A DNA stretch of 64,000 nt, taken from contig JAXMNT010000020.1 of assembly GCA_034670305.1 (NCBI GenBank), forward strand, positions 16,188 through 80,187, written 5' to 3'. The notes beneath the pieces are model-generated. The model saw nothing but the letters and a program-made list of their open reading frames with translations, did not search any database and was not told the origin of the DNA. Within the stretch, counting starts at the first letter, position 1. Every line of letters begins with the position of its first letter. The translations under genes and the position numbers were made by a program. The stretch is from Deltaproteobacteria bacterium (GTDB taxonomy: Bacteria > Myxococcota_A > Polyangia > Polyangiales > Houyiibacteriaceae). This document shows positions 1-64,000 of this stretch, one piece after another.

Positions 1-313
1 CGACCAACGTCAGCACCTGCCGGGTCAAGGTCCGGCTCGCGTTCACGACCCGGCCCCAGAGCTTGCGGCCCTCCCAGAAGCGGTCGTAGCTGGTGTTGTT
101 CCGGAAGCCGAGGAAGATGCCGAGCGCGAGCCCGATGAGCGAGAAGGGCGTGACGGTGAGGTTCGTGTGCAAGAGCCCGTAGGTGTCGTGCAGATAGGTC
201 ACCAGCGTGGCGAAGACCGTCACCAAAAGAAGACGCCCCCACGTCCGGGTGAGGGAACTGCCTCGGACCGTGAACACCGTACGGAGCCACGACGCATCGT
301 TTCGAACCATCAT
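1..313 (-). CDS. Bestrophin-family (YneE-like) ion channel, 5' part (runs off window)
   Basis: Manual translation MMVRNDASWLRTVF...PFSLIGLALGIFLGFRNNTSYDRFWEGRKLWG contains the bestrophin FRxNxxYxRFWEGR motif; absent from the ORF track because it is truncated. Confidence 0.88.
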   Translation of the reverse strand, partial: MMVRNDASWLRTVFTVRGSSLTRTWGRLLLVTVFATLVTYLHDTYGLLHTNLTVTPFSLIGLALGIFLGFRNNTSYDRFWEGRKLWGRVVNASRTLTRQVLTLV

Positions 314-454
314 CGCGCGAGATCCTTGCGCGAAGCGCCCGCCCCCACAACCACTTCTTTGGGTCGGCGCCCCCGCGCACCCACCCCAGCTCGGGCACGC
401 GAGCCACCCAAACGGGCAGTATCAATCTTGGGCATCGGCCGGTAACATCGTTCG

Positions 455-6624
<6,170 letters not shown>

Positions 6625-6628
<4 letters not shown>

Positions 6629-9417
6629 ACCGGATGCTTCTGGCGCTGGTGGCAGTCGGTGGGCTGCTCGTTCTGAGCAGCTGCGACACCGACCCGTACT
6701 GTCTGACCTGTGAAGAAGAGGACGGCGGCTCGGACGCCGGCGACGCGGCCACGGGCGGAGACGTCTTGTTGGTCGATGCGCCGGTGGACGACGCGCCCGG
6801 AGACGTCGGCGACGCCGGCTGCCTCGGCACCGAGCTCTGCAACGACGCGGATGACGACTGCGATGGCTTCGTCGACGAGGGCCTCTCGACCGATCGGGAT
6901 CCGAACAACTGCGGCGCGTGCGGCAACGTCTGTTCGCCGCCGCACGCATTCGCGGTCTGCACCGACGGCGTCTGCATGGTGGGCGACTGCGACGTGGGGT
7001 TCCTCGACCTCAACGGAGACCCCGCCGATGGCTGCGAGTACCGCTGCCTTCAGACGGCGGACGAAGACATCCTGTGTGACCTGCGCGACAACGACTGCGA
7101 CGGGCTCGTGGACGAAGACGTCGAGTTCGACACCGATCCGGACAACTGCGGAAGCTGCGGACGGGTCTGCCGCTTCCCACACTCGGACGCGAGCTGCGCG
7201 ATGTCGGTGTGCCTGGTCGACATGTGCGAAGACGGCTTCTTCGACATCGACGGACGCGCGGACAACGGCTGCGAATACGCCTGCACGCTCGCCGATCCGG
7301 CCGAAGAGACCTGCAACGTGCGGGACGACGACTGCGACGGGATCGTCGACGAAGGCGACCCGGGCGGTGGCGAGGCCTGCGGCATCGACGTCGGGGCGTG
7401 CACCATCGGCACCACCATGTGCGTCATGGGCCGAGTCGCGTGCACGGACTCGATCACACCGACGACCGAACTCTGCAACGGCGTGGACGACGACTGCGAC
7501 GGCAACGTCGACCAGGGCAACCCCGAGGGCGGCCGCCTCTGTGGCTCACGCCTCGGCGCGTGCGTGCAGGGACGCGAAGTCTGCTCGGACGGCGCGATCA
7601 GCTGCGTCGGGGAGGTCATGGGCAGCGCGGAGACCTGTAACGCCATCGACGACGACTGCGATGGCATGATCGACGAAGGCAACCCCGACGGCGGCGCGGC
7701 CTGCGGAGAGACGACCGGCGCGTGCGAAGCGGGTGCGCTCACCTGCAGCGGCGGTGGACTCGTGTGCATGGGCGGCGTGTCGCCGGCCTTCGAAGCGTGC
7801 AACTCCATGGACGACGACTGCGACGGGATGGTCGACGAAGGCAACCCCGGCGGCGGTGCGCTCTGCGGCACGGACCTCGGCCAATGCCGACCCGGCACCC
7901 AGACCTGCAACGCGGGCACCGTGGAGTGCATCGGCGAAGTCACCGGGAGCATGGAGACCTGCAACAGCCTGGACGACGACTGCGATGGCAGCGTCGACGA
8001 AGGCAACCCGGGCGGCGGCGCGGCCTGTGGGCCCACGACGGGCGAATGCACGGCGGGCATGCTCGCATGTCGCTCGGGCACGTTCGTCTGCGAAGGCGGC
8101 ACCGGACCAAACGTCGAGACCTGCGATGGCAGCGACGAAGACTGCGACGGCGCGACCGACGAAGCGTTCAACTTCATGAGCGATCCGCGCCACTGCGGCG
8201 GGTGCGGCAACAGCTGCGACGCGGACTTCGCCATCGGCATCTGCGACGGCGGCACCTGTGCGATCGGCGGCTGCGACGACGGCCACATCGACGCCAACGG
8301 CGACCCGAGCGACGGATGCGAGTACGCCTGCTCGTTCGCAGGCGCGGAGGTGTGCAACGGCCTGGACGACGACTGCGACATGGTGGTCGACGAGACCCTC
8401 ACGCCCCCGGCGAACTTCTGTTTGAGCCGTGGCGTGTGCACCGGCACGACAGCGGTCTGCGGCGGGGCCGCGGGGTACACCTGCTCGTACCCCTCGACGT
8501 TCGAGGACTCGGAGACCCGCTGCGACACGCTGGACAACGACTGCGACGGACGAACCGACGAAGCGTATCCGCTGGCTGGCACCTCCTGCTCGGTCGGCAT
8601 CGGCGCCTGTGAAGGCGTCGGCAGCTACGAGTGCAACGGGACCGAAGACGGCGTCGTCTGCAACGCGGTTCCGGCCGACGTGCCGGACGACGAAGAGTGC
8701 AACGCACTCGACGACGACTGCGATGGTTTGGTCGACGAAGTCGGCGTGGACGATCTCGGCACCAGCTGGCGCGACGCGATCACCGCCGATGCGTTCGACA
8801 CGGTGGAGGTCGACCTCGGTGGCGGCTCGAGCATGTTGATGATGCAGTACGAGGCCTCCCGTCCGGACGCGAGCGCCTCGAGCGGCGGCAGCAACGAAAC
8901 GCTCGCGTGTTCACGGCCCGGGGTGCTGCCTTGGACCAGCGTCACCTGGCCTGAAGCACGCGACGCATGCTGCGCAATGAACCCAGGTGGCGCCTGTCCC
9001 GGCGCGGGCGCCCCCGGCTGGCAGCTCTGCGATGCCCCCGACTGGCAGACCTCGTGTGAGAGCGGCGCTGGCGGTTGCAACTGGGCCTACGAAGCGACGT
9101 GCTCCTCGAGCCAGCCGGTGGCCTGCAACGGCAAGGAGCGCGACAGCGACCCGGGTCTGCCGGGCGACCAGGACGCGGTGGCAACCGCGGGCGCGTTCCC
9201 GATGTGCCGCGCCATCTGGGGCGCGGCGGGTTCCATCTACGACCTGAGCGGCAACGTGAAGGAGTGGACCCGCACCGCCGCGGGATCGAACATCTACGAG
9301 CAGCGCGGCGGCGCCTACAACACGATCGAGAACGGACGGGCGTGCGGGTGGGACTTCACGGTCGCCAACCAAGACTTCGCCCACCCGGCGACCGGCTTCC
9401 GCTGCTGCATGTACTGA
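6625..9417 (+). CDS. Cys-rich lipoprotein with ~11 MopE-like repeats and a C-terminal FGE-sulfatase/SUMF1-like (CLec-fold) domain
   Basis: ATGA overlap with the upstream stop; lipobox LSSC; YEASRP...PWTSVTW...DLSGNVKEW...RGGAY...GFRCC. Confidence 0.82.
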
Positions 9418-9490
9418 GGTACGGAGCAGCGCGGTGATGTGAACGAGGCCCGCTTTGGCGGGCCTTGGCCTTTGAGGACGCCCGAGTTCG

Positions 9491-9904
9491 CTACGGGACG
9501 CGGCGGATGCCGGAGCTGCTCGTGGCGAGCAATCGCTCGACCGCTTCGGCGACGGCCGCGAACTGGAACGGCTTGCGGAAGTACGCGTCGAACGACTTCA
9601 AGTGGGCGCGCGGAAGGTCGCTTCCGCTGACGAGGACGAGCCGCGGGCAATCGCTGCTCAGACGCTCGCGCAACATCTGGGCGAGCTCGACGCCGGTGCA
9701 GCGGGGCATCTGCTGATCCATGAACACGAGCGCCGGTGGGTTCGCCAGGATGACGTCGTAGGCGCGGTGCGGATCGACGAAACCGCGCACGTCCACGTCC
9801 TCGAACCAGACACGAATGCACTCGGTGAGTCCTCGGACACTCGCGAGGTTGTCGTCGATGACAACGATGCGGACCGGCGGTGACTTCGGTTGTGGTGCTT
9901 GCAA
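9491..9904 (-). CDS. Single-domain response regulator
   Basis: IVVIDDN, FMDQQMP, VSG and KPF receiver motifs; start uncertain. Confidence 0.8.
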   Translation of the reverse strand: MQAPQPKSPPVRIVVIDDNLASVRGLTECIRVWFEDVDVRGFVDPHRAYDVILANPPALVFMDQQMPRCTGVELAQMLRERLSSDCPRLVLVSGSDLPRAHLKSFDAYFRKPFQFAAVAEAVERLLATSSSGIRRVP

Positions 9905-10009
9905 TGGGCCCTCCTCTCGGCGTCCCTGGAAAGGGACCCCTCAGCTCTCCATGCACCAGGGTCGCATTTCCTTCACAGCGGGGGCCAGTCCCCCCATAAT
10001 TTACTGCCG

Positions 10010-11686
10010 CTACGTGGCGCCGCTACCCTTGCGGCGGCCGACGAAGGCCATCCAGAGGATGCCGAGAAGCGCCATCCAACCGGGCCAGTCGCCTACATAG
10101 GCATACACCGTCTGTCCGGTCAGGAGCGGCAGCGATGCGGCGCGCTGGCCCCGCTCCTCGACCCCGATCGTGTCGATCACCCGGCCGACCGGATCGACGA
10201 ACGCCGAGACGCCGCTGTTGGTCGACCGTACGAGCGCACGGTGGTGTTCGACCGCGCGGAACTTCGCGAGTGCGAGGTGGATCCACGGTTCGTGGGTGTC
10301 GCCGAACCACGCGTCGTTGGTGATGTTCGCGAGCAGGTGGGGGTTCCCTTCGCGGACTGCGCCGCGGGTGAACCTCGGCAGCACGTCCTCGTAACAGACC
10401 AGCGTCGAGATCCGGACCTCGCCCGCGTCGGTCGGCAAGACCAGCGGGCGCACGTGATCGCCCGGGGTGAAGCGGCCGCTGTTCGGAGACCAGTCGTAGA
10501 CGATCGGGAACATCTCTCCGAACGGCAGGTACTCGCCGAACATCAAGAGGTAGGTCTTGTCGTAGGTGCCAAGAACCTCGCCGGTCGCCGAGGTCAGGTA
10601 CGCGGTGTTGTACGCGTGCAAACGCTGGCCGCCCTCCCCATCCGGACCACGACGACGCGCCAGCCCACCGAAGAGCACGGGCGTCTCGATCGGACCAAGG
10701 ATCCGCTCGCGCACGTTGGTGACCTGTTCCGGAAGAAAGAAGGTGTACGCGCTCTCGGGCCACACGAGCAGCTCGAGCTCAGGGTGTTCGGCGACCAGGT
10801 CGGCGCTCTGGGAGAGGTGACGCCGGTGCCCGAGGAAGGGGTCTCCGTGTTTGTCGAAGATCCCCATGTTGACCTGCACCATGCCGACCTCGAGGTGGCG
10901 CGCTTCGGCGGCGCGCGCGTCGACCTGGTGCATCCGGAACAGCCCGTAGCCAAGCGTCGCCACAAGTGCCGCAGCCACGACCGCCACGGTCCGGCGCGGA
11001 AGCGCGGCGTGGGCGCGGCGGGCAACGATCGTTTCGTAGAGGGCCCCGTTGATGCCCATGATCACAGCGCTGAGCAGCATCGGTCCGCCGAGGTCGGCGA
11101 CCTGGAGCAGCGGGACCACGTCGTGAAAACCGGTCGCCAAGAAACTCGGAAACAGCACCGGGTACGAGAGTTCGAGGGCGAGCAACGCGGCGATGCCGCT
11201 GATCGTCACCCCGAAGCCGCGGCGGCGCGCTTTGCCATAGAGCCAGTAGATCAACATCTGCTGGCCGCCCTGGTAGAGGAAGAACACGCTGGCCATGCCC
11301 CAACAGAGGGCTTCGTTGAAGCCGGAGAAGCTCTTCAGCATCTCCACGAGCCAGTAGTAGCCGCCGGTGTAGGCGACGAAGCCGTGGGTCAGCCCCAGTC
11401 GGAGCAGACGTTTTCCGCTCGCGTTCGGTTCCGCATCGACGACGTAGAACATCGGCAGGAAGCAGAACAACGCGAACGGCCACCAGCTGAACCCCGCGTA
11501 GCCGAGGCACTGGGCTGCGCCCCCGAGGGCCACGAGCAGGAGGTGTTTGCGGGCGGTGGTCTTGTCGACCTGCGCAGGCGGCGGCTTGGAGGCGGGCGCC
11601 GCCTCCTCGGGCGGAGGCTCGGCCGCTTTCTTGCGGCGCTTCTTGGAACGCTCAGCCGATGCCGAGCGTCTTTTTGACCTTGCCAA
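10010..11686 (-). CDS. lnt: Apolipoprotein N-acyltransferase
   Basis: Multiple TM helices; nitrilase triad VWPES, YDK..L.MFGEY, LVCYED; NITNDAWF; RSTNSGVS. Confidence 0.93.
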   Translation of the reverse strand: MARSKRRSASAERSKKRRKKAAEPPPEEAAPASKPPPAQVDKTTARKHLLLVALGGAAQCLGYAGFSWWPFALFCFLPMFYVVDAEPNASGKRLLRLGLTHGFVAYTGGYYWLVEMLKSFSGFNEALCWGMASVFFLYQGGQQMLIYWLYGKARRRGFGVTISGIAALLALELSYPVLFPSFLATGFHDVVPLLQVADLGGPMLLSAVIMGINGALYETIVARRAHAALPRRTVAVVAAALVATLGYGLFRMHQVDARAAEARHLEVGMVQVNMGIFDKHGDPFLGHRRHLSQSADLVAEHPELELLVWPESAYTFFLPEQVTNVRERILGPIETPVLFGGLARRRGPDGEGGQRLHAYNTAYLTSATGEVLGTYDKTYLLMFGEYLPFGEMFPIVYDWSPNSGRFTPGDHVRPLVLPTDAGEVRISTLVCYEDVLPRFTRGAVREGNPHLLANITNDAWFGDTHEPWIHLALAKFRAVEHHRALVRSTNSGVSAFVDPVGRVIDTIGVEERGQRAASLPLLTGQTVYAYVGDWPGWMALLGILWMAFVGRRKGSGAT

Positions 11687-12059
11687 GGAACGTTTCCCGG
11701 TCGAACGGTTTGGTGACGTAGTGGCGTGCGCCGGCGTTGATCCCCGTGATCATGTCGCGGGGTCCGCCCTTGGCGGTGAGCAAGATCACCGGAATGAGCT
11801 TCAAGGCTTCGTCGTGCTTCATCCGATTGGTGAGGGTCAGTCCATCCATGCGCGGCATCATGATGTCGCTGATGAGCAGATCGGGCGGGTCGTTGTGGCG
11901 GAGGTAGGTGTACGCCTCCATGCCATCGGCCACGGACTCCACGTCGGCGAAAGACCGAAGGATCAGCGTGATCATCTTCCGCAACGCCGGGTCGTCTTCT
12001 GCCACGAGGATCCGGGGACGGCGTTCCTTTTTCGCGGGGGTCTTGGGTACGCTTCCCAT
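11652..12059 (-). CDS. Single-domain response regulator
   Basis: ILVAEDD, ISDIMMPRMDG, LLTAK, YVTKPF. Confidence 0.9.
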   Translation of the reverse strand: MGSVPKTPAKKERRPRILVAEDDPALRKMITLILRSFADVESVADGMEAYTYLRHNDPPDLLISDIMMPRMDGLTLTNRMKHDEALKLIPVILLTAKGGPRDMITGINAGARHYVTKPFDRETFLGKVKKTLGIG

Positions 12060-12163
12060 AGCCAGATGACCTAAGCACATCTGTCCGGGGTGGGCGAGGC
12101 CGTTGAATGGACAGGCCTACAACGGGCTGCGCGACCCACGAGAAACCGGCTACCTTGCGGTCG

Positions 12164-14089
12164 ATGTTCAGCCGCTTTCGTCCGCAGTGTGTCTCCGTCG
12201 GTTGGTTCGTGGCCCTGTGCCTGACGATGTCGTCGTGTGGCGAGCCCACCTTCGAGGGCGAGGCGGTGGCGGTGTTCAACGTGCCGCGCACGGGCGCCGA
12301 GCCGTTCTTCGACCTGCCCTGGCCGAGCGATCTTCGCGTCACCCCGGACGGCGCGATCGACATGCGCGACTTCCCGAACCCGTCGATCCCGATCCTCACG
12401 CAGTACCTCGAACGCCTGTCGACGACGGTGCGCGGGTACAGCGTCAGCGCGCCGAACTATCTCCGGTTCGGCACGGCGATCGACGTGGACTCGCTGCCTC
12501 CGAACCCGTCCGCATCGCTCGAGACCGACGCGTCGGTCTTTCTGATCAACGTGGACGCGGACAGCCCGTCGGTCGGCACCCGCCACCCCTCGGTCACGCA
12601 CTACTACGACCCCGAATCGACCTGGTGGCCGGGACACTGCCTCGCGGTGCGTCCGGTGCACGGCGCCATCTTGCGCCCGAACACCACCTACGCCGCCGTC
12701 GTGACCCGGGCCCTGCGCGCCGCCGACGGCCGCATGCTCCAGAGGAGCGCCGACCTCGAAGCCATCGTGGACCCCAGCGTCGCGGCCGACGAAGCCGTCG
12801 TCGATGCCCGGCGCATCTACGAACCCGCGCTGGCCGCGATCGAAGCCGCAGGCTTGCCGCGCGACCAGGTGTTGAGCCTCACCGTCTTCACGACCCAGGA
12901 CCCGACCGCAGAACTCACGGCCGCCCGCGACTGGCTCGTCGATCAGCCGCCGCCCGAGTCGGTCGATCGCACCTGGGCGTTCGTCCGTGAAGAAGAGGGC
13001 TACTCGGTATTCGAAGGCCGCTACCACTCGTTGCTCTTCCAGAACGGCGAGCCGCCCTATGCCTCGAGCGGTGGTGCGATCGAGTTCGACGCGTCCGGGG
13101 ACCCGATCACCCACGGCACGTTCGAAGCCCGCTTCGCCATGACGGTGCCAGACACCGAACCACCCGCGGCGGGCTTCCCGCTCGTGCTCTACGCCCACGG
13201 CACCGGCGGCAGCTACGAGACCTTCATTCGCAACGACGTGGGACCGCGCCTCGCGCAGCTCGGCATCGCCACCATGGGCGTCGACCAGATCCACCACGGC
13301 AACCGAGCCCCCGAAGGGGTCGGACCCGAAGGGCTGGTGTTCAACTTCACGAACCCCGACGCGTTCCGAGACAACGCCCGCCAGTCCGCGCTCGACGTGG
13401 TCGAGCAGGTGCGGTTTGCGCTCTCTGAAGGGGTCTCGCGCGAGGTCATCTCGGGCGGTCGCACATTCGACCCGGACAACATCTTCTTCATGGGCCACAG
13501 CCAGGGGGGACTGAACGGTCCGCTCTTTCTCGCCATCGACGACCACACACGCGGCGGGGTGCTGAGCGGCGCCGGCGGCCACCTGCCGATCGCGCTCGTC
13601 GACAAAGTGCAGCCCATCAACATTCCGACCATCGTCGTCACGCTGCTGCGCATCCGGGACACGGAGCTCGAACATCTGGTCTACGAACACCCGGTGTACG
13701 CGGCCCTCCAGACCTGGACCGAGGTGGCCGATCCGACCAACTACGGCCACTTCCTCTTTCATCAGCCGCGCCCGGGTTTTGCGCCGAAACACATTCTTCA
13801 GACCGAGGGCATCACCGACCAGTACACCCCGCCGCGCGCCATCGAAGCGCTGGCGCTGGCAGCGCGGATCCCGGTGCTCGGTGAGGTCCTCACGCCCATC
13901 GACGGTGCGTCGGTGCTCGGGATCGATCCCCAGACCCGCCCCGCCAGCGGCAACATGCCGAGCGGCGTGACCGCAGGCCTGCTCCAGTTCTCCGGCGGGC
14001 ACTTCGTGGCGTTCGACGACGGTCCACACGCCACCATCGATGCGTTCTTCGACTCCCTCGTACGCGACGGCGTTCCGACCATCGAGTGA
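12164..14089 (+). CDS. Lipoprotein alpha/beta hydrolase (lipase-like) with an N-terminal Ig-like region
   Basis: Lipobox MSSC; LYAHGTGG; nucleophile elbow GHSQGG; late Asp and His (TDQY, GGHF). Confidence 0.75.
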   Translation: MFSRFRPQCVSVGWFVALCLTMSSCGEPTFEGEAVAVFNVPRTGAEPFFDLPWPSDLRVTPDGAIDMRDFPNPSIPILTQYLERLSTTVRGYSVSAPNYLRFGTAIDVDSLPPNPSASLETDASVFLINVDADSPSVGTRHPSVTHYYDPESTWWPGHCLAVRPVHGAILRPNTTYAAVVTRALRAADGRMLQRSADLEAIVDPSVAADEAVVDARRIYEPALAAIEAAGLPRDQVLSLTVFTTQDPTAELTAARDWLVDQPPPESVDRTWAFVREEEGYSVFEGRYHSLLFQNGEPPYASSGGAIEFDASGDPITHGTFEARFAMTVPDTEPPAAGFPLVLYAHGTGGSYETFIRNDVGPRLAQLGIATMGVDQIHHGNRAPEGVGPEGLVFNFTNPDAFRDNARQSALDVVEQVRFALSEGVSREVISGGRTFDPDNIFFMGHSQGGLNGPLFLAIDDHTRGGVLSGAGGHLPIALVDKVQPINIPTIVVTLLRIRDTELEHLVYEHPVYAALQTWTEVADPTNYGHFLFHQPRPGFAPKHILQTEGITDQYTPPRAIEALALAARIPVLGEVLTPIDGASVLGIDPQTRPASGNMPSGVTAGLLQFSGGHFVAFDDGPHATIDAFFDSLVRDGVPTIE

Positions 14090-14787
14090 CCGGCGACGGC
14101 GACATCGACCACGATGCGCTGGTTCGAGACGCCGCTACGACCGCGGGGCTCGACCCCAAACGAGTGGCCCGGCTCGCCGTGAAGTGGACGGGTGAGATCG
14201 TCAAAGCGCGGCTCGAGGAGATCCTCGGCGAGGACGGAGAGACGCAGCGCGGTCGGGTGCAGCGCAGCGACGTCGCCTGGAAGGGGCCACCCCTGTGGCT
14301 GGCGATGCAGAACGAGGGCGCGGTGCCGCCCGACCTGCCGCTCGCAGTGATGCCTTTGCCCGAGGCCTACCGCGGCGCGGCGTCGCTCGGGCAGTTGCCC
14401 GGCCCCGTCCAGGACCACCTGCGGGACACCCTCGATGGCTGGGCGCGGACCTCGGGCGGCGTGACCCCGCCGCACCGAGTGAGCGCGTGGCGTTCGGACG
14501 TCGTGCACGCGTACGCGTCGCCGTACCACCTGTGGGTCGACCTCCACACGCGAGAGGTCCTGCTCGCGGTCGAAGAACGCACCAAGGGGAAGATCATGCG
14601 CGGCATGGCGATGACCGGGCTCGCGGGGGCGGGCGCCGGCGGCTTCGGACTGCTGCTCGGCCCTTATGTCGCGGTCCTCTCGCTCGTGTTCGGATCGACG
14701 GTGGCCGCGGTCCAGGTTCGAGACGGCCTCAAGCGCAAGTACCGCACCGTCTACGCCGCCGATCCAAAGAGGCCTGGCGGCCCGTAG
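14086..14787 (+). CDS. Hypothetical membrane protein
   Basis: GTGA overlap with the upstream stop; two C-terminal hydrophobic segments. Confidence 0.6.
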   Translation: MTGDGDIDHDALVRDAATTAGLDPKRVARLAVKWTGEIVKARLEEILGEDGETQRGRVQRSDVAWKGPPLWLAMQNEGAVPPDLPLAVMPLPEAYRGAASLGQLPGPVQDHLRDTLDGWARTSGGVTPPHRVSAWRSDVVHAYASPYHLWVDLHTREVLLAVEERTKGKIMRGMAMTGLAGAGAGGFGLLLGPYVAVLSLVFGSTVAAVQVRDGLKRKYRTVYAADPKRPGGP

Positions 14788-14842
14788 CGGGTGCCCGCAA
14801 GCAACGGGGGAGATCCTGTTTGGAACGTCGTATGCTCGGGCC

Positions 14843-15094
14843 ATGACGGAAGACATCAGTGACAACGCGCTGAAGGAACTGGGTGCGCGGGTACGCACAG
14901 CGCAGCGCCGCAACATGATGGTGCGCTTTGCTGCGGTGGTGGTCGTCATCACCGGGTTCTGTCTCGGTCTGTGGTGCCGGTCCCTTCTGGAGCACCGCGG
15001 CAGTGGACTTCAGTGGGCCGGGTTGATCGTTGGGCTGACCATCGCGGGTTTCATGGTCAACAAGCTCGAGGTCCAGGTCGAAGAAATCGAGTAG
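14843..15094 (+). CDS. Small two-TM membrane protein (83 aa)
   Basis: TATGCT-N6-ATG start; two hydrophobic helices. Confidence 0.6.
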   Translation: MTEDISDNALKELGARVRTAQRRNMMVRFAAVVVVITGFCLGLWCRSLLEHRGSGLQWAGLIVGLTIAGFMVNKLEVQVEEIE

Positions 15095-15376
15095 CCGTCT
15101 ACTCGCTGCCCTCGGGGCTGAGTTGCTGATCTTCCCGAGCCCCGCCACGCCGTCGTCGAAGGACTTCTGGACGAGTGCCTCGAGGTGTTCGATGCGCGCC
15201 CGCAGGTGCGCTTTGTCGTCGCGGTACGCGTCCACACAAACAGGCTATCGAGGACCGAACTTGGGCGCGAGGCCGAACAGAGGTTGACGGGAGGGCGTGC
15301 GGGGTTCGATGCTGGCAGACCACCCGCTGCATGGCGGATCAACACACGCCGGGCGAGGCGGGACGGAGTCGACGAG

Positions 15377-15889
15377 ATGGGCCAGGACAAGAGCGAGCAA
15401 GGGAAGCTGACCGTGACGGGACGTCACTCGGAGATCCCCGCCCCGCATGTGGCCATCGACGAAGCCGGAAGCGACGTCATCATCGTCGTCACCCAGGCGT
15501 TCGGCCCGAAGGGCGACAACCTCGTGGGCCACTCCGATGTGTTGTTCGATGGGCACCCGGCGGTGAGCATTGGCGTGCGGACCCCCGACGGCCGCGAAGG
15601 CGTCGTGCATCTGAGCCCGATTCATGGCGACCCGCGCAAAGAAGGTTTCGATGCGGTCGCGCCCGGCACCCACTGCGTCCTCTTCTGCCCGGTGTCGAAA
15701 GAGCCCCTTCCGATCCTCGGGCAGGTCGAAGACGGAAGCGGCGCGAACTACCGCGCGCTCTACCTGACGCCCAAGCTCGATGAGAGCGCAGTCGTGATGA
15801 TCAGCGACGTGTGGGCGCACTTCCACTCGCGCATCGTCGACGACATGGAGCTGCTCTCGTACTGGGCAGTCACCCACGAAGACGAGTAG
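15377..15889 (+). CDS. Hypothetical protein
   Basis: Coding-like composition from MGQDKSEQ; contains HLSPIHGD and LFCPVS. Confidence 0.65.
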   Translation: MGQDKSEQGKLTVTGRHSEIPAPHVAIDEAGSDVIIVVTQAFGPKGDNLVGHSDVLFDGHPAVSIGVRTPDGREGVVHLSPIHGDPRKEGFDAVAPGTHCVLFCPVSKEPLPILGQVEDGSGANYRALYLTPKLDESAVVMISDVWAHFHSRIVDDMELLSYWAVTHEDE

Positions 15890-15997
15890 CGCTTCACTGC
15901 GCCTCGAACAGCAACACTCCGCATCGGGCAACCCGCACTGCGTCTCGACGGCTCGGTTGCGAGCAAAGGCAAGCGAGGGAGGAAGACCTTCTCCCTC

Positions 15998-16819
15998 GTG
16001 CTCCTTGCCTGCGCGTCGTTCCTCCTCCTCTGGGGATACGGACGCCGGCCAAGCCGCAGCCACGTCAGCGTCGAGTTCGAGGAAGGCGCACGCTACGAGC
16101 GCCGCATGGTCGGCGACGCGCTCGTTCACGAGCTCCGGCTCCGACTCGAACGCTTCGAGGTCGTCGTCTCTCGACCAGACTTGGCCCGCGCGCGCGGTCC
16201 CGAAGGCGGCCACGGCTTCCCCGCGCGAACGGTGCGCGAGTTCGCGCGCAGCGAGCGCGTGTTCGCCGCCATCAACGCGAACTTCTTCCATCCGTTCCAC
16301 TCGAACGCGCCCTGGGACTTCAGTCCGCGGGCCGGTGAAACCAGCTGGCCGATCGGTGACGTGATCTCGGGCGGCGTATCGTACGGAACCGTGGTGACCG
16401 ATGCCGACGAGCCATGGCCCGCCGCCTGCTTCGATCGCACCGGCGTCGCCTTCGCGCTCCGCTGCCCCGCCGGGACCGTACACGCGGTCGCCGGCCAGAC
16501 CTGGCTGGTGCAGGAAGGCGCCGCCGTGCCGCACCGCTCGGACGCGGTCGCACCCCGCACCGCGCTCGGCGTCGACGGTGAGGGCCGGGTCGTCCTGGTG
16601 GTCGTTGACGGACGCCAACCGCTCTACTCGCCCGGCCTGACGCTGGATGCGCTGGCGAGCCACCTCGCCACTCGAAACCTGGTCGACGCGATCAACTTGG
16701 ACGGCGGCGGCTCTTCGGTCCTCGTGGTCGAGGGCGCGGTGTGGAGCGCGCCCATCCACACGCGCTTGCCGATGCGCATGCGCCCGGTGGCGGTGCAGCT
16801 CGGGTTCCGGGCGCGGTAG
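15998..16819 (+). CDS. Phosphodiester glycosidase (NAGPA-like) family protein
   Basis: AINANFF, PRTALG, VVDGRQ, AINLDGGGSS; an in-frame basic stretch (SKGKRGRK) upstream suggests the true start lies about 40 nt earlier. Confidence 0.85.
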   Translation: MLLACASFLLLWGYGRRPSRSHVSVEFEEGARYERRMVGDALVHELRLRLERFEVVVSRPDLARARGPEGGHGFPARTVREFARSERVFAAINANFFHPFHSNAPWDFSPRAGETSWPIGDVISGGVSYGTVVTDADEPWPAACFDRTGVAFALRCPAGTVHAVAGQTWLVQEGAAVPHRSDAVAPRTALGVDGEGRVVLVVVDGRQPLYSPGLTLDALASHLATRNLVDAINLDGGGSSVLVVEGAVWSAPIHTRLPMRMRPVAVQLGFRAR

Positions 16820-16828
16820 GGACAGCGT

Positions 16829-16975
16829 GCTGCTGACTCTGCTGCTGACTCTACTCTGCCGCTGACTCTGCCGCTGACTCTGCCGCTGACTCTGCTGCTG
16901 ACTCTGCTGCTGACTCTGCTGCTGACTCTGCTGCTGACTCTGCTGCTGACTCTGGCTGACTCTGCCGCTGAGTCC
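16829..16975. repeat. Tandem 12-bp repeat GCYGCTGACTCT, ~12 units
   Basis: 11 GCTGACTCT cores plus one GCTGAGTC read directly. Confidence 0.95.
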
Positions 16976-17010
16976 CCCCACGAGAAGGGGCGCAGCGCTG
17001 GAGGATGAAG

Positions 17011-17229
17011 GTCGGATTCGGCGTCGGCGTCGGCTTCGGCGTCGGCTTCGGCGTCGGCGTCGGCGTCGGCGTCGGCTTCGGCGTCGGTTTCGGCGTCGGT
17101 TTCGGCGTCGGTTTCGGATTCGGCTTCGGCTTCGGCTTCGGCTTCGGCTTCGGCTTCGGCTTCGGCTTCGGCGTCGGCTTCGGATTCGGCGTCGGCTTCG
17201 GCGTCGGCTTCGACGTCGGCTTCGGCTTC
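17011..17229. repeat. Hexamer microsatellite (G/T)TCGGC, ~36 units
   Basis: Read directly; lies between convergent genes. Confidence 0.95.
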
Positions 17230-17705
17230 CGCCTCTCCGCGCCTACAGCAGGCCGAGTTCCAGCAGCGCTTCGTCCGTCATCCGGTCTTTGGTCCAGGGC
17301 GGATCCCAGACCAGCTGCACGTGGCTGCGCGCGACACCCTTCGTCCCGCCGACCTTCTCAGCCACATCGCGCACGATCTGACCTGCGACCGGACACGCCG
17401 GCGCGGTGAGGGTCATGCGCACTTCCACGTCCGCTCCGTCGACGAGGATCTCGTAGATGAGCCCGAGGTCGAAGACGTTCAGCGGGATCTCGGGATCGTA
17501 GATGGTGCGCAAGGTGTCGACGACGCGCTCTTTGAGCACCTCGGGTTCGACGACTTCGGCCGTCGAACCCGAGCCCCCGAAGGCTTCGTCGAGATCCTCG
17601 TCCCCCGCTTCCGGCGGTGGAGGCCCAGCGACCGGCAGGTGCACGCGCTTCTTCGCACCGGTCTTGGGCGGGATCTTGTGGACCTTCAGGTCCTCGATGT
17701 CGAAG

Positions 17706-19006
<1,301 letters not shown>

Positions 19007-19010
<4 letters not shown>

Positions 19011-20154
19011 GCCTCTGCCCCGGAGACACTGTCCTCGAGTTCGGACGCACCGCTCATCGAGAGGCCCCGGTCCACGAGCGCGCGCCGCAGCTCGGTGAGC
19101 ACCTCCGGCACCTGGACGTCGTCGAGCACGGCGCGCAGAAACGCGTCGGTCAACATCGCTCGGGCGGTGTCGTGCGGGATGCCGCGCGACCGAAGGTAGA
19201 AGAGCGCGTCCGGGTCGAGCGCGCCGGCGGTGGCGCCGTGACTCGCGACGACGTCGTCGTTGTTGATCTCGAGGTGCGGCTTGGTGTGCAGCGTCGCGCG
19301 GTCGCTGAGGAGCAGGTTGCCGTTCGACTGATGGCACTCGCTGCCGGGTGCGTCCTTGCCGACGATCGACTGCCCGTCGAAGACCGCGCTGCCTTTGCCG
19401 TCGAGCACACCGCGGTAGACCTGGTGGCTCGTGTTCTTCGGTCCGATGTGGTCGATGAAGACGTGATGATCCACGTGTTCGCCGTCGGTCACGTGGTACG
19501 CGCCTTCGGTGGTCGCCTGCGCGCCGGGCCCATGAAGCGCGACGCGAAGATCGAGCCGCACGAGCGCACCGCCGAACGAGAACACCCGCGACCCGTACGA
19601 CGTGTCCCGCTTCTGATGCACCGCCAGCGTGCCGACGTGTTGGTCGAGTCCGAGATGCAGCCGGGTGTGATCGACGATCGCCCCGTCTTCCAGAACGACT
19701 TCCGTCACCACGTTCACGAGTCCGGCGCCCGGCTCGTACCGTTCGACCAGCGTGAGCTCGCAGTGTTTCTCGGCGATCACCAGGATGCGCGGATGCGTGA
19801 TCCGACCTTCGCCGGCCGCGCCGATGCGCAGCGTGACGGTCGCGCGGTCCGCACCGGTCGCGCGCACGACGAGCACCTTCTCGTGCCGCACCGTGTTCAG
19901 CGCGGCGAAGTGCAGCGACTCCGCGATCGTGCCGACGAGTTCATGCGCGTCCACCCACTCGGCGGTGACTCCGTCCCGCAACGTGAGGTCGATGTGCGGC
20001 GCGACTTCGACCCGGGCCGCATCGACGAGGTGCCGCACGGAGGTGAAGCGCCACGCTTCGGTCTTCTTGGTCGGCAGCCCGCTCTGAAGCGCCGCGGCCG
20101 CCTGGGCCCGCAACGGTTCGGTGGGCGCGTCCGCCAGTACGTCGAGCAAGCCCA

Positions 20155-20155
<1 letters not shown>
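19007..20155 (-). CDS. sufD: Fe-S assembly protein SufD
   Basis: EAWRFT, KPHLEINNDDVVASHGAT, LFYLRSRGI. Confidence 0.93.
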
Positions 20156-20931
<776 letters not shown>

Positions 20932-21032
20932 GTTCGTTCGTTCTCTCTTCAGGGCGCGCGCACTGGAGCGGGCGCGGAAATCAGGAATGGGAAACTGGGG
21001 AGGTGCGCAGGGCACCTCGGAAACGGTCTGGC

Positions 21033-22519
<1,487 letters not shown>

Positions 22520-22523
<4 letters not shown>

Positions 22524-23020
22524 GGTGTCCCTGTGGCGTCCGATGGGACGGACGCGGATGCTGGTGTGTGGGTCGCGCGGTCGGCGGGTTTGGAGGTGAT
22601 GGTGACGAGGCGCAACGTGGAGCGGGCCATGTCGGCCAGACTGATGTGCGAGAGCGCGCTCTCGACCGCTTCGTTGATCTTCTGCCAGTTGGCGCGGACG
22701 CCGCAGTTGGTCTCGTGCATGCACGCGGTCTCGCTCAGATCGTCGGTGCACTCGGTGACCGCGATCGGTCCCTCGAGCGCCGTGATGACCTCACCGATGG
22801 TGATGGCCCCAGCCGAGCGTGCGAGCGCGTAGCCACCGAGGGCACCGCGGGTCGAGACGACCAGATCTGCGGCGCCAAGTGCTTTGAGCACCTTGGCGGC
22901 GGTCGGCTGCGGGATGCCGGTCTCGCCCGCGAGCGCCCGCACCGAGCGCGGCCCATCGAGCCCCGCCAGGTGGGTGGCGAGCACGACGCCGTAGTCGGTC
23001 ATTTTGGAGATTCGGAGCAT
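22520..23020 (-). CDS. Rrf2-family SUF system regulator
   Basis: [20 protein letters not shown], three Cys (TEC...AC...NC); first gene of the suf operon. Confidence 0.9.
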
Positions 23021-23042
23021 AGACGCGGCGCGGACCCATAGA

Positions 23043-23088
23043 GGACCGCATTGGTCCGATATCTAAGCGCCCCGCCCAGGCGCGTCAA
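23043..23088 (-). promoter_or_regulatory. Sigma70-like promoter TTGACG-N17-TAGATA with a downstream palindrome GGACC-N5-GGTCC (putative Rrf2 operator)
   Basis: -35 at 23088-23083, -10 at 23065-23060, palindrome at 23043-23057. Confidence 0.6.
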
Positions 23089-23205
23089 GCACAGTGGTGC
23101 AATGCGTCTCGCGCGCGGGTCTGGAGGGCGCGAGCCCGCAGGCTTCCTCAGGCGCATGCCGAGCACCACTGGCGCCGAAGTCGCTGGGAGCGCATCCTCG
23201 TCGCG

Positions 23206-24360
23206 ATGGGAGAACTGGGGACTTCGCGTCGGCACGCCCGCATCGGCTTGCTCCGATTGGTTTCGATCTTCGCGGGGTGCCTGCTCGCGCACCAGGTGTC
23301 GGCACAGACACCCGCGGATCCGCCGAACCCGTTCGAATCGTCGCCGGACGGGGGCACCCCCGACGCGGGCGATCCGCCCGACGAGCACAACCCGTTCGCG
23401 GTCACGCCCGATCCCAACGCCGGCGGTGAAGGCCATGGGGACGGAACCTGCGTGCCCGACTGCGAGGCCGGGTTCGCCTGCTACCACGGGCAGTGCATCT
23501 CGCGGTGCAACCCCGCTTGCCCGCAGAACCAGGTGTGCGGCTCCGACGCCCAGTGCCACCCCGACCCAGGCGGCTGCCCCTCCGGATCGGTCCGGACCGC
23601 TTCCGGTACATGCGCGTCCACCACCCCGCCTCCGCCGCCCTGTCCGCAGGGCATGATCCGCACCGCGGCCGGCACCTGCGCGCCGGGTGGACCGCCACCG
23701 AACTACGGAACGCCGGCACCGACGTACGCACGCCCCGTGATCCGCAGCACGCCGAGGGCCACGCTTCGAAGCCGTGCGCGCACCCGCGGTGTCGTGGGGT
23801 TGGTCGGCGCCGCGCTCGTGCTCGGAACGGGCTTCGCGGCGGCCGCGTTCCACGGCCAGGCCGGTGGCTGCGACAGCCCGACCTTCGACATCTGCTATCC
23901 CCCCGACCACGTCACGTTGCCGCAGCTGCCCCTCGTCGGCATCTCCCTGGTCTCGCAGGTGGCCTTCGGGATCCTCGCGGCCGGCGGTGGCCGCGCCGCA
24001 CGACAAGGCGGCAGCACCTCCACGAAGGTGTTCGGGATCCTCGGGTGGGTGACCTGGGCCGGCAGCTTGGCCGGCAACCTCGCGGTGTTCCTCAGCCACG
24101 CCATCGCCGCCACCGACGACGAGCCGTCGGCGCTTCCGACCGGCGTCATGTACCTGCTCAGCGCCATCGGGGGCATCTCCCTCATCCTCTTCGGCCTCGA
24201 CGGATTGCTCGGTGCGAGCGGGGTGCCGGACGACGAAGCCGCAGAAGACGAGAGCGCGACGTCCGCGCAATGGACACCCCAGCTCTCCATCGCACCCGAG
24301 CTCACCAGTCAGGGCGTGCAGGGCATGCGCGGCACGCTCGGCGCGCATCTGACGTTCTGA
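23206..24360 (+). CDS. Hypothetical membrane protein with Pro/Cys-rich extracellular N-terminus
   Basis: Signal peptide, Cys-rich repeats, about 4 C-terminal hydrophobic helices. Confidence 0.65.
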   Translation: MGELGTSRRHARIGLLRLVSIFAGCLLAHQVSAQTPADPPNPFESSPDGGTPDAGDPPDEHNPFAVTPDPNAGGEGHGDGTCVPDCEAGFACYHGQCISRCNPACPQNQVCGSDAQCHPDPGGCPSGSVRTASGTCASTTPPPPPCPQGMIRTAAGTCAPGGPPPNYGTPAPTYARPVIRSTPRATLRSRARTRGVVGLVGAALVLGTGFAAAAFHGQAGGCDSPTFDICYPPDHVTLPQLPLVGISLVSQVAFGILAAGGGRAARQGGSTSTKVFGILGWVTWAGSLAGNLAVFLSHAIAATDDEPSALPTGVMYLLSAIGGISLILFGLDGLLGASGVPDDEAAEDESATSAQWTPQLSIAPELTSQGVQGMRGTLGAHLTF

Positions 24361-24374
24361 GTTACCCTGTTCGG

Positions 24375-26498
24375 GTGAAGTCCACCTTGTTCGCCCGCGT
24401 GGCCGCAGCGCTGCTTGGTGTGGTGACGGCGATTGGCGGCGTGGGCTGCAGCGACGACGGCGGCCTCGAACTCTTCGTCGATCTGAAGACCGACCTCGTC
24501 GCGGCCGCGGAGTTCGATTCGGTGCGGGTCGAGCTGGTCGGCGAGGGCGCGTTCGACGACGCGAGTGCGTCCCGCGGCGACGCGTTTCAAGAGGGCCGGC
24601 GCGTGGCGGAGTTCGGCGCGCTCCCCCCGAACGAGTCCCGCAGCGTGCGGGTGCGGCTGACCCGGAGCGGTGCGCCCGTGGCAGAGCGCGTGGTCGCGTT
24701 GCGGCAACTCGAGAGCCGGAGCATCACCATCGTCGTCACCCGCAGCTGCGTAGACGTGATGTGCGGCGCGGACGAGAGCTGCCACGGTGGCCGTTGCGTG
24801 GCGCCGGAGTGTGTGACCGGTGCCGAACCGGTGTGCCCAGAACCCGAGTGTCGAACCGCAGCGGAGTGTACGGGCGCCGACGCGTGCGCCATGGGGGTCT
24901 GCGAAGACGCGGTGTGTCTCTTCGTCGACGCCGACCGATGCACGCCATCCGAGTACTGCGACCCGGACGTCGGCTGTGTGCTGCTCGACGTCGACGATGG
25001 CGGACCGGGCGATGGTGGACCCGATGCCGGAGATGGCGGCGCGGACGCGGGCGGCATCGACGCAGGTGGCATGGACGCCGGGACGATGGACGCCGGCGCC
25101 GGCGACGTGGTTCCGCGTCCCTTCTGGCCGCCCAACGGCCACCCCACAGGCAGCGTGCACGCACCGGCCGACGCCGACGTGCTGCGCCCTACCCTCCGCT
25201 GGTCACCCGCGATCGATGCGGTGGAGTACGAAGTCGAGGTCTCGGACGACTGCGGCGCCTCCGACGCGCTCGACTGCGCGTTTCCGACCGTGACCGAGCG
25301 GACCCGCACATCGGCCACCTCGCTGCGAACGATGACGCTGGCCGTCTCGATGGTCGTGCCGGTCGGGCGTCGCTACCACTGGCGGGTGCGCGCGTGCGAT
25401 GCCGCCACCTGCGGCGCCTGGAGCGCCGTTCGATGGTTCGACGCGGGGCGACTGACCTACGACGTCAACGGCGACGGGTACGACGACATCGCGGTCGGGG
25501 CGCGGTTCGCGGTGACGCTCCACCCGGGTTCCCCGGAGAAGCGGTTCGTCACCAGCACCAACTTCCCGAACCCAGGGGCGGACGACGTGTCGGGCTACGG
25601 GGAGGCGATCCACTTCGACGACTTCAGCGGCGACGGATTTCGCGACGTGGTGGTGGGCGCTTACGCCGACGGCGGCGTGGGCAGCGTGTTCCTGCACCGA
25701 GGCCAAGCCTCCGGGCTCGGGATCGCGACTCGGATCCCGGCGCCGGCGGGCACGGCCATCGAGGCCGAGTTCGGCCGGCGGCTCTGCAGTGGTGACATGG
25801 ACGGTGACGGCATCGCGGACCTCGCGGTGGCGGGCGCGCGGGTCAGCTGGTGGATCCCAGGGGGGCCGACGCCCTCGGCCTTGCCGCTCGGCTCGTTCGT
25901 TGTCGAGGGCTGCGCCGATCTCGACGAAGACGGCTACCAGGATCTCTTCGGCGGCGGAGACGTCCTTTGGGGCGGTCCCGGAGGTCCCGAGACCCGCCCG
26001 ACGGTGGTTCCCTCGAACCTCTCGTTTGCGATTGGCGACCTCACCGGCGACGGGCACGTCGAGCTGGTGGGCCGGGGCGACTCGAACGTGCCGATCTACC
26101 GAACCGGGTCCGAGATCGTCCCACTCGGCAACTTGGACGTGGGCATGAACTGCCTCGAGCACCAGACCGGCGCGATCCTCGACATCGACGGCGACGGCCG
26201 CAACGAAGCGCTGGTCTCGGTGCCGGGCGCGTCCCCCGATCAGGGTGCGCTCTATTGGATTCGGTTCGTCGGCGTCGACTTCGTCTCCGCGCCCTTCTCG
26301 GTCTGCACCGGCGACTGCCAGCAGGGCACCGCGCTCTCAGTCGGACTCGACCGCAACGGAGATGGTCTCGGAGACGTCGCCGTCGGCGCGCCCGGGAGAA
26401 CCTGGATCACTTCCGTCTATGGGCCGGCGGTCGGCTCCCCGAACCTCGTGAACTCGATGCGGAGTGGCCTGTTCACCCACTACGGCCTAGCGCTCTAA
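24375..26498 (+). CDS. FG-GAP/VCBS beta-propeller lipoprotein, paralog 1
   Basis: Lipobox GVGC; Cys-rich segment; FN3-like YHWRVRAC; DVNGDGYDD-type repeats. Confidence 0.8.
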   Translation: MKSTLFARVAAALLGVVTAIGGVGCSDDGGLELFVDLKTDLVAAAEFDSVRVELVGEGAFDDASASRGDAFQEGRRVAEFGALPPNESRSVRVRLTRSGAPVAERVVALRQLESRSITIVVTRSCVDVMCGADESCHGGRCVAPECVTGAEPVCPEPECRTAAECTGADACAMGVCEDAVCLFVDADRCTPSEYCDPDVGCVLLDVDDGGPGDGGPDAGDGGADAGGIDAGGMDAGTMDAGAGDVVPRPFWPPNGHPTGSVHAPADADVLRPTLRWSPAIDAVEYEVEVSDDCGASDALDCAFPTVTERTRTSATSLRTMTLAVSMVVPVGRRYHWRVRACDAATCGAWSAVRWFDAGRLTYDVNGDGYDDIAVGARFAVTLHPGSPEKRFVTSTNFPNPGADDVSGYGEAIHFDDFSGDGFRDVVVGAYADGGVGSVFLHRGQASGLGIATRIPAPAGTAIEAEFGRRLCSGDMDGDGIADLAVAGARVSWWIPGGPTPSALPLGSFVVEGCADLDEDGYQDLFGGGDVLWGGPGGPETRPTVVPSNLSFAIGDLTGDGHVELVGRGDSNVPIYRTGSEIVPLGNLDVGMNCLEHQTGAILDIDGDGRNEALVSVPGASPDQGALYWIRFVGVDFVSAPFSVCTGDCQQGTALSVGLDRNGDGLGDVAVGAPGRTWITSVYGPAVGSPNLVNSMRSGLFTHYGLAL

Positions 26499-26581
26499 CC
26501 GAGCTGGCCGGTTCCCCCCGACGCCCTCTGCCGACCGATCGAAAGTGAGCGGGGTTCGGGCGTCGCTGCTACCCTGTTCGG

Positions 26582-28654
26582 GTGAGTCGGGGGATTCGTT
26601 GGTTGGGGCTTCGCGTGCTGTGTGGCGCGCTCGCATTCGGATCCGCCAGCTGCGGCGACGACGGCCTCGAACTCTTCGTCGACCTCAAGACCGACTTGGT
26701 GCCCGACGTGGAGTTCGTCGATGTGCAGGTGCTCCTGCTCGGCGAAGGGGCGTTCGTCGAGACCCCAGCCCTCGGCGGCTTTCCCTTCGACGAAGGCCAG
26801 CGGGTCGCGGAGTTCGATGGGCTCGGCGCCAACCCGACGCGCGGCGTGCGGGTGGTGCTGCTCGACGCCGAACGGCGGACCGTCGCCGAACGCGAGATCG
26901 TCGTGCAGCACACCGCGAGTCGAAGCGTGACGTTGCTCGTCACCCGCGACTGCCGCGACGTCACCTGTCCTGAGGGTGACACCTGCTACGGCGGACGCTG
27001 CGTCGATCCGGGGTGCGTGACCGGCAACGAGCCGGAGTGTCCGGAGCCCGAGTGCGAGCGCAACCTCGACTGTCCCAACATGGACGCGTGTGCGATCGCC
27101 CGCTGCGAGTCCTCGGTCTGCGTCTACGTGTCGGGCGGCCTGTGCGCCCCAACCGAGTACTGCGACCCCGGCCTCGGCTGCACGGCGCTGCCCGATCCCG
27201 TTGACGCCGGTCCCCGAGACGCGGGCGCCGACGCACCCTCGGCTTTGCCGGCGCCTCAGCCCTTCGCTCCACCAAACGGACACCCGACCGGCAGCGTGCA
27301 CGCACCAGCGGCGGATGTTCGCCAGCTCACGCTGCGCTGGGAGCCCGTCGCCGGCGCAGCCATGTACGACGTGGAGATCACCGACGAGTGCGACCCGGGG
27401 AGCTACCGCACGTGTCCGTTCGCCTCACCAAGTTTCGGCGGCGCCATCAGCGCACCTCTCTACATCACCGCGGAGCTCCCCGTCTCGACGACGCCGCCCG
27501 TCGGCACCCGATACTACTGGCGCGTGCGCGCGTGCCGCGTGTTCGGAGAGGCGGACACCTGCGCGGGCTGGAGCGACGTGCGCTACGTCGACGTCGGCCG
27601 ACTGACCTACGACGTCAACGGCGACGGATACGACGACCTGTTGGCGGGTGGGCGGTACGCGGTGGTCGAGTACCTCGGTGGCCCGGGCGGGCTCGGCGGC
27701 CCCCGCGTCTTGGCCAACCCCGTGCCGGACTCGACCAGTGGCTACGGACGCACCGTGCGGTTCGACGACTTCAACGCGGACGGCTACCGCGACGCATTGG
27801 TGGGCGCGCCGTTCGACCGCGGGTTCGGCGCGGTGATGCTTCACCTCGGCGGACCGACCGGGCTTGGCGCGGCGACCGTGCGACAGAACCCGCCTGCCTC
27901 CGAGCTCAACGACTTCTTCGGCGACGAACTGTGCAGCGGAGACTTCGACGGAGACGGCTACGCCGACGTGGCGGTGGGATCCTTGAGCGGCACCTGGTGG
28001 TACCGCGGCGGCACCGCCGTCGAGACCACGGCGCGACTCGTCGAGATGCGTGGATTCGGCGGCGGCTGCGCCGACGCGAACGGCGACGGATACCAGGACC
28101 TCCTGGGCGGGCGGGTCGCGCTCGGTGGACCGGGCGGTCCGGTGCCGAGTGCGGGCACCGTGGGGAACAATGTGCTCGGCGATCTCGATGGGGACGGTCG
28201 AGTGGAGATGAGCGGAACGGGCGATACGAACTCCCGGCTCTACACCCTCGACGGCTCGATGGACGCGACCGACCTCGGCTTCACCGGCGCGGGCATGGGT
28301 ACGGTGGACCACCAGGTGGGCGCCGTGCTCGACATGGATGGCGACGGAAGCGGCGACGCGATCCTGGCTTGGCCCGGCCCGAGCGGAGACAGCCAGGGAG
28401 ACGTGTGGCGGGTGCCCTTCAGCGGGCTCACCCCGCAACCCGCCGTGGTCCTCAATCCATGCACCGGCGCCTGCCGACAAGGCTGGGCGATCAGCGCCGG
28501 CGCCGACTACAACGGCGACGGCTTCGGCGACGCGGCGGTCAGCTACCACGTGGCGGAGGGTGTGAGCGTCTACCTCGGCCGGTCCGGTGCGGCCCCCACC
28601 GAAGTGCGACTGACCAACCCGGGCGGGTTCACGGACTTCGGCACCGCGCTTTAG
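26582..28654 (+). CDS. FG-GAP/VCBS beta-propeller lipoprotein, paralog 2
   Basis: Same architecture; shares GLELFVDLKTDLV, PPNGHPTGSVHAP and GRLTYDVNGDGYDD with paralog 1. Confidence 0.82.
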   Translation: MSRGIRWLGLRVLCGALAFGSASCGDDGLELFVDLKTDLVPDVEFVDVQVLLLGEGAFVETPALGGFPFDEGQRVAEFDGLGANPTRGVRVVLLDAERRTVAEREIVVQHTASRSVTLLVTRDCRDVTCPEGDTCYGGRCVDPGCVTGNEPECPEPECERNLDCPNMDACAIARCESSVCVYVSGGLCAPTEYCDPGLGCTALPDPVDAGPRDAGADAPSALPAPQPFAPPNGHPTGSVHAPAADVRQLTLRWEPVAGAAMYDVEITDECDPGSYRTCPFASPSFGGAISAPLYITAELPVSTTPPVGTRYYWRVRACRVFGEADTCAGWSDVRYVDVGRLTYDVNGDGYDDLLAGGRYAVVEYLGGPGGLGGPRVLANPVPDSTSGYGRTVRFDDFNADGYRDALVGAPFDRGFGAVMLHLGGPTGLGAATVRQNPPASELNDFFGDELCSGDFDGDGYADVAVGSLSGTWWYRGGTAVETTARLVEMRGFGGGCADANGDGYQDLLGGRVALGGPGGPVPSAGTVGNNVLGDLDGDGRVEMSGTGDTNSRLYTLDGSMDATDLGFTGAGMGTVDHQVGAVLDMDGDGSGDAILAWPGPSGDSQGDVWRVPFSGLTPQPAVVLNPCTGACRQGWAISAGADYNGDGFGDAAVSYHVAEGVSVYLGRSGAAPTEVRLTNPGGFTDFGTAL

Positions 28655-29188
28655 CAGGTCGCTGAAAAGCGACCTGCTCCCTTGCCGTTGCCCTTGCCCG
28701 TGCCCTTGCCCGCGTCGTGGACGCCGTGTGTTTCGCGACGGCGAGGCCGCGAATCGGAGCCCGATGCCCAGCGGACGAAGCCGCCGGGCATCGGTCGGTG
28801 CTACGCGGCGCAGCTCCGCAGCCGCGCGACGCGTAGGAGGTTGTATGCGGCGCCGGCCAGGTAGGCGGCGAACTGTGTCTTGCGTCTGCCTCGATATTCG
28901 ACGCGGCGAAGCCGAGCGAAGCGAGCAAGCCGTGTCACGGACGGGGTTTGGGGGCCGTGCCCCCAAGAATATTCGACGCGGCGAAGCCGAGCGAAGCGAG
29001 CAAGCCGTATCACCGGGACGGGGTTTGGGGGCTGTGCCCCCAAGAAATATCGCGTGCGCCTGAGTCCCCCGACGCTCTTGAGCCATCCGAAGATCGTCTC
29101 GATGCGCATCCGGATGCGCTGGCTGATCGCGTAGTCGGCGTGCCATGTCGTACGCCCGTCGATCGCCGAGCGTCGTCTCGCGTGCTCG
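28652..29188 (-). mobile_element. IS5-family relic: transposase C-terminal fragment (28801-~29188) and right end
   Basis: SAIDGRTTWHADYAISQRIRMRIETIFGWLKSVGGLRRTRY//RGRRKTQFAAYLAGAAYNLLR; minus-strand end TTTTCAGCGACCTGCTA. Confidence 0.75.
28897..29049. repeat. Two tandem TA-flanked REP/MITE-like units (73 and 76 bp) inserted in the IS5 relic
   Basis: TA-TTCGACGCGGCGAAGCCGAGCGAAGCGAGCAAGCCGT...GACGGGGTTTGGGGGC.GTGCCCCCAAGAA-TA, twice. Confidence 0.85.
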
Positions 29189-29252
29189 CGCTTTGAACTG
29201 CCGTGTTCGAAGCGGCGCCGTTCGTTGCCCGGCTCAGCACTGAGGCGCAGCG
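29189..29252. repeat. Left imperfect inverted repeat flanking the HUH transposase
   Basis: Its reverse complement aligns to 30102-30165 (GCCGGGCAACGAACGGCG...CGAACACGGCAGTTCAA). Confidence 0.8.
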
Positions 29253-29302
29253 CCGGGGCTTCGCTCCGCGTGGTTTGAGAGGTGGCTGCGCTTGAAGGTT
29301 GA

Positions 29303-30010
29303 TCAGCGGCGTGGGCCGGGGACGTCGTCGATGGGGATCCTCCCGCGCTTCCTCCACCCGACCCGTAGTAACCAGGTCCCAGGTCTCGGCATCCTCGGGG
29401 CGCAATCGCCCCGATCACGCTTTGCAGGATCGTTGGGCGTCGACTTCCATCCGTCGAAGGCGCTCGCGGTGGAGCACGGATCCACCCAGTGCGAGTCGAT
29501 CTTCTGACGCGGGCCCGCGTGTTTGCGGGCGTTGTTCAGTACGTAGCGGAGCGCGTGGCGGACCTGGGTCGGGGTCTTCAACGGCTCGACGTGATAGCGG
29601 TCCGGAAACACTTGTCCGCGTCGGCCGACGTGTTTGTTGAGTCGCCTGGCCAGACGAACAAGCAGGCCCTTCATGCCGCGTTGCAGCGCCGTCGTGCCTT
29701 TGCACTCGACGATGAGATGCACGTGATTGCTTTGAATCGAGAAGTGAACGATGCGCATGCCGTGGCGCTCGGCGGCCTCTTCCAAGACCGCAAAGCAGAC
29801 CGCCCGGAGGTCGCGTCGACGCAGGTTCGGCAGGTCCCTCGCGACCTTGATGGTCACGTGCACCGGGTGCCGGTTCTGAATGGCCGGCCTCCGACGATGA
29901 GGCACACCTGCGCGTTCCCCCTTGGGCTTGCGACCCGCGCCAGCCCGACGACCACCCCACTGGCGGCACTGCAGGTCCAACTGTTTGAGTTTCCGAGCAC
30001 GACGTGCCAT
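29303..30010 (-). CDS. HUH Y1 transposase, REP-associated (RAYT-like)
   Basis: WGGRRAGAGRK, HPVHVT, NHVHLIVE (HUH), VFPDRYH, LRYVLNNARKH (catalytic Tyr); no tnpB nearby. Confidence 0.88.
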   Translation of the reverse strand: MARRARKLKQLDLQCRQWGGRRAGAGRKPKGERAGVPHRRRPAIQNRHPVHVTIKVARDLPNLRRRDLRAVCFAVLEEAAERHGMRIVHFSIQSNHVHLIVECKGTTALQRGMKGLLVRLARRLNKHVGRRGQVFPDRYHVEPLKTPTQVRHALRYVLNNARKHAGPRQKIDSHWVDPCSTASAFDGWKSTPNDPAKRDRGDCAPRMPRPGTWLLRVGWRKRGRIPIDDVPGPRR

Positions 30011-30101
30011 TTGACTAGGCTAACATATCACATCTCACCCATCATGCAGACCCTTTTTCGCCAGCGCAGCCACTTTCTCGGCACCGGTGACGCGGGTCGT
30101 A

Positions 30102-30165
30102 CGCTGCGCTTCGTGCCGCCCGCCGGGCAACGAACGGCGGCCCTCCGAACACGGCAGTTCAAGCG
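30102..30165. repeat. Right imperfect inverted repeat flanking the HUH transposase
   Basis: Partner of 29189-29252. Confidence 0.8.
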
Positions 30166-30394
30166 GTGCAGCAGCATGGTGCATCTGCAAAGAAGCCCCA
30201 CCGGCGCGCCGCGCCGTCGGCTGTCACCGCGGAGCCGCTGCAAGCCTGAACCCACCCGCCTTCTTAGCTACACCGCGACCTCGGCGTCCTCTGGCCCCGC
30301 AGCAGGTGACGCTCGGGGCGCTGCGTCCGGGGTTGTCCATCGGGGCGTGTCGAATGTCGCTGCACCGCCGAGACGGTGCTTGGCCGGCTCCGCG

Positions 30395-31591
30395 CTACCA
30401 GTCGACGGAGTCGCCCGCTTGGTGCGCGCGCCAGAGCGGGCTCTGGGCCCGCAGCCGATTCACCACTTCGATCGTGACCTCGGCGGCGCGATCGATCTCT
30501 GCTTCGGTGGTCGACCGGCCGAGCCCGAATCGGATCGATTGGGACGCGCGCTCCGCGTCCATGCCCATCGCCCGCAGCACGTAGCTCGGTTCGATGCTGG
30601 CGCTCGTACACGCCGCGCCGCTCGAGACAGCGAGCTCCTTCGCGAGCTGCAGCTGCAACCCTTCGCCTTCCACGAACCCGAACGCGACGTTGAGGTTGCC
30701 TGGGTGTCGGCCTGCATCGAGCGCGGGTCCGTTCCGCTGGACCTCCGGGAGCGACTGGAGTGACTTCCACAGCCGGGCCCGCAACACTTGCAGACGGCTG
30801 GACTCGGCTGGGCCCTCGGTGCGCTGCAGCTCCGCCGCCGCGCCGAACCCCACGATGCCCGGCACGTTCAGTGTGCCCGAACGATGGCCGCGTTCGTGCC
30901 CGCCGCCATCCATCTCCGCGATCAGCCGCACCCGCGGTTCGTCGCCGCGCACCCAGAGCGCACCGACGCCCTTGGGGCCGTAAATCTTGTGCGCGTTCAG
31001 GCTGACCAGATCCACCGGCAGAGCCCGGACATCGAAGGGCACATAACCGAGTCCCTGCGCCGCATCGCAATGCATCCAAGCACCCACCCGGTGCGCGATT
31101 GCACCAAGCGTCTCGATCGGCTGCACGGTGCCGACTTCGTTGTTGGTCAACATGACGCTGACCAGCGCCGTGCGTTCATCGACGACGGCCTCGAGCGCCG
31201 CGGGATCCACCCGCCCCTCGCCGTCGACCGGAAGCCGCGTCACCCGAATGCCTTCGCGCTCGAGCCGGGTCGCCGAGTCCAGCACCGCCTTGTGTTCGGT
31301 CGCCTGCACGACCAAGTGGTCGCGCCCAGATGATCGTCGGTGGTGCAGCACGCCCTTGAGCGCGAGGTTGTCGCTCTCGGTCGCCCCCGAGGTGATCACG
31401 ATCTCACTGGCGCGCCCGTTCACGAGCGCCGCGATCTGCGCCCGCCCCGTCGCCACCGCCTCCGACGCCCGGTGCCCAAACGCGTGACCGCGACTCGCCG
31501 CGTTCCCGAACACCTCGGAGAAATACGGAAGCATGATCTCCAGCACGCGCGGATCGACCGGCGTGGTCGCATGGTGGTCGAGGTAGATCAT
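30395..31591 (-). CDS. iscS: IscS-type cysteine desulfurase
   Basis: IYLDHHATTP, NNEVGTVQP, AHKIYGPKG, RSGTLNV, SSGAACTS. Confidence 0.92.
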   Translation of the reverse strand: MIYLDHHATTPVDPRVLEIMLPYFSEVFGNAASRGHAFGHRASEAVATGRAQIAALVNGRASEIVITSGATESDNLALKGVLHHRRSSGRDHLVVQATEHKAVLDSATRLEREGIRVTRLPVDGEGRVDPAALEAVVDERTALVSVMLTNNEVGTVQPIETLGAIAHRVGAWMHCDAAQGLGYVPFDVRALPVDLVSLNAHKIYGPKGVGALWVRGDEPRVRLIAEMDGGGHERGHRSGTLNVPGIVGFGAAAELQRTEGPAESSRLQVLRARLWKSLQSLPEVQRNGPALDAGRHPGNLNVAFGFVEGEGLQLQLAKELAVSSGAACTSASIEPSYVLRAMGMDAERASQSIRFGLGRSTTEAEIDRAAEVTIEVVNRLRAQSPLWRAHQAGDSVDW

Positions 31592-31755
31592 CGGGGCACC
31601 CTCACCTTGGCGCCGCGCGGCCGCAAGCGCCACGGACAACAGGCATCGGCCTGAACTCGGCTTCGACTTCCGCGGTTCGATGGTGAGCCCCTGCTCGCTG
31701 TTCTCGTCGCCCGGGTCGAAGTCGACTCGACCCCGTTCGAGTCGGGCGCCGCGAC

Positions 31756-32271
31756 TTGCCACTTCCGGCGGACCGTCCATCTTGGGACGTGGCCGATTAT
31801 CTCACGGGCTATCCGGAGGCGCTTCGCGAGCGCGCCCGCGCACTGAAGGCGAGCGGTCAGCTCGAAGAGCACATCCTGAGGCACTACCCGGGGCGACACT
31901 CGATCTCCAACAGCACCGCCCTGTACAAGTTCGCACAGGAGCTCAAACGTGCGTACCTCCGCTCGTCCCCCCCGCTGGCGAAGGTCTGCTACGACGACAA
32001 GATCAGCACGCTTCATCGAGCGCTGGGCCTTCACACCTACGCCGTGCGGGTACAGGGCGCCAAGCTCAAATCGCGCAACGAGATCCGAGTCGCGAGTCTG
32101 TTCAAAGGGCTCGCGCCCGAGTTTCTGCGCATGGTCGTCGTTCACGAGTTGGCCCATCTGCGCCACAAAGCACACGACAAAGCTTTCTATGGGTTGTGCA
32201 AGCACATGGAGCCCGAGTACGCCCGCTACGAGATGGACTTGAGGCTGCTTCTGTACGCTCGCGAAGCGTAG
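31756..32271 (+). CDS. YgjP-like (DUF45/M48-like) metal-dependent hydrolase
   Basis: VVHELAHL and HDKAFY; start may be the GTG at 31789. Confidence 0.82.
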   Translation: MPLPADRPSWDVADYLTGYPEALRERARALKASGQLEEHILRHYPGRHSISNSTALYKFAQELKRAYLRSSPPLAKVCYDDKISTLHRALGLHTYAVRVQGAKLKSRNEIRVASLFKGLAPEFLRMVVVHELAHLRHKAHDKAFYGLCKHMEPEYARYEMDLRLLLYAREA

Positions 32272-32395
32272 AGACCTGCAGCCCGATCTCGATCTGATCT
32301 CCGAACGCCGAGACCAGTTCGGCCACGACACCTTGTCTGGGGATCCAGCTCTCGGGTGCTGAACGCATCGCGCGCTCTCGCAGCGTCGGCTGACC

Positions 32396-33016
32396 CTAGC
32401 GCCGCACGCAGTCTCCGGTGAACGTTCGGCGCGTCCCGCCCTCCACCATCTCGAAGTCGGTCACTTGGAGATCGCTCAAGTCGCGTGGCCCGATCAATTC
32501 GTCTGCACCCGCGTGGGCGGTGAGCGCGATCTGTCCGGCGTCCGCGAGGATCATGCCGTAGCGCTGGAGCCCGCGGGCGACCGTCCGCGCCGCGTCGTTC
32601 GGAAGCGACTCGAGCGGGTAGTCTGCGCGCAGCCGAAGCCGCGCGCCGTATGGGGGCGCCTCCGCGTCGCCGCCGGTCGCACCGGTACTGTGGGTGGCGG
32701 GCGCGACGTAGACGCGGTTTCGGATGCGCGCGTTCGGGAGAATGAAGCGGATGGCGTGGGCGATCTCGCCGGCCTCCAGCTCTTCCCGGGTGAAGAGCAG
32801 GGGCGTGATCGGCAGACCGGCCGCGTCGGCGCTCGTGCAGTCGACGCCGCGGCCCTCGTCGCCGTAGTCGCGGCTCAGATCCCACACCGCGAGGCAGCCG
32901 CCGCGGAACGTGTCGCGAATGTCCGCGCGCCACATCTCGTACAAGCGCTCGGCGGGACCATCGGCGTCGGCCTCTGCATCGGCTTCGGCCTCGGCATCCG
33001 TTTTGGCTTCCACCAC
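32396..33016 (-). pseudogene. Probably 5'-truncated conserved hypothetical protein
   Basis: Conserved-looking SADAAGLPI...HAIRF...PYGARLRL...LQRYGMILAD preceded only by an Ala/Glu/Asp microsatellite. Confidence 0.45.
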
Positions 33017-33054
33017 ATCGGGACGTGCCCGGCTGGGTTTGTTAGCGTGCGGGC

Positions 33055-33654
33055 ATGAGTCGCAGTTCGGATGGGTGGCGTGTGAATCGATGGGCCTTCC
33101 TCGTGTGCCTCGCAGGCATCGGGATCACGGGGTGCACGGGCCCCGCCGACTCGGACAGCGCCGAGGACCCGAACGAAGGCGGCAGCGAAGCGGAGCTCGA
33201 GGGACCGAGCCGCGCAGACCGAGAGACCGAGTTCAACGTGGACCCGCCCCCCTCGAACGAGGATCCGAGCGAACCGCGACTCGAACTCTCTCGCAGCGAC
33301 GATCCCTGGGGCAACGACGGCCAGGGCGAATGGGTGCGCGCCACCGCACCGATGCGCTTCGATGTGCGTCAGGCCGACGGCTGGCCCGGCCGGGCGCTCG
33401 ACCCGGTGCTCCACGTCGGGGACCTGCGCCTGACCAAGTACGACTTCATCGGCATCGACGTGCTTCGGTTCGTGCTCGCGGACGTGGCGGTGGTCCCGTC
33501 GGGTGCGCCGGTCGCGCTGCAATGGGGCGACGACGCGACCACGCGCGTGGAACTGTCCGACGCGATGACGGTGCCGCAAGCCCCGCCCGAACCGGACCCC
33601 GTCGCGCCCACCGCCCCGGTCCGCAACCAAACCACCGGGACCATGGCGCCATGA
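33055..33654 (+). CDS. Hypothetical lipoprotein
   Basis: TAGCGT-N6-ATG start; lipobox ITGC. Confidence 0.65.
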   Translation: MSRSSDGWRVNRWAFLVCLAGIGITGCTGPADSDSAEDPNEGGSEAELEGPSRADRETEFNVDPPPSNEDPSEPRLELSRSDDPWGNDGQGEWVRATAPMRFDVRQADGWPGRALDPVLHVGDLRLTKYDFIGIDVLRFVLADVAVVPSGAPVALQWGDDATTRVELSDAMTVPQAPPEPDPVAPTAPVRNQTTGTMAP

Positions 33655-36218
33655 GCCGGTTCACGCTCTGCGTCGCGATGGCGTCGTGTCTTGGGCTCAT
33701 CGCATGCGGCGACGACGACACCCCGCCCATCGAATGTGGCGAGACCGACCTGCCGGTGATCGCCTGCGAAGACGTCGAGCTCGGGTGCATCGACGAAGCT
33801 GGCGTCCCGGTCCCGCCCCTGTCCGCGATGGCGAACGCCTGTGGAGGGGGCGCGGTCGAGGTCACCTGCTCGACCGAGGCGGAGACCATCCTGCCCGGCA
33901 CCACCGAGGCCACCTGCGTCGCGCGCAACACCGCGGGCGAAGCACGCTGCACCATGGAGATTCGCGCCAGCGCGCCTGGTCGCCTGGCGTGCAGCGACAC
34001 GATCCGGACGGCGTGTGCAGCGGAGACGACTTCGGTCGACGTGCCCGCCCCGGTCGTCGACGAAGCGTGCACCGACCTCGGTGGCGACTTGGTCAGCGAC
34101 GCACCCGCCGCGTTCCCGGTCGGCACCACCACCGTGACCTTCTCCGCACCGGCCGGACCGAGCTGCAGCGTGGAGGTCGTGGTCGCGGACGACGCCCCGC
34201 CGGTGCTCACCTGTCCGGCAGACGCCACGCTCGTGGCGACCGCCCCCGACACCGACCTCCCCCTCCCCGCCGCAAGCGCCACCGATGGGTGCGACCCGGC
34301 GCCGTCGGTCACGCACGACTTCGAAGGCGCGGTCATCGAGCGCGGCGTCACCGAAGTCACGTACACCGCCACCGACGCCAGCGGTCACGCGACCTCGTGC
34401 AGCAGCACGTTCGAACGCCGCGACGCCTACAGCCCGTTCCTTCGGCTGCTGAGCGCGACCTGGAACGTGGCGGCCGAGAGCACCGACCTGACCATCGGCT
34501 GGGACACGCCGAACAGCGGGGCCGGTGGCGACACGAGCGGTTACGCGATCGAGCGGGGCGCGTCGGCCGATGGACCCTGGAGCCGCCTCGCAGAGGTCGG
34601 TCGACGGGTGCGCACCTACCTCGATGCCGACGTGACGATCGCACACCCGCACTACCGGGTGGTCGCACTCGCCGACGAACTCGACGGCGGGCCCAGCAAC
34701 GTGGTGCAGGCCCACCGCATCGAAGGGGACACCTACGATGTGCGCGACCAGACCGTGCCCACGATCCCGTTCGCCACCACGCTCTACGGCGCCGTGCGTT
34801 ACCCGGCGGACCTCGGCGCGGGGCCCTACCCGCTCGTCGTCCTGATGCATGGCAACCATGGTATCTGCCGGCGCACGCCCACCGACGATCGCGACGCCTG
34901 CGCCGACTCGCGGGACCACGAGTGTCCTCAGCCCGGCTGGTTCACCACCCCCAACGCCGAAGGGCTCGCCTACCTCGCCGAGACCGTCGCCGCGATGGGC
35001 TACGTCGCGGTCTCGATCAGCGGCAACGCCGTCAACTGCCGGGACACCTGGATCGGGGAACGTGCGCAGCTCATCCGCAGCCACCTCGACCGCTGGCGCC
35101 GGTACGCCAGCTCGGGCGCAGCGCCGTTCTCGACCCGGTTCGCGGGCGCGGTGGATCTCTCGCGGGTGGCGCTCTTCGGCCACTCGCGGGGCGGCGAAGC
35201 GGTCGCGACCGTGCCCTCCGTGCTGCGCAGCACACCCGTCGCCGGCGTGTCGCTCGCCTCGGTGTTCTCGCTCGCACCGACCGACTACGACATGCCCACC
35301 CCGACCGACGTGCCCTACGCCGTGCTGCTTCCGGGCTGCGATGGAGACGTTCGGTTTCTTGTCGGCACCGACATCTACGACCGGGTCGTCGCGGCCGACC
35401 ACCCCGGGCCGCACGCCCAGCTTCTGTTCGTCGGCGCCAACCACAACTTCTTCAGCACCGAGTGGCGCATCGACGACAACGACGGCTCGGCCTGCGATCC
35501 TTCGCTCGAAGTCGGCGCGCCGGCACAACGCGGCGCGCTCGAGGGCGTCTTCGGCAGCTGGCTCGCCACCACCGTTCCGTCCGGCGGCACATCGATCGCG
35601 GCCGAGCCGTTCATGCGCAACGAGAACGACCCACCCGAGAGCATCGCGACCTGGGCCGGCACCGAGCTCGACTGGCGGTGGTCCTTCGTTGCAGACCGGC
35701 AACGCATCGACGAGTTCGAAGGCGCCGGCACGCCGGACCGCAACCTGCTCGGGGGCGCGAACACCTTCGAAGGGTTCGACGAAGCGAGCCGCTGCTACGA
35801 CAACGCCTGCGGGACGCGTTACCCGCACGAGAAGGGTGCAATGCACCTCGACTGGTCGACCGGCCGCCCGATCGCGTCCTTCGAACTCGGCGGGCTCGAC
35901 ACCACCGGCCGCGACTATGTGTCGATGCGCGTCGTCTCCCGCCGCTCGGGGCTCAACGCCGGACTCGACGAACAACGGTTCCTCGTCCGGCTCGTCGACA
36001 GCGCTGGTGGACGCGCCCAGGTCCGGTCCCAGTCGTGGGCGTACCTCCCACACCTCTTCCCGGCCCGCGACCCGCTCGAGATCTTCCAGACCCTCCGCAT
36101 CCCCACCGCGGCTTTCGACGTCGACCTGGCCTCGGTGGACCGGCTCGAAGTCGAGATGGGCGTCGGCGGGTTCACCGAAGGTTCCCTCCTGGTCAGCGAC
36201 CTGGCGCTGTCGGACTGA
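33651..36218 (+). CDS. Lipoprotein with HYR/Ig-like repeats and an alpha/beta-hydrolase domain
   Basis: ATGA overlap; lipobox LIAC; FPVGTTTVTF and VTYTATDASG (HYR); MHGNH, GHSRGG, DGDV, GANHNFF. Confidence 0.8.
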   Translation: MSRFTLCVAMASCLGLIACGDDDTPPIECGETDLPVIACEDVELGCIDEAGVPVPPLSAMANACGGGAVEVTCSTEAETILPGTTEATCVARNTAGEARCTMEIRASAPGRLACSDTIRTACAAETTSVDVPAPVVDEACTDLGGDLVSDAPAAFPVGTTTVTFSAPAGPSCSVEVVVADDAPPVLTCPADATLVATAPDTDLPLPAASATDGCDPAPSVTHDFEGAVIERGVTEVTYTATDASGHATSCSSTFERRDAYSPFLRLLSATWNVAAESTDLTIGWDTPNSGAGGDTSGYAIERGASADGPWSRLAEVGRRVRTYLDADVTIAHPHYRVVALADELDGGPSNVVQAHRIEGDTYDVRDQTVPTIPFATTLYGAVRYPADLGAGPYPLVVLMHGNHGICRRTPTDDRDACADSRDHECPQPGWFTTPNAEGLAYLAETVAAMGYVAVSISGNAVNCRDTWIGERAQLIRSHLDRWRRYASSGAAPFSTRFAGAVDLSRVALFGHSRGGEAVATVPSVLRSTPVAGVSLASVFSLAPTDYDMPTPTDVPYAVLLPGCDGDVRFLVGTDIYDRVVAADHPGPHAQLLFVGANHNFFSTEWRIDDNDGSACDPSLEVGAPAQRGALEGVFGSWLATTVPSGGTSIAAEPFMRNENDPPESIATWAGTELDWRWSFVADRQRIDEFEGAGTPDRNLLGGANTFEGFDEASRCYDNACGTRYPHEKGAMHLDWSTGRPIASFELGGLDTTGRDYVSMRVVSRRSGLNAGLDEQRFLVRLVDSAGGRAQVRSQSWAYLPHLFPARDPLEIFQTLRIPTAAFDVDLASVDRLEVEMGVGGFTEGSLLVSDLALSD

Positions 36219-36322
36219 AGACACCGTCTGCGCTAGCGTTGCCCTGCCCCGTCTCTCCCTCCCAAGACGGGCCTGAGTTCACTGGGGTGGACGTCGCAGC
36301 CCGGGGGCTTTACACCCTGGGT

Positions 36323-36691
36323 ATGCCCGCGTTCGAGATCTCGACTGAAGCTCCCGTCATCACCATCACGCCGCGCGCCGTCGAGATGGGCAAGCGGCAG
36401 CTCCAGGAAGCGGCGGGCAAAGCGGAAGAGGAGATCCTCGGCCTTCGGCTCGGCGTCAAAGGCGGCGGTTGCTCCGGCTATTACTACGTGTTCGAGCCCG
36501 CCACGAAGCAGGGCAAACGCGATCTCGTCTGGGATTACGATGGGCTCGTGGTCTTCGTGGACAACCGAAGCCTGAAGTTCCTGGAAGGCGCCACGCTCGA
36601 CTGGGAGCAGAAGCTGCTCGGGTACGGGTTCAAGTGGGAGAACCCGCTGGCCAAGGGCGACTGCGGCTGCGGCATGAGCTTCAACGCGTAA
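36323..36691 (+). CDS. iscA: A-type Fe-S carrier (IscA/HesB)
   Basis: LRLGVKGGGCSG and NPLAKGDCGCGMSF. Confidence 0.93.
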   Translation: MPAFEISTEAPVITITPRAVEMGKRQLQEAAGKAEEEILGLRLGVKGGGCSGYYYVFEPATKQGKRDLVWDYDGLVVFVDNRSLKFLEGATLDWEQKLLGYGFKWENPLAKGDCGCGMSFNA

Positions 36692-36800
36692 CCTGCGGGC
36701 CATGTCGGAGGCCCGGGACGTCTTTGGCTTCTGTGGGCCCAGCCGTGCGTCGTCGAACGCCTAGAGTTCCGAAGCCACTCCGCGCTACAGTGCCCCGCTG

Positions 36801-39800
36801 ATGGCGGATCCCGAACAGCCAGACGAGACCAAGCTCGAGCGGACGAAGCCGTCGAGCATCGACCGGGCGAAACGGAGCGAAGCGGAGCGGGCGGTACCCG
36901 AGGAGGAAGCGGGCCCCGACGCGACTGTCGATCAGCCGCGCATCCCTCCGGGCAAGCAGCAACCCGGCATGCTCGTCTCCGAGCGGGTCCGGCTCGACCG
37001 GCCACTCGGCAGCGGCGGCATGGCCGACGTGTGGGTGGCCGAACATCTGACCCTGGGCACTTCGGTCGCGGTGAAGTTCTTGCGCGCGACCCACGACGAG
37101 TCGTTGCGCGACCGGTTCACCCGGGAAGCGCAACTCGCCGCCCGCATCGATCACCCCCACGCAGTGCGGGTCTTCGACCACGGCGTCACGAGCGACGGCA
37201 CGCCGTACATGGTGATGGAGTACGTCGAAGGCGAGTCGCTCGCCCAGCGGATCCGACGCATGGGCGCGCTGCCGCCCGCCGAGGTCGGCCGACTCGTCGA
37301 CCAGGTCGGCCAAGTCCTTCGCGACGCGCACGAGCGCGGCATCATCCACCGCGACATCAAACCCCACAACATCATGGTGCTCGAGCGCGAGCCGCTCTAC
37401 TGCAAGGTGCTCGACTTCGGGCTCGCGAAGACGCTCACCGAAGATGAGACGCTGACGCAGGCGGGCTGGGTACTCGGCACGCCCGCGTACATGGCGCCCG
37501 AACAGCTGGTCGACGCCAAACCACCCACGAAGAAGAGCGATGCGTGGGGGCTGAGCATCGTTGCGTACGAAGCACTGGTTGGACACCGTCCGTTCCGCGG
37601 ACACCACCAGGCGGCCCTCGGCCTCGGCATGCTCGTCCAGCGTTTCGATCCGGTCAGCCAGGCCCGCCCCGGGCTGCCAGAGGCACTCGACGAGTGGTTC
37701 CTCAAAGCGCTGGCCGTGGATCCCGACCACCGCTTCCCGACCGTCGAAGCGCTCACCCGCACGTTCCTGGCCGCGCTCGAAGACGCGAGCGACCAACCCC
37801 GTTCCCGGCTCGGCGCGGATGGCCGGATCCGGATCCCGAACCGGCTCTACGGCCGGGCCACCGAGATCCAGACCGTCTCGGATGCCTACGCTCGGGTGGC
37901 CGCGGGCGAATCGAGGCTCGTGCTCTTCGAAGGGTACGCGGGGGTCGGCAAGACCGCGTTGGCCGAAGAAGCCCGCCGCCTCTGCGCCGCCCAGGGCGCG
38001 ATTTTCGTCGACGGAAAGTTCGATCAGTTCAACCGCGGCGCCCCGTACGAGAGCTTGCTGCAGGCGCTTGGCAAACTGGTCCGTTACATCGGCACCCAGA
38101 GCCACAGTTCGCTGGAAGGGTGGCAGGCGCGTCTGCGCGAGGCGCTCGGCGAGGTCGGCCATGTGCTGACCGATCTGATCCCGGAGCTCGAAGACATCAT
38201 CGGACGGCAGAGCGAACTGCTCGAGACCTCGCCGGCCGAAGCACGCAACCGCTTCCAGAATGCGGTCGCCCGGTTGATGCGCGGGGTCGCGACCGCGGAA
38301 CGCCCGTTGGTCCTCTTCATGGACGACCTCCAGTGGGCCGACCTGCCCACGATCGATCTTCTGGGAAGCCTCGCGCTCAGTCCCGACGAACATCCGCACG
38401 TGCTGGTGCTGGGCGCGTACCGCAGCAACGAGGTCAAAGAAGGGCACCCGCTCGACAGCTGCATCGCGGGGTTGCGCCAGGCCGACGCCGCCCTGGACGA
38501 AGTGTCGCTCGGTCCGCTCGGGGAAGATGCCGTGCTCGAGCTGCTGACGGACGCGCTCGGAAGCGTGCCAGGCCGGGTTCGACTCGCGGTCCTCTGCCAC
38601 GAGAAGACCCAGGGCAATCCGTTCTTCCTCAAGCGGTTCCTCGAAGCCCTCCACGAAGAGCGGCTGCTCGAGTTCGACGAGTCGCGCGACGCCTGGACCT
38701 GGCAACAGAGCAGGATCCACTCACGGCCGGTCGGAGAAGACGTCGTCGCGTTCATCGCGGCCGAGATGGGCCGACTGCCTGAGTCGGCGCGCGAGGCACT
38801 GGCGCTGGCCGCGTGCATCGGGGGTCAGTTCGATCTGGGCACACTCTCGCATCTGATGAAGATCGATCGCCGACGCACCCTCGAGTGCCTGCGGCCCGTG
38901 CTGGCCGCGGACTTCATTCTTCCAGCGTCCGACGAAGTCTTCTCCGCGACCGAAGACGTCGGCCCACGGCGGGTCGCGTTCCGATTCGCACACGACCGCA
39001 TCCAGCAGGCGGCGCACTCACTCTTCTCCACCGACCGCGCGGCGGAAGTGCATCTCGCCGTGGCCCATTTCCTCCTCGAGCACCTCGACGAGAGCGAACG
39101 GGAAGCGCGGCTCTTCGAGCTCGTCGAGCACCTCAACCAGAGCGCCGACATCCGGCCCGCCCTCGTCGGCGACACGCCGCAGCTCCGCTCGCTCAACCTC
39201 ACCGCCGCCCGTCGGGCGACCCGGTCGGCCGCGTTCGAGCCCGCGGGTGCGTACTACGAGAAGGCGCGCGCGCTCGTCGACAGCGAGCACTGGGAGAGCG
39301 ACTACGAACAAGCGCTGGCGATTCACGTCGAAGGCGCGCGCGCGGCGTACTTCAACGGCGACCGCGAGCGCATGAACGAGCTCGTCGACGCCGCCGTGGC
39401 CCACGCGCGCACCACGCTCGATGCGGTCGAAGCGCGCGAGGTGAAGATCCACGCGCTGATCGCAGAACAACGGTTCGACGAGGCGGTCTCACTCGCGCTC
39501 GAGGTGCTCGGGCAGCTGGGCATCGACCTTCCGAGAACGCCAGGGCCGGACGACGTCGGGGCGGTGGTGGGCGCGACGATCGGCGCGCTGCAGGCCACCT
39601 CCGCCGAGAAGATCAGTGCGCTGCCAGACGCGTCCGACCCGACCGTCGTCGCCGCCCAGCGCATCAAGCAGGGCGTCATGTCTGCGGCGTACCTGACCGC
39701 CCCGAATCTCCTGCCGCTCCTCACCTGCGACATCGTGCAGTCGACCCTCCGCGACGGGGTGGCGCGGCAGTCCGCGTACGGCTTCGCGGTCTTCGGCATG

Positions 39801-40841
39801 GTCATGAACGCGGCCGGGCTGATCGACGTCTCCTACGAGAACGGGAAGATCGCCATGGCACTGCTGGAACGCAGCCCCGATCGGTCGATGATGGCGAAGA
39901 CCCAGCACATCGTGCGGGCGCACCTGAACCCCTTCGTCGAACCAATCACCGAGGTCGTGGAACACGAGCGGGCGGTGTTTCAGCTCGGCATGGACACCGG
40001 CGACCTCGAGTACGCGGCCTGGGCACTGCACAACATCGTTGCGTACGGGTTCTACTCGGGCATGCCGCTCGAGGAGTTGCGGCAGGTGGACGAGCGGAGC
40101 CGCACGATCCTCGAGCGCCACAAACAACTTCCGGCGCTCGCCTGCACCAAGCCGTACAGCCAGACCATCACGAACCTCGGTGGCGATGGCACCGTCGCGC
40201 AGTCCACCCAGCTGCGCGGTCTGCACTACGACGAGACCGAGCACATGGCCGAGTTGGTCTCGCTCGGCTTCCGAGGCGCGGCCTACATCTTGACGGTCGC
40301 CCGCACCTTCATCCGCTTCGTCTTTCGAGACATCGAGGGGGCGCTTCGGGCCGCCGACTCCGGCGCCGAGTACGCGGATGGTGCGATCGCCACCTACCAC
40401 GCGGTGTGGTGGAACCAGTACCGAGCCTTGTCCGCCCTCGGGACGCTCGAAACCGCCAAAGAAGACGACCTCTTGATCGTCTCGGCGAAGGCCAACCTCG
40501 CAGCGCTCGAGAAGTGGTGCGCCTTCTCTCCGATCAACCACACCCATCGGGTCGCACTGGTGCAGGCCGAACTCGCACGCGCGCTCGGACAAGACACCGA
40601 GGCGGTCGGTCACTACGAGGTCGCCATTCGCCACGCCGCCGAGGCCGGCTTCTTACACGAAGAAGCCCTGGCCAACGAACTCGCGGGACGCTTCTTCGTG
40701 TCTCGAGACAGCCGGACACAGGCGCGCGCGTTCCTGACCGAAGCACTCGACGCGTACGCCGAGTGGGGCGCCGCCGCCAAAGCCGAGCACCTCGAGATCG
40801 AGTTCACCGAAGCACTGCGCCGCCGCCGCCGCGGCAGCTGA
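36801..40841 (+). CDS. Ser/Thr protein kinase fused to an AAA/STAND ATPase and a TPR-like helical region
   Basis: LGSGGMADV, HRDIKPHN, DFG, YMAPE; Walker A GYAGVGKT; Walker B LFMDDLQWAD; GNPFF; FAHDRIQQAA. Confidence 0.92.
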   Translation: MADPEQPDETKLERTKPSSIDRAKRSEAERAVPEEEAGPDATVDQPRIPPGKQQPGMLVSERVRLDRPLGSGGMADVWVAEHLTLGTSVAVKFLRATHDESLRDRFTREAQLAARIDHPHAVRVFDHGVTSDGTPYMVMEYVEGESLAQRIRRMGALPPAEVGRLVDQVGQVLRDAHERGIIHRDIKPHNIMVLEREPLYCKVLDFGLAKTLTEDETLTQAGWVLGTPAYMAPEQLVDAKPPTKKSDAWGLSIVAYEALVGHRPFRGHHQAALGLGMLVQRFDPVSQARPGLPEALDEWFLKALAVDPDHRFPTVEALTRTFLAALEDASDQPRSRLGADGRIRIPNRLYGRATEIQTVSDAYARVAAGESRLVLFEGYAGVGKTALAEEARRLCAAQGAIFVDGKFDQFNRGAPYESLLQALGKLVRYIGTQSHSSLEGWQARLREALGEVGHVLTDLIPELEDIIGRQSELLETSPAEARNRFQNAVARLMRGVATAERPLVLFMDDLQWADLPTIDLLGSLALSPDEHPHVLVLGAYRSNEVKEGHPLDSCIAGLRQADAALDEVSLGPLGEDAVLELLTDALGSVPGRVRLAVLCHEKTQGNPFFLKRFLEALHEERLLEFDESRDAWTWQQSRIHSRPVGEDVVAFIAAEMGRLPESAREALALAACIGGQFDLGTLSHLMKIDRRRTLECLRPVLAADFILPASDEVFSATEDVGPRRVAFRFAHDRIQQAAHSLFSTDRAAEVHLAVAHFLLEHLDESEREARLFELVEHLNQSADIRPALVGDTPQLRSLNLTAARRATRSAAFEPAGAYYEKARALVDSEHWESDYEQALAIHVEGARAAYFNGDRERMNELVDAAVAHARTTLDAVEAREVKIHALIAEQRFDEAVSLALEVLGQLGIDLPRTPGPDDVGAVVGATIGALQATSAEKISALPDASDPTVVAAQRIKQGVMSAAYLTAPNLLPLLTCDIVQSTLRDGVARQSAYGFAVFGMVMNAAGLIDVSYENGKIAMALLERSPDRSMMAKTQHIVRAHLNPFVEPITEVVEHERAVFQLGMDTGDLEYAAWALHNIVAYGFYSGMPLEELRQVDERSRTILERHKQLPALACTKPYSQTITNLGGDGTVAQSTQLRGLHYDETEHMAELVSLGFRGAAYILTVARTFIRFVFRDIEGALRAADSGAEYADGAIATYHAVWWNQYRALSALGTLETAKEDDLLIVSAKANLAALEKWCAFSPINHTHRVALVQAELARALGQDTEAVGHYEVAIRHAAEAGFLHEEALANELAGRFFVSRDSRTQARAFLTEALDAYAEWGAAAKAEHLEIEFTEALRRRRRGS

Positions 40842-40894
40842 AGGTCCGGAACTTCCGGACCCGTGCGGGACGGGTTCGCGGGTACCCTCTGCGG

Positions 40895-42640
40895 ATGAAA
40901 ACGGCGCTTCCCCAGAACGACTCCAACGCGGCCGCGCGCAGCGACCGACTTGCGAAGAAACAGCAGACCTATCGATTCGCGTACGACTGGCCGCCCGAGG
41001 TCGCCACGTCGGCGGAGCTGCCGAAGGCCGACAACTACGGCGCGCTCTACATCCTCGAGTCCCTCAAGACCTACGCCGCGGTGGGCGTCAACATCGCCGC
41101 GATGGCGATCAAGGGCAACGAAGCGAAGAACCTCATCTCGCTCCTCGAAGCGCGCTTTCGCGACGCGGGGGCCGATGAGTTGCACAAGCTGATCTTCACC
41201 ACCCCGAAGATGGTCTCGGAGTCGTTGCCTGCGCGCTGGCCCACCTCCTGGCGAGAGTACGAAGCGTTCTTCGCCACCTGGCCCACGCCTCCGATCGTCG
41301 GCTTCTACGAGGACCCCGACCCCACCCGCCTCAACCGCGCCTTTGCGTGGCAGCGGGTGGCGGGCGCCAACCCGATGGTGCTCGAACGCTGCGACGCGGT
41401 GCCTCCGCACCTGGCGGTCGACGACGCCATGTACACCCGCGTGATGAAGGGCGATTCGATCGCGGCCGCCATCGCGGAGGAGCGGCTCTACCTCGCGGAC
41501 TACGTCGCGCTCGAAGGCATTCCCACCGGCACCAAAGAGGACTTGCCCAGGTACCTGTGTGCACCGATGGCGCTCTTCGCAGTCGAGCCCATCACCAAGT
41601 CGCTCTACCCCGTCGCCATCCAACTCGGGCAGACCCCGGACGCCGCCTGTTTCACCCCCAACGACGGCTGGCACTGGCGCATGGCGATGCAGTTCGTGCA
41701 GATCGCGGACGCGAACGTACACGAAGGCATCTACCACCTCGGCCGGACCCACATGGTCATGGAAGCGGTGAAGCTGTGCATGGAACGACAGCTCGACGAC
41801 GGCCATCCGCTGCACCGGCTCCTGGTCGCGCACGTGGAGACAACCCTCGCGATCAACCACTCCGCCAAGACCTCGCTCATCGCGCCGGGCGGCACCGTCG
41901 ACCAGTGTTTCGCGCCCACGATCGAAGCGTTCGCGGGCGTCGTGAAGAAGTCGCTCGACACCTACCCGATCGCGACCGCGACGCCGGAGCACGATCTGCA
42001 AGCGCGCGGCCTGACCAACACCGAAGTCCTCGAACACCCCTACCGGGACGACGTCCGGATCGTGCACGCCGCGGTCGAGGCCTTCGTCTCCGAGTACATC
42101 GACCTCTACTACGCGACCGACGCCGATGTCTCGGGCGACGCGGAGCTCCAAGCATTCGTGCGTGAGCTCGGCGCAACCGACGGCGGCCGGCTGGTCGGCA
42201 TGCCGACGGTCCAGACCGTCGCCGACGTGGAGTCGCTCATCACCAAGTTCGTCTTCATCGCGGGTCCCGGCCACTCGGCCGTCAACTTCGCGCAGTTCCC
42301 CTTCATGGGCTTCGTGTCGAACATGGTGGGCTCGGCGTTCCAGCCGGTGCCCACGGCGGACACCCCGAACGAAGAGGCGGAACTGACCAAACTCCTGCCG
42401 CCGCTGCGCATCGCGATGGAGGGCGTGACGATGGTCTACTTCCTTTCGAACATGCGCCCCTCGAAGCTCGGGCACTACGCGCCCTTCCACTTCCGCGACC
42501 ACAAGGTGAACAAGGTGGTGCACACGTTCCAGAAGGCGCTCGAGCGGGTCGAGGCGACCATCGACGAACGCGACCCGCGGCGCCTGATCTCCTATCCCTT
42601 CTTGAAGCCCTCGCTCATCCTCCAGTCCATCGCCATCTAG
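40895..42640 (+). CDS. Lipoxygenase 1 (canonical Fe ligands)
   Basis: LPQND N-terminus; QRVAGANP; HEGIYHLGRTH; HSAVNFAQ; C-terminal SIAI. Confidence 0.92.
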   Translation: MKTALPQNDSNAAARSDRLAKKQQTYRFAYDWPPEVATSAELPKADNYGALYILESLKTYAAVGVNIAAMAIKGNEAKNLISLLEARFRDAGADELHKLIFTTPKMVSESLPARWPTSWREYEAFFATWPTPPIVGFYEDPDPTRLNRAFAWQRVAGANPMVLERCDAVPPHLAVDDAMYTRVMKGDSIAAAIAEERLYLADYVALEGIPTGTKEDLPRYLCAPMALFAVEPITKSLYPVAIQLGQTPDAACFTPNDGWHWRMAMQFVQIADANVHEGIYHLGRTHMVMEAVKLCMERQLDDGHPLHRLLVAHVETTLAINHSAKTSLIAPGGTVDQCFAPTIEAFAGVVKKSLDTYPIATATPEHDLQARGLTNTEVLEHPYRDDVRIVHAAVEAFVSEYIDLYYATDADVSGDAELQAFVRELGATDGGRLVGMPTVQTVADVESLITKFVFIAGPGHSAVNFAQFPFMGFVSNMVGSAFQPVPTADTPNEEAELTKLLPPLRIAMEGVTMVYFLSNMRPSKLGHYAPFHFRDHKVNKVVHTFQKALERVEATIDERDPRRLISYPFLKPSLILQSIAI

Positions 42641-42730
42641 CGGCAGCCGACGCGCACGTCGTCACGACGCGCCGCCGGCACTGCTTCCGACATCCTCACG
42701 CGGCATCGCGCCGCATCGAAGAGAGAGCCC

Positions 42731-44476
42731 ATGACCAGCCCGACCCTTCCGCAGAACGACCCCGCCATCGACGAGCGGAAGGCCCAGCTGGCCAATGCCC
42801 GCGTGTCGTACCAGTTCGACTTCAGCTACCAGGAGATCGTCTCCGCGAAAAAGGTGCCGCTGCGGGAGAAGTCCGATCCGCACTACTGGCTCGCCCTCGC
42901 GGAGGTCACCGGCGAACTCAAAGCCAACCAACTCGCGAGCCGGTCGCTCGAAGAGAACGTCGACGCGATCGGTGAGAAGTTCGTGCAGGGTCTGGCGGAT
43001 GCCTTCGCGAAACTCGCGCCCGGTGAGATCGCAGAGCGGCTGAAGAAGGAGACGCGCGCCTCCCCTCCGCCCGAGACCGACCGGAGCCCCGAGAGCTACG
43101 ACAAGATGTACGCGCGGATCGCGCCGCCTTCGGTGTCCGCGCGCTGGGCAGAGGACGAGATCTTCGCGTGGCAGGCGCTCGCCGGCTGCAACCCGATCAT
43201 GATCCACCGGTTCGCGGGCATGCCGCACTTCGGCGTGACCGCCGCCCACTTCGACAGCGCAATGAAAGCGCTGAAGGTCGAGGGCGCCGGGACCTACGAG
43301 AGCGCGCTGAAGGAGGGGCGGCTCTTCGTCGCCGACTACCAGATCCTCGACCACATCACGCCGGGGGCCTACGAAGGCGCGCCGAAGTTCATCTTCGCCC
43401 CGCTCGCACTCTACGTGTCGCTCCCCGGCGGTCGGTTCCTGCCGGTCGCGATCCAGTGCGGACAGACCCCGGAAGCCGGCATCTTCACACCGGCCGATGG
43501 CATGAGCTGGCGCATGGCCCGCACCGTCGTCACGAGCGCGGACGGAAACTTCCAAGGCATCATCTCGCACTTCGCTTGGTGCCACGAAGTGATGGAGTCG
43601 GTGATCCTCTCCACCCACCGGCAGCTCGCGGACAACCACCCGCTCCACGTGCTGCTCTCGCCGCATTTCGCGAACACGATGATCACCAACGACATCGCGA
43701 TGACCTCGCTCATCGGACCGAACGGCAACATGGAGCGGTTGCAGAGCGGCACACTCGAGTCTTCGCTGGATCTCGCGAAGCGTTCGATCCGGGAGTTCCG
43801 CCTGCTCGACTCCGCCCCCGCGAAGGACTTCGCGGCGCGCGGCGTCGACGACACCGACGCGCTCGCGGCGTATCCGTTTCGAGACGACAGCCTGCGGTCC
43901 TGGGGACCGTTGCAAGCCTGGGTCCGCGGCTACCTCGAGCTCTATTACACTTCCGACGAACTGGTCGCGGGCGACCACGAACTCGCAGCCTGGGTGGACG
44001 AACTCGGAAGCCACGAAGGCGGCCGACTGCTCGGACTCGAACGGCCGCAGACCTTTGACGCGCTCGTCGATTTCGTCGCGCAGATCATGTTCCGCTGCAC
44101 CGTCTTCCACGCGGCGTTCAACTACACCTCGTACGACTTCTTCGCCTACGCCCCGAACGTCCAGGCCGCCGCGTTCGGACCCGGACCGACCGGCACCGAC
44201 GCCGACACCGTCGAGACCCTTCAAGCGATGTGGCCTCCCTACCAGTCGGCGTACGAAGGCATGCACCTGTTCTACACGATCTTCAAAGTGCAGCTGAACC
44301 GGGTCGGGTACTACCCCGACGGTCACTTCACCGACCCGCGCGTGGCGCCGCTCGAGACCGCCTTGAAGGCCGCGCTCGACGAAGCCGAAGCCGCGATCGC
44401 CAAGGACGACGACAAGCGCATCCTCTCGTACCCGTACCTGATGCCGTCGCGGGTGAGCAACAGCATCCACGTCTGA
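42731..44476 (+). CDS. Lipoxygenase 2 (divergent)
   Basis: [33 protein letters not shown]-terminal SIHV. Confidence 0.88.
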
Positions 44477-44501
44477 CGTAGGGAGTTCGGCGCCTGCCGG
44501 C

Positions 44502-44693
44502 GGCTTCGGCTTCGGCGTCGGCTTCGGCTTCGGCGTCGGCGTCGGCTTCGGCTTCGGCTTCGGCTTCGGTGTCGGCGTCGGCGTCGGCGTCGGCTTCGGC
44601 TTCAGCTTCGGCTTCGGCTTCGGCTTCGGGTTCGGCTTCGGTGTCGGCGTCGGCGTCGGCTTCGGCGTCGGCTTCGGCTTCCGCGTCGGCTTC
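44502..44693. repeat. Hexamer microsatellite (G/T)TCGGC, ~31 units
   Basis: Read directly; lies between convergent genes. Confidence 0.95.
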
Positions 44694-44714
44694 CGCGGGC
44701 CTCGCCTCAGGCGC

Positions 44715-45806
44715 TCACGGCAGGGACACACCCGTCCACACCGCGAGCCCGAGGCGGCGCAGACGGACGAAGTTCATCATGTCCGTGTAGAGCGCGAGCG
44801 GCATCATGTGGTCGAGGTACGCGGTGTCCTCTCGGTAGGTCACCGTGGTGCCCGGCCGATCGAAGAACGTGGCGGCCCAGATGTTCAGAACCGCATCCAC
44901 CTCGTGGGGGTAGAGCCGGTGTCCTTCGCTCGCGCGAAAGGGCGTGGCCGGGTCGCGCATCATCACGCACTCGTTGGCCCAGTCGGGCGCGGGGGGCGGC
45001 GCGGTGTCGACGAGGCGTGCCCTCAGTCGGTCTCGGGTGGCGGCCGCAAGCGCGCCCGGCGACTTCTGGTGCGACTCGAGTACGAAGCCCGCGCTTCGAC
45101 CGGCGGGGATCGTCGGCGCGAAGATCACGTAGACGCGACCGCCTTCCCGGTGGGTCAGAAAAACATCGTGCACCGGATGGGTGCTGCGGTTGTGGAGCAC
45201 CAGATGTCGACGACCCGGGCGCCATTCGGGCCCGCGCTCGATCCGGATCGCGACCTGCTCCCGGGTGCTGCCTTCGTAGAAGACGAACCGTTCGCTCTCG
45301 CGTGCCCCGTTGACCCAGAGCGCGTCGAAGCCGCGCAGCTCGTCCACCCAAGGCGTCGATGAGACATGGGGGGTGTGCGTGGCTTCGGGGTGGAGGTTCA
45401 GCCGCTCCCAGGTGAGCTGGGGCGCAGCGCCCGCACGTGGACGTAAGGTGTCGACCTGCGGATACCAGTGGCTCGCACGCCCTTGCCGGAAGCCCACCTC
45501 GATGCCGAGCGGGACGGGTGAGGACATGCTGTTGCGCCCGTAGAAGTGCAGCACCGGCAGCGCACGTTGTCCGCTGTCGGCCGGAAGCGACCGGGCCGGC
45601 GGACCCGCCGCGTTGCCCCCACCGGCCCGTCGATGGAACCAGCCGGGCAAGTTGGCCGTCACCTGAGCGCCCGCGCCGTCGAACGCTTGCACGCCCCACT
45701 CATGGACATCGAGAGGGCTTGCGCACCAGGACTCGGCCTCGGCGTCGCTCGGGGGGGCGACCAGGAACAACAGAACGACCGTGAGCATCGAGAGACTGAA
45801 GCGCAT
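44715..45806 (-). CDS. Secreted hypothetical protein (VHEWG...ERFVFYEG type)
   Basis: Signal peptide; conserved-looking motifs; coding-like composition. Confidence 0.7.
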
Positions 45807-45929
45807 CGTGCTCGGTTATACGTGTGTGGGCCCGGGAAGTTCTCAGGCGATCGACGCGTTGCCCTTCTGTCTGCGATCAGTTATGTCGGTCGGCCCGGCA
45901 CTCTCGCTGGGCCCTACCCCGACCAAAAC

Positions 45930-46205
45930 ATGTACCGCTGCGAACTCTGCAAGGCCGTTCAGGCCCCGCGCACCCCGTGTATCCGCGTGACCGTGGAAAC
46001 CCGACCGACCGAATACCCGAGCCGTCCCAAAGCGCACAAAATGCGTGTGGGCCGCAAGATGAAGACGTTCGACGACTCCGGCGGGGCTGGCTACGAGATC
46101 GCCAAAGAAGCGAAAGCATGCCCGAAGTGCGCGGAAGAGTTCGTCGCGAAGCAGAAAGCCGCCGAAGCCGCGGGCATCTACGACGACGAAGTCGCCAGCG
46201 CCTGA
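45930..46205 (+). CDS. Small CxxC...CxxC zinc-ribbon-like protein (91 aa)
   Basis: MYRCELC...GYEIAKEAKACPKC. Confidence 0.72.
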   Translation: MYRCELCKAVQAPRTPCIRVTVETRPTEYPSRPKAHKMRVGRKMKTFDDSGGAGYEIAKEAKACPKCAEEFVAKQKAAEAAGIYDDEVASA

Positions 46206-46226
46206 CGCACTTCCGCTGATCATCCC

Positions 46227-46270
46227 AACGCCCCACCCGCGCCGAGTCGATCGTCGCGGCTTGGGGCGTT
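46227..46270 (+). terminator. Stem-loop after the zinc-ribbon gene
   Basis: AACGCCCCA...TGGGGCGTT inverted repeat; no clear U-tract. Confidence 0.35.
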
Positions 46271-46564
46271 CGTCGTCTGGGTGAGCGCTGGCTCGATCTC
46301 GAGCACCGTTTCACCCCTCGGGTTGGAGGGTGCGCCGCCGCCCGCAGCGCAGTCTGCTCCCCGACTCCGATTCTCATCAGCCACAAGGTGCTGATATTGC
46401 ACAGCTTTCCCCGAAAGCAGCGAGCCGCATGTCTCAAGGTCCATTTGACAGCAGGTGGCCTCGCGCTCTAGGTGGGCTCGTCCATCACCCGTGAAGCGGG
46501 GTTCCGCCAGTTGGCACAGACGCCTGTCTCGCCCTGCTGAACCACCGAAAACTCAGAGGAATTC

Positions 46565-49564
46565 GTGTCGCGAACGCTCGTCATCGTAGAGAGCCCTGCC
46601 AAGGCCAAGACCATCGGGAAGTACCTCGGAAAGGACTTCGTGGTGGAGTCGTCCGTCGGGCACATCCGGGATCTCGCCGTCCCGAAGCAGCTCTCGAAAG
46701 AGCAGCGCAAGAAGAACGTGTACATCGACGGCTACGCGGTTGACGTCGAGAACGATTTCCTGCCCATCTACGTGGTCGACGCCCGCAAGAAGTCGACCGT
46801 CGCCGAACTGAAGAAGATCCTGAAGGGTTCGGACGAACTCCTGCTCGCGACAGATGAAGACCGCGAAGGAGAGAGCATCGCCTGGCACCTCGTCGAGGTG
46901 CTCAAGCCCAAAGTGCCCGTGAAGCGCATGGTGTTTCACGAGATCACGAAGAAGGCGATCCTCGAGGCGGTCGGCAAGCCCCGCGAGATCGACCAGAACC
47001 TCGTCGACGCGCAGGAAGCCCGCCGAATCCTCGACCGGCTCTACGGCTTCGCGATGAGCAAGATGACGTGGCGCCGCACCAAAGGCCGCTCCGCGGGCCG
47101 GGTGCAGAGTGTCGCCACCCGCATCGTCGTGGAGCGGGAACGCGAGCGCATGGCGTTCCGCCGCGCGAGCTACTGGGACGTCGACGGCGAGTTCGCGGCG
47201 TCCGACGCGAAGTTCCCGGGCCACCTGCTGGAGATCGACGGCAAGCGGGTCGTCAGCGGCAAGGACTTCGGCGACGACGGCAAGTTGAAGAAGACGACGG
47301 TCGCACATCTCGACGAGACCGCGGCCCGAAAGCTGGTGCAGGACCTCGGACAAGCCACCTTCGAAGTGGCCCAGGTGCAGAAGAAGCCGACCACCCGTCG
47401 ACCCTCCCCGCCCTTCATGACGTCGACGCTTCAGCAGGAAGCGAGCCGCAAGCTCGGCTGGGGTGCGCAGACGACGATGCGGGTCGCGCAGTCCCTCTAC
47501 GAAAACGGTTTCATCACCTACATGCGTACGGACTCCACGACGCTGTCGCAGACGGCGCTCGACGCCGCGCGCACGCAGATCGCGGAACTCTACGGCAAAG
47601 ACGAGGTGCCCGCGGCGCCCCGTCAGTACAACCGCTCCGTCAAGAACGCCCAAGAGGCCCATGAGGCCATCCGCCCCGCCGGCGACTCGTTCCGCACCCC
47701 GGACGACGTCGCGCGCGGTCTCGGCAAGAACGAATCCCGCCTGTACGAGCTCATCTGGAAGCGAACCGTCGCCTCGCAGATGAACGACGCCAAGGGCGAA
47801 CAGGTCAGCGTGCGCATCCTGGCGAAGACGCCCGGTGGGCAGGAAGCCATGTTCTCGGCCAGCGGACTCACCTGGACCGCGCCCGGCTTCTTCAAGGCCT
47901 ACGTCGAAGGCAGCGACGACCCGGAGGCCGAGCTCGAGAGCAAGGAACGCACGTTGCCGCCGCTCGCTCAGGGACAGAAGCTGGGCGGCGGTCCGTTCGA
48001 GGCCAAGGGCCACGAGACCCAGCCGCCCGCGCGCTTCACAGAAGCCACGCTGGTCAAGAAGCTCGAAGAGCTCGGGGTCGGCCGGCCGTCCACCTACGCG
48101 TCCATCATCACGGTGATCCAGAACCGCGGCTATGTCTGGAAGAAGGGCCGCGCGCTCATCCCCAGCTTCACCGCGTTCGTCGTGGTTCGACTGATGGAAG
48201 ATCACTTCGCGGACCTGGTCGACTACCAGTTCACCGCGCGGATGGAGGACGATCTCGACGCGATCGCGAGCGGCGCCGCTGGCCGCAACGAGTACCTGCG
48301 CAAGTTCTTCCTGGGCGACGACACCAGCGACTCCGACGCCAAGAAGGGCCTCGAAGTCCGGGTGAAGCAGAAGCTCGAGGACATCGACCTCGACGAGACC
48401 AAACGCCTCGAGACGATCCCGCTCGGCAAAGCCGACGACGGCCGCGAGTTCGTGGTCCGCATCGGTCAGTACGGCCCCTACCTCCAGGTCGTCGGCGAAG
48501 AAGGCGCGACCGCGAGCGTGCCGGACGACATGGCGCCGGACGAGCTCACCATCGAGAAGGCCATCGAGCTCTTCGAGGCGCCGAGTGGCGACCGCGAGCT
48601 CGGCACCGATCCAGACACGGGCAAGAAGGTGCTGCTGCGCGCCGGGCGCTTCGGGCTCTACGTGCAGCTCGGCGAAGGCGGCAAAGACAAAGAGAAGCCT
48701 GCGACCGCGAGCCTCTTCAAGTCCATGGACCCCGAGACCGTCACGCTCGAGGAAGCACTCAAGCTGCTCTCCTTGCCGCGCACCGTGGGTGTCGCGGAAG
48801 ACGGCGTGGAGATCCAGGCCCGCAACGGCCGCTTCGGTCCGTTCGTGACCAAGGGCACCGACAACCGGAACCTCGAATCCGAAGAAGCGATCTTCACCGT
48901 GACGCTCGAGCAGGCGCTCGAACTCTTCAAGCAGCCGAAGCGCCGCCGCGGTCAGAAAGAGACCCCGGTCCTCAAGGAGCTGGGGACCGATCCGGTCAGC
49001 GAAGGCAAGATCGTCCTCAAGGAAGGCCGCTGGGGCCCCTACGTGACCGACGGCGAGACCAACGCGTCCCTACGCCGCGGCGACACGATCGAAGAGATCA
49101 CCCCGGAGCGCGCGCACGAGCTCTTGGCGTTGCGCCGCGAACGCGAGGCGAACTCACCGAAGAAGCCGAAGAAGAAGGCCGCCAAGAAGAAGGCCGCCAA
49201 GAAGAAGAAGCCGGCCAAACAGCTCGACACCGCGCTCGTCGCAGCCGCCGAGAAAGCGGTCGCCGGCAAGGGTGACGGCCGCATCGGACTCGACGACGCG
49301 AAGATGCTGCTCGGTCTGGTCAAAGACGGCGGCAAGTACACCGACATCGAGAAACACACCGTCTCGCACCTGCGCAAGATGACGTGGACCGACGAAGCCG
49401 ATAAGTGGTTCCGCTCCGAGATCCGCAAGTGGACCACCTCCATGGGCCGCGCCGCGAAGACCACGAAGAAGGCGACCAAGAAGAAGGCCGCCAAGAAGAA
49501 GACGGCCAAGAAGAAGACGGCCAAGAAGAAGGCGGCCAAGAAGAAGGCGGCCAAGAAGGCCTGA
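46565..49564 (+). CDS. topA: DNA topoisomerase I (type IA) with Cys-free C-terminal repeats, an extra domain and Lys-rich tails
   Basis: [43 protein letters not shown]; four G(Q/R)xG repeats; GAGGA SD. Confidence 0.97.
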
Positions 49565-49632
49565 CTCGGGTCCCAGCCGCTGCGGGTCAAGAAGGTTGAT
49601 CCGTCCAGGCGTCTGAGTCGTATAGTCCGATC

Positions 49633-50022
49633 GTGACCTCCCCTGCCTACCGCCGGACCGACGCCGCCTTTGGGCTGCTGTTGTGGATCCTGGGCGGGGA
49701 GTTTCTTCCTTTGGCGCATCTGGTGATGCACGAGGACCTGGGCGAGCACACCCACGACGCGCACGAACGCGCGCACGAACAGGGACGCGCCCACCCCCAC
49801 CCCGAGCCGGAAGACGACAGCGACCCATCGACCGGGCCGTCTTCCCAGGCGCACGGCGAGGGCAGCTTTGCCCATCACGACGAGATGATGGCGCAAGGCG
49901 CGCTGGCACCGCCGCTGGTCCCACCGACCCGCCTGGGCGTGCCGCCGGCGCTCCCGTCGCCGTGGACGCCCGCCGGCCGGACCTTGGTCCGGACCGCCAA
50001 CGCGCGCGCTCCTCCGGTCTGA
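49633..50022 (+). CDS. His-rich leader ORF ending in RAPP (DUF2946/CruR-like putative arrest peptide)
   Basis: TATAGT-N6-GTG start; hydrophobic N-terminus, His cluster, Pro-rich linker, ...NARAPPV-stop; directly upstream of a TBDT gene. Confidence 0.72.
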   Translation: MTSPAYRRTDAAFGLLLWILGGEFLPLAHLVMHEDLGEHTHDAHERAHEQGRAHPHPEPEDDSDPSTGPSSQAHGEGSFAHHDEMMAQGALAPPLVPPTRLGVPPALPSPWTPAGRTLVRTANARAPPV

Positions 50023-50061
50023 ACGACCTCCGAAACCATCGTTCGTGAGCGACCCAGGTCT

Positions 50062-50105
50062 TGAGATCAGGTCTTGAGATCCGTCTGAGATCTCTGCCTG
50101 AGATC
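50062..50105. repeat. Four TGAGATC direct repeats in the uORF-TBDT spacer
   Basis: At 50062, 50075, 50086 and 50099. Confidence 0.8.
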
Positions 50106-50223
50106 GCCGCTCGCCATTCCGTGAAGCGGGATCTTTGGCATCCCTGCCTCCGTCTTCATTCGTGTCCGCTCGATCTCGAGTTCGAGCTGGGCTCTTCCTT
50201 CTCCAACGAAGCGTTGCCTTCGC

Positions 50224-52998
50224 ATGCCCTCTTCTTCCGCGCAGTTCGCGTCCGGAGTCTCCGTGGTGCTGTTGCTCGTTGCGTTCTCCTCGAACGCGTC
50301 GGCACAGAACAACACCCCGGAACGCGTGCCGCCGTCCGTCGGGCACGCGCCGGCCGTCGCCTGGCCCGCGGGGGCGCCGGAGGGGCCGCGAGAGGTGGTG
50401 GTCGTGCTCTCGCTCGAGGTCGACGCCGACGGCGTGCTCACGGGCGCCCAAGTGGTGACCGCGCCTCTCCCATCGGTCCTGTTTCGTCGAGCGGCGCTGG
50501 CCCACGTCGCGCAGATCGTGTTCCGCCCGGCGACGGTGGATGGCGTGCCCGTGGCGGCGCGGGTTCAGTACGCAGTGCGGTTCCGGGCGCCAGTGGCGGC
50601 CGACGTGGGGGCTGAGACCGACGCCGAGGCCGACGCCGAAGCCGAGGCCGACTCCGAAGCGGATGGCGAAGCCGACTCCGACGCCGACGCCGACTCCGAT
50701 GCCGAGGCCGATGCCGACTCCGATGCCGATGCCGATGCCGATGCCGGTGCCGATGCCGATGCCGATGCCGATGCCGATGCCGATGCCGATGCCGATGCCG
50801 ATGCCGATGCCGACTCCGACGCCGACTCCGGCTCCGACTCCGACTCCGAAGCTGGTGCCGGTGCCGACTCCGACTCCGACTCCGAAGCCGGTTCGTTCGG
50901 GGCGCGGGGGTGGACGGATCTGGATGTCGTCGAGCGGCCGCCGGCCGCCGCGAGTGAGTCCGACATCCAGCTCACCGCTTTCCGTTCGGTGCCCCGGCGA
51001 TCCGCCGAAGAGAACCTGACGCTCGCGCCTGGGATCGTGCTCGCGAACCATGGCGGCGAAGGCAAAGCGAGCGGCATCTACCTGCGCGGGTTCGATGCCG
51101 GTGAGGGGCAGGACGTGGAGGTGCTCGTCGATGGCATCCCGCTCAACGAACCGAGCAACGCACACCTGCACGGCTACGCCGACAGCCACTTTCTGATCCC
51201 CGAGCTCGTAGAGAGCCTGCGTCTGCTCCCGGGTCCGTTCGACCCGGCGCAAGGGGACTTCGCCCTCGCGGGCACCGTCGAACACCGCCTCGGCGCGGAC
51301 GAACCCGGCCTGCAGATCTTGGGCGGCTACGGATCGTACGCGCGCCGCCGCGCGTTGCTGCTGCTCGCGCAGGACGAACAACGGTTCGTCGGTTTCGAAG
51401 TCCAGTCGGGCGCAGGCTTCGGCATCAACCGACAGCACCGCAACGTGCGGCTGCTCGCGCGGTGGGGCGGCGGCGACGGCCGGCTCAGGTACCACATCAC
51501 CCTCGCGAGCCACGCGCTCCGCTTCGATTCCGCCGGGGTGGTTCGGTCCGACCGCGTGACGGCCCGCGCCCTCCCCTGTGCCTCGGACAGCGACGCCCAG
51601 TTCTTCTGCACGGACGACAACAACCAAGGCGGCTCGGCTTCCCGGCACCTCGTCGCCGCCCACCTGGACTGGCGGCGTCCCGGCCAGCGGTACCGGCAAG
51701 TCGTATGGGCCCAGCTGCGACGCAACCGGTTCCGAGAGAACTTCACCGGCACCCTCTTCGACGAGCGCGGCGATGGGCTCGACGAGCTGACCGACACCGT
51801 CACCGTCGGACTTCGGGGCGACTACGTCACCGACGCACTCGTCCGGCGCGGTCCACTGCGCGGCCTTCGGCAACAGCTGGAGCTTGGCTACCTCGCGCGC
51901 CACGACCGCGGCGAGTCCCGGATGTTTCGGGTGCGCGGCACGGGTGAACCGCATTCGGTGGTGTTCGACGACGACCTCGCGCTCACCCACGTCGCCGCCC
52001 ACGTCACCGGCGTGTTGCGGGTGCCCCGGTTGTCCGTCCGCGCGGGTGCGCGGATCGCAGGGTTCGTCTTCTCCACCGTGGACCACAACCAACCGGAGAT
52101 GGACCGAGTCGGCGAACGACTGCCGGAACAGTCCACCGAAGCGTTCGGCATCGCGTTGCTGCCGAGGATGAGCGCCGCGGTTCACCTGCTCGAGGGGTTC
52201 GACTGGACCACCAGCCTCGGTCTCGGGAGTCGATCCAGCGATGCGCGCGCGCTCAGCGAAGGCGAGTCGGCACCGTTCGCCCGGGCGCGTTCCGTGGAGA
52301 GTGGCTTGTCCCTGCTCCGAACGGTGGGAGACGTGAAGTTGGACGCGCGGGCGGGCGCGTTCTGGACGAACGTCGATCGCGATTTGCTCTTCGACTCCGA
52401 GTTCGGACGCAACGTGCCGCTCGGCGAGACCCAACGGTTCGGCGCGTTCGCGTCGCTCGGGGTTCACCTGGACGATTGGGTGGACCTGCTCGGCAGCTTC
52501 GCGTGGACCGAAGCACACCAGGCGCTCGATGGGGCCGGACCGTTCGATCTCACGAGCGGCCCCCGACTGCCCTTCGTACCCCGCTTCGTTGGACGGCTGG
52601 ACGCCGCGCTTCGCCGCGAAGTCAAAGTGCGCAACGACGGTGTCGTCTTCGGGCTCGCCGCCGGTGCCAGCCTCATCGGTCGGCGCCCGCTGCCGAACGA
52701 GCAGCTGTCTCAGCGCATCTTCGTGGTGGATGCCGCCGGCAGCATGCGCTGGCGCTGGCTCGAACTGGACATCGCGGTCCGCAACCTGCTCGACACGCGC
52801 TACCGCGCGGTCGAGCTGCAGTACGAGTCGCGCTTCGCCGCGGACGACTTCGGTTCGCTGCGCCCGGCCCGCCACTTCGCCGCGGGTCCGCCCCTCGAGG
52901 TCATGACGAGCCTCACCGTGCACCTGGACCTCCAAGCGTTCCGAAGTGTGTCCCAAGAAGACGCGTCCGCGCCGTCGAACCCAAGTGAGACCCCATGA
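50224..52998 (+). CDS. TonB-dependent receptor with an N-terminal TonB_C-like domain and an Asp-Ala tract
   Basis: [11 protein letters not shown]...[11 protein letters not shown] (TonB_C); plug [24 protein letters not shown]; barrel ending VRNLLD. Confidence 0.88.
50614..50889 (+). repeat. In-frame (GCCGAT/TCCGAC)n tract encoding ~90 aa of Asp/Glu-Ala/Ser
   Basis: Read directly. Confidence 0.92.
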
Positions 52999-53804
52999 CC
53001 CGCCCCATCCAGCTGCCCGTGCTCTGCGTCCGAAGCGCAGTGCCAGCTCACCGAAGCGCAGTGCTGTCCTCGAGAATCGCTGTGCTCTTCGCGCTCGCCC
53101 TGCCCTTTCTCCCCACCCCTGGGTGCGGCGCGGGAACCGGCGCGCCGATCGTCGACGCGTCTTTTGCGATCGGCGGCAGCGACGCGGCGCGGTCCTTCGC
53201 GACCTCTGCGGGTTGGCAGGTCGAGCTCACCGAAGCGCGCATCGTGCTCGGACCCATCTACGCGTTGGCACCCCGCGACGAAGTGCCCATGGCCTTGCGC
53301 CTTTGGCCCACGTCGGTCGCCCGCGCCCACGGCGGCTTCGACGCACTCGATGGCCGCATCGTGCGCATGGAGGTGCTCGATCAGTTCCTCGTCGACGCCC
53401 TCGCGCCGGAGCCGCAGATCATCGCGACGCTGGCCGAAGAAGGCCGCGCCACCGAACTGTCGGTCGGCATCCTGCCACCGGTCGATCGGCACGTAGAAGC
53501 AACCCGCGGCTTCGATGTTTGGGTCGAGGGCACGGCCCGCCAAGGAGAGACCGAGGTGCCCTTCAGCGGCGGCCTCGATCTCGGCGACGACCCCATGGCG
53601 CGCCGAGTCCAGAACATCGACCTCGACGCGAGCCTTGCCGAAGGCGGCACACTCCAGCTCTTGGTCGATGCGCGCGTCTGGCTCGACGGCGTCGACTTCG
53701 ACCGGGTCGACGGCGAGTTCGCCCTGGACGGCCAGGCCCACGCCGCGCTCCGCGTCGGCGCGCGGCGACCCACTGCATTTTCGGCGACCTACCAGGCGCC
53801 CTAA
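52995..53804 (+). CDS. TBDT-associated hypothetical lipoprotein
   Basis: ATGA overlap; hydrophobic segment followed by PGC; ARAHGG. Confidence 0.7.
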   Translation: MTRPIQLPVLCVRSAVPAHRSAVLSSRIAVLFALALPFLPTPGCGAGTGAPIVDASFAIGGSDAARSFATSAGWQVELTEARIVLGPIYALAPRDEVPMALRLWPTSVARAHGGFDALDGRIVRMEVLDQFLVDALAPEPQIIATLAEEGRATELSVGILPPVDRHVEATRGFDVWVEGTARQGETEVPFSGGLDLGDDPMARRVQNIDLDASLAEGGTLQLLVDARVWLDGVDFDRVDGEFALDGQAHAALRVGARRPTAFSATYQAP

Positions 53805-53836
53805 CTCAACAACAACGAGACTCGAGCTTCAACGAC

Positions 53837-54742
53837 ATGACCATGAACAACACCCATCGCCCGCGGAGAGCTGGAATCGGCTCCCTGATCCTTCTCGCCA
53901 TCGTTGCGTGCGGCAGCGGGTCCACCGGCACCCTCGAAGTCCAACTCTCCGGTGAAGAAGCCAGCCAAGTCGGCTTCCCGGTCGGTGAAGGCGAGGGGCT
54001 GATCGCCTTCACCGATGGCTGGCGCATCGCATTCGATCGTGTGCTGGTCTCCGTCTCCGAGATCCACGTGCGCGCCTCGGACGGAGACGACGCGCTCGTC
54101 ATGGCCGATCCAGTCGTCGTCGACCTGCATCTCGGCGAGCCGATCGCCTGGCGCTTCGAGAACGTGCCTTCGCGCCGCTGGGACCGCGTGTCGTACCAGT
54201 TCGCGCCCGCCACTTCGGCGAGCCGCGGCGTGGGCGACATCTCCGCCGACGACGTGCAAGCCATGGCAGCCGGTGGCCACTCCTTCTGGATCGAAGGCAC
54301 CGCCACCCGCGGCGAGGAGTCGGTGGCGTTCTCCTGGCAGTTCGACGCCTCCATCGAGAACACCGGCTGCATCAACGGCATGGACGAGACCGATGGTCTG
54401 GTCGTGCGCGAGAGCGGCGTCAGTGGTGTGCAGCTCACCGTGCACTTCGACCACCTCTTCTTCGACAGCTACGCCCACGACGATCCGCAGCTGCGTTTCG
54501 ATCCCATCGCGGCGGTGGCGGGAGACGACGGCGTCGTGACGCTCGAGGAACTCGCCTCCCAATCGATCGTCGACATGCGCGACGCCGAAGGCGCACCGAT
54601 TCTGATCGACGGCGCCCCCCTGACCTACGACCCAGGCGACCTCGACATTCCGACGACCGACCTGCGCGCGTACATGATCGGCGCCCTGAGCACGACGGGA
54701 CACTTCAACGGCGAAGGCCACTGCGACTACGAGTTGCGTTAG
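53837..54742 (+). CDS. TBDT-associated lipoprotein with candidate metal ligands
   Basis: Lipobox IVAC; TVHFDHLFFD; C-terminal GHFNGEGHC. Confidence 0.75.
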   Translation: MTMNNTHRPRRAGIGSLILLAIVACGSGSTGTLEVQLSGEEASQVGFPVGEGEGLIAFTDGWRIAFDRVLVSVSEIHVRASDGDDALVMADPVVVDLHLGEPIAWRFENVPSRRWDRVSYQFAPATSASRGVGDISADDVQAMAAGGHSFWIEGTATRGEESVAFSWQFDASIENTGCINGMDETDGLVVRESGVSGVQLTVHFDHLFFDSYAHDDPQLRFDPIAAVAGDDGVVTLEELASQSIVDMRDAEGAPILIDGAPLTYDPGDLDIPTTDLRAYMIGALSTTGHFNGEGHCDYELR

Positions 54743-55137
54743 TCGGCGCAGGTGTCGCAGAGGCCGCGCAGCTGCACTTCTTCGACGTGGGCCACGCCCG
54801 TCACCGCGACCGACTCGATCGGGAGGCACGCCACGGTGCCGCACTCGGTACAGAGCAGATGCGGATGCTCCTGGTGGCGCTTCTCGCTCGCGAGCTCGAA
54901 CCGCCACACGTGGTCGCCGTGGTCCGAGCGTTTCGCCAAGCCCACTTCGACCAGGTCGCTCAGGTTGCGGTAGAGCGTCGCGCGGTCGAACCCGCGGGCG
55001 GCCAGACCGTCGTTCACTTCGGAGTGGCTGAGCGGCCGCGTCGCTGCCAGAAGCAACTCCAGCACCGCCATGCGGGCGCCGGTCGCTCGGAGCCCATGGG
55101 CCCGGAGCGCGGCTTTCAGCTCGTCGACACTGGCCAC
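54739..55137 (-). CDS. Fur-family regulator (Zur/Nur-like)
   Basis: GLRATGAR, DRATLYRNL, HQEHPHLLCTECG, GLCDTC; start GTG at 55137 or 55143. Confidence 0.9.
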   Translation of the reverse strand: MASVDELKAALRAHGLRATGARMAVLELLLAATRPLSHSEVNDGLAARGFDRATLYRNLSDLVEVGLAKRSDHGDHVWRFELASEKRHQEHPHLLCTECGTVACLPIESVAVTGVAHVEEVQLRGLCDTCAD

Positions 55138-55216
55138 CCGCACAGCATCCCACGCACCCCCGCCATCAGCAACCACAACCCAGTTGCAAAAACGACCCGG
55201 TTGCGTACGGTGCAGC

Positions 55217-56794
55217 ATGGTCGCCGCTTTGGCCATCTCTGTCCTCTCGGTCGTGTTCGGTGCGTTGCTCGCGCTGGGCCGTCGACGTTGGGCCATGCAC
55301 GGGCTGCAGACGTTCGCGGTCGTGGCCGCGCTCGCGGTCGTGCTCATGCACCTGCTGCCCGAAGCATTCGTGGGGGCCGGCATCGGCGCACTGGTCGTGT
55401 TCGGCATCGCGTTCGGTGCCGCGCGCCTTCTCGACCGGTTCCACACACACGACGTCGACGCGGCCGATCCGGCACGGAAGGAGTGGGGTCTCGAGCTCGG
55501 CTTCTGGGCTTTGTGTCTGCACAAGCTCATGGATGGCCTCGCGCTCGGCTGGTACGCGCGGCAGGGCTTCTCCCGCTTCTCGGGCGGCCCGAACTTCGAC
55601 GTGCTCTTCGCGCTCGCCGCCCACGCGGTGCCGGTGACCGCGCTCGTCGTCATCGCCTACCTGCCGCGCGGCACGAAGGTCGCCCTCACCCGCGCCGCGT
55701 GGTTGGCCGGCATGAGCGTCGCGGGTGTGCTGCTCGTGCGGGTGCTTCCCACGAGCCTCTACGTGCCCGTCGCACCGTGGATGGCGGCGGTCACCGGCGG
55801 ACTGCTCTTGCACGTGGTCTCGCACTCCCACGGCGCCGACGCGCGGTCGCACGACGGGCCGATCCCACTGCGTTCGCGGGTCGTCGACCTCCTGGCGATC
55901 GGTGGCGCGCTGATGCTCGTCGTGCTCGCTCGAGGGCCCGTCGGTCCGGCCGGCGACATCCGCTGGCGCACCGTCGACGCATTCGTCGAGCTCGGTCTCG
56001 AAGTCGCGCCCGTGCTCGTGGTCGCACTGCTCGCCGTCGCGCTGCTCCGCACCAGCCTCGAACGCACCCAGCTCGGTTCGCGTGTGCTCTCGGTATTGGT
56101 TCCGCTGGCTGCGATCGAGACCCTCGCCGTCTCGACGCGGCTGCTCGGGGAATCGTTCGCGGCGCTTCGCGTCGCCAACGCGATCGGCATCGCGCTCGTC
56201 GCCGGCGCGCTCGTCCGGCACAGCCGCAAGAAACAAGAGCCCACCACGCTCGCGCCGCAGCTCGATCGGCTCTTCGCGCGCACCGTCCCGTGGACGTTGA
56301 TCGGGTTGCTCGCCGCCGCGTACGTCCAAGTGCTCCTTCCCCCTCAAGCGCTCGCCCAGGTCTCTCTTGGGACCGCGTTTCTGGTGGTGACCCTCGTCGC
56401 GGTCCCGAGCTACATGTGCCCGGTCGCGGTCACGCCGCTCGCAGCGGTACTCATCGCCCGCGGCCTGCCCGCAGGGGCCGTTCTTGCGGGGTTGCTGCTG
56501 GGCCCTGCACTGCATCTCACGATGGCCAACCACCTCGCACGCAGCCACGGCCGCAAAGCAGCGCTGCTCTTCGTCGGCATCGTGCTGACGCTGGCCTGGG
56601 GCGCCGGTGGGTTCGTCGAATGGTCGGAGCTTCCGATCGCGCTGCGGGTCGAAATCGAGCCGCACCTGCACCATCCGCTCGAACAGCTCGCCCTCGGCAT
56701 CTGCGCCGCGGTCGTGGCGCGGATGCTCTATCTGTTCGGAATTCATGGTTTCTTTGCGACGGCGAGCCCCGACCGGTCCCGCATCGCCGTCTGA
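55217..56794 (+). CDS. Membrane protein: N-terminal ZIP-like domain fused to a DUF318/ArsP-like permease domain
   Basis: LMHLLPEA, LHKLMDGLALG, AAHAVP (ZIP); PSYMCPVAVTPLAAVL...GLLLGP (permease). Confidence 0.72.
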   Translation: MVAALAISVLSVVFGALLALGRRRWAMHGLQTFAVVAALAVVLMHLLPEAFVGAGIGALVVFGIAFGAARLLDRFHTHDVDAADPARKEWGLELGFWALCLHKLMDGLALGWYARQGFSRFSGGPNFDVLFALAAHAVPVTALVVIAYLPRGTKVALTRAAWLAGMSVAGVLLVRVLPTSLYVPVAPWMAAVTGGLLLHVVSHSHGADARSHDGPIPLRSRVVDLLAIGGALMLVVLARGPVGPAGDIRWRTVDAFVELGLEVAPVLVVALLAVALLRTSLERTQLGSRVLSVLVPLAAIETLAVSTRLLGESFAALRVANAIGIALVAGALVRHSRKKQEPTTLAPQLDRLFARTVPWTLIGLLAAAYVQVLLPPQALAQVSLGTAFLVVTLVAVPSYMCPVAVTPLAAVLIARGLPAGAVLAGLLLGPALHLTMANHLARSHGRKAALLFVGIVLTLAWGAGGFVEWSELPIALRVEIEPHLHHPLEQLALGICAAVVARMLYLFGIHGFFATASPDRSRIAV

Positions 56795-56798
56795 CCCC

Positions 56799-56835
56799 TT
56801 GACCTGTTCGATTCAACACTTCATCATTCATTCAA
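56799..56835 (+). promoter_or_regulatory. Putative promoter TTGACC-N17-CATCAT in an AT-rich, imperfectly palindromic tract (likely ArsR operator)
   Basis: -35 at 56799-56804, -10 at 56822-56827. Confidence 0.4.
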
Positions 56836-56862
56836 GTGATGGAGGATGTGAGACGAGGCCCC

Positions 56863-57228
56863 ATGCTGATCGATGTCGAGTCCGCCGACCCTCTGGAAGA
56901 CGAGGCGTGCGAACACGAACACGAAGGCGTCGATCACGAATCGATCGACCCGGATGTTCTGGAACGCGCCGCCGCGATCTTTCACGCAGCGGGTGATCCC
57001 GGTCGCCTTCGCATCCTTCACTGCTTGCTCTGCGAAGAGCACTGCGTAAGCGACCTGGCCGCCGAAATGGGCGACGCCATGTCGACGATCTCGCAGCGCC
57101 TGAAGGTGCTGCGCTCGCAGCGCCTCGTCACCCGTCGCCGGGACGGAAAACACATCTACTACGGACTCGCCGACGACCACGTCGCCGAACTCGTCCGCAG
57201 TGCCATCGAACACGCCAGTCACCACTGA
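56863..57228 (+). CDS. ArsR/SmtB metalloregulator
   Basis: GDPGRLRIL, CVSDLA, ISQRLKVLR, alpha5 site DDHVAELVRSAIEH; His/Cys-rich N-terminus; start uncertain. Confidence 0.9.
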   Translation: MLIDVESADPLEDEACEHEHEGVDHESIDPDVLERAAAIFHAAGDPGRLRILHCLLCEEHCVSDLAAEMGDAMSTISQRLKVLRSQRLVTRRRDGKHIYYGLADDHVAELVRSAIEHASHH

Positions 57229-57247
57229 CCCACCAAGGAGCCCGCTC

Positions 57248-57586
57248 ATGCACGACCACGAAGACCACGACCACGAACACGGCGAAGGCTGTGGACACAC
57301 CCAGGTCAAACACGGGGACCACGTCGACTTCGTGCACGACGGACATCTGCACCACGCCAAGGCGGACGGTGCGATCGAAGAGCACGCGCTCGAGGTGACC
57401 GAAGACAACCCAGCGGGCTGCAAGCCCCACTCGTGTGCCTCGCACGAAGGCGACCACGAACACGGTGTCGACTGCGGACACGAAGCGGTCCCGCACGGCG
57501 ACCACACCTGCTACATCGTGGATGGCCACCTGCACCACCCGCACGGCGATCACTGCGACGACCACGGCCCCGTCGAAGTCGTCTAG
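57248..57586 (+). CDS. His/Cys-rich metallothionein-like protein
   Basis: AAGGAG SD; two HxHGxxCGHxxVxHGDHxxxxxDGHLHH repeats. Confidence 0.85.
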   Translation: MHDHEDHDHEHGEGCGHTQVKHGDHVDFVHDGHLHHAKADGAIEEHALEVTEDNPAGCKPHSCASHEGDHEHGVDCGHEAVPHGDHTCYIVDGHLHHPHGDHCDDHGPVEVV

Positions 57587-57625
57587 CAGCCGCCAACAAA
57601 CGCGGGGGCGCATGCAGCTCCCACC

Positions 57626-58669
57626 ATGATCAAGTACCTCGGTTCCAAGCGCCGTCTGCTCCCTCAGCTGACGGCGCTTTTTGGCGCGTTGCCCGACGCG
57701 CACCATGTGCTGGATCTGTTCAGTGGCACCGCCCGGGTGGGACGCGCGCTCAAAGCAGCCGGCCACCAGGTCACCTCCTGCGACGAGCTCACCTTCGCCG
57801 CGACCCTGGCGCGCTGCTACGTGCAGGCGGATCCCGCCAAGGTGACACCTCGGGTGAAGCGCGCGCTGAAGGAGCTCGCCGCCCTGCCTCCGAAGCCCGG
57901 CTACTTCACGAAGACCTTCTGTGAAGACGCGCGCTTCTTCCAGCCGAAGAACGGCGCCCGCATCGACGCGATGCGTGACGGGCTCGACGACCTCGATCTG
58001 GACGAAGACACCCGCGCGGTCGTGATGGTCGCGCTGATGGAAGCCGCCGACCGGGTCGACAGCACCACCGGCGTGCACATGGCCTACCTGAAACAGTGGG
58101 CGCGGCGCGCGCACAACGATCTCGAACTCCGCATGCCGGAACTCGTGCCCGGCACCGGCCGCGCCCACCTCGAGAGCGCCGCGACGGTGGCGCGCACCAC
58201 TCCGGCCGACGCCGCGTACCTCGACCCGCCGTACAACCAGCACAGCTACCTCGGCAACTACCACGTGTGGGAGACGCTCGTGCGCTGGGACGCGCCGGAA
58301 GCCTACGGCGTCGCGCAGAAGCGCATCGATCGCAAGACCCGCAAGTGCGCCTTCAACTCCAAGCGCGCGATCGAAGGCGCGCTGAAAGAAGTGCTCGACG
58401 CGCTCGACGTTCGGCACGTCGTGGTGTCGTTCAACGACGAGGGCTACCTCTCGCGCGACCAGCTGATCGAGATGCTCTCCCCCCGCGGGCACGTGGAAGT
58501 CGTCGCGATCGACCACGCCCGCTACGTCGGCGCGAAGATCGGGATCCACGATCCGAGCGGACAGAAGGTCGGCAAGGTCAGCCACACCCGCAACCAAGAG
58601 CTGCTCTTCATCGCCACGGGGCGCCCGGCCGACGCCCAAGCCGCCGCCGCCGCCTGCACCCGCGCCTGA
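57626..58669 (+). CDS. Orphan N6-adenine DNA methyltransferase (Dam/D12-like)
   Basis: KYLGSK, VLDLFSGT, YLDPPYN. Confidence 0.88.
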   Translation: MIKYLGSKRRLLPQLTALFGALPDAHHVLDLFSGTARVGRALKAAGHQVTSCDELTFAATLARCYVQADPAKVTPRVKRALKELAALPPKPGYFTKTFCEDARFFQPKNGARIDAMRDGLDDLDLDEDTRAVVMVALMEAADRVDSTTGVHMAYLKQWARRAHNDLELRMPELVPGTGRAHLESAATVARTTPADAAYLDPPYNQHSYLGNYHVWETLVRWDAPEAYGVAQKRIDRKTRKCAFNSKRAIEGALKEVLDALDVRHVVVSFNDEGYLSRDQLIEMLSPRGHVEVVAIDHARYVGAKIGIHDPSGQKVGKVSHTRNQELLFIATGRPADAQAAAAACTRA

Positions 58670-58776
58670 CCCAACCAGGCAGGGACAAAACGTCCGCCGT
58701 TCCGGACCATTCGCGCATTCGTTCGAGGAGGTTGGATACCAAGGGCGCCGGCCCTTTTCGGCACTACGATGCACGC

Positions 58777-59742
58777 ATGGCTGTCTCTCGTACTGTGGTT
58801 CGAGCGCTCCTGAACGCGGCCGAGGCCGCCGGTCACCCCATCGAGTTCGAGGTCCAAGACAACACCTCCGAAGCCGAGGAACTCGACCTCTGGACCCGGC
58901 TGCTGGCGGTCATCCCCGACCTGGGATTCCAGGCGGCGACGACGTGGACCAAGGGACAGTTCCGGGTGCTCGAGTATCTGATGCGGACCGCGCCGACCAT
59001 GCAGGACAGCCTGGACGAACTCGTCCGATTCAACCGCGTGCTCCATGGCACCGCGATCTTCGACGGTGGGTTCGACGCGGACACGAAGCGGTACACCGTC
59101 CGCTTTCTCACCCCGCATCCGGACCACGCGTCGGTCGCAGCCGCGGGGGCCGAGTTTGCCCTCCTCTCGCTCTTCCGTTTCGGGTGCGACGCCACCGGTG
59201 CCGACCTCGAGATCGCGGAGCTGCTCTTTCGGCATCCCCCGCCCGCACACGCGGACGCGCTCGAGCGCGCATTCCGTCGACAGCCGGTGTTCGATGCCGA
59301 GACCGACGCGATCTCGTTCGGCCCGCCTGCGCTCGAGCGCGCGTTGGAGCAGCGGGACCCGGTGCTGCACGAGATCCTCGAAGAGGTTCTGCAGTCCGAG
59401 CTTCACTCGCAACCACGGACGGACTTGCTGCGCCTCGTGCGGACCCACACCGCCGCGCTGCTTCGACACGCCGAGCCGAAGCTTGCCGACGTGGCCAAGG
59501 TGATCGGTCTGAGTCGACGCACCCTTCAGTCGCGCCTCGAGGGGGAGGGCACGACGTTCCGCGCCGAGCTCGAGAGCCTGCGCGAGTCCCTCGCGCGCGG
59601 GTACCTGCGGACCTCAGACCTGGACGTCGCCGAGATCGCGGCGCTGCTGTCCTATTCGGAGGAGTCTTCGTTCCGCAGAGCGTTCAAGCGTTGGACGGGT
59701 CGGACCCCGACTCAGTATCGGAAACAGGTTCGCAAGCCGTGA
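58777..59742 (+). CDS. AraC-family transcriptional regulator
   Basis: LSRRTLQSRL and LLSYSEESSFRRAFKRWTGRTPTQYR. Confidence 0.92.
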   Translation: MAVSRTVVRALLNAAEAAGHPIEFEVQDNTSEAEELDLWTRLLAVIPDLGFQAATTWTKGQFRVLEYLMRTAPTMQDSLDELVRFNRVLHGTAIFDGGFDADTKRYTVRFLTPHPDHASVAAAGAEFALLSLFRFGCDATGADLEIAELLFRHPPPAHADALERAFRRQPVFDAETDAISFGPPALERALEQRDPVLHEILEEVLQSELHSQPRTDLLRLVRTHTAALLRHAEPKLADVAKVIGLSRRTLQSRLEGEGTTFRAELESLRESLARGYLRTSDLDVAEIAALLSYSEESSFRRAFKRWTGRTPTQYRKQVRKP

Positions 59743-60289
59743 GCTCTTCGAGCGCTTCAAGTTGCGAGCGACTGTTCTGAATCAGACCGAGCGCGGTCTC
59801 GAGCAGGTCCCGTGCTTCTTGCTCGTGGCCGTCTTCGATCTCCCGATGTGCGAGGCCGATCAACTCTCGGATGTGGGCGAGGCGGGCCGACCGGTCTGGC
59901 AGCGAAGCGCGGTGGACGGAGAGCTCCCGCTCCAGCTCGCGGACGACGACGCGTTCGCGGATGGATTCGGTGAGATCGTCGATGACCACGTAGAGACCGC
60001 CGTCTCCGACGAGGGTCGTCATGCGGAGCTTTCGTGGCACCGAGCTGTTCGTGGTCCACACCCGAACGTCCCGGTTCGGTCCCACGAGCGCGTCGCGAAT
60101 CGGAATCGAACCCTTCTGGAGGGCTTGCGAGAGCACATCCACCAGACACGAACCGTCCACGGCCGCCACGGGCAGACCGAGCAGTTCGAGCGCCCGCTCG
60201 CCTGCCCCGAGCACACGCAGGTCGGCGTCGGTGCGGATCACCCCCACCCGCAAATGGGCGACCAAACGCTCGACCTCCAAGACCCGCAT
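59684..60289 (-). CDS. Hypothetical protein with a PAS-like domain and coiled coil
   Basis: GVIRTDADLRVL...ALELLG...VIDDLTE resembles PAS; start uncertain. Confidence 0.5.
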   Translation of the reverse strand: MRVLEVERLVAHLRVGVIRTDADLRVLGAGERALELLGLPVAAVDGSCLVDVLSQALQKGSIPIRDALVGPNRDVRVWTTNSSVPRKLRMTTLVGDGGLYVVIDDLTESIRERVVVRELERELSVHRASLPDRSARLAHIRELIGLAHREIEDGHEQEARDLLETALGLIQNSRSQLEALEELTACEPVSDTESGSDPSNA

Positions 60290-60362
60290 CGAGCGCATGC
60301 TCGCGGAACCCATTCGAATGCGTCGAGGACCGAGAGCGCGAAAGTTCGAACCGAACACGCAA

Positions 60363-60484
60363 GCGGGCAAGGGCAGAGGGGCAGAGGGCAGGGGCAGGGG
60401 GCAGAGGGCAGAGGGCAGAGGGAAAGAGGGCAAGGGCAGGGGCAAGGGCAAGGGCAAGGGAGCAGGCCGCTTCGCGGCCTGCTA
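60363..60484 (-). repeat. Stop-codon-anchored hairpin plus (CTTGCC/CTCTGCC)n tract; second copy at 28652-28713
   Basis: Minus strand reads TAGCAGGCCGC-GAA-GCGGCCTGCTCCCTTGCC... Confidence 0.75.
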
Positions 60485-61546
60485 GAGCCAGCGGCGGCGG
60501 CGGAAGTACAGGAGCATGCCGGCGGCGACGACGATCATGACGCCCCAGAAGATGAAGTAGCTGTACTCGTACTTCAGCTCTGGGAGGTTCTCGAAGTTGG
60601 TGCCGTAGATGCCCGCCAGAAACGTCAGCGGAATGAAGACCGCCGAGAAGATCGTGAGCAGCTTCATGATGTCGTTCATGCGGTTGCTGACCACCGTGTT
60701 GTAGGTCGCGAGCGCGTCCGACAGCATCTCCCGGTACAGCTCGATCGCGTCGGTCGCCTGGGTCGTGTTGTCGAGCAGCTCCTTCATGAACGGGACCGTT
60801 TCTGCCCGGACGATGGAGACGTCCAGCTTCGAGAGCTGGGCGATGGCTTCTTTCGCGGGGCGGACCTGTTTGCGAAAGAAGGTCATCTCGCGCTTGAGCC
60901 GCGTGATCTTCGACAGGATCTGCGGGGTGGGATCGCCCAGCACGTCGAGTTCGACGTCCTCGGCGTGACCACCCAGACGTTCGACGATCTCGATGTAGTT
61001 GTCGACCACGGCATCGAGCAGGGCGAACGCGAGGTAGTCGACGCCGCTCATGCGGATGCGCCCTTGGCTGTTGCGGATGCGGTTGCGCACCGACTCGAAC
61101 ACATCGCCCGGCTGCTCCTGAAACGTGAGCACGAAGGTGCTGCCGAGCACCATGCTGAGCTGCTCGGCGATGACCAGCTTCTTCTTCTTGTCGTAGCGAA
61201 GCATCTTCACGACGAGGAACACGACGTCGTCGTAGAGCTCGAGCTTCGGACGCTGTCCGGTGTTGAGCACGTCCTCGAGCAAGAGCGGGTGCAGGTTGAG
61301 CGCGTCGCCGATCGCCCGAATGCTCGCGGTGTCGTGCAGCCCGTTGATGTTCACCCAGGAGACGGTCTTGGAGTCGACGGCGTCGCGCGCCTCGGCGAGC
61401 TCGGACAGCTCCTGTTCGGTGAGCTGTTCGGCGTCGTAGTCGAACAGGTGGACCCCGATCTCCTCGACCTTCTTCTCACCGATGAACACCAGCTGCCCTG
61501 GGGCCAGCCCCTTGCTCTCCCCGCGCTTCTTGAAAAACCTCGCCAT
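60482..61546 (-). CDS. corA: CorA-family Mg/Co transporter
   Basis: WVNINGLHD, LHPLLLEDV, QRPK, MNDIMKLLT, PLTFLAGIYGTNF; AAGGAG SD. Confidence 0.93.
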   Translation of the reverse strand: MARFFKKRGESKGLAPGQLVFIGEKKVEEIGVHLFDYDAEQLTEQELSELAEARDAVDSKTVSWVNINGLHDTASIRAIGDALNLHPLLLEDVLNTGQRPKLELYDDVVFLVVKMLRYDKKKKLVIAEQLSMVLGSTFVLTFQEQPGDVFESVRNRIRNSQGRIRMSGVDYLAFALLDAVVDNYIEIVERLGGHAEDVELDVLGDPTPQILSKITRLKREMTFFRKQVRPAKEAIAQLSKLDVSIVRAETVPFMKELLDNTTQATDAIELYREMLSDALATYNTVVSNRMNDIMKLLTIFSAVFIPLTFLAGIYGTNFENLPELKYEYSYFIFWGVMIVVAAGMLLYFRRRRWL

Positions 61547-61580
61547 CGCTGCTCCTTGGTCGCCCGCTAGGAATATGACA

Positions 61581-61614
61581 GTCACCGGACGGGGTTTGGG
61601 GCGGTGCCCCAAGA
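61581..61614. repeat. Partial third copy of the TA-flanked REP-like unit
   Basis: GTCACCGGACGGGGTTTGGGGCGGTGCCCCAAGA. Confidence 0.75.
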
Positions 61615-61727
61615 GACAACGGACGGTACGTGGAAAGCCGGCCCACCGCGACCGGCCTCGATCGGTGCGGTTCGGCGGTTCGCCCGCTGGTTGCGTCCCG
61701 ACCCGTTTCGTCGCAGAAATCGGCATC

Positions 61728-62165
61728 ATGAGCCTGAGCCAAGCACTCACCGACGAAGCCAAGAAGCCCACCATCATCGCCGACTGCCTGCAGTTGATCG
61801 ACGACGAGGTGAAGGACAAGCGGGGCCTGAGCGGCGCCGCGATCAAGGCCGGCTACAAAGCCGTCAAAGGCATCAAGCCTGGCTTCATCCAGAACGTCGT
61901 CGAAGGGCTCCTGCCGGAGTTCGCGGAGGGTCTGGATCCGATCCACGCGGAAGCCGTCGCGAAGGGCCAGGACGTGACGTCCTACTTCGACGCGCACAGC
62001 GACCGCGTCGCGGATGCCCTCTTGAACATCACCGACGCCAAAGCCGCCAAGTCCACAAACGGTCTCGTGAAAGGCACCTACAAGCGCCTGCGCGGCAGCG
62101 CCAAGAAGAACGTGGAAGCGGCCGTGCCGCGACTCGCGAAGCTGATCCAGACCCACGCGGGCTGA
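61728..62165 (+). CDS. Conserved hypothetical protein (DUF6918-like)
   Basis: LIDDEVKDKRGLSGAAIKAGY...LLPEF...ADALLNITD. Confidence 0.75.
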   Translation: MSLSQALTDEAKKPTIIADCLQLIDDEVKDKRGLSGAAIKAGYKAVKGIKPGFIQNVVEGLLPEFAEGLDPIHAEAVAKGQDVTSYFDAHSDRVADALLNITDAKAAKSTNGLVKGTYKRLRGSAKKNVEAAVPRLAKLIQTHAG

Positions 62166-62215
62166 TTGCGCGGAAGGTGCGGGCGCTCCGCCGAGCCATC
62201 GGTCAACCTGTGCCT

Positions 62216-62695
62216 GTGAACCGGGCCGTGAGGACAGGGAGGGTGCTGCTGGCGAGTGGCCTGATGGCGTGCGCGGCGACGCTCCCCACCGAAGCGCAGC
62301 CAACCCAGCCGGCGACCTCCGTGGTCGTGCGCGGGACGACGATTCGCACCCAGCCGATCACATTCACGTTCGGCGACCGGTCCGACGGGCAAGAGAACCG
62401 CGTGTGGCTCCGCGTCGAGACGCAGAGACCAGTCCAACTCGAGTTGTTGCGCGTGGAATCGATGCGTGACGGGCGACGGGTGCGACACGCCATCCAGCGG
62501 TGGCAAGTCGACCGCGGCCCTTGGCAGACCGGAGCCGCATCGGTGTCTGGAAACACCCAGATCGGCATCGAGCTCCGGACCCTGCTCGGGGTGGCGGATT
62601 CGGACATCCGGTTGGTTCTGAAAGTCGGTCGGCGGCGGGTGCGCGTCGGGTTCGAGGCCTCCTCCGCGCATGTGCACATGGAGTACGTCCAATGA
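62216..62695 (+). CDS. Secreted hypothetical protein
   Basis: Signal-like N-terminus and beta-rich body; start uncertain. Confidence 0.5.
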   Translation: MNRAVRTGRVLLASGLMACAATLPTEAQPTQPATSVVVRGTTIRTQPITFTFGDRSDGQENRVWLRVETQRPVQLELLRVESMRDGRRVRHAIQRWQVDRGPWQTGAASVSGNTQIGIELRTLLGVADSDIRLVLKVGRRRVRVGFEASSAHVHMEYVQ

Positions 62696-62765
62696 ACGGT
62701 GTGAACTCCGAGCCGGTCCGCAAGAGGATTGGATTCGCCGGCAGCCCGCAGGTACCCTGACGCCG

Positions 62766-63629
62766 TTGCTTCGACTTCTCCTGGTTGCCTCTTGCTTCGC
62801 CTTCGCGGCGCAGACCTCGGTCGCGTCGGCGTGGTGCCAGGCGCGCGATCGGGTCAGCGGGGTCGGAGGCTGCGTACAGCCCTGCATCGACGAAGGGCTG
62901 GCGCTTCATTGGACCAGGCCCTGCATCGACTACACGGTGCACGAGGACGGTTCCCGGGATCTGGACGACGTGCTCCTCTTTGGGGTTCTCGACCGAAGCT
63001 TCGAGTCCTGGACCTCGATCGATTGCGGTGGACGGCGACTCGGGTTCGAGGTGCGTCGCCGCGGCGAGCGCACCCGGTGGGAAGGGCCCGCGTACGTGAG
63101 CGGCGAAGGCAACACCAACCAGTTCGAGTTCGTGGACGAGGAGTGGAGTGAACGCGGACACAGCGCTGGCGCCTTCGCGCTGACCACGACGTGGTTCAGC
63201 CTGAGCGACGGAACCATTCTCGACGCCGACATGGAGATCAACGAGCAGCACTGGGGCTGGGCGGTGTGCCCGGACGCCGGCTGCACGGATGGCAACGTCG
63301 ACCTCGAGAACACCATCACGCACGAGCTCGGTCACTTCTTCGGGCTCGCCCACACGCCCGACGACGAAGACGCGACCATGTGGGCGTGCGCCGACGAAGG
63401 CGAGACGCTCAAACGCACGCTCGAGACCGACGACGCGGAAGGCGTGTGCGCCATCTACCCGGAGGGTGCACTCGACGCGACGTGCAGCTTCGAGCCGCGC
63501 GGCGGCTTCGCACGTTTTCCTGGCGACGACGGATGTGGATGCCGCGCCCCCGGCACCGGCGGAACCACCGCACCGCTCGGCTTCGCGATCGCCCTGCTGG
63601 CGCTCGTGGTCCACCGCCGCCGACGCTGA
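62766..63629 (+). CDS. Matrixin-family zinc metalloprotease with MYXO-CTERM
   Basis: HELGHFFGLAH, Met-turn ATMW, C-terminus GCGC...LALVVHRRRR; TTG start inferred. Confidence 0.85.
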   Translation: MLRLLLVASCFAFAAQTSVASAWCQARDRVSGVGGCVQPCIDEGLALHWTRPCIDYTVHEDGSRDLDDVLLFGVLDRSFESWTSIDCGGRRLGFEVRRRGERTRWEGPAYVSGEGNTNQFEFVDEEWSERGHSAGAFALTTTWFSLSDGTILDADMEINEQHWGWAVCPDAGCTDGNVDLENTITHELGHFFGLAHTPDDEDATMWACADEGETLKRTLETDDAEGVCAIYPEGALDATCSFEPRGGFARFPGDDGCGCRAPGTGGTTAPLGFAIALLALVVHRRRR

Positions 63630-63638
63630 CCGTGGCGG

Positions 63639-64000
63639 CTACCCGAGTTCGATCACTCGCTCGACGAACCAGTACGCGGCGGGCACGCCGACGCCGTAGG
63701 CTGCGTACCGACGAACGTCCCCGGCGCGAGCGGTCCAAGCCTGGCCGAACAGCCGTTCCACACCGAGCGCGCCGACGACGAGCGCCGCGACGAAGGCGAG
63801 CTGGCCGACCTCGACGCCGAGGTTGAAGCCCAGCAGCGACGACGCGACCTCGCCCGGCGGCAACCCGACCTCCCGAAGCGCGCCGGCGAACCCGAGCCCG
63901 TGCAGAAGCCCGAATGCCAGCGCCATCCAGGCCGGCTTCTGCGAGAGCAGCGTGGTGCTTCCGGTCCGCGTCGCTTCGCGCGCGAGCAAGAGCACACTGA
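63639..64000 (-). CDS. HupE/UreJ-family membrane protein, 3' part
   Basis: FGLLHGLGFAGAL...FNLGVEVGQL. Confidence 0.85.
   Translation of the reverse strand, partial: SVLLLAREATRTGSTTLLSQKPAWMALAFGLLHGLGFAGALREVGLPPGEVASSLLGFNLGVEVGQLAFVAALVVGALGVERLFGQAWTARAGDVRRYAAYGVGVPAAYWFVERVIELG

Follow-up and report, generated by a model that had tools for sequence, protein, structure and literature searches.

Which reaction is carried out by a lipoxygenase (LOX) whose iron site has been remodelled, and why should its gene stand directly behind that of an ordinary LOX? The question is raised by two tandem genes, LOX1 and LOX2, in the 64,000-nucleotide stretch of DNA analysed here (the window). The role of LOXs for the bacteria that encode them is largely open, and less than 0.5% of bacterial LOXs have been characterised (PMC13319228). 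The features of the locus are listed in Table 1.

Table 1. Features of the kinase-LOX1-LOX2 locus (positions in the window).
Feature	Position	Strand	Basis
Ser/Thr kinase - STAND (AAA_16) ATPase - long helical (TPR-like) domain, 1346 aa	36801..40841	+	Pfam
LOX1, canonical single-domain bacterial lipoxygenase, 581 aa, no signal peptide (by inspection)	40895..42640	+	
LOX1 first iron motif: H276-E277, ligands H281 and H286	41720..41752	+	
LOX1 second iron motif: H460, N464, Q467	42272..42295	+	
LOX2, divergent lipoxygenase-like clade B protein, 581 aa, C-terminal Val, no signal peptide	42731..44476	+	
LOX2 first iron motif: His-Glu replaced by Q275-G276; H280 and H285 retained; C284	43553..43585	+	
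LOX2 channel segment: T319 (Ile elsewhere), Coffa A323, L327, clade-typical R336 and Q338	43685..43744	+	
LOX2 second iron motif: clade-typical R455, ligands H460 and N464, Gln replaced by S467	44093..44131	+	

The tandem proposed in the initial annotation is real: both genes are intact and on one strand, their products share 32% identity, and the residues were confirmed one by one. LOX1 and LOX2 match the Pfam Lipoxygenase domain (E 7e-50 and 2.5e-46) and are the only PF00305 matches of the genome, while no NCBIfam model matches either of them. The stop codon of the kinase gene lies 53 bases 5′ of LOX1, and a scan of the locus for promoters and terminators gave nothing better than shuffled sequences. 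A 1275-aa ORF (38813-42640) was rejected as a false extension of LOX1, running in another frame across the kinase gene; homologues begin at the ATG at 40895.

According to the available excerpts of PMC13059375, LOXs bind their metal through three His, an Asn, His or Ser, and the C-terminal carboxylate. Both proteins carry this set, the register being given by ungapped alignment to Cyanothece LOX2 and human 15-LOX-2. LOX1 was described as canonical and is so throughout, in its ligands (H281, H286, H460, N464 and the C-terminal I581), its second sphere (H276-E277, Q467) and its channel (Coffa A324). In LOX2, the ligands H280, H285, H460 and N464 are kept, the C-terminus is V581 and the Coffa residue is A323, but the alignment confirms the reported change of His-Glu to Q275-G276 and of Gln to S467. 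The equivalents of soybean Q495 and Q697 are thus present in LOX1 (E277, Q467) and absent in LOX2 (G276, S467). Soybean mutants of Q495 and Q697 remain active dioxygenases. Second-sphere residues tune the metal potential, as stated in the excerpts of PMC13059375, and the Coffa site steers O2 according to the literature. The Cyanothece LOX2 mutant chains L304V and L304F place L304 on L327 of the window LOX2. By inspection, neither N-terminus contains a hydrophobic stretch, and the alignments of both proteins to the Enhygromyxa and Cyanothece enzymes start at residue 3-4 here and at the very first residues there, in line with the signal peptides being absent as first claimed.

The predicted model of LOX2 (pLDDT 92.6) has no N-terminal beta-barrel, PF00305 being the only domain found. 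Its closest solved structures are Cyanothece CspLOX2 (PDB 5MED) and the Enhygromyxa salina LOX (PDB 8X8F), with which it has the single-domain cytoplasmic LOX fold in common (31-32% identity; TM-score 0.87-0.91 against bacterial LOX structures). These two enzymes carry His-Glu and Gln and hence resemble LOX1.

LOX2 belongs to a family, called here clade B, that comprises 99 of 276 LOX sequences, has an SH-aLRT support of 99 in a 52-row mixture-model tree and is recovered unchanged after removal of the active-site segments. A further 37 members, assigned without use of the second-sphere columns, bring the clade to at least 136. The three His are present in 99/99 and the Asn in 98/99 members, and the ligands are kept in 37/37 of the further set. 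The Q495-equivalent is Gly in 95/99 members (33/37 in the further set), whereas a Gln at the Q697-equivalent is found in 0/99 members vs 169/177 sequences outside the clade (1/37 vs 98/102 in the further set); both residues are lost in 97/99. The Coffa and channel residues are relaxed as well: Ala or Gly occupies the Coffa site in 52/99 members (Ala alone in 51/99) vs 169/177 outside, and in 8/37 vs 96/102 in the further set, roughly half or more of the clade having Thr, Met, Cys or Leu there. The Ala reported at this position stands for both proteins, while the S-stereochemistry predicted from it is weak for LOX2 because the residue is not conserved in its clade. Polar gains typical of the clade are R336, Q338 and R455, and the conserved clade-specific changes all lie in or beside active-site segments. 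Neither the C-terminal Val (73/99 members), put forward as a marker of LOX2, nor the Cys preceding the second His is diagnostic, since both are also seen in Myxococcus-type LOXs. The clade B residue pattern is found in no solved structure among the alignments examined, and the family is apparently unstudied. Its chemistry should differ from that of textbook LOXs under any of the readings weighed below.

The initial annotation proposed to check the phylogeny and co-occurrence of the pair, which turns out to be conserved and co-inherited. A canonical-type LOX lies within 2.5 kb of 55/65 clade B members, on the same strand and directly upstream in 54/55. The STAND kinase adjoins 48/56 of the clusters of canonical LOX and clade B gene vs 4/44 other LOX clusters. 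There are exceptions: three clade B members, L047, L050 and L076, stand by themselves, each with 2.5 kb or more of sequence upstream, and G215 keeps a 54%-identical kinase and zero LOX in 17 kb. Of two further metagenome clusters whose flanks are long enough, L246 has the kinase and L249 lacks it. The gene trees of 46 modules, compared with each other, have 26-30 of 43 splits in common and 21-23 of 24 strong splits compatible, and the three trees agree over myxobacteria, cyanobacteria, an actinobacterium and betaproteobacteria. A phylogenetically independent test of the LOX2-kinase association, with only 7 pairs, gave ~4.7 in the same direction and 0 in the opposite one (median p 0.06). A conserved three-gene unit made of a STAND kinase, a canonical LOX and a remodelled LOX-like protein is therefore well supported.

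LOX2 could be an inactive, decaying duplicate of its neighbour, which the initial annotation had named as a refuting outcome. It has indeed lost several residues that hardly vary among LOXs, and some relatives are frameshifted (L256) or fragmentary (L086, L159). However, the frame of LOX2 is intact, the clade is large with invariant ligands, and dN/dS ranges from 0.09 to 0.45 for LOX2 vs 0.09 to 0.47 for the partner LOX in 12 pairs. LOX2 is thus under purifying selection, which largely refutes decay and leaves it as almost certainly wrong.

A second possibility is that LOX2 is another dioxygenase with a different pocket, the module giving two products or a dihydroperoxide. Such an enzyme might oxygenate another position, take a head-first or esterified substrate, add oxygen to the LOX1 product or use Mn. 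The full ligand set, the Coffa Ala and L327 fit this reading, as does the setting of the metal potential by second-sphere residues (excerpts of PMC13059375), and Q338 and R336, at the predicted bottom of the pocket, could hold a carboxylate or hydroperoxide. The fungal manganese lipoxygenases (PDB 5FNO, 5FX8) resemble LOX2 in V581, the C-terminal Val being a metal ligand there according to the excerpts of PMC13059375. They are distant from LOX2 in sequence (E 1e-14 to 4e-11). The spacing in MnLOX is His-x3-His, which also speaks for a dioxygenase where it occurs in four clade B relatives, and only in these, whereas the window LOX2 has His-x4-His.

Adjacent divergent LOXs are also known from Myxococcus xanthus, where MXAN_1744 and MXAN_1745 (11-LOX, 12-LOX, hepoxilin route) are described in the accessible parts of PMC5760719 and PMC6612559, the former giving both as dioxygenases. 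The Myxococcus-type pair, equated with these two by lengths and source names rather than by accession, is head-to-head whereas the window pair is tandem. Both of its members have Glu/Gln and Gln and score better with the non-B profile, and the 676-aa one falls outside clade B. The window pair was hence rejected as a version of it, given that orientation, second-sphere residues and clade differ. A likely P450 gene, recognised by eye, adjoins the Myxococcus-type pair in the two loci read. That two dioxygenases can stand side by side favours the same for LOX1 and LOX2, but those of Myxococcus retain the very residues that LOX2 has lost, the Coffa site is bulky in about half of clade B or more, and an independent enzyme would have no need of a place right behind another LOX, as seen in 54 of 55 cases. 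A second dioxygenase is thus an unlikely reading, albeit one to be taken seriously.

The reading that we favour, with a probability of about 0.4, is a circuit in which a fatty-acid hydroperoxide formed by LOX1 is converted by LOX2 with no further oxygen added, and the compound that results is sensed by the STAND kinase. In the first step, LOX1 would add O2 to a cytoplasmic polyunsaturated fatty acid, as suggested by its canonical residues and by the pfa1-2-3-type PUFA synthase encoded in the same genome. In the second and least certain step, LOX2, which retains a metal site but no longer has the Gln/Glu network and has lost much of the constraint that hydrophobic residues place on the channel, would take up the hydroperoxide; in the simplest form, ferrous isomerase cycling as in eLOX3 would give an epoxy-alcohol or ketone. 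Bacterial LOXs can perform isomerase cycling under O2 shortage (PMC13319228).

The mammalian 12R-LOX/eLOX3 couple, as far as the excerpts of PMC13059375 describe it, likewise consists of two LOX-fold proteins for which sequential action is proposed, and the iron ligands of the second are intact. The window pair is not orthologous to it and lacks PLAT, the animal two-domain architecture of PLAT and LOX being absent in LOX2, and no linked receptor gene is known in mammals. The dependence on a partner is seen here genomically (55/65), while the hand-over of substrate is only proposed. The initial annotation read the Gln/Glu changes as a sign of eLOX3-type chemistry, but reviews credit restricted O2 access instead, whereas in LOX2 the second sphere and channel are rebuilt. 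The substitutions hence mark a changed site and do not by themselves predict an isomerase. As regards O2 access, the Coffa residue is bulky in many clade B relatives; the window LOX2 itself retains the Coffa Ala and L327, which speaks against an isomerase, as does the dioxygenase activity of the soybean Q495 and Q697 mutants.

The kinase gene product contains Pkinase (66-320) and AAA_16 (348-536) Pfam domains, with the kinase loop, DFG, Walker A and Walker B all intact. It has the architecture of STAND NTPases, i.e., a Walker A/B P-loop followed by helical, winged-helix and repeat sensor domains, and the closest folds to its model are the STAND-TPR protein PH0952, Apaf-1, Avs3 and MalT. In combining a kinase, a P-loop module and a helical sensor domain, it resembles STAND ATPases (PH0952, MalT, Apaf-1) and kinase-AAA_16-GAF-cyclase/His-kinase proteins, for which a literature search found no link to lipoxygenases or oxylipins. 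The genome encodes no second homologue of its STAND-helical region. In the third step of the favoured circuit, as the architecture suggests, binding of the LOX2 product to the helical domain would cause the STAND protein to exchange its nucleotide and oligomerise. The window kinase, in which GAF and cyclase tails are missing, would then signal through Ser/Thr phosphorylation, and relatives whose tail is GAF-cyclase or GAF-HisKinase through a cyclic nucleotide or a His kinase.

LOX2 might also relay the LOX1 hydroperoxide by contact, as a non-turnover sensor or regulatory subunit acting on the STAND kinase or on LOX1, the hydroperoxide oxidising its iron or binding in its pocket. Invariant metal ligands combined with lost catalytic tuning residues, and the linkage of LOX2 to both other genes, would suit such a role. 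It is nevertheless improbable, with the clade-specific changes confined to active-site segments, no obvious new surface in the alignment and no kinase in 8 of the 56 clusters.

The signalling role proposed from the LOX pair alone gains real support from the conserved STAND-kinase neighbour, which lay outside the initial annotation, but the direction is only inferred and linkage does not set it. In the reverse order, the kinase would respond to a cue from outside (stress, prey contact, phage) by activating the LOX pair as an effector of membrane lipid peroxidation or oxylipin release, possibly as a suicide or defence system. Some STAND proteins are immune sensors, Apaf-1 and Avs3 are among the closest folds here, and patchy presence (any LOX in 17/87 genomes of the host's family) together with cross-phylum transfer is typical of conflict systems. 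This order is nonetheless quite unlikely. PADLOC left both LOXs unmatched, and the best 25 of its 33 kinase matches were all confined to the generic kinase domain. A scan of 41 neighbour proteins showed no recurrent defence or mobile genes. Moreover, the unit is stable across deep branches, and the output tail varies (cyclase, His kinase, AAA_35 or none) while the LOX pair and helical domain are constant, which fits the LOXs as input.

With the LOXs as input, the unit provides bacterial LOX products with a candidate receptor and output, and a widespread multidomain STAND kinase family with a candidate class of ligand. A wider form of the favoured circuit, held only tentatively, is a hydroperoxide-converting LOX family independent of animal eLOX3 and coupled to an NLR-like STAND receptor with interchangeable outputs, the unit having been transferred whole between myxobacteria, cyanobacteria, actinobacteria and betaproteobacteria. 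The unit is experimentally tractable, with three soluble proteins, cyclase-tailed versions offering a simple cAMP readout and two cultured cyanobacterial carriers (L084, L091). The kinase loop carries a Lys in all 11 complete tail-less forms, the window copy included, and an Asn or Ser in 22/22 long-tailed forms where the loop was located, a sequence pattern consistent with a switch of output between the forms.

In the window, three genes make up a conserved and co-inherited unit that is under selection and whose second enzyme is rebuilt. Two lipoxygenase (LOX) genes, LOX1 and LOX2, lie on one strand exactly where the initial annotation had placed them, are separated by 90 bases, encode proteins with 32% identity and are the sole two Pfam Lipoxygenase matches in the whole genome. 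A third gene, missed by that annotation and added here, encodes a Ser/Thr kinase fused to a STAND ATPase. All the substitutions proposed for LOX2 were confirmed: Q275-G276 replaces His-Glu, S467 replaces Gln and the C-terminus is Val. The alignment also bears out retention of the metal ligands H280, H285, H460 and N464, and the predicted LOX2 model (pLDDT 92.6) gives TM-scores of 0.87-0.91 against bacterial LOX structures. Certain positions in the LOX1 and LOX2 motifs are taken here to be the equivalents of soybean Q495, Q697, L546 and L754. To set the residue register, Cyanothece LOX2 together with its L304 mutants, and human 15-LOX-2, served as alignment references; the soybean residue names follow a figure legend (PMC12058684).

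Features of the three-gene module and its surroundings in the window
Feature	Position	Strand	Remarks
Flanking ORF	32910-36218	+	1102 aa; no Pfam match at 1e-5
Ser/Thr kinase + AAA_16 STAND ATPase + long helical domain	36801-40841	+	1346 aa; stop 53 bases before LOX1
LOX1	40895-42640	+	581 aa; Pfam Lipoxygenase match
LOX2	42731-44476	+	581 aa; Pfam Lipoxygenase match; clade B
Hexamer array CGGCTT x32	44501-44693		directly 3' of LOX2
Flanking ORF	44715-45806	-	363 aa; no Pfam match at 1e-5
Hexamer array, CCGATG-type	50618-50890		within large ORF

The LOX pool comprised 276 distinct sequences of at least 400 residues, shorter fragments being excluded, drawn from a protein search, a genome scan and 80 regions excised from genomes that carry a LOX, out of 301 genomes in the host's order (the tally of LOX-bearing genomes counts one unpublished genome, G123, of which all other claims are independent). 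LOX2 falls within a single clade of 99 sequences, clade B (FastTree support 1.00; SH-aLRT 99 in a 52-row subsample), whose membership is unchanged once active-site segments are dropped from the tree. The three His ligands are present in 99/99 members and the Asn in 98/99. In contrast, the Q495 position is Gly in 95/99, with Glu/Gln in 160/177 sequences outside, and the Q697 position is never Gln (0/99 versus 169/177). The channel Ile (7/99 versus 156/177), the L754-equivalent Leu (18/99 versus 150/177) and Ala/Gly at the O2-steering Coffa site (52/99 versus 169/177) are likewise depleted, and polar gains are typical (R336 in 69/99, Q338 in 74/99, R455 in 86/99). Because sampling favours LOX2 relatives, these proportions are no census. 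A profile search added 139 proteins of at least 400 residues, 37 of which were placed in clade B by a tree without active-site columns. These retain the ligands (37/37) and mostly Gly at the Q495 site (33/37), with Gln at the Q697 site in 1/37 versus 98/102 of the other new proteins and Coffa Ala/Gly in 8/37 versus 96/102. Outside clade B, six sequences (one truncated) score without both second-sphere residues. Five form a separate small clade. A second small LOX clade (L252:2249-8762, L169, L168; P0052, P0058, P0074) lost both independently; its member at L252 sits in a three-LOX cluster close to a STAND kinase. One protein, P0198 (1009 aa), carries its LOX domain at the C-terminus plus about 345 additional residues at the N-terminus.

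The check on phylogeny and co-occurrence suggested for the pair came out in its favour, with a non-B LOX within 2.5 kb of 55/65 clade-B genes with DNA context, immediately 5' and on the same strand in 54 of those 55. Six of the ten exceptions have less than 600 bases of contig upstream, two of them with a LOX fragment there. At L054 and L081 (the latter one of the six) a LOX lies on the far side of the kinase, and the clade-B genes of L047, L050 and L076 stand alone in genomes that carry other LOX genes. In 29 metagenome loci, upstream DNA was available for four clade-B genes not sampled before (L246, L248, L249, L256), and all four lie 3' of a canonical LOX. Eleven loci are three-LOX clusters (L051, L055, L057-L060, L067, L068, L072, L073, L075), the middle gene coming from a third small clade of 16 sequences, some with Ala/Gln at the Q495 position and the L754 position occupied by Gln, which suggests a putative three-step route.

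Kinase linkage was counted in 100 of 124 LOX clusters, those with at least 1.5 kb on both flanks, at a frame-to-gene distance of at most 700 bases. A kinase homologue adjoins 48/56 clusters with a clade-B gene versus 4/44 without one. Its placement varies (5', 3' or opposite strand) and the remaining neighbours are not constant; neither ORF flanking the module in the window was found conserved beside other modules. A caveat comes from the independent-pairs test of LOX2-kinase linkage: among its 7 pairs, about 4.7 were concordant and 0 opposite (median p 0.06). Within the host's family, a close orthologue (at least 54%) occurs in 9/88 genomes and adjoins a LOX pair in 8/9; the one in G215 (L239, G215:C14) has no LOX within 17 kb. 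The STAND-helical region has no other homologue in the host genome, and the nearest folds to the predicted model are PH0952, Apaf-1, Avs3 and MalT. Kinase tails comprise GAF with an adenylate/guanylate cyclase, GAF with a His kinase, GAF with AAA_35, or none, as in the window. Among 46 LOX-linked kinases examined, the catalytic-loop Lys is present in all 11 complete tail-less forms and replaced by Asn/Ser in 22/22 tailed forms with the loop found, so that the latter are possible pseudokinases. AAA_35 terminates at least two cyanobacterial LOX-linked kinases, and a stand-alone AAA_35 gene lies 5' of the LOX pair in cyanobacteria (L056:1992-3395, L084:3381-4718, L091:5582-6877).

In 46 complete modules, shared splits among the LOX1, LOX2 and kinase trees numbered 30, 26 and 29 of 43, and 23, 22 and 21 of 24 strong splits were compatible, an agreement between three gene trees with non-independent kin and with the species tree not factored in. 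In all three trees, cyanobacterial and actinobacterial copies cluster together and betaproteobacterial copies sit within myxobacterial ones; these shared cross-phylum groupings suggest that the genes were transferred jointly. The three genes very probably form a functional unit. Decay of LOX2 is hardly credible and was rejected, since dN/dS (Nei-Gojobori, 12 close pairs chosen by hand) ranges from 0.09 to 0.45 in clade B and from 0.09 to 0.47 in partner LOXs. Against two relatives, the window's LOX2 gives 0.22 and 0.26 and LOX1 0.25 and 0.21, with dS near saturation.

The preferred reading, to which we give a probability of roughly 40%, is that LOX1 would make a fatty-acid hydroperoxide, LOX2 would convert it, and the STAND protein would sense the product. 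On inspection, LOX1 and LOX2 lack an export signal, as the initial annotation had claimed, and their substrate is therefore likely to be PUFA made by the cell itself. The host genome encodes a three-gene pfa-type PUFA synthase (G000:C1, L240:2592-19289; PfaD and PfaA families above cut-off, KS and FabA domains in the third gene) and five desaturase-family matches, and PfaA is above cut-off in 3/4 checked relatives from its family. A non-oxygenating conversion by LOX2 is favoured because residues placing substrate and O2 vary freely while metal ligands are fixed, because clade B gains are polar, and because an oxygenase partner is almost always present. It is rather unlikely that LOX2 is instead a second dioxygenase or a Mn enzyme. 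Two points speak against a non-oxygenating conversion. Soybean Q495 and Q697 mutants stay active. In addition, the consulted part of the review literature ascribes isomerase cycling of mammalian eLOX3 to O2 exclusion rather than to these Gln residues (PMC13059375); LOX2 may act like eLOX3, yet lies outside its family. The sequence does not show LOX2 to be a Mn enzyme. His-x3-His is the metal-ligand spacing of fungal manganese lipoxygenases, and if there is a bacterial Mn enzyme, the four clade B proteins with this spacing, one residue shorter (L090, L092, L095, L098), are its strongest candidates. A LOX2 acting as a non-turnover sensor is unlikely. Control of the LOX pair as an effector by the kinase is unlikely: it is the output tail that is exchanged between modules, which favours the LOXs as input. 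Both this reading and the LOX2 chemistry are argued from pattern. That the module is a new kind of lipid-messenger circuit is somewhat doubtful.

The observation is real, conserved and larger than first noted. Clade B, which forms part of a LOX-LOX-STAND kinase module, is apparently a lipoxygenase subfamily not described before, and may already be present as a sequence cluster among the nine of Chrisnasari 2022. A literature search, with most subscription papers outside it, found no link of lipoxygenase to STAND/NTPase or kinase gene clusters, and the word lipoxygenase is absent from the main text of two survey papers on NTP-dependent conflict systems in bacteria. The adjacent myxobacterial genes MXAN_1744 and MXAN_1745 encode an 11-LOX and a 12-LOX (PMC5760719), which show 19.7% identity. 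Head-to-head LOX pairs, labelled by source as Myxococcus or Corallococcus lipoxygenase-family proteins, are the common arrangement in 101 genomes around Cystobacter. In ten Myxococcus-type loci, both members retain Glu/Gln and Gln and score better with the non-B profile, one type having a C-terminal Val (9/10) and the other the Cys that precedes the second His. This system differs from LOX1-LOX2 in its orientation, intact second-sphere residues and non-B membership, and the window's pair was rejected as an instance of it. At L224 and L225, a Myxococcus-type head-to-head pair is followed by a P450-like gene, recognised by eye.

Follow-up and report, generated by a model that had tools for sequence, protein, structure and literature searches.

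We analysed a 64,000-nucleotide stretch of DNA (the window) in which a His-rich leader ORF of 129 residues (49633..50022, + strand), with topA as its upstream neighbour, stands ahead of a TonB-dependent receptor gene. The ORF opens with GTG, closes with ARAPPV-TGA and encodes 11 His and 0 Cys residues. A −10-like hexamer, TATAGT (49621..49626, + strand), lies 6 nt ahead of the GTG, and a spacer of 201 nt (50023..50223, + strand) runs from the leader stop to the receptor ATG; the original prediction had described the ORF in these terms (TATAGT-N6-GTG, 129 residues, a dense His cluster, no Cys, RAPPV-stop, 201 nt before the receptor), and each of them held. The leader transcript is likely leaderless, beginning at or next to the GTG. 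A TAnnnT hexamer was located 5–10 nt ahead of the start at 22 of 36 family loci and, in the host genome as a whole (rough gene calls), before 628 of 3512 operon-first genes (18%) as against 14 of 2630 internal controls; leaderless starts look common in this genome.

The N-terminal hydrophobic segment that had been claimed was also evident (residues 13–31; 49669..49725, + strand; best 19-residue hydropathy 1.7) and is likely a membrane anchor or export signal; a low-confidence structure model (pTM 0.37) placed a helix over residues 4–35. Two His motifs, P26-x2-H29-x3-H33-x5-H39-x-H41 (49708..49755, + strand; unchanged in 56/56 aligned sequences) and H74-G-x-G-S-F-A-H81 (49852..49875, + strand; H74 and H81 invariant, serving as the anchor for the spacing measurements below), precede the RAPP codons R125–P128 (50005..50016, + strand), whose Arg and both Pro are invariant. 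These codons constitute the predicted stall site, following the motif function described in PMC12992588 (here and below, statements on published systems draw on the portions of the cited sources that were available). The leader protein gave nothing above cut-off in Pfam or NCBIfam, and a fold search with the leader model returned no match.

We then evaluated whether the ORF exceeds chance expectation. In the host genome, 310 stop-to-stop frames end near R[AG]PP, and 13 of the 310 have at least 8 His in their last 140 residues; of these 13, only the leader, on inspection by eye, carries a hydrophobic segment and does not read as Arg-rich off-frame text. We fetched 46 loci via the receptor, not the leader, and scanned the upstream DNA for R[AG][PG]P near a stop. 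The same ORF type was present upstream of 20 of the 46 receptor homologues (n = 21 with the window locus), the nearest homologues being Polyangiales and Sandaracinaceae records, in keeping with the Myxococcota placement of the original prediction. Common to all 21 are a hydrophobic segment, P-x2-H-x3-H-x5-H-x-H, a His-rich loop (25–84 residues), H-[GD]-x5-H, a Pro-rich linker and R[AG]PP (1–13 residues from the stop), and six His, the Arg and both Pro were invariant in 56/56 aligned sequences. Family loci use several synonymous codons for R[AG]PP, and dN/dS was 0.23–0.53 in 9/9 leader pairs, indicating that the leader family is under purifying selection. By frame count, recurrence upstream of receptors and dN/dS, the ORF exceeds chance expectation; furthermore, the comparison proposed with the original prediction, of small upstream ORFs at orthologous receptors, found R[AG]PP, the His motifs and their spacing conserved at the 20 of 46 loci that carry the ORF.

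A profile matched at least 18 of 401 phylum genomes (best 10 candidates scored per genome). When the 18 profile-found loci were read by eye, 13 led into the same receptor type, 3 led into lipoprotein 1 (described below) and 2 were disrupted. In L100, L101 and L102 the leader stands ahead of lipoprotein 1, with the receptor divergent in two genomes; the disrupted copies (L095, L103/L105) comprise one in which the receptor frame breaks downstream of the leader and one whose leader is divided between two frames. At L046:4817-5251, a more distant receptor of this type is preceded by a different small leader-like ORF, which has His/Cys motifs and the end APKTSPPSA. When 1.84 billion representatives were searched, 257 matched at E up to 1e-10, and the first His pattern was found in 146 of 150 distant representatives (identity <50%). 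The absence of Cys noted in the original prediction stands for the window ORF but does not extend to the family, in which 40 of the 150 distant representatives are Cys-free and some members add a Cys-His-x3-Cys-His motif; judged from these sequences, the family trait is the absence of CxxC (0/21 receptor-found loci, 2/150 distant representatives). A protein atlas query with homologue P0033 returned unnamed clusters at 0.96, with Myxococcota, Verrucomicrobiota and Gemmatimonadota as the commonest phyla and DUF6769 as a lead. The literature covered, with subscription journals outside it, held no study of the leader family, of a zinc-sensing arrest leader or of MXAN_7330 (discussed below).

The number of residues intervening between the last invariant His and the Arg was 43 at 18 of the 21 receptor-found loci and 42–44 at all 21, even though the His-rich loop ahead of this stretch ranges from 25 to 84 residues. 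It was 42–44 in 36/36 loci once the profile-found loci were added and in 135/136 measurable representatives (14/150 unparsed), the profile-found sets being partly circular in this respect and the first 21 loci free of circularity. In CruR, the distance from CxxC to RAPP is 45 and conserved within 1–2 residues, and inserting 5 residues disrupts regulation (PMC9426467); arrest on CruR has been demonstrated by toeprinting, and stalling at RAPP/RGPP, which resists EF-P, occurs when the first Pro occupies the P site (PMC12992588). The fixed His-to-Arg ruler and its parallel in CruR are the main reason why we interpret the ORF as an arrest leader that senses force. It is very probably a real leader of the arrest type, and there is a good chance that such a leader responds to metal; conservation, fixed spacing and synteny support the reading of a His-based sensing leader. 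Loss of EF-P from the host was considered and rejected, EF-P being present.

The receptor (50224..52998, + strand; ATG at 50224; 924 residues) combines TonB_C (N-terminal) and Plug domains with an Asp-Ala repeat linker; compared with solved structures it gave only weak plug-domain matches, to BtuB and Cir, and no substrate clue. Lipoprotein 1 (52995..53804, + strand; the true start may be later) has no family match and a conserved A-x-A-H, with H112 kept in 39/41. Lipoprotein 2 (53837..54742, + strand; start approximate) has a conserved H-x-D-H and a predicted MbnP-like fold (model pLDDT 96; best structural match MbnP, Z 10.0, rmsd 3.9, 194 aligned); this modelled resemblance amounts to a shared fold and shows no function. 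Among the 46 loci the receptor occurs in 46, lipoprotein 1 in 43 and lipoprotein 2 in 36, and the leader stands before the same cassette wherever the downstream genes are intact. Convergent with the cassette is a Fur-family regulator (54739..55143, − strand; PF01475), 55% identical to the product of the Fur-family gene beside zigA in L027 and likely Zur-like; a Zur-box-like palindrome with 2 mismatches (55174..55188; consensus from PMC545781) lies between it and a divergent permease. Window positions 54739–57586 form a metal cluster made up of this Zur-like regulator, the divergent permease (weak ArsP/SO_0444/ZIP similarity), an ArsR/SmtB regulator and a 128-residue His/Cys-rich protein, which has no family match and is metallothionein-like by eye. 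A D12-class adenine DNA methyltransferase occupies 57626–58669. Two tandem ORFs at about 40700–44476 resemble lipoxygenases when their motifs are inspected by eye.

We investigated the possible output of the switch through rho, RNase J and RNA folding. Rho was not found in the host genome (96% complete; two profiles plus sequence motifs; controls detected); it was found in 0/24 sampled genomes of the host's family, 2/41 relatives and 4/36 leader genomes, many of the tested genomes being metagenome assemblies and several of them 95–100% complete. One of 12 Myxococcota species lacked Rho in a published survey (PMC11347177); the host's family and its relatives form a possible large high-GC Rho-less lineage that is not listed in the available part of that survey. 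RNase J was present in 30/36 leader genomes, and in four leader genomes neither rho nor RNase J was found. Because most hosts have no detectable rho, the switch is probably Rho-independent.

Within the spacer, TGAGATC-type tandem repeats (50055–50105, + strand) are followed by two predicted hairpins (50102–50133 and 50164–50192, + strand), which are stable when folded and carry pyrimidine tails with weak U tracts. These hairpins point to a rival for the output step only, namely that the same sensor acts through a locus-specific RNA structure, by intrinsic attenuation or start-site masking; CutF works via stem-loop melting (bioRxiv 10.1101/2025.02.05.636593). The stall footprint paired with downstream RNA at z >1.64 in 4/36 loci, but over the 36 loci pairing was no better than in shuffles (mean z 0.02), as was the window spacer fold (z −0.96). 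In equilibrium folding, which ignores co-transcriptional kinetics, blocking the footprint took the receptor start-region accessibility from 0.55 to 0.55 and left both hairpins unchanged; with regard to unmasking of the SecM/CutF type, the footprint is predicted neither to pair with nor to free the start region. Given shuffle-level pairing and the unchanged hairpins and start region, attenuation or start-site masking is unsupported here, and we regard an output through RNA structure as possible but rather unlikely. Spacers across homologues differ in length and have no evident shared sequence or structure; unrelated tandem repeat expansions occur in those of the window, L011, L014 and L096. A sigma-70 scan gave 0 promoters. 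Rfam gave no match in the window region and, in 31 leader-less loci, two tRNAs only, with no cobalamin or NiCo riboswitch, which argues against a riboswitch.

A stalled ribosome that shields mRNA has a precedent in ermC (PMC7509114). The rarity of rho, the lack of a predicted structural switch, RNase J in 30/36 genomes and the leaderless look of 22/36 loci together favour mRNA shielding, which we put forward tentatively, at a little under an even chance, as the output in Rho-less hosts; the four leader genomes in which neither rho nor RNase J was found count against it.

We next considered which metal would be sensed. The pattern TGCAAC-N3-GTTGCA, which matches a Desulfovibrio Zur site (PMC545781; predicted only), was found with at most one mismatch before 11/46 leader-less cassettes vs 0/21 leader-bearing ones (0/36 with profile-found loci), and is absent from 35 of those 46; the 46 are the cassettes with upstream DNA, once duplicates had been removed along with six loci that had hardly any sequence upstream or none, and the counts include kin (L039 and L041 are near copies). 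The whole host genome (7.9 Mb) holds 2 such sites, one before a sugar-nucleotide gene and the other before a second receptor cassette (G000:C8:78796-83125, L106), in which a paralogous receptor and two lipoproteins stand behind the Zur-type box with no leader seen. Neighbours of leader-less cassettes include AztD-like genes (7 loci, below cut-off), ZigA (above cut-off), a Fur-family gene and MerC. In a receptor tree (quick search, SH-aLRT only; duplicates, fragments and L054 left out), the 20 leader-bearing rows fell into one branch of 26 (SH-aLRT 99), which also holds one box-bearing locus (L036), one nikR locus (L016), two loci that have neither feature and two truncated at contig ends. Both L016 and L051 have nikR and a NikR-like palindrome in place of the leader; the palindromes (L016:2179-2205, L051:4785-4811) precede nikR, a gene that runs in the same direction as the receptor cassette. 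The distribution looks as though a peptide switch and a transcription-factor site had been exchanged for one another on the same cassette. Since predicted Zur boxes are often present before leader-less orthologous cassettes, zinc is favoured, and we consider it the reasonably probable metal provided that the leader is metal-responsive.

The same stalling switch tuned to nickel or cobalt is an unlikely variant. The nikR genes with their palindromes speak for it, with L016 inside the leader clade, but these are two related loci against 11 with a Zur-type box. His-only CutF-like leaders precede HupE/UreJ genes (PMC9973294), and 16/36 leader genomes have matches to urease, full NiFe hydrogenase or SodN, the three nickel enzymes that the test covered; against this, 20/36, the host included, have no clear match to any of them, and 3 of those 20, again including the host, have a partial hydrogenase-family match only. 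A Zur-like gene is present in 20/36 leader genomes, host included, and the host's Zur-like gene together with its separate box-bearing cassette means that the leader cassette might serve another metal. The scan of the 31 leader-less loci, with no cobalamin or NiCo riboswitch, also counts against nickel or cobalt. A membrane-anchored His-rich metal buffer or chaperone, in which the stall only times export, or alternatively a monitor of secretion capacity, would suit the large and variable His loop, and the RAPP peptides ApdA and ApdP monitor protein export (PMC12992588); however, a chaperone needs neither a fixed His-to-Arg distance nor a swap with transcription-factor sites, and the constant cassette behind the leader wherever the downstream genes are intact weighs against chaperone and monitor alike, making these readings quite improbable. 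Least probable is a CruR-like copper switch with His replacing CxxC, for which the predicted fold that lipoprotein 2 shares with the copper-binding MbnP, the MbnPH-like genes of cruR operons (PMC9426467) and the Cys-His-x3-Cys-His of some members could be cited, but zinc-type neighbours and boxes dominate and no PCuAC, SCO, CopC or MbnH was detected among the scanned neighbour representatives (37 vs NCBIfam, 24 vs Pfam; most singletons outside the scan).

On balance we lean modestly towards a stalling metal-sensor leader that would leave the cassette expressed under metal shortage, zinc being the most likely metal, with mRNA shielding as its output. The transcript would start at or next to the GTG, and the hydrophobic segment would thread the His region through the Sec channel. 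The ribosome would then stall with Pro127 in the P site, a position that would place H74–H81 just beyond the tunnel or at the periplasmic face. Metal bridging the two His motifs would fold the chain and pull the stall free; until then, the stalled ribosome would act as a 5′ roadblock shielding downstream mRNA from decay, the most likely output given the missing Rho and the absence of a predicted structural switch. As the stalled ribosome would shield the mRNA, its release would lower importer synthesis.

A wider profile applied to a second sample matched 39/301 genomes and revealed a sister subfamily. Q[GA]P-stop is the ending of 22 of the 29 loci examined; in these 22 the Gln follows the last His at a distance of exactly 43 residues, and the stop codon is TAG in 21/22. 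The remaining loci end in RAPP, RGPP, GAPP, GAP-stop, RDPP or SPPP. The leaderless hexamer was seen at 0/29 second-sample loci. With the Gln at the same 43-residue distance, the stop codon would stand where RAPP has its second Pro. Termination is slowed by a C-terminal Pro, and the Gln-Gly-Pro-stop group is a possible termination-arrest form. Among the matches listed, 119/120 homologues end in Q[GA]P, with a spacing of 43 in 116, 44 in one and two read by eye, the profile having contained the Q[GA]P ending and the genomes being close kin; the genera include Myxococcus, Corallococcus, Stigmatella, Cystobacter and Archangium. In 2/2 regions read, the leader is followed by the same receptor and two lipoproteins, and rho was found in 5/5 Q[GA]P genomes tested. 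In Myxococcus xanthus DK1622, MXAN_7330 is a subfamily member (end AMPQGP) and MXAN_7331, which the literature covered names only in a table, is listed there as a TonB-dependent receptor; we take the two to be adjacent from their tag numbers and from relatives. Comparison of the RAPP and QGP profiles aligned only 29 N-terminal columns (probability 92%), and with so short an alignment their kinship rests also on profile hits, shared His motifs, spacing and synteny. That one family builds a six-His zinc clamp on a 43-residue tether, used for RAPP/RGPP arrest and mRNA shielding in Rho-lost lineages and for termination arrest at Gln-Gly-Pro-UAG in Rho-bearing Myxococcales (MXAN_7330), is a speculative synthesis that we think unlikely as a whole.

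If true, the leader would be a translational stand-in for Zur, and the Pro-stop version would be the first metal-sensing termination-arrest peptide within the literature searched. In the literature covered, copper is the one metal for which sensing through a stalled nascent chain has been demonstrated (CruR, CutF), and the family offers a comparative pointer to zinc as well as a natural experiment on the operation of such switches in the absence of Rho. Because the Pro-stop version occurs in the genetically tractable M. xanthus DK1622, metal choice and release force are directly testable.

Among known systems, the leader most resembles CruR (Bp2923, DUF2946/PF11162), which heads bfrG in Bordetella pertussis. 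Both are the first gene before a TonB-dependent receptor with a long spacer between, and both have an N-terminal hydrophobic segment, a C-terminal RAPP and a fixed distance from metal motif to RAPP, 45 from CxxC in CruR vs 43 from the last invariant His in the leader, the anchors being different. CruR has CxxC, responds to copper and acts via Rho-dependent termination, whereas the leader has His motifs instead, a zinc-type family context and hosts mostly without detected rho. The analogy drawn in the original prediction holds for export segment, RAPP, fixed spacing and receptor context, and fails for the output, rho not having been found in the host genome or in most leader genomes. Membership in DUF2946, which had been suggested for checking, was not borne out: the leader has no CxxC and no match to PF11162 at E up to 1, the host genome has none, and weak matches in 15/56 relatives (best E 0.0022) are inferred to fall under the 23.7 bit cut-off. 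By sequence anatomy, then, the leader would work like CruR and fails DUF2946 membership on score, CxxC and Rho.

CutF and the CutF-like clusters 14 and 17 are likewise small and exported, with a metal motif and a Pro-rich end (PMC9973294; bioRxiv 10.1101/2025.02.05.636593). Clusters 14 and 17 share with the leader a His-rich motif without a Cys motif, a signal and a Pro-Pro end; they precede HupE/UreJ, and Ni or Co sensing has been proposed for them (Ozturk 2023, PMC9973294), whereas the leader precedes the receptor or lipoprotein 1. CutF acts by melting a stem-loop that covers the next start site (bioRxiv 10.1101/2025.02.05.636593), and no such melting is predicted at the leader. ApdA, ApdP and the TonB-related class resemble the leader in motif, position and localisation signal, the latter class also in its downstream receptor; RAPP/RGPP leaders before TonB receptors are general across Gram-negative phyla (Fujiwara 2025, PMC12992588), and the family member MCB9656136.1 appears at row 4038 of the RAPP list given for Fig. 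4B in that work, whose available portions make no mention that we found of the leader family, its His ruler, its metal or the Gln-Gly-Pro-stop group. The stop codon in the A site after Pro links the QGP subfamily to TnaC/PepNL termination arrest (PMC11890864); unlike QGP leaders, TnaC and PepNL are short and cytoplasmic, without export signal or metal motif. The novelty originally asserted was consequently overstated, in view of the His-only leaders of PMC9973294 and the RAPP/RGPP leaders, with one family row, of PMC12992588. What is new here is that rho was found in only 4/36 hosts, that no RNA switch is predicted and that a QGP sister subfamily keeps the same 43-residue distance.
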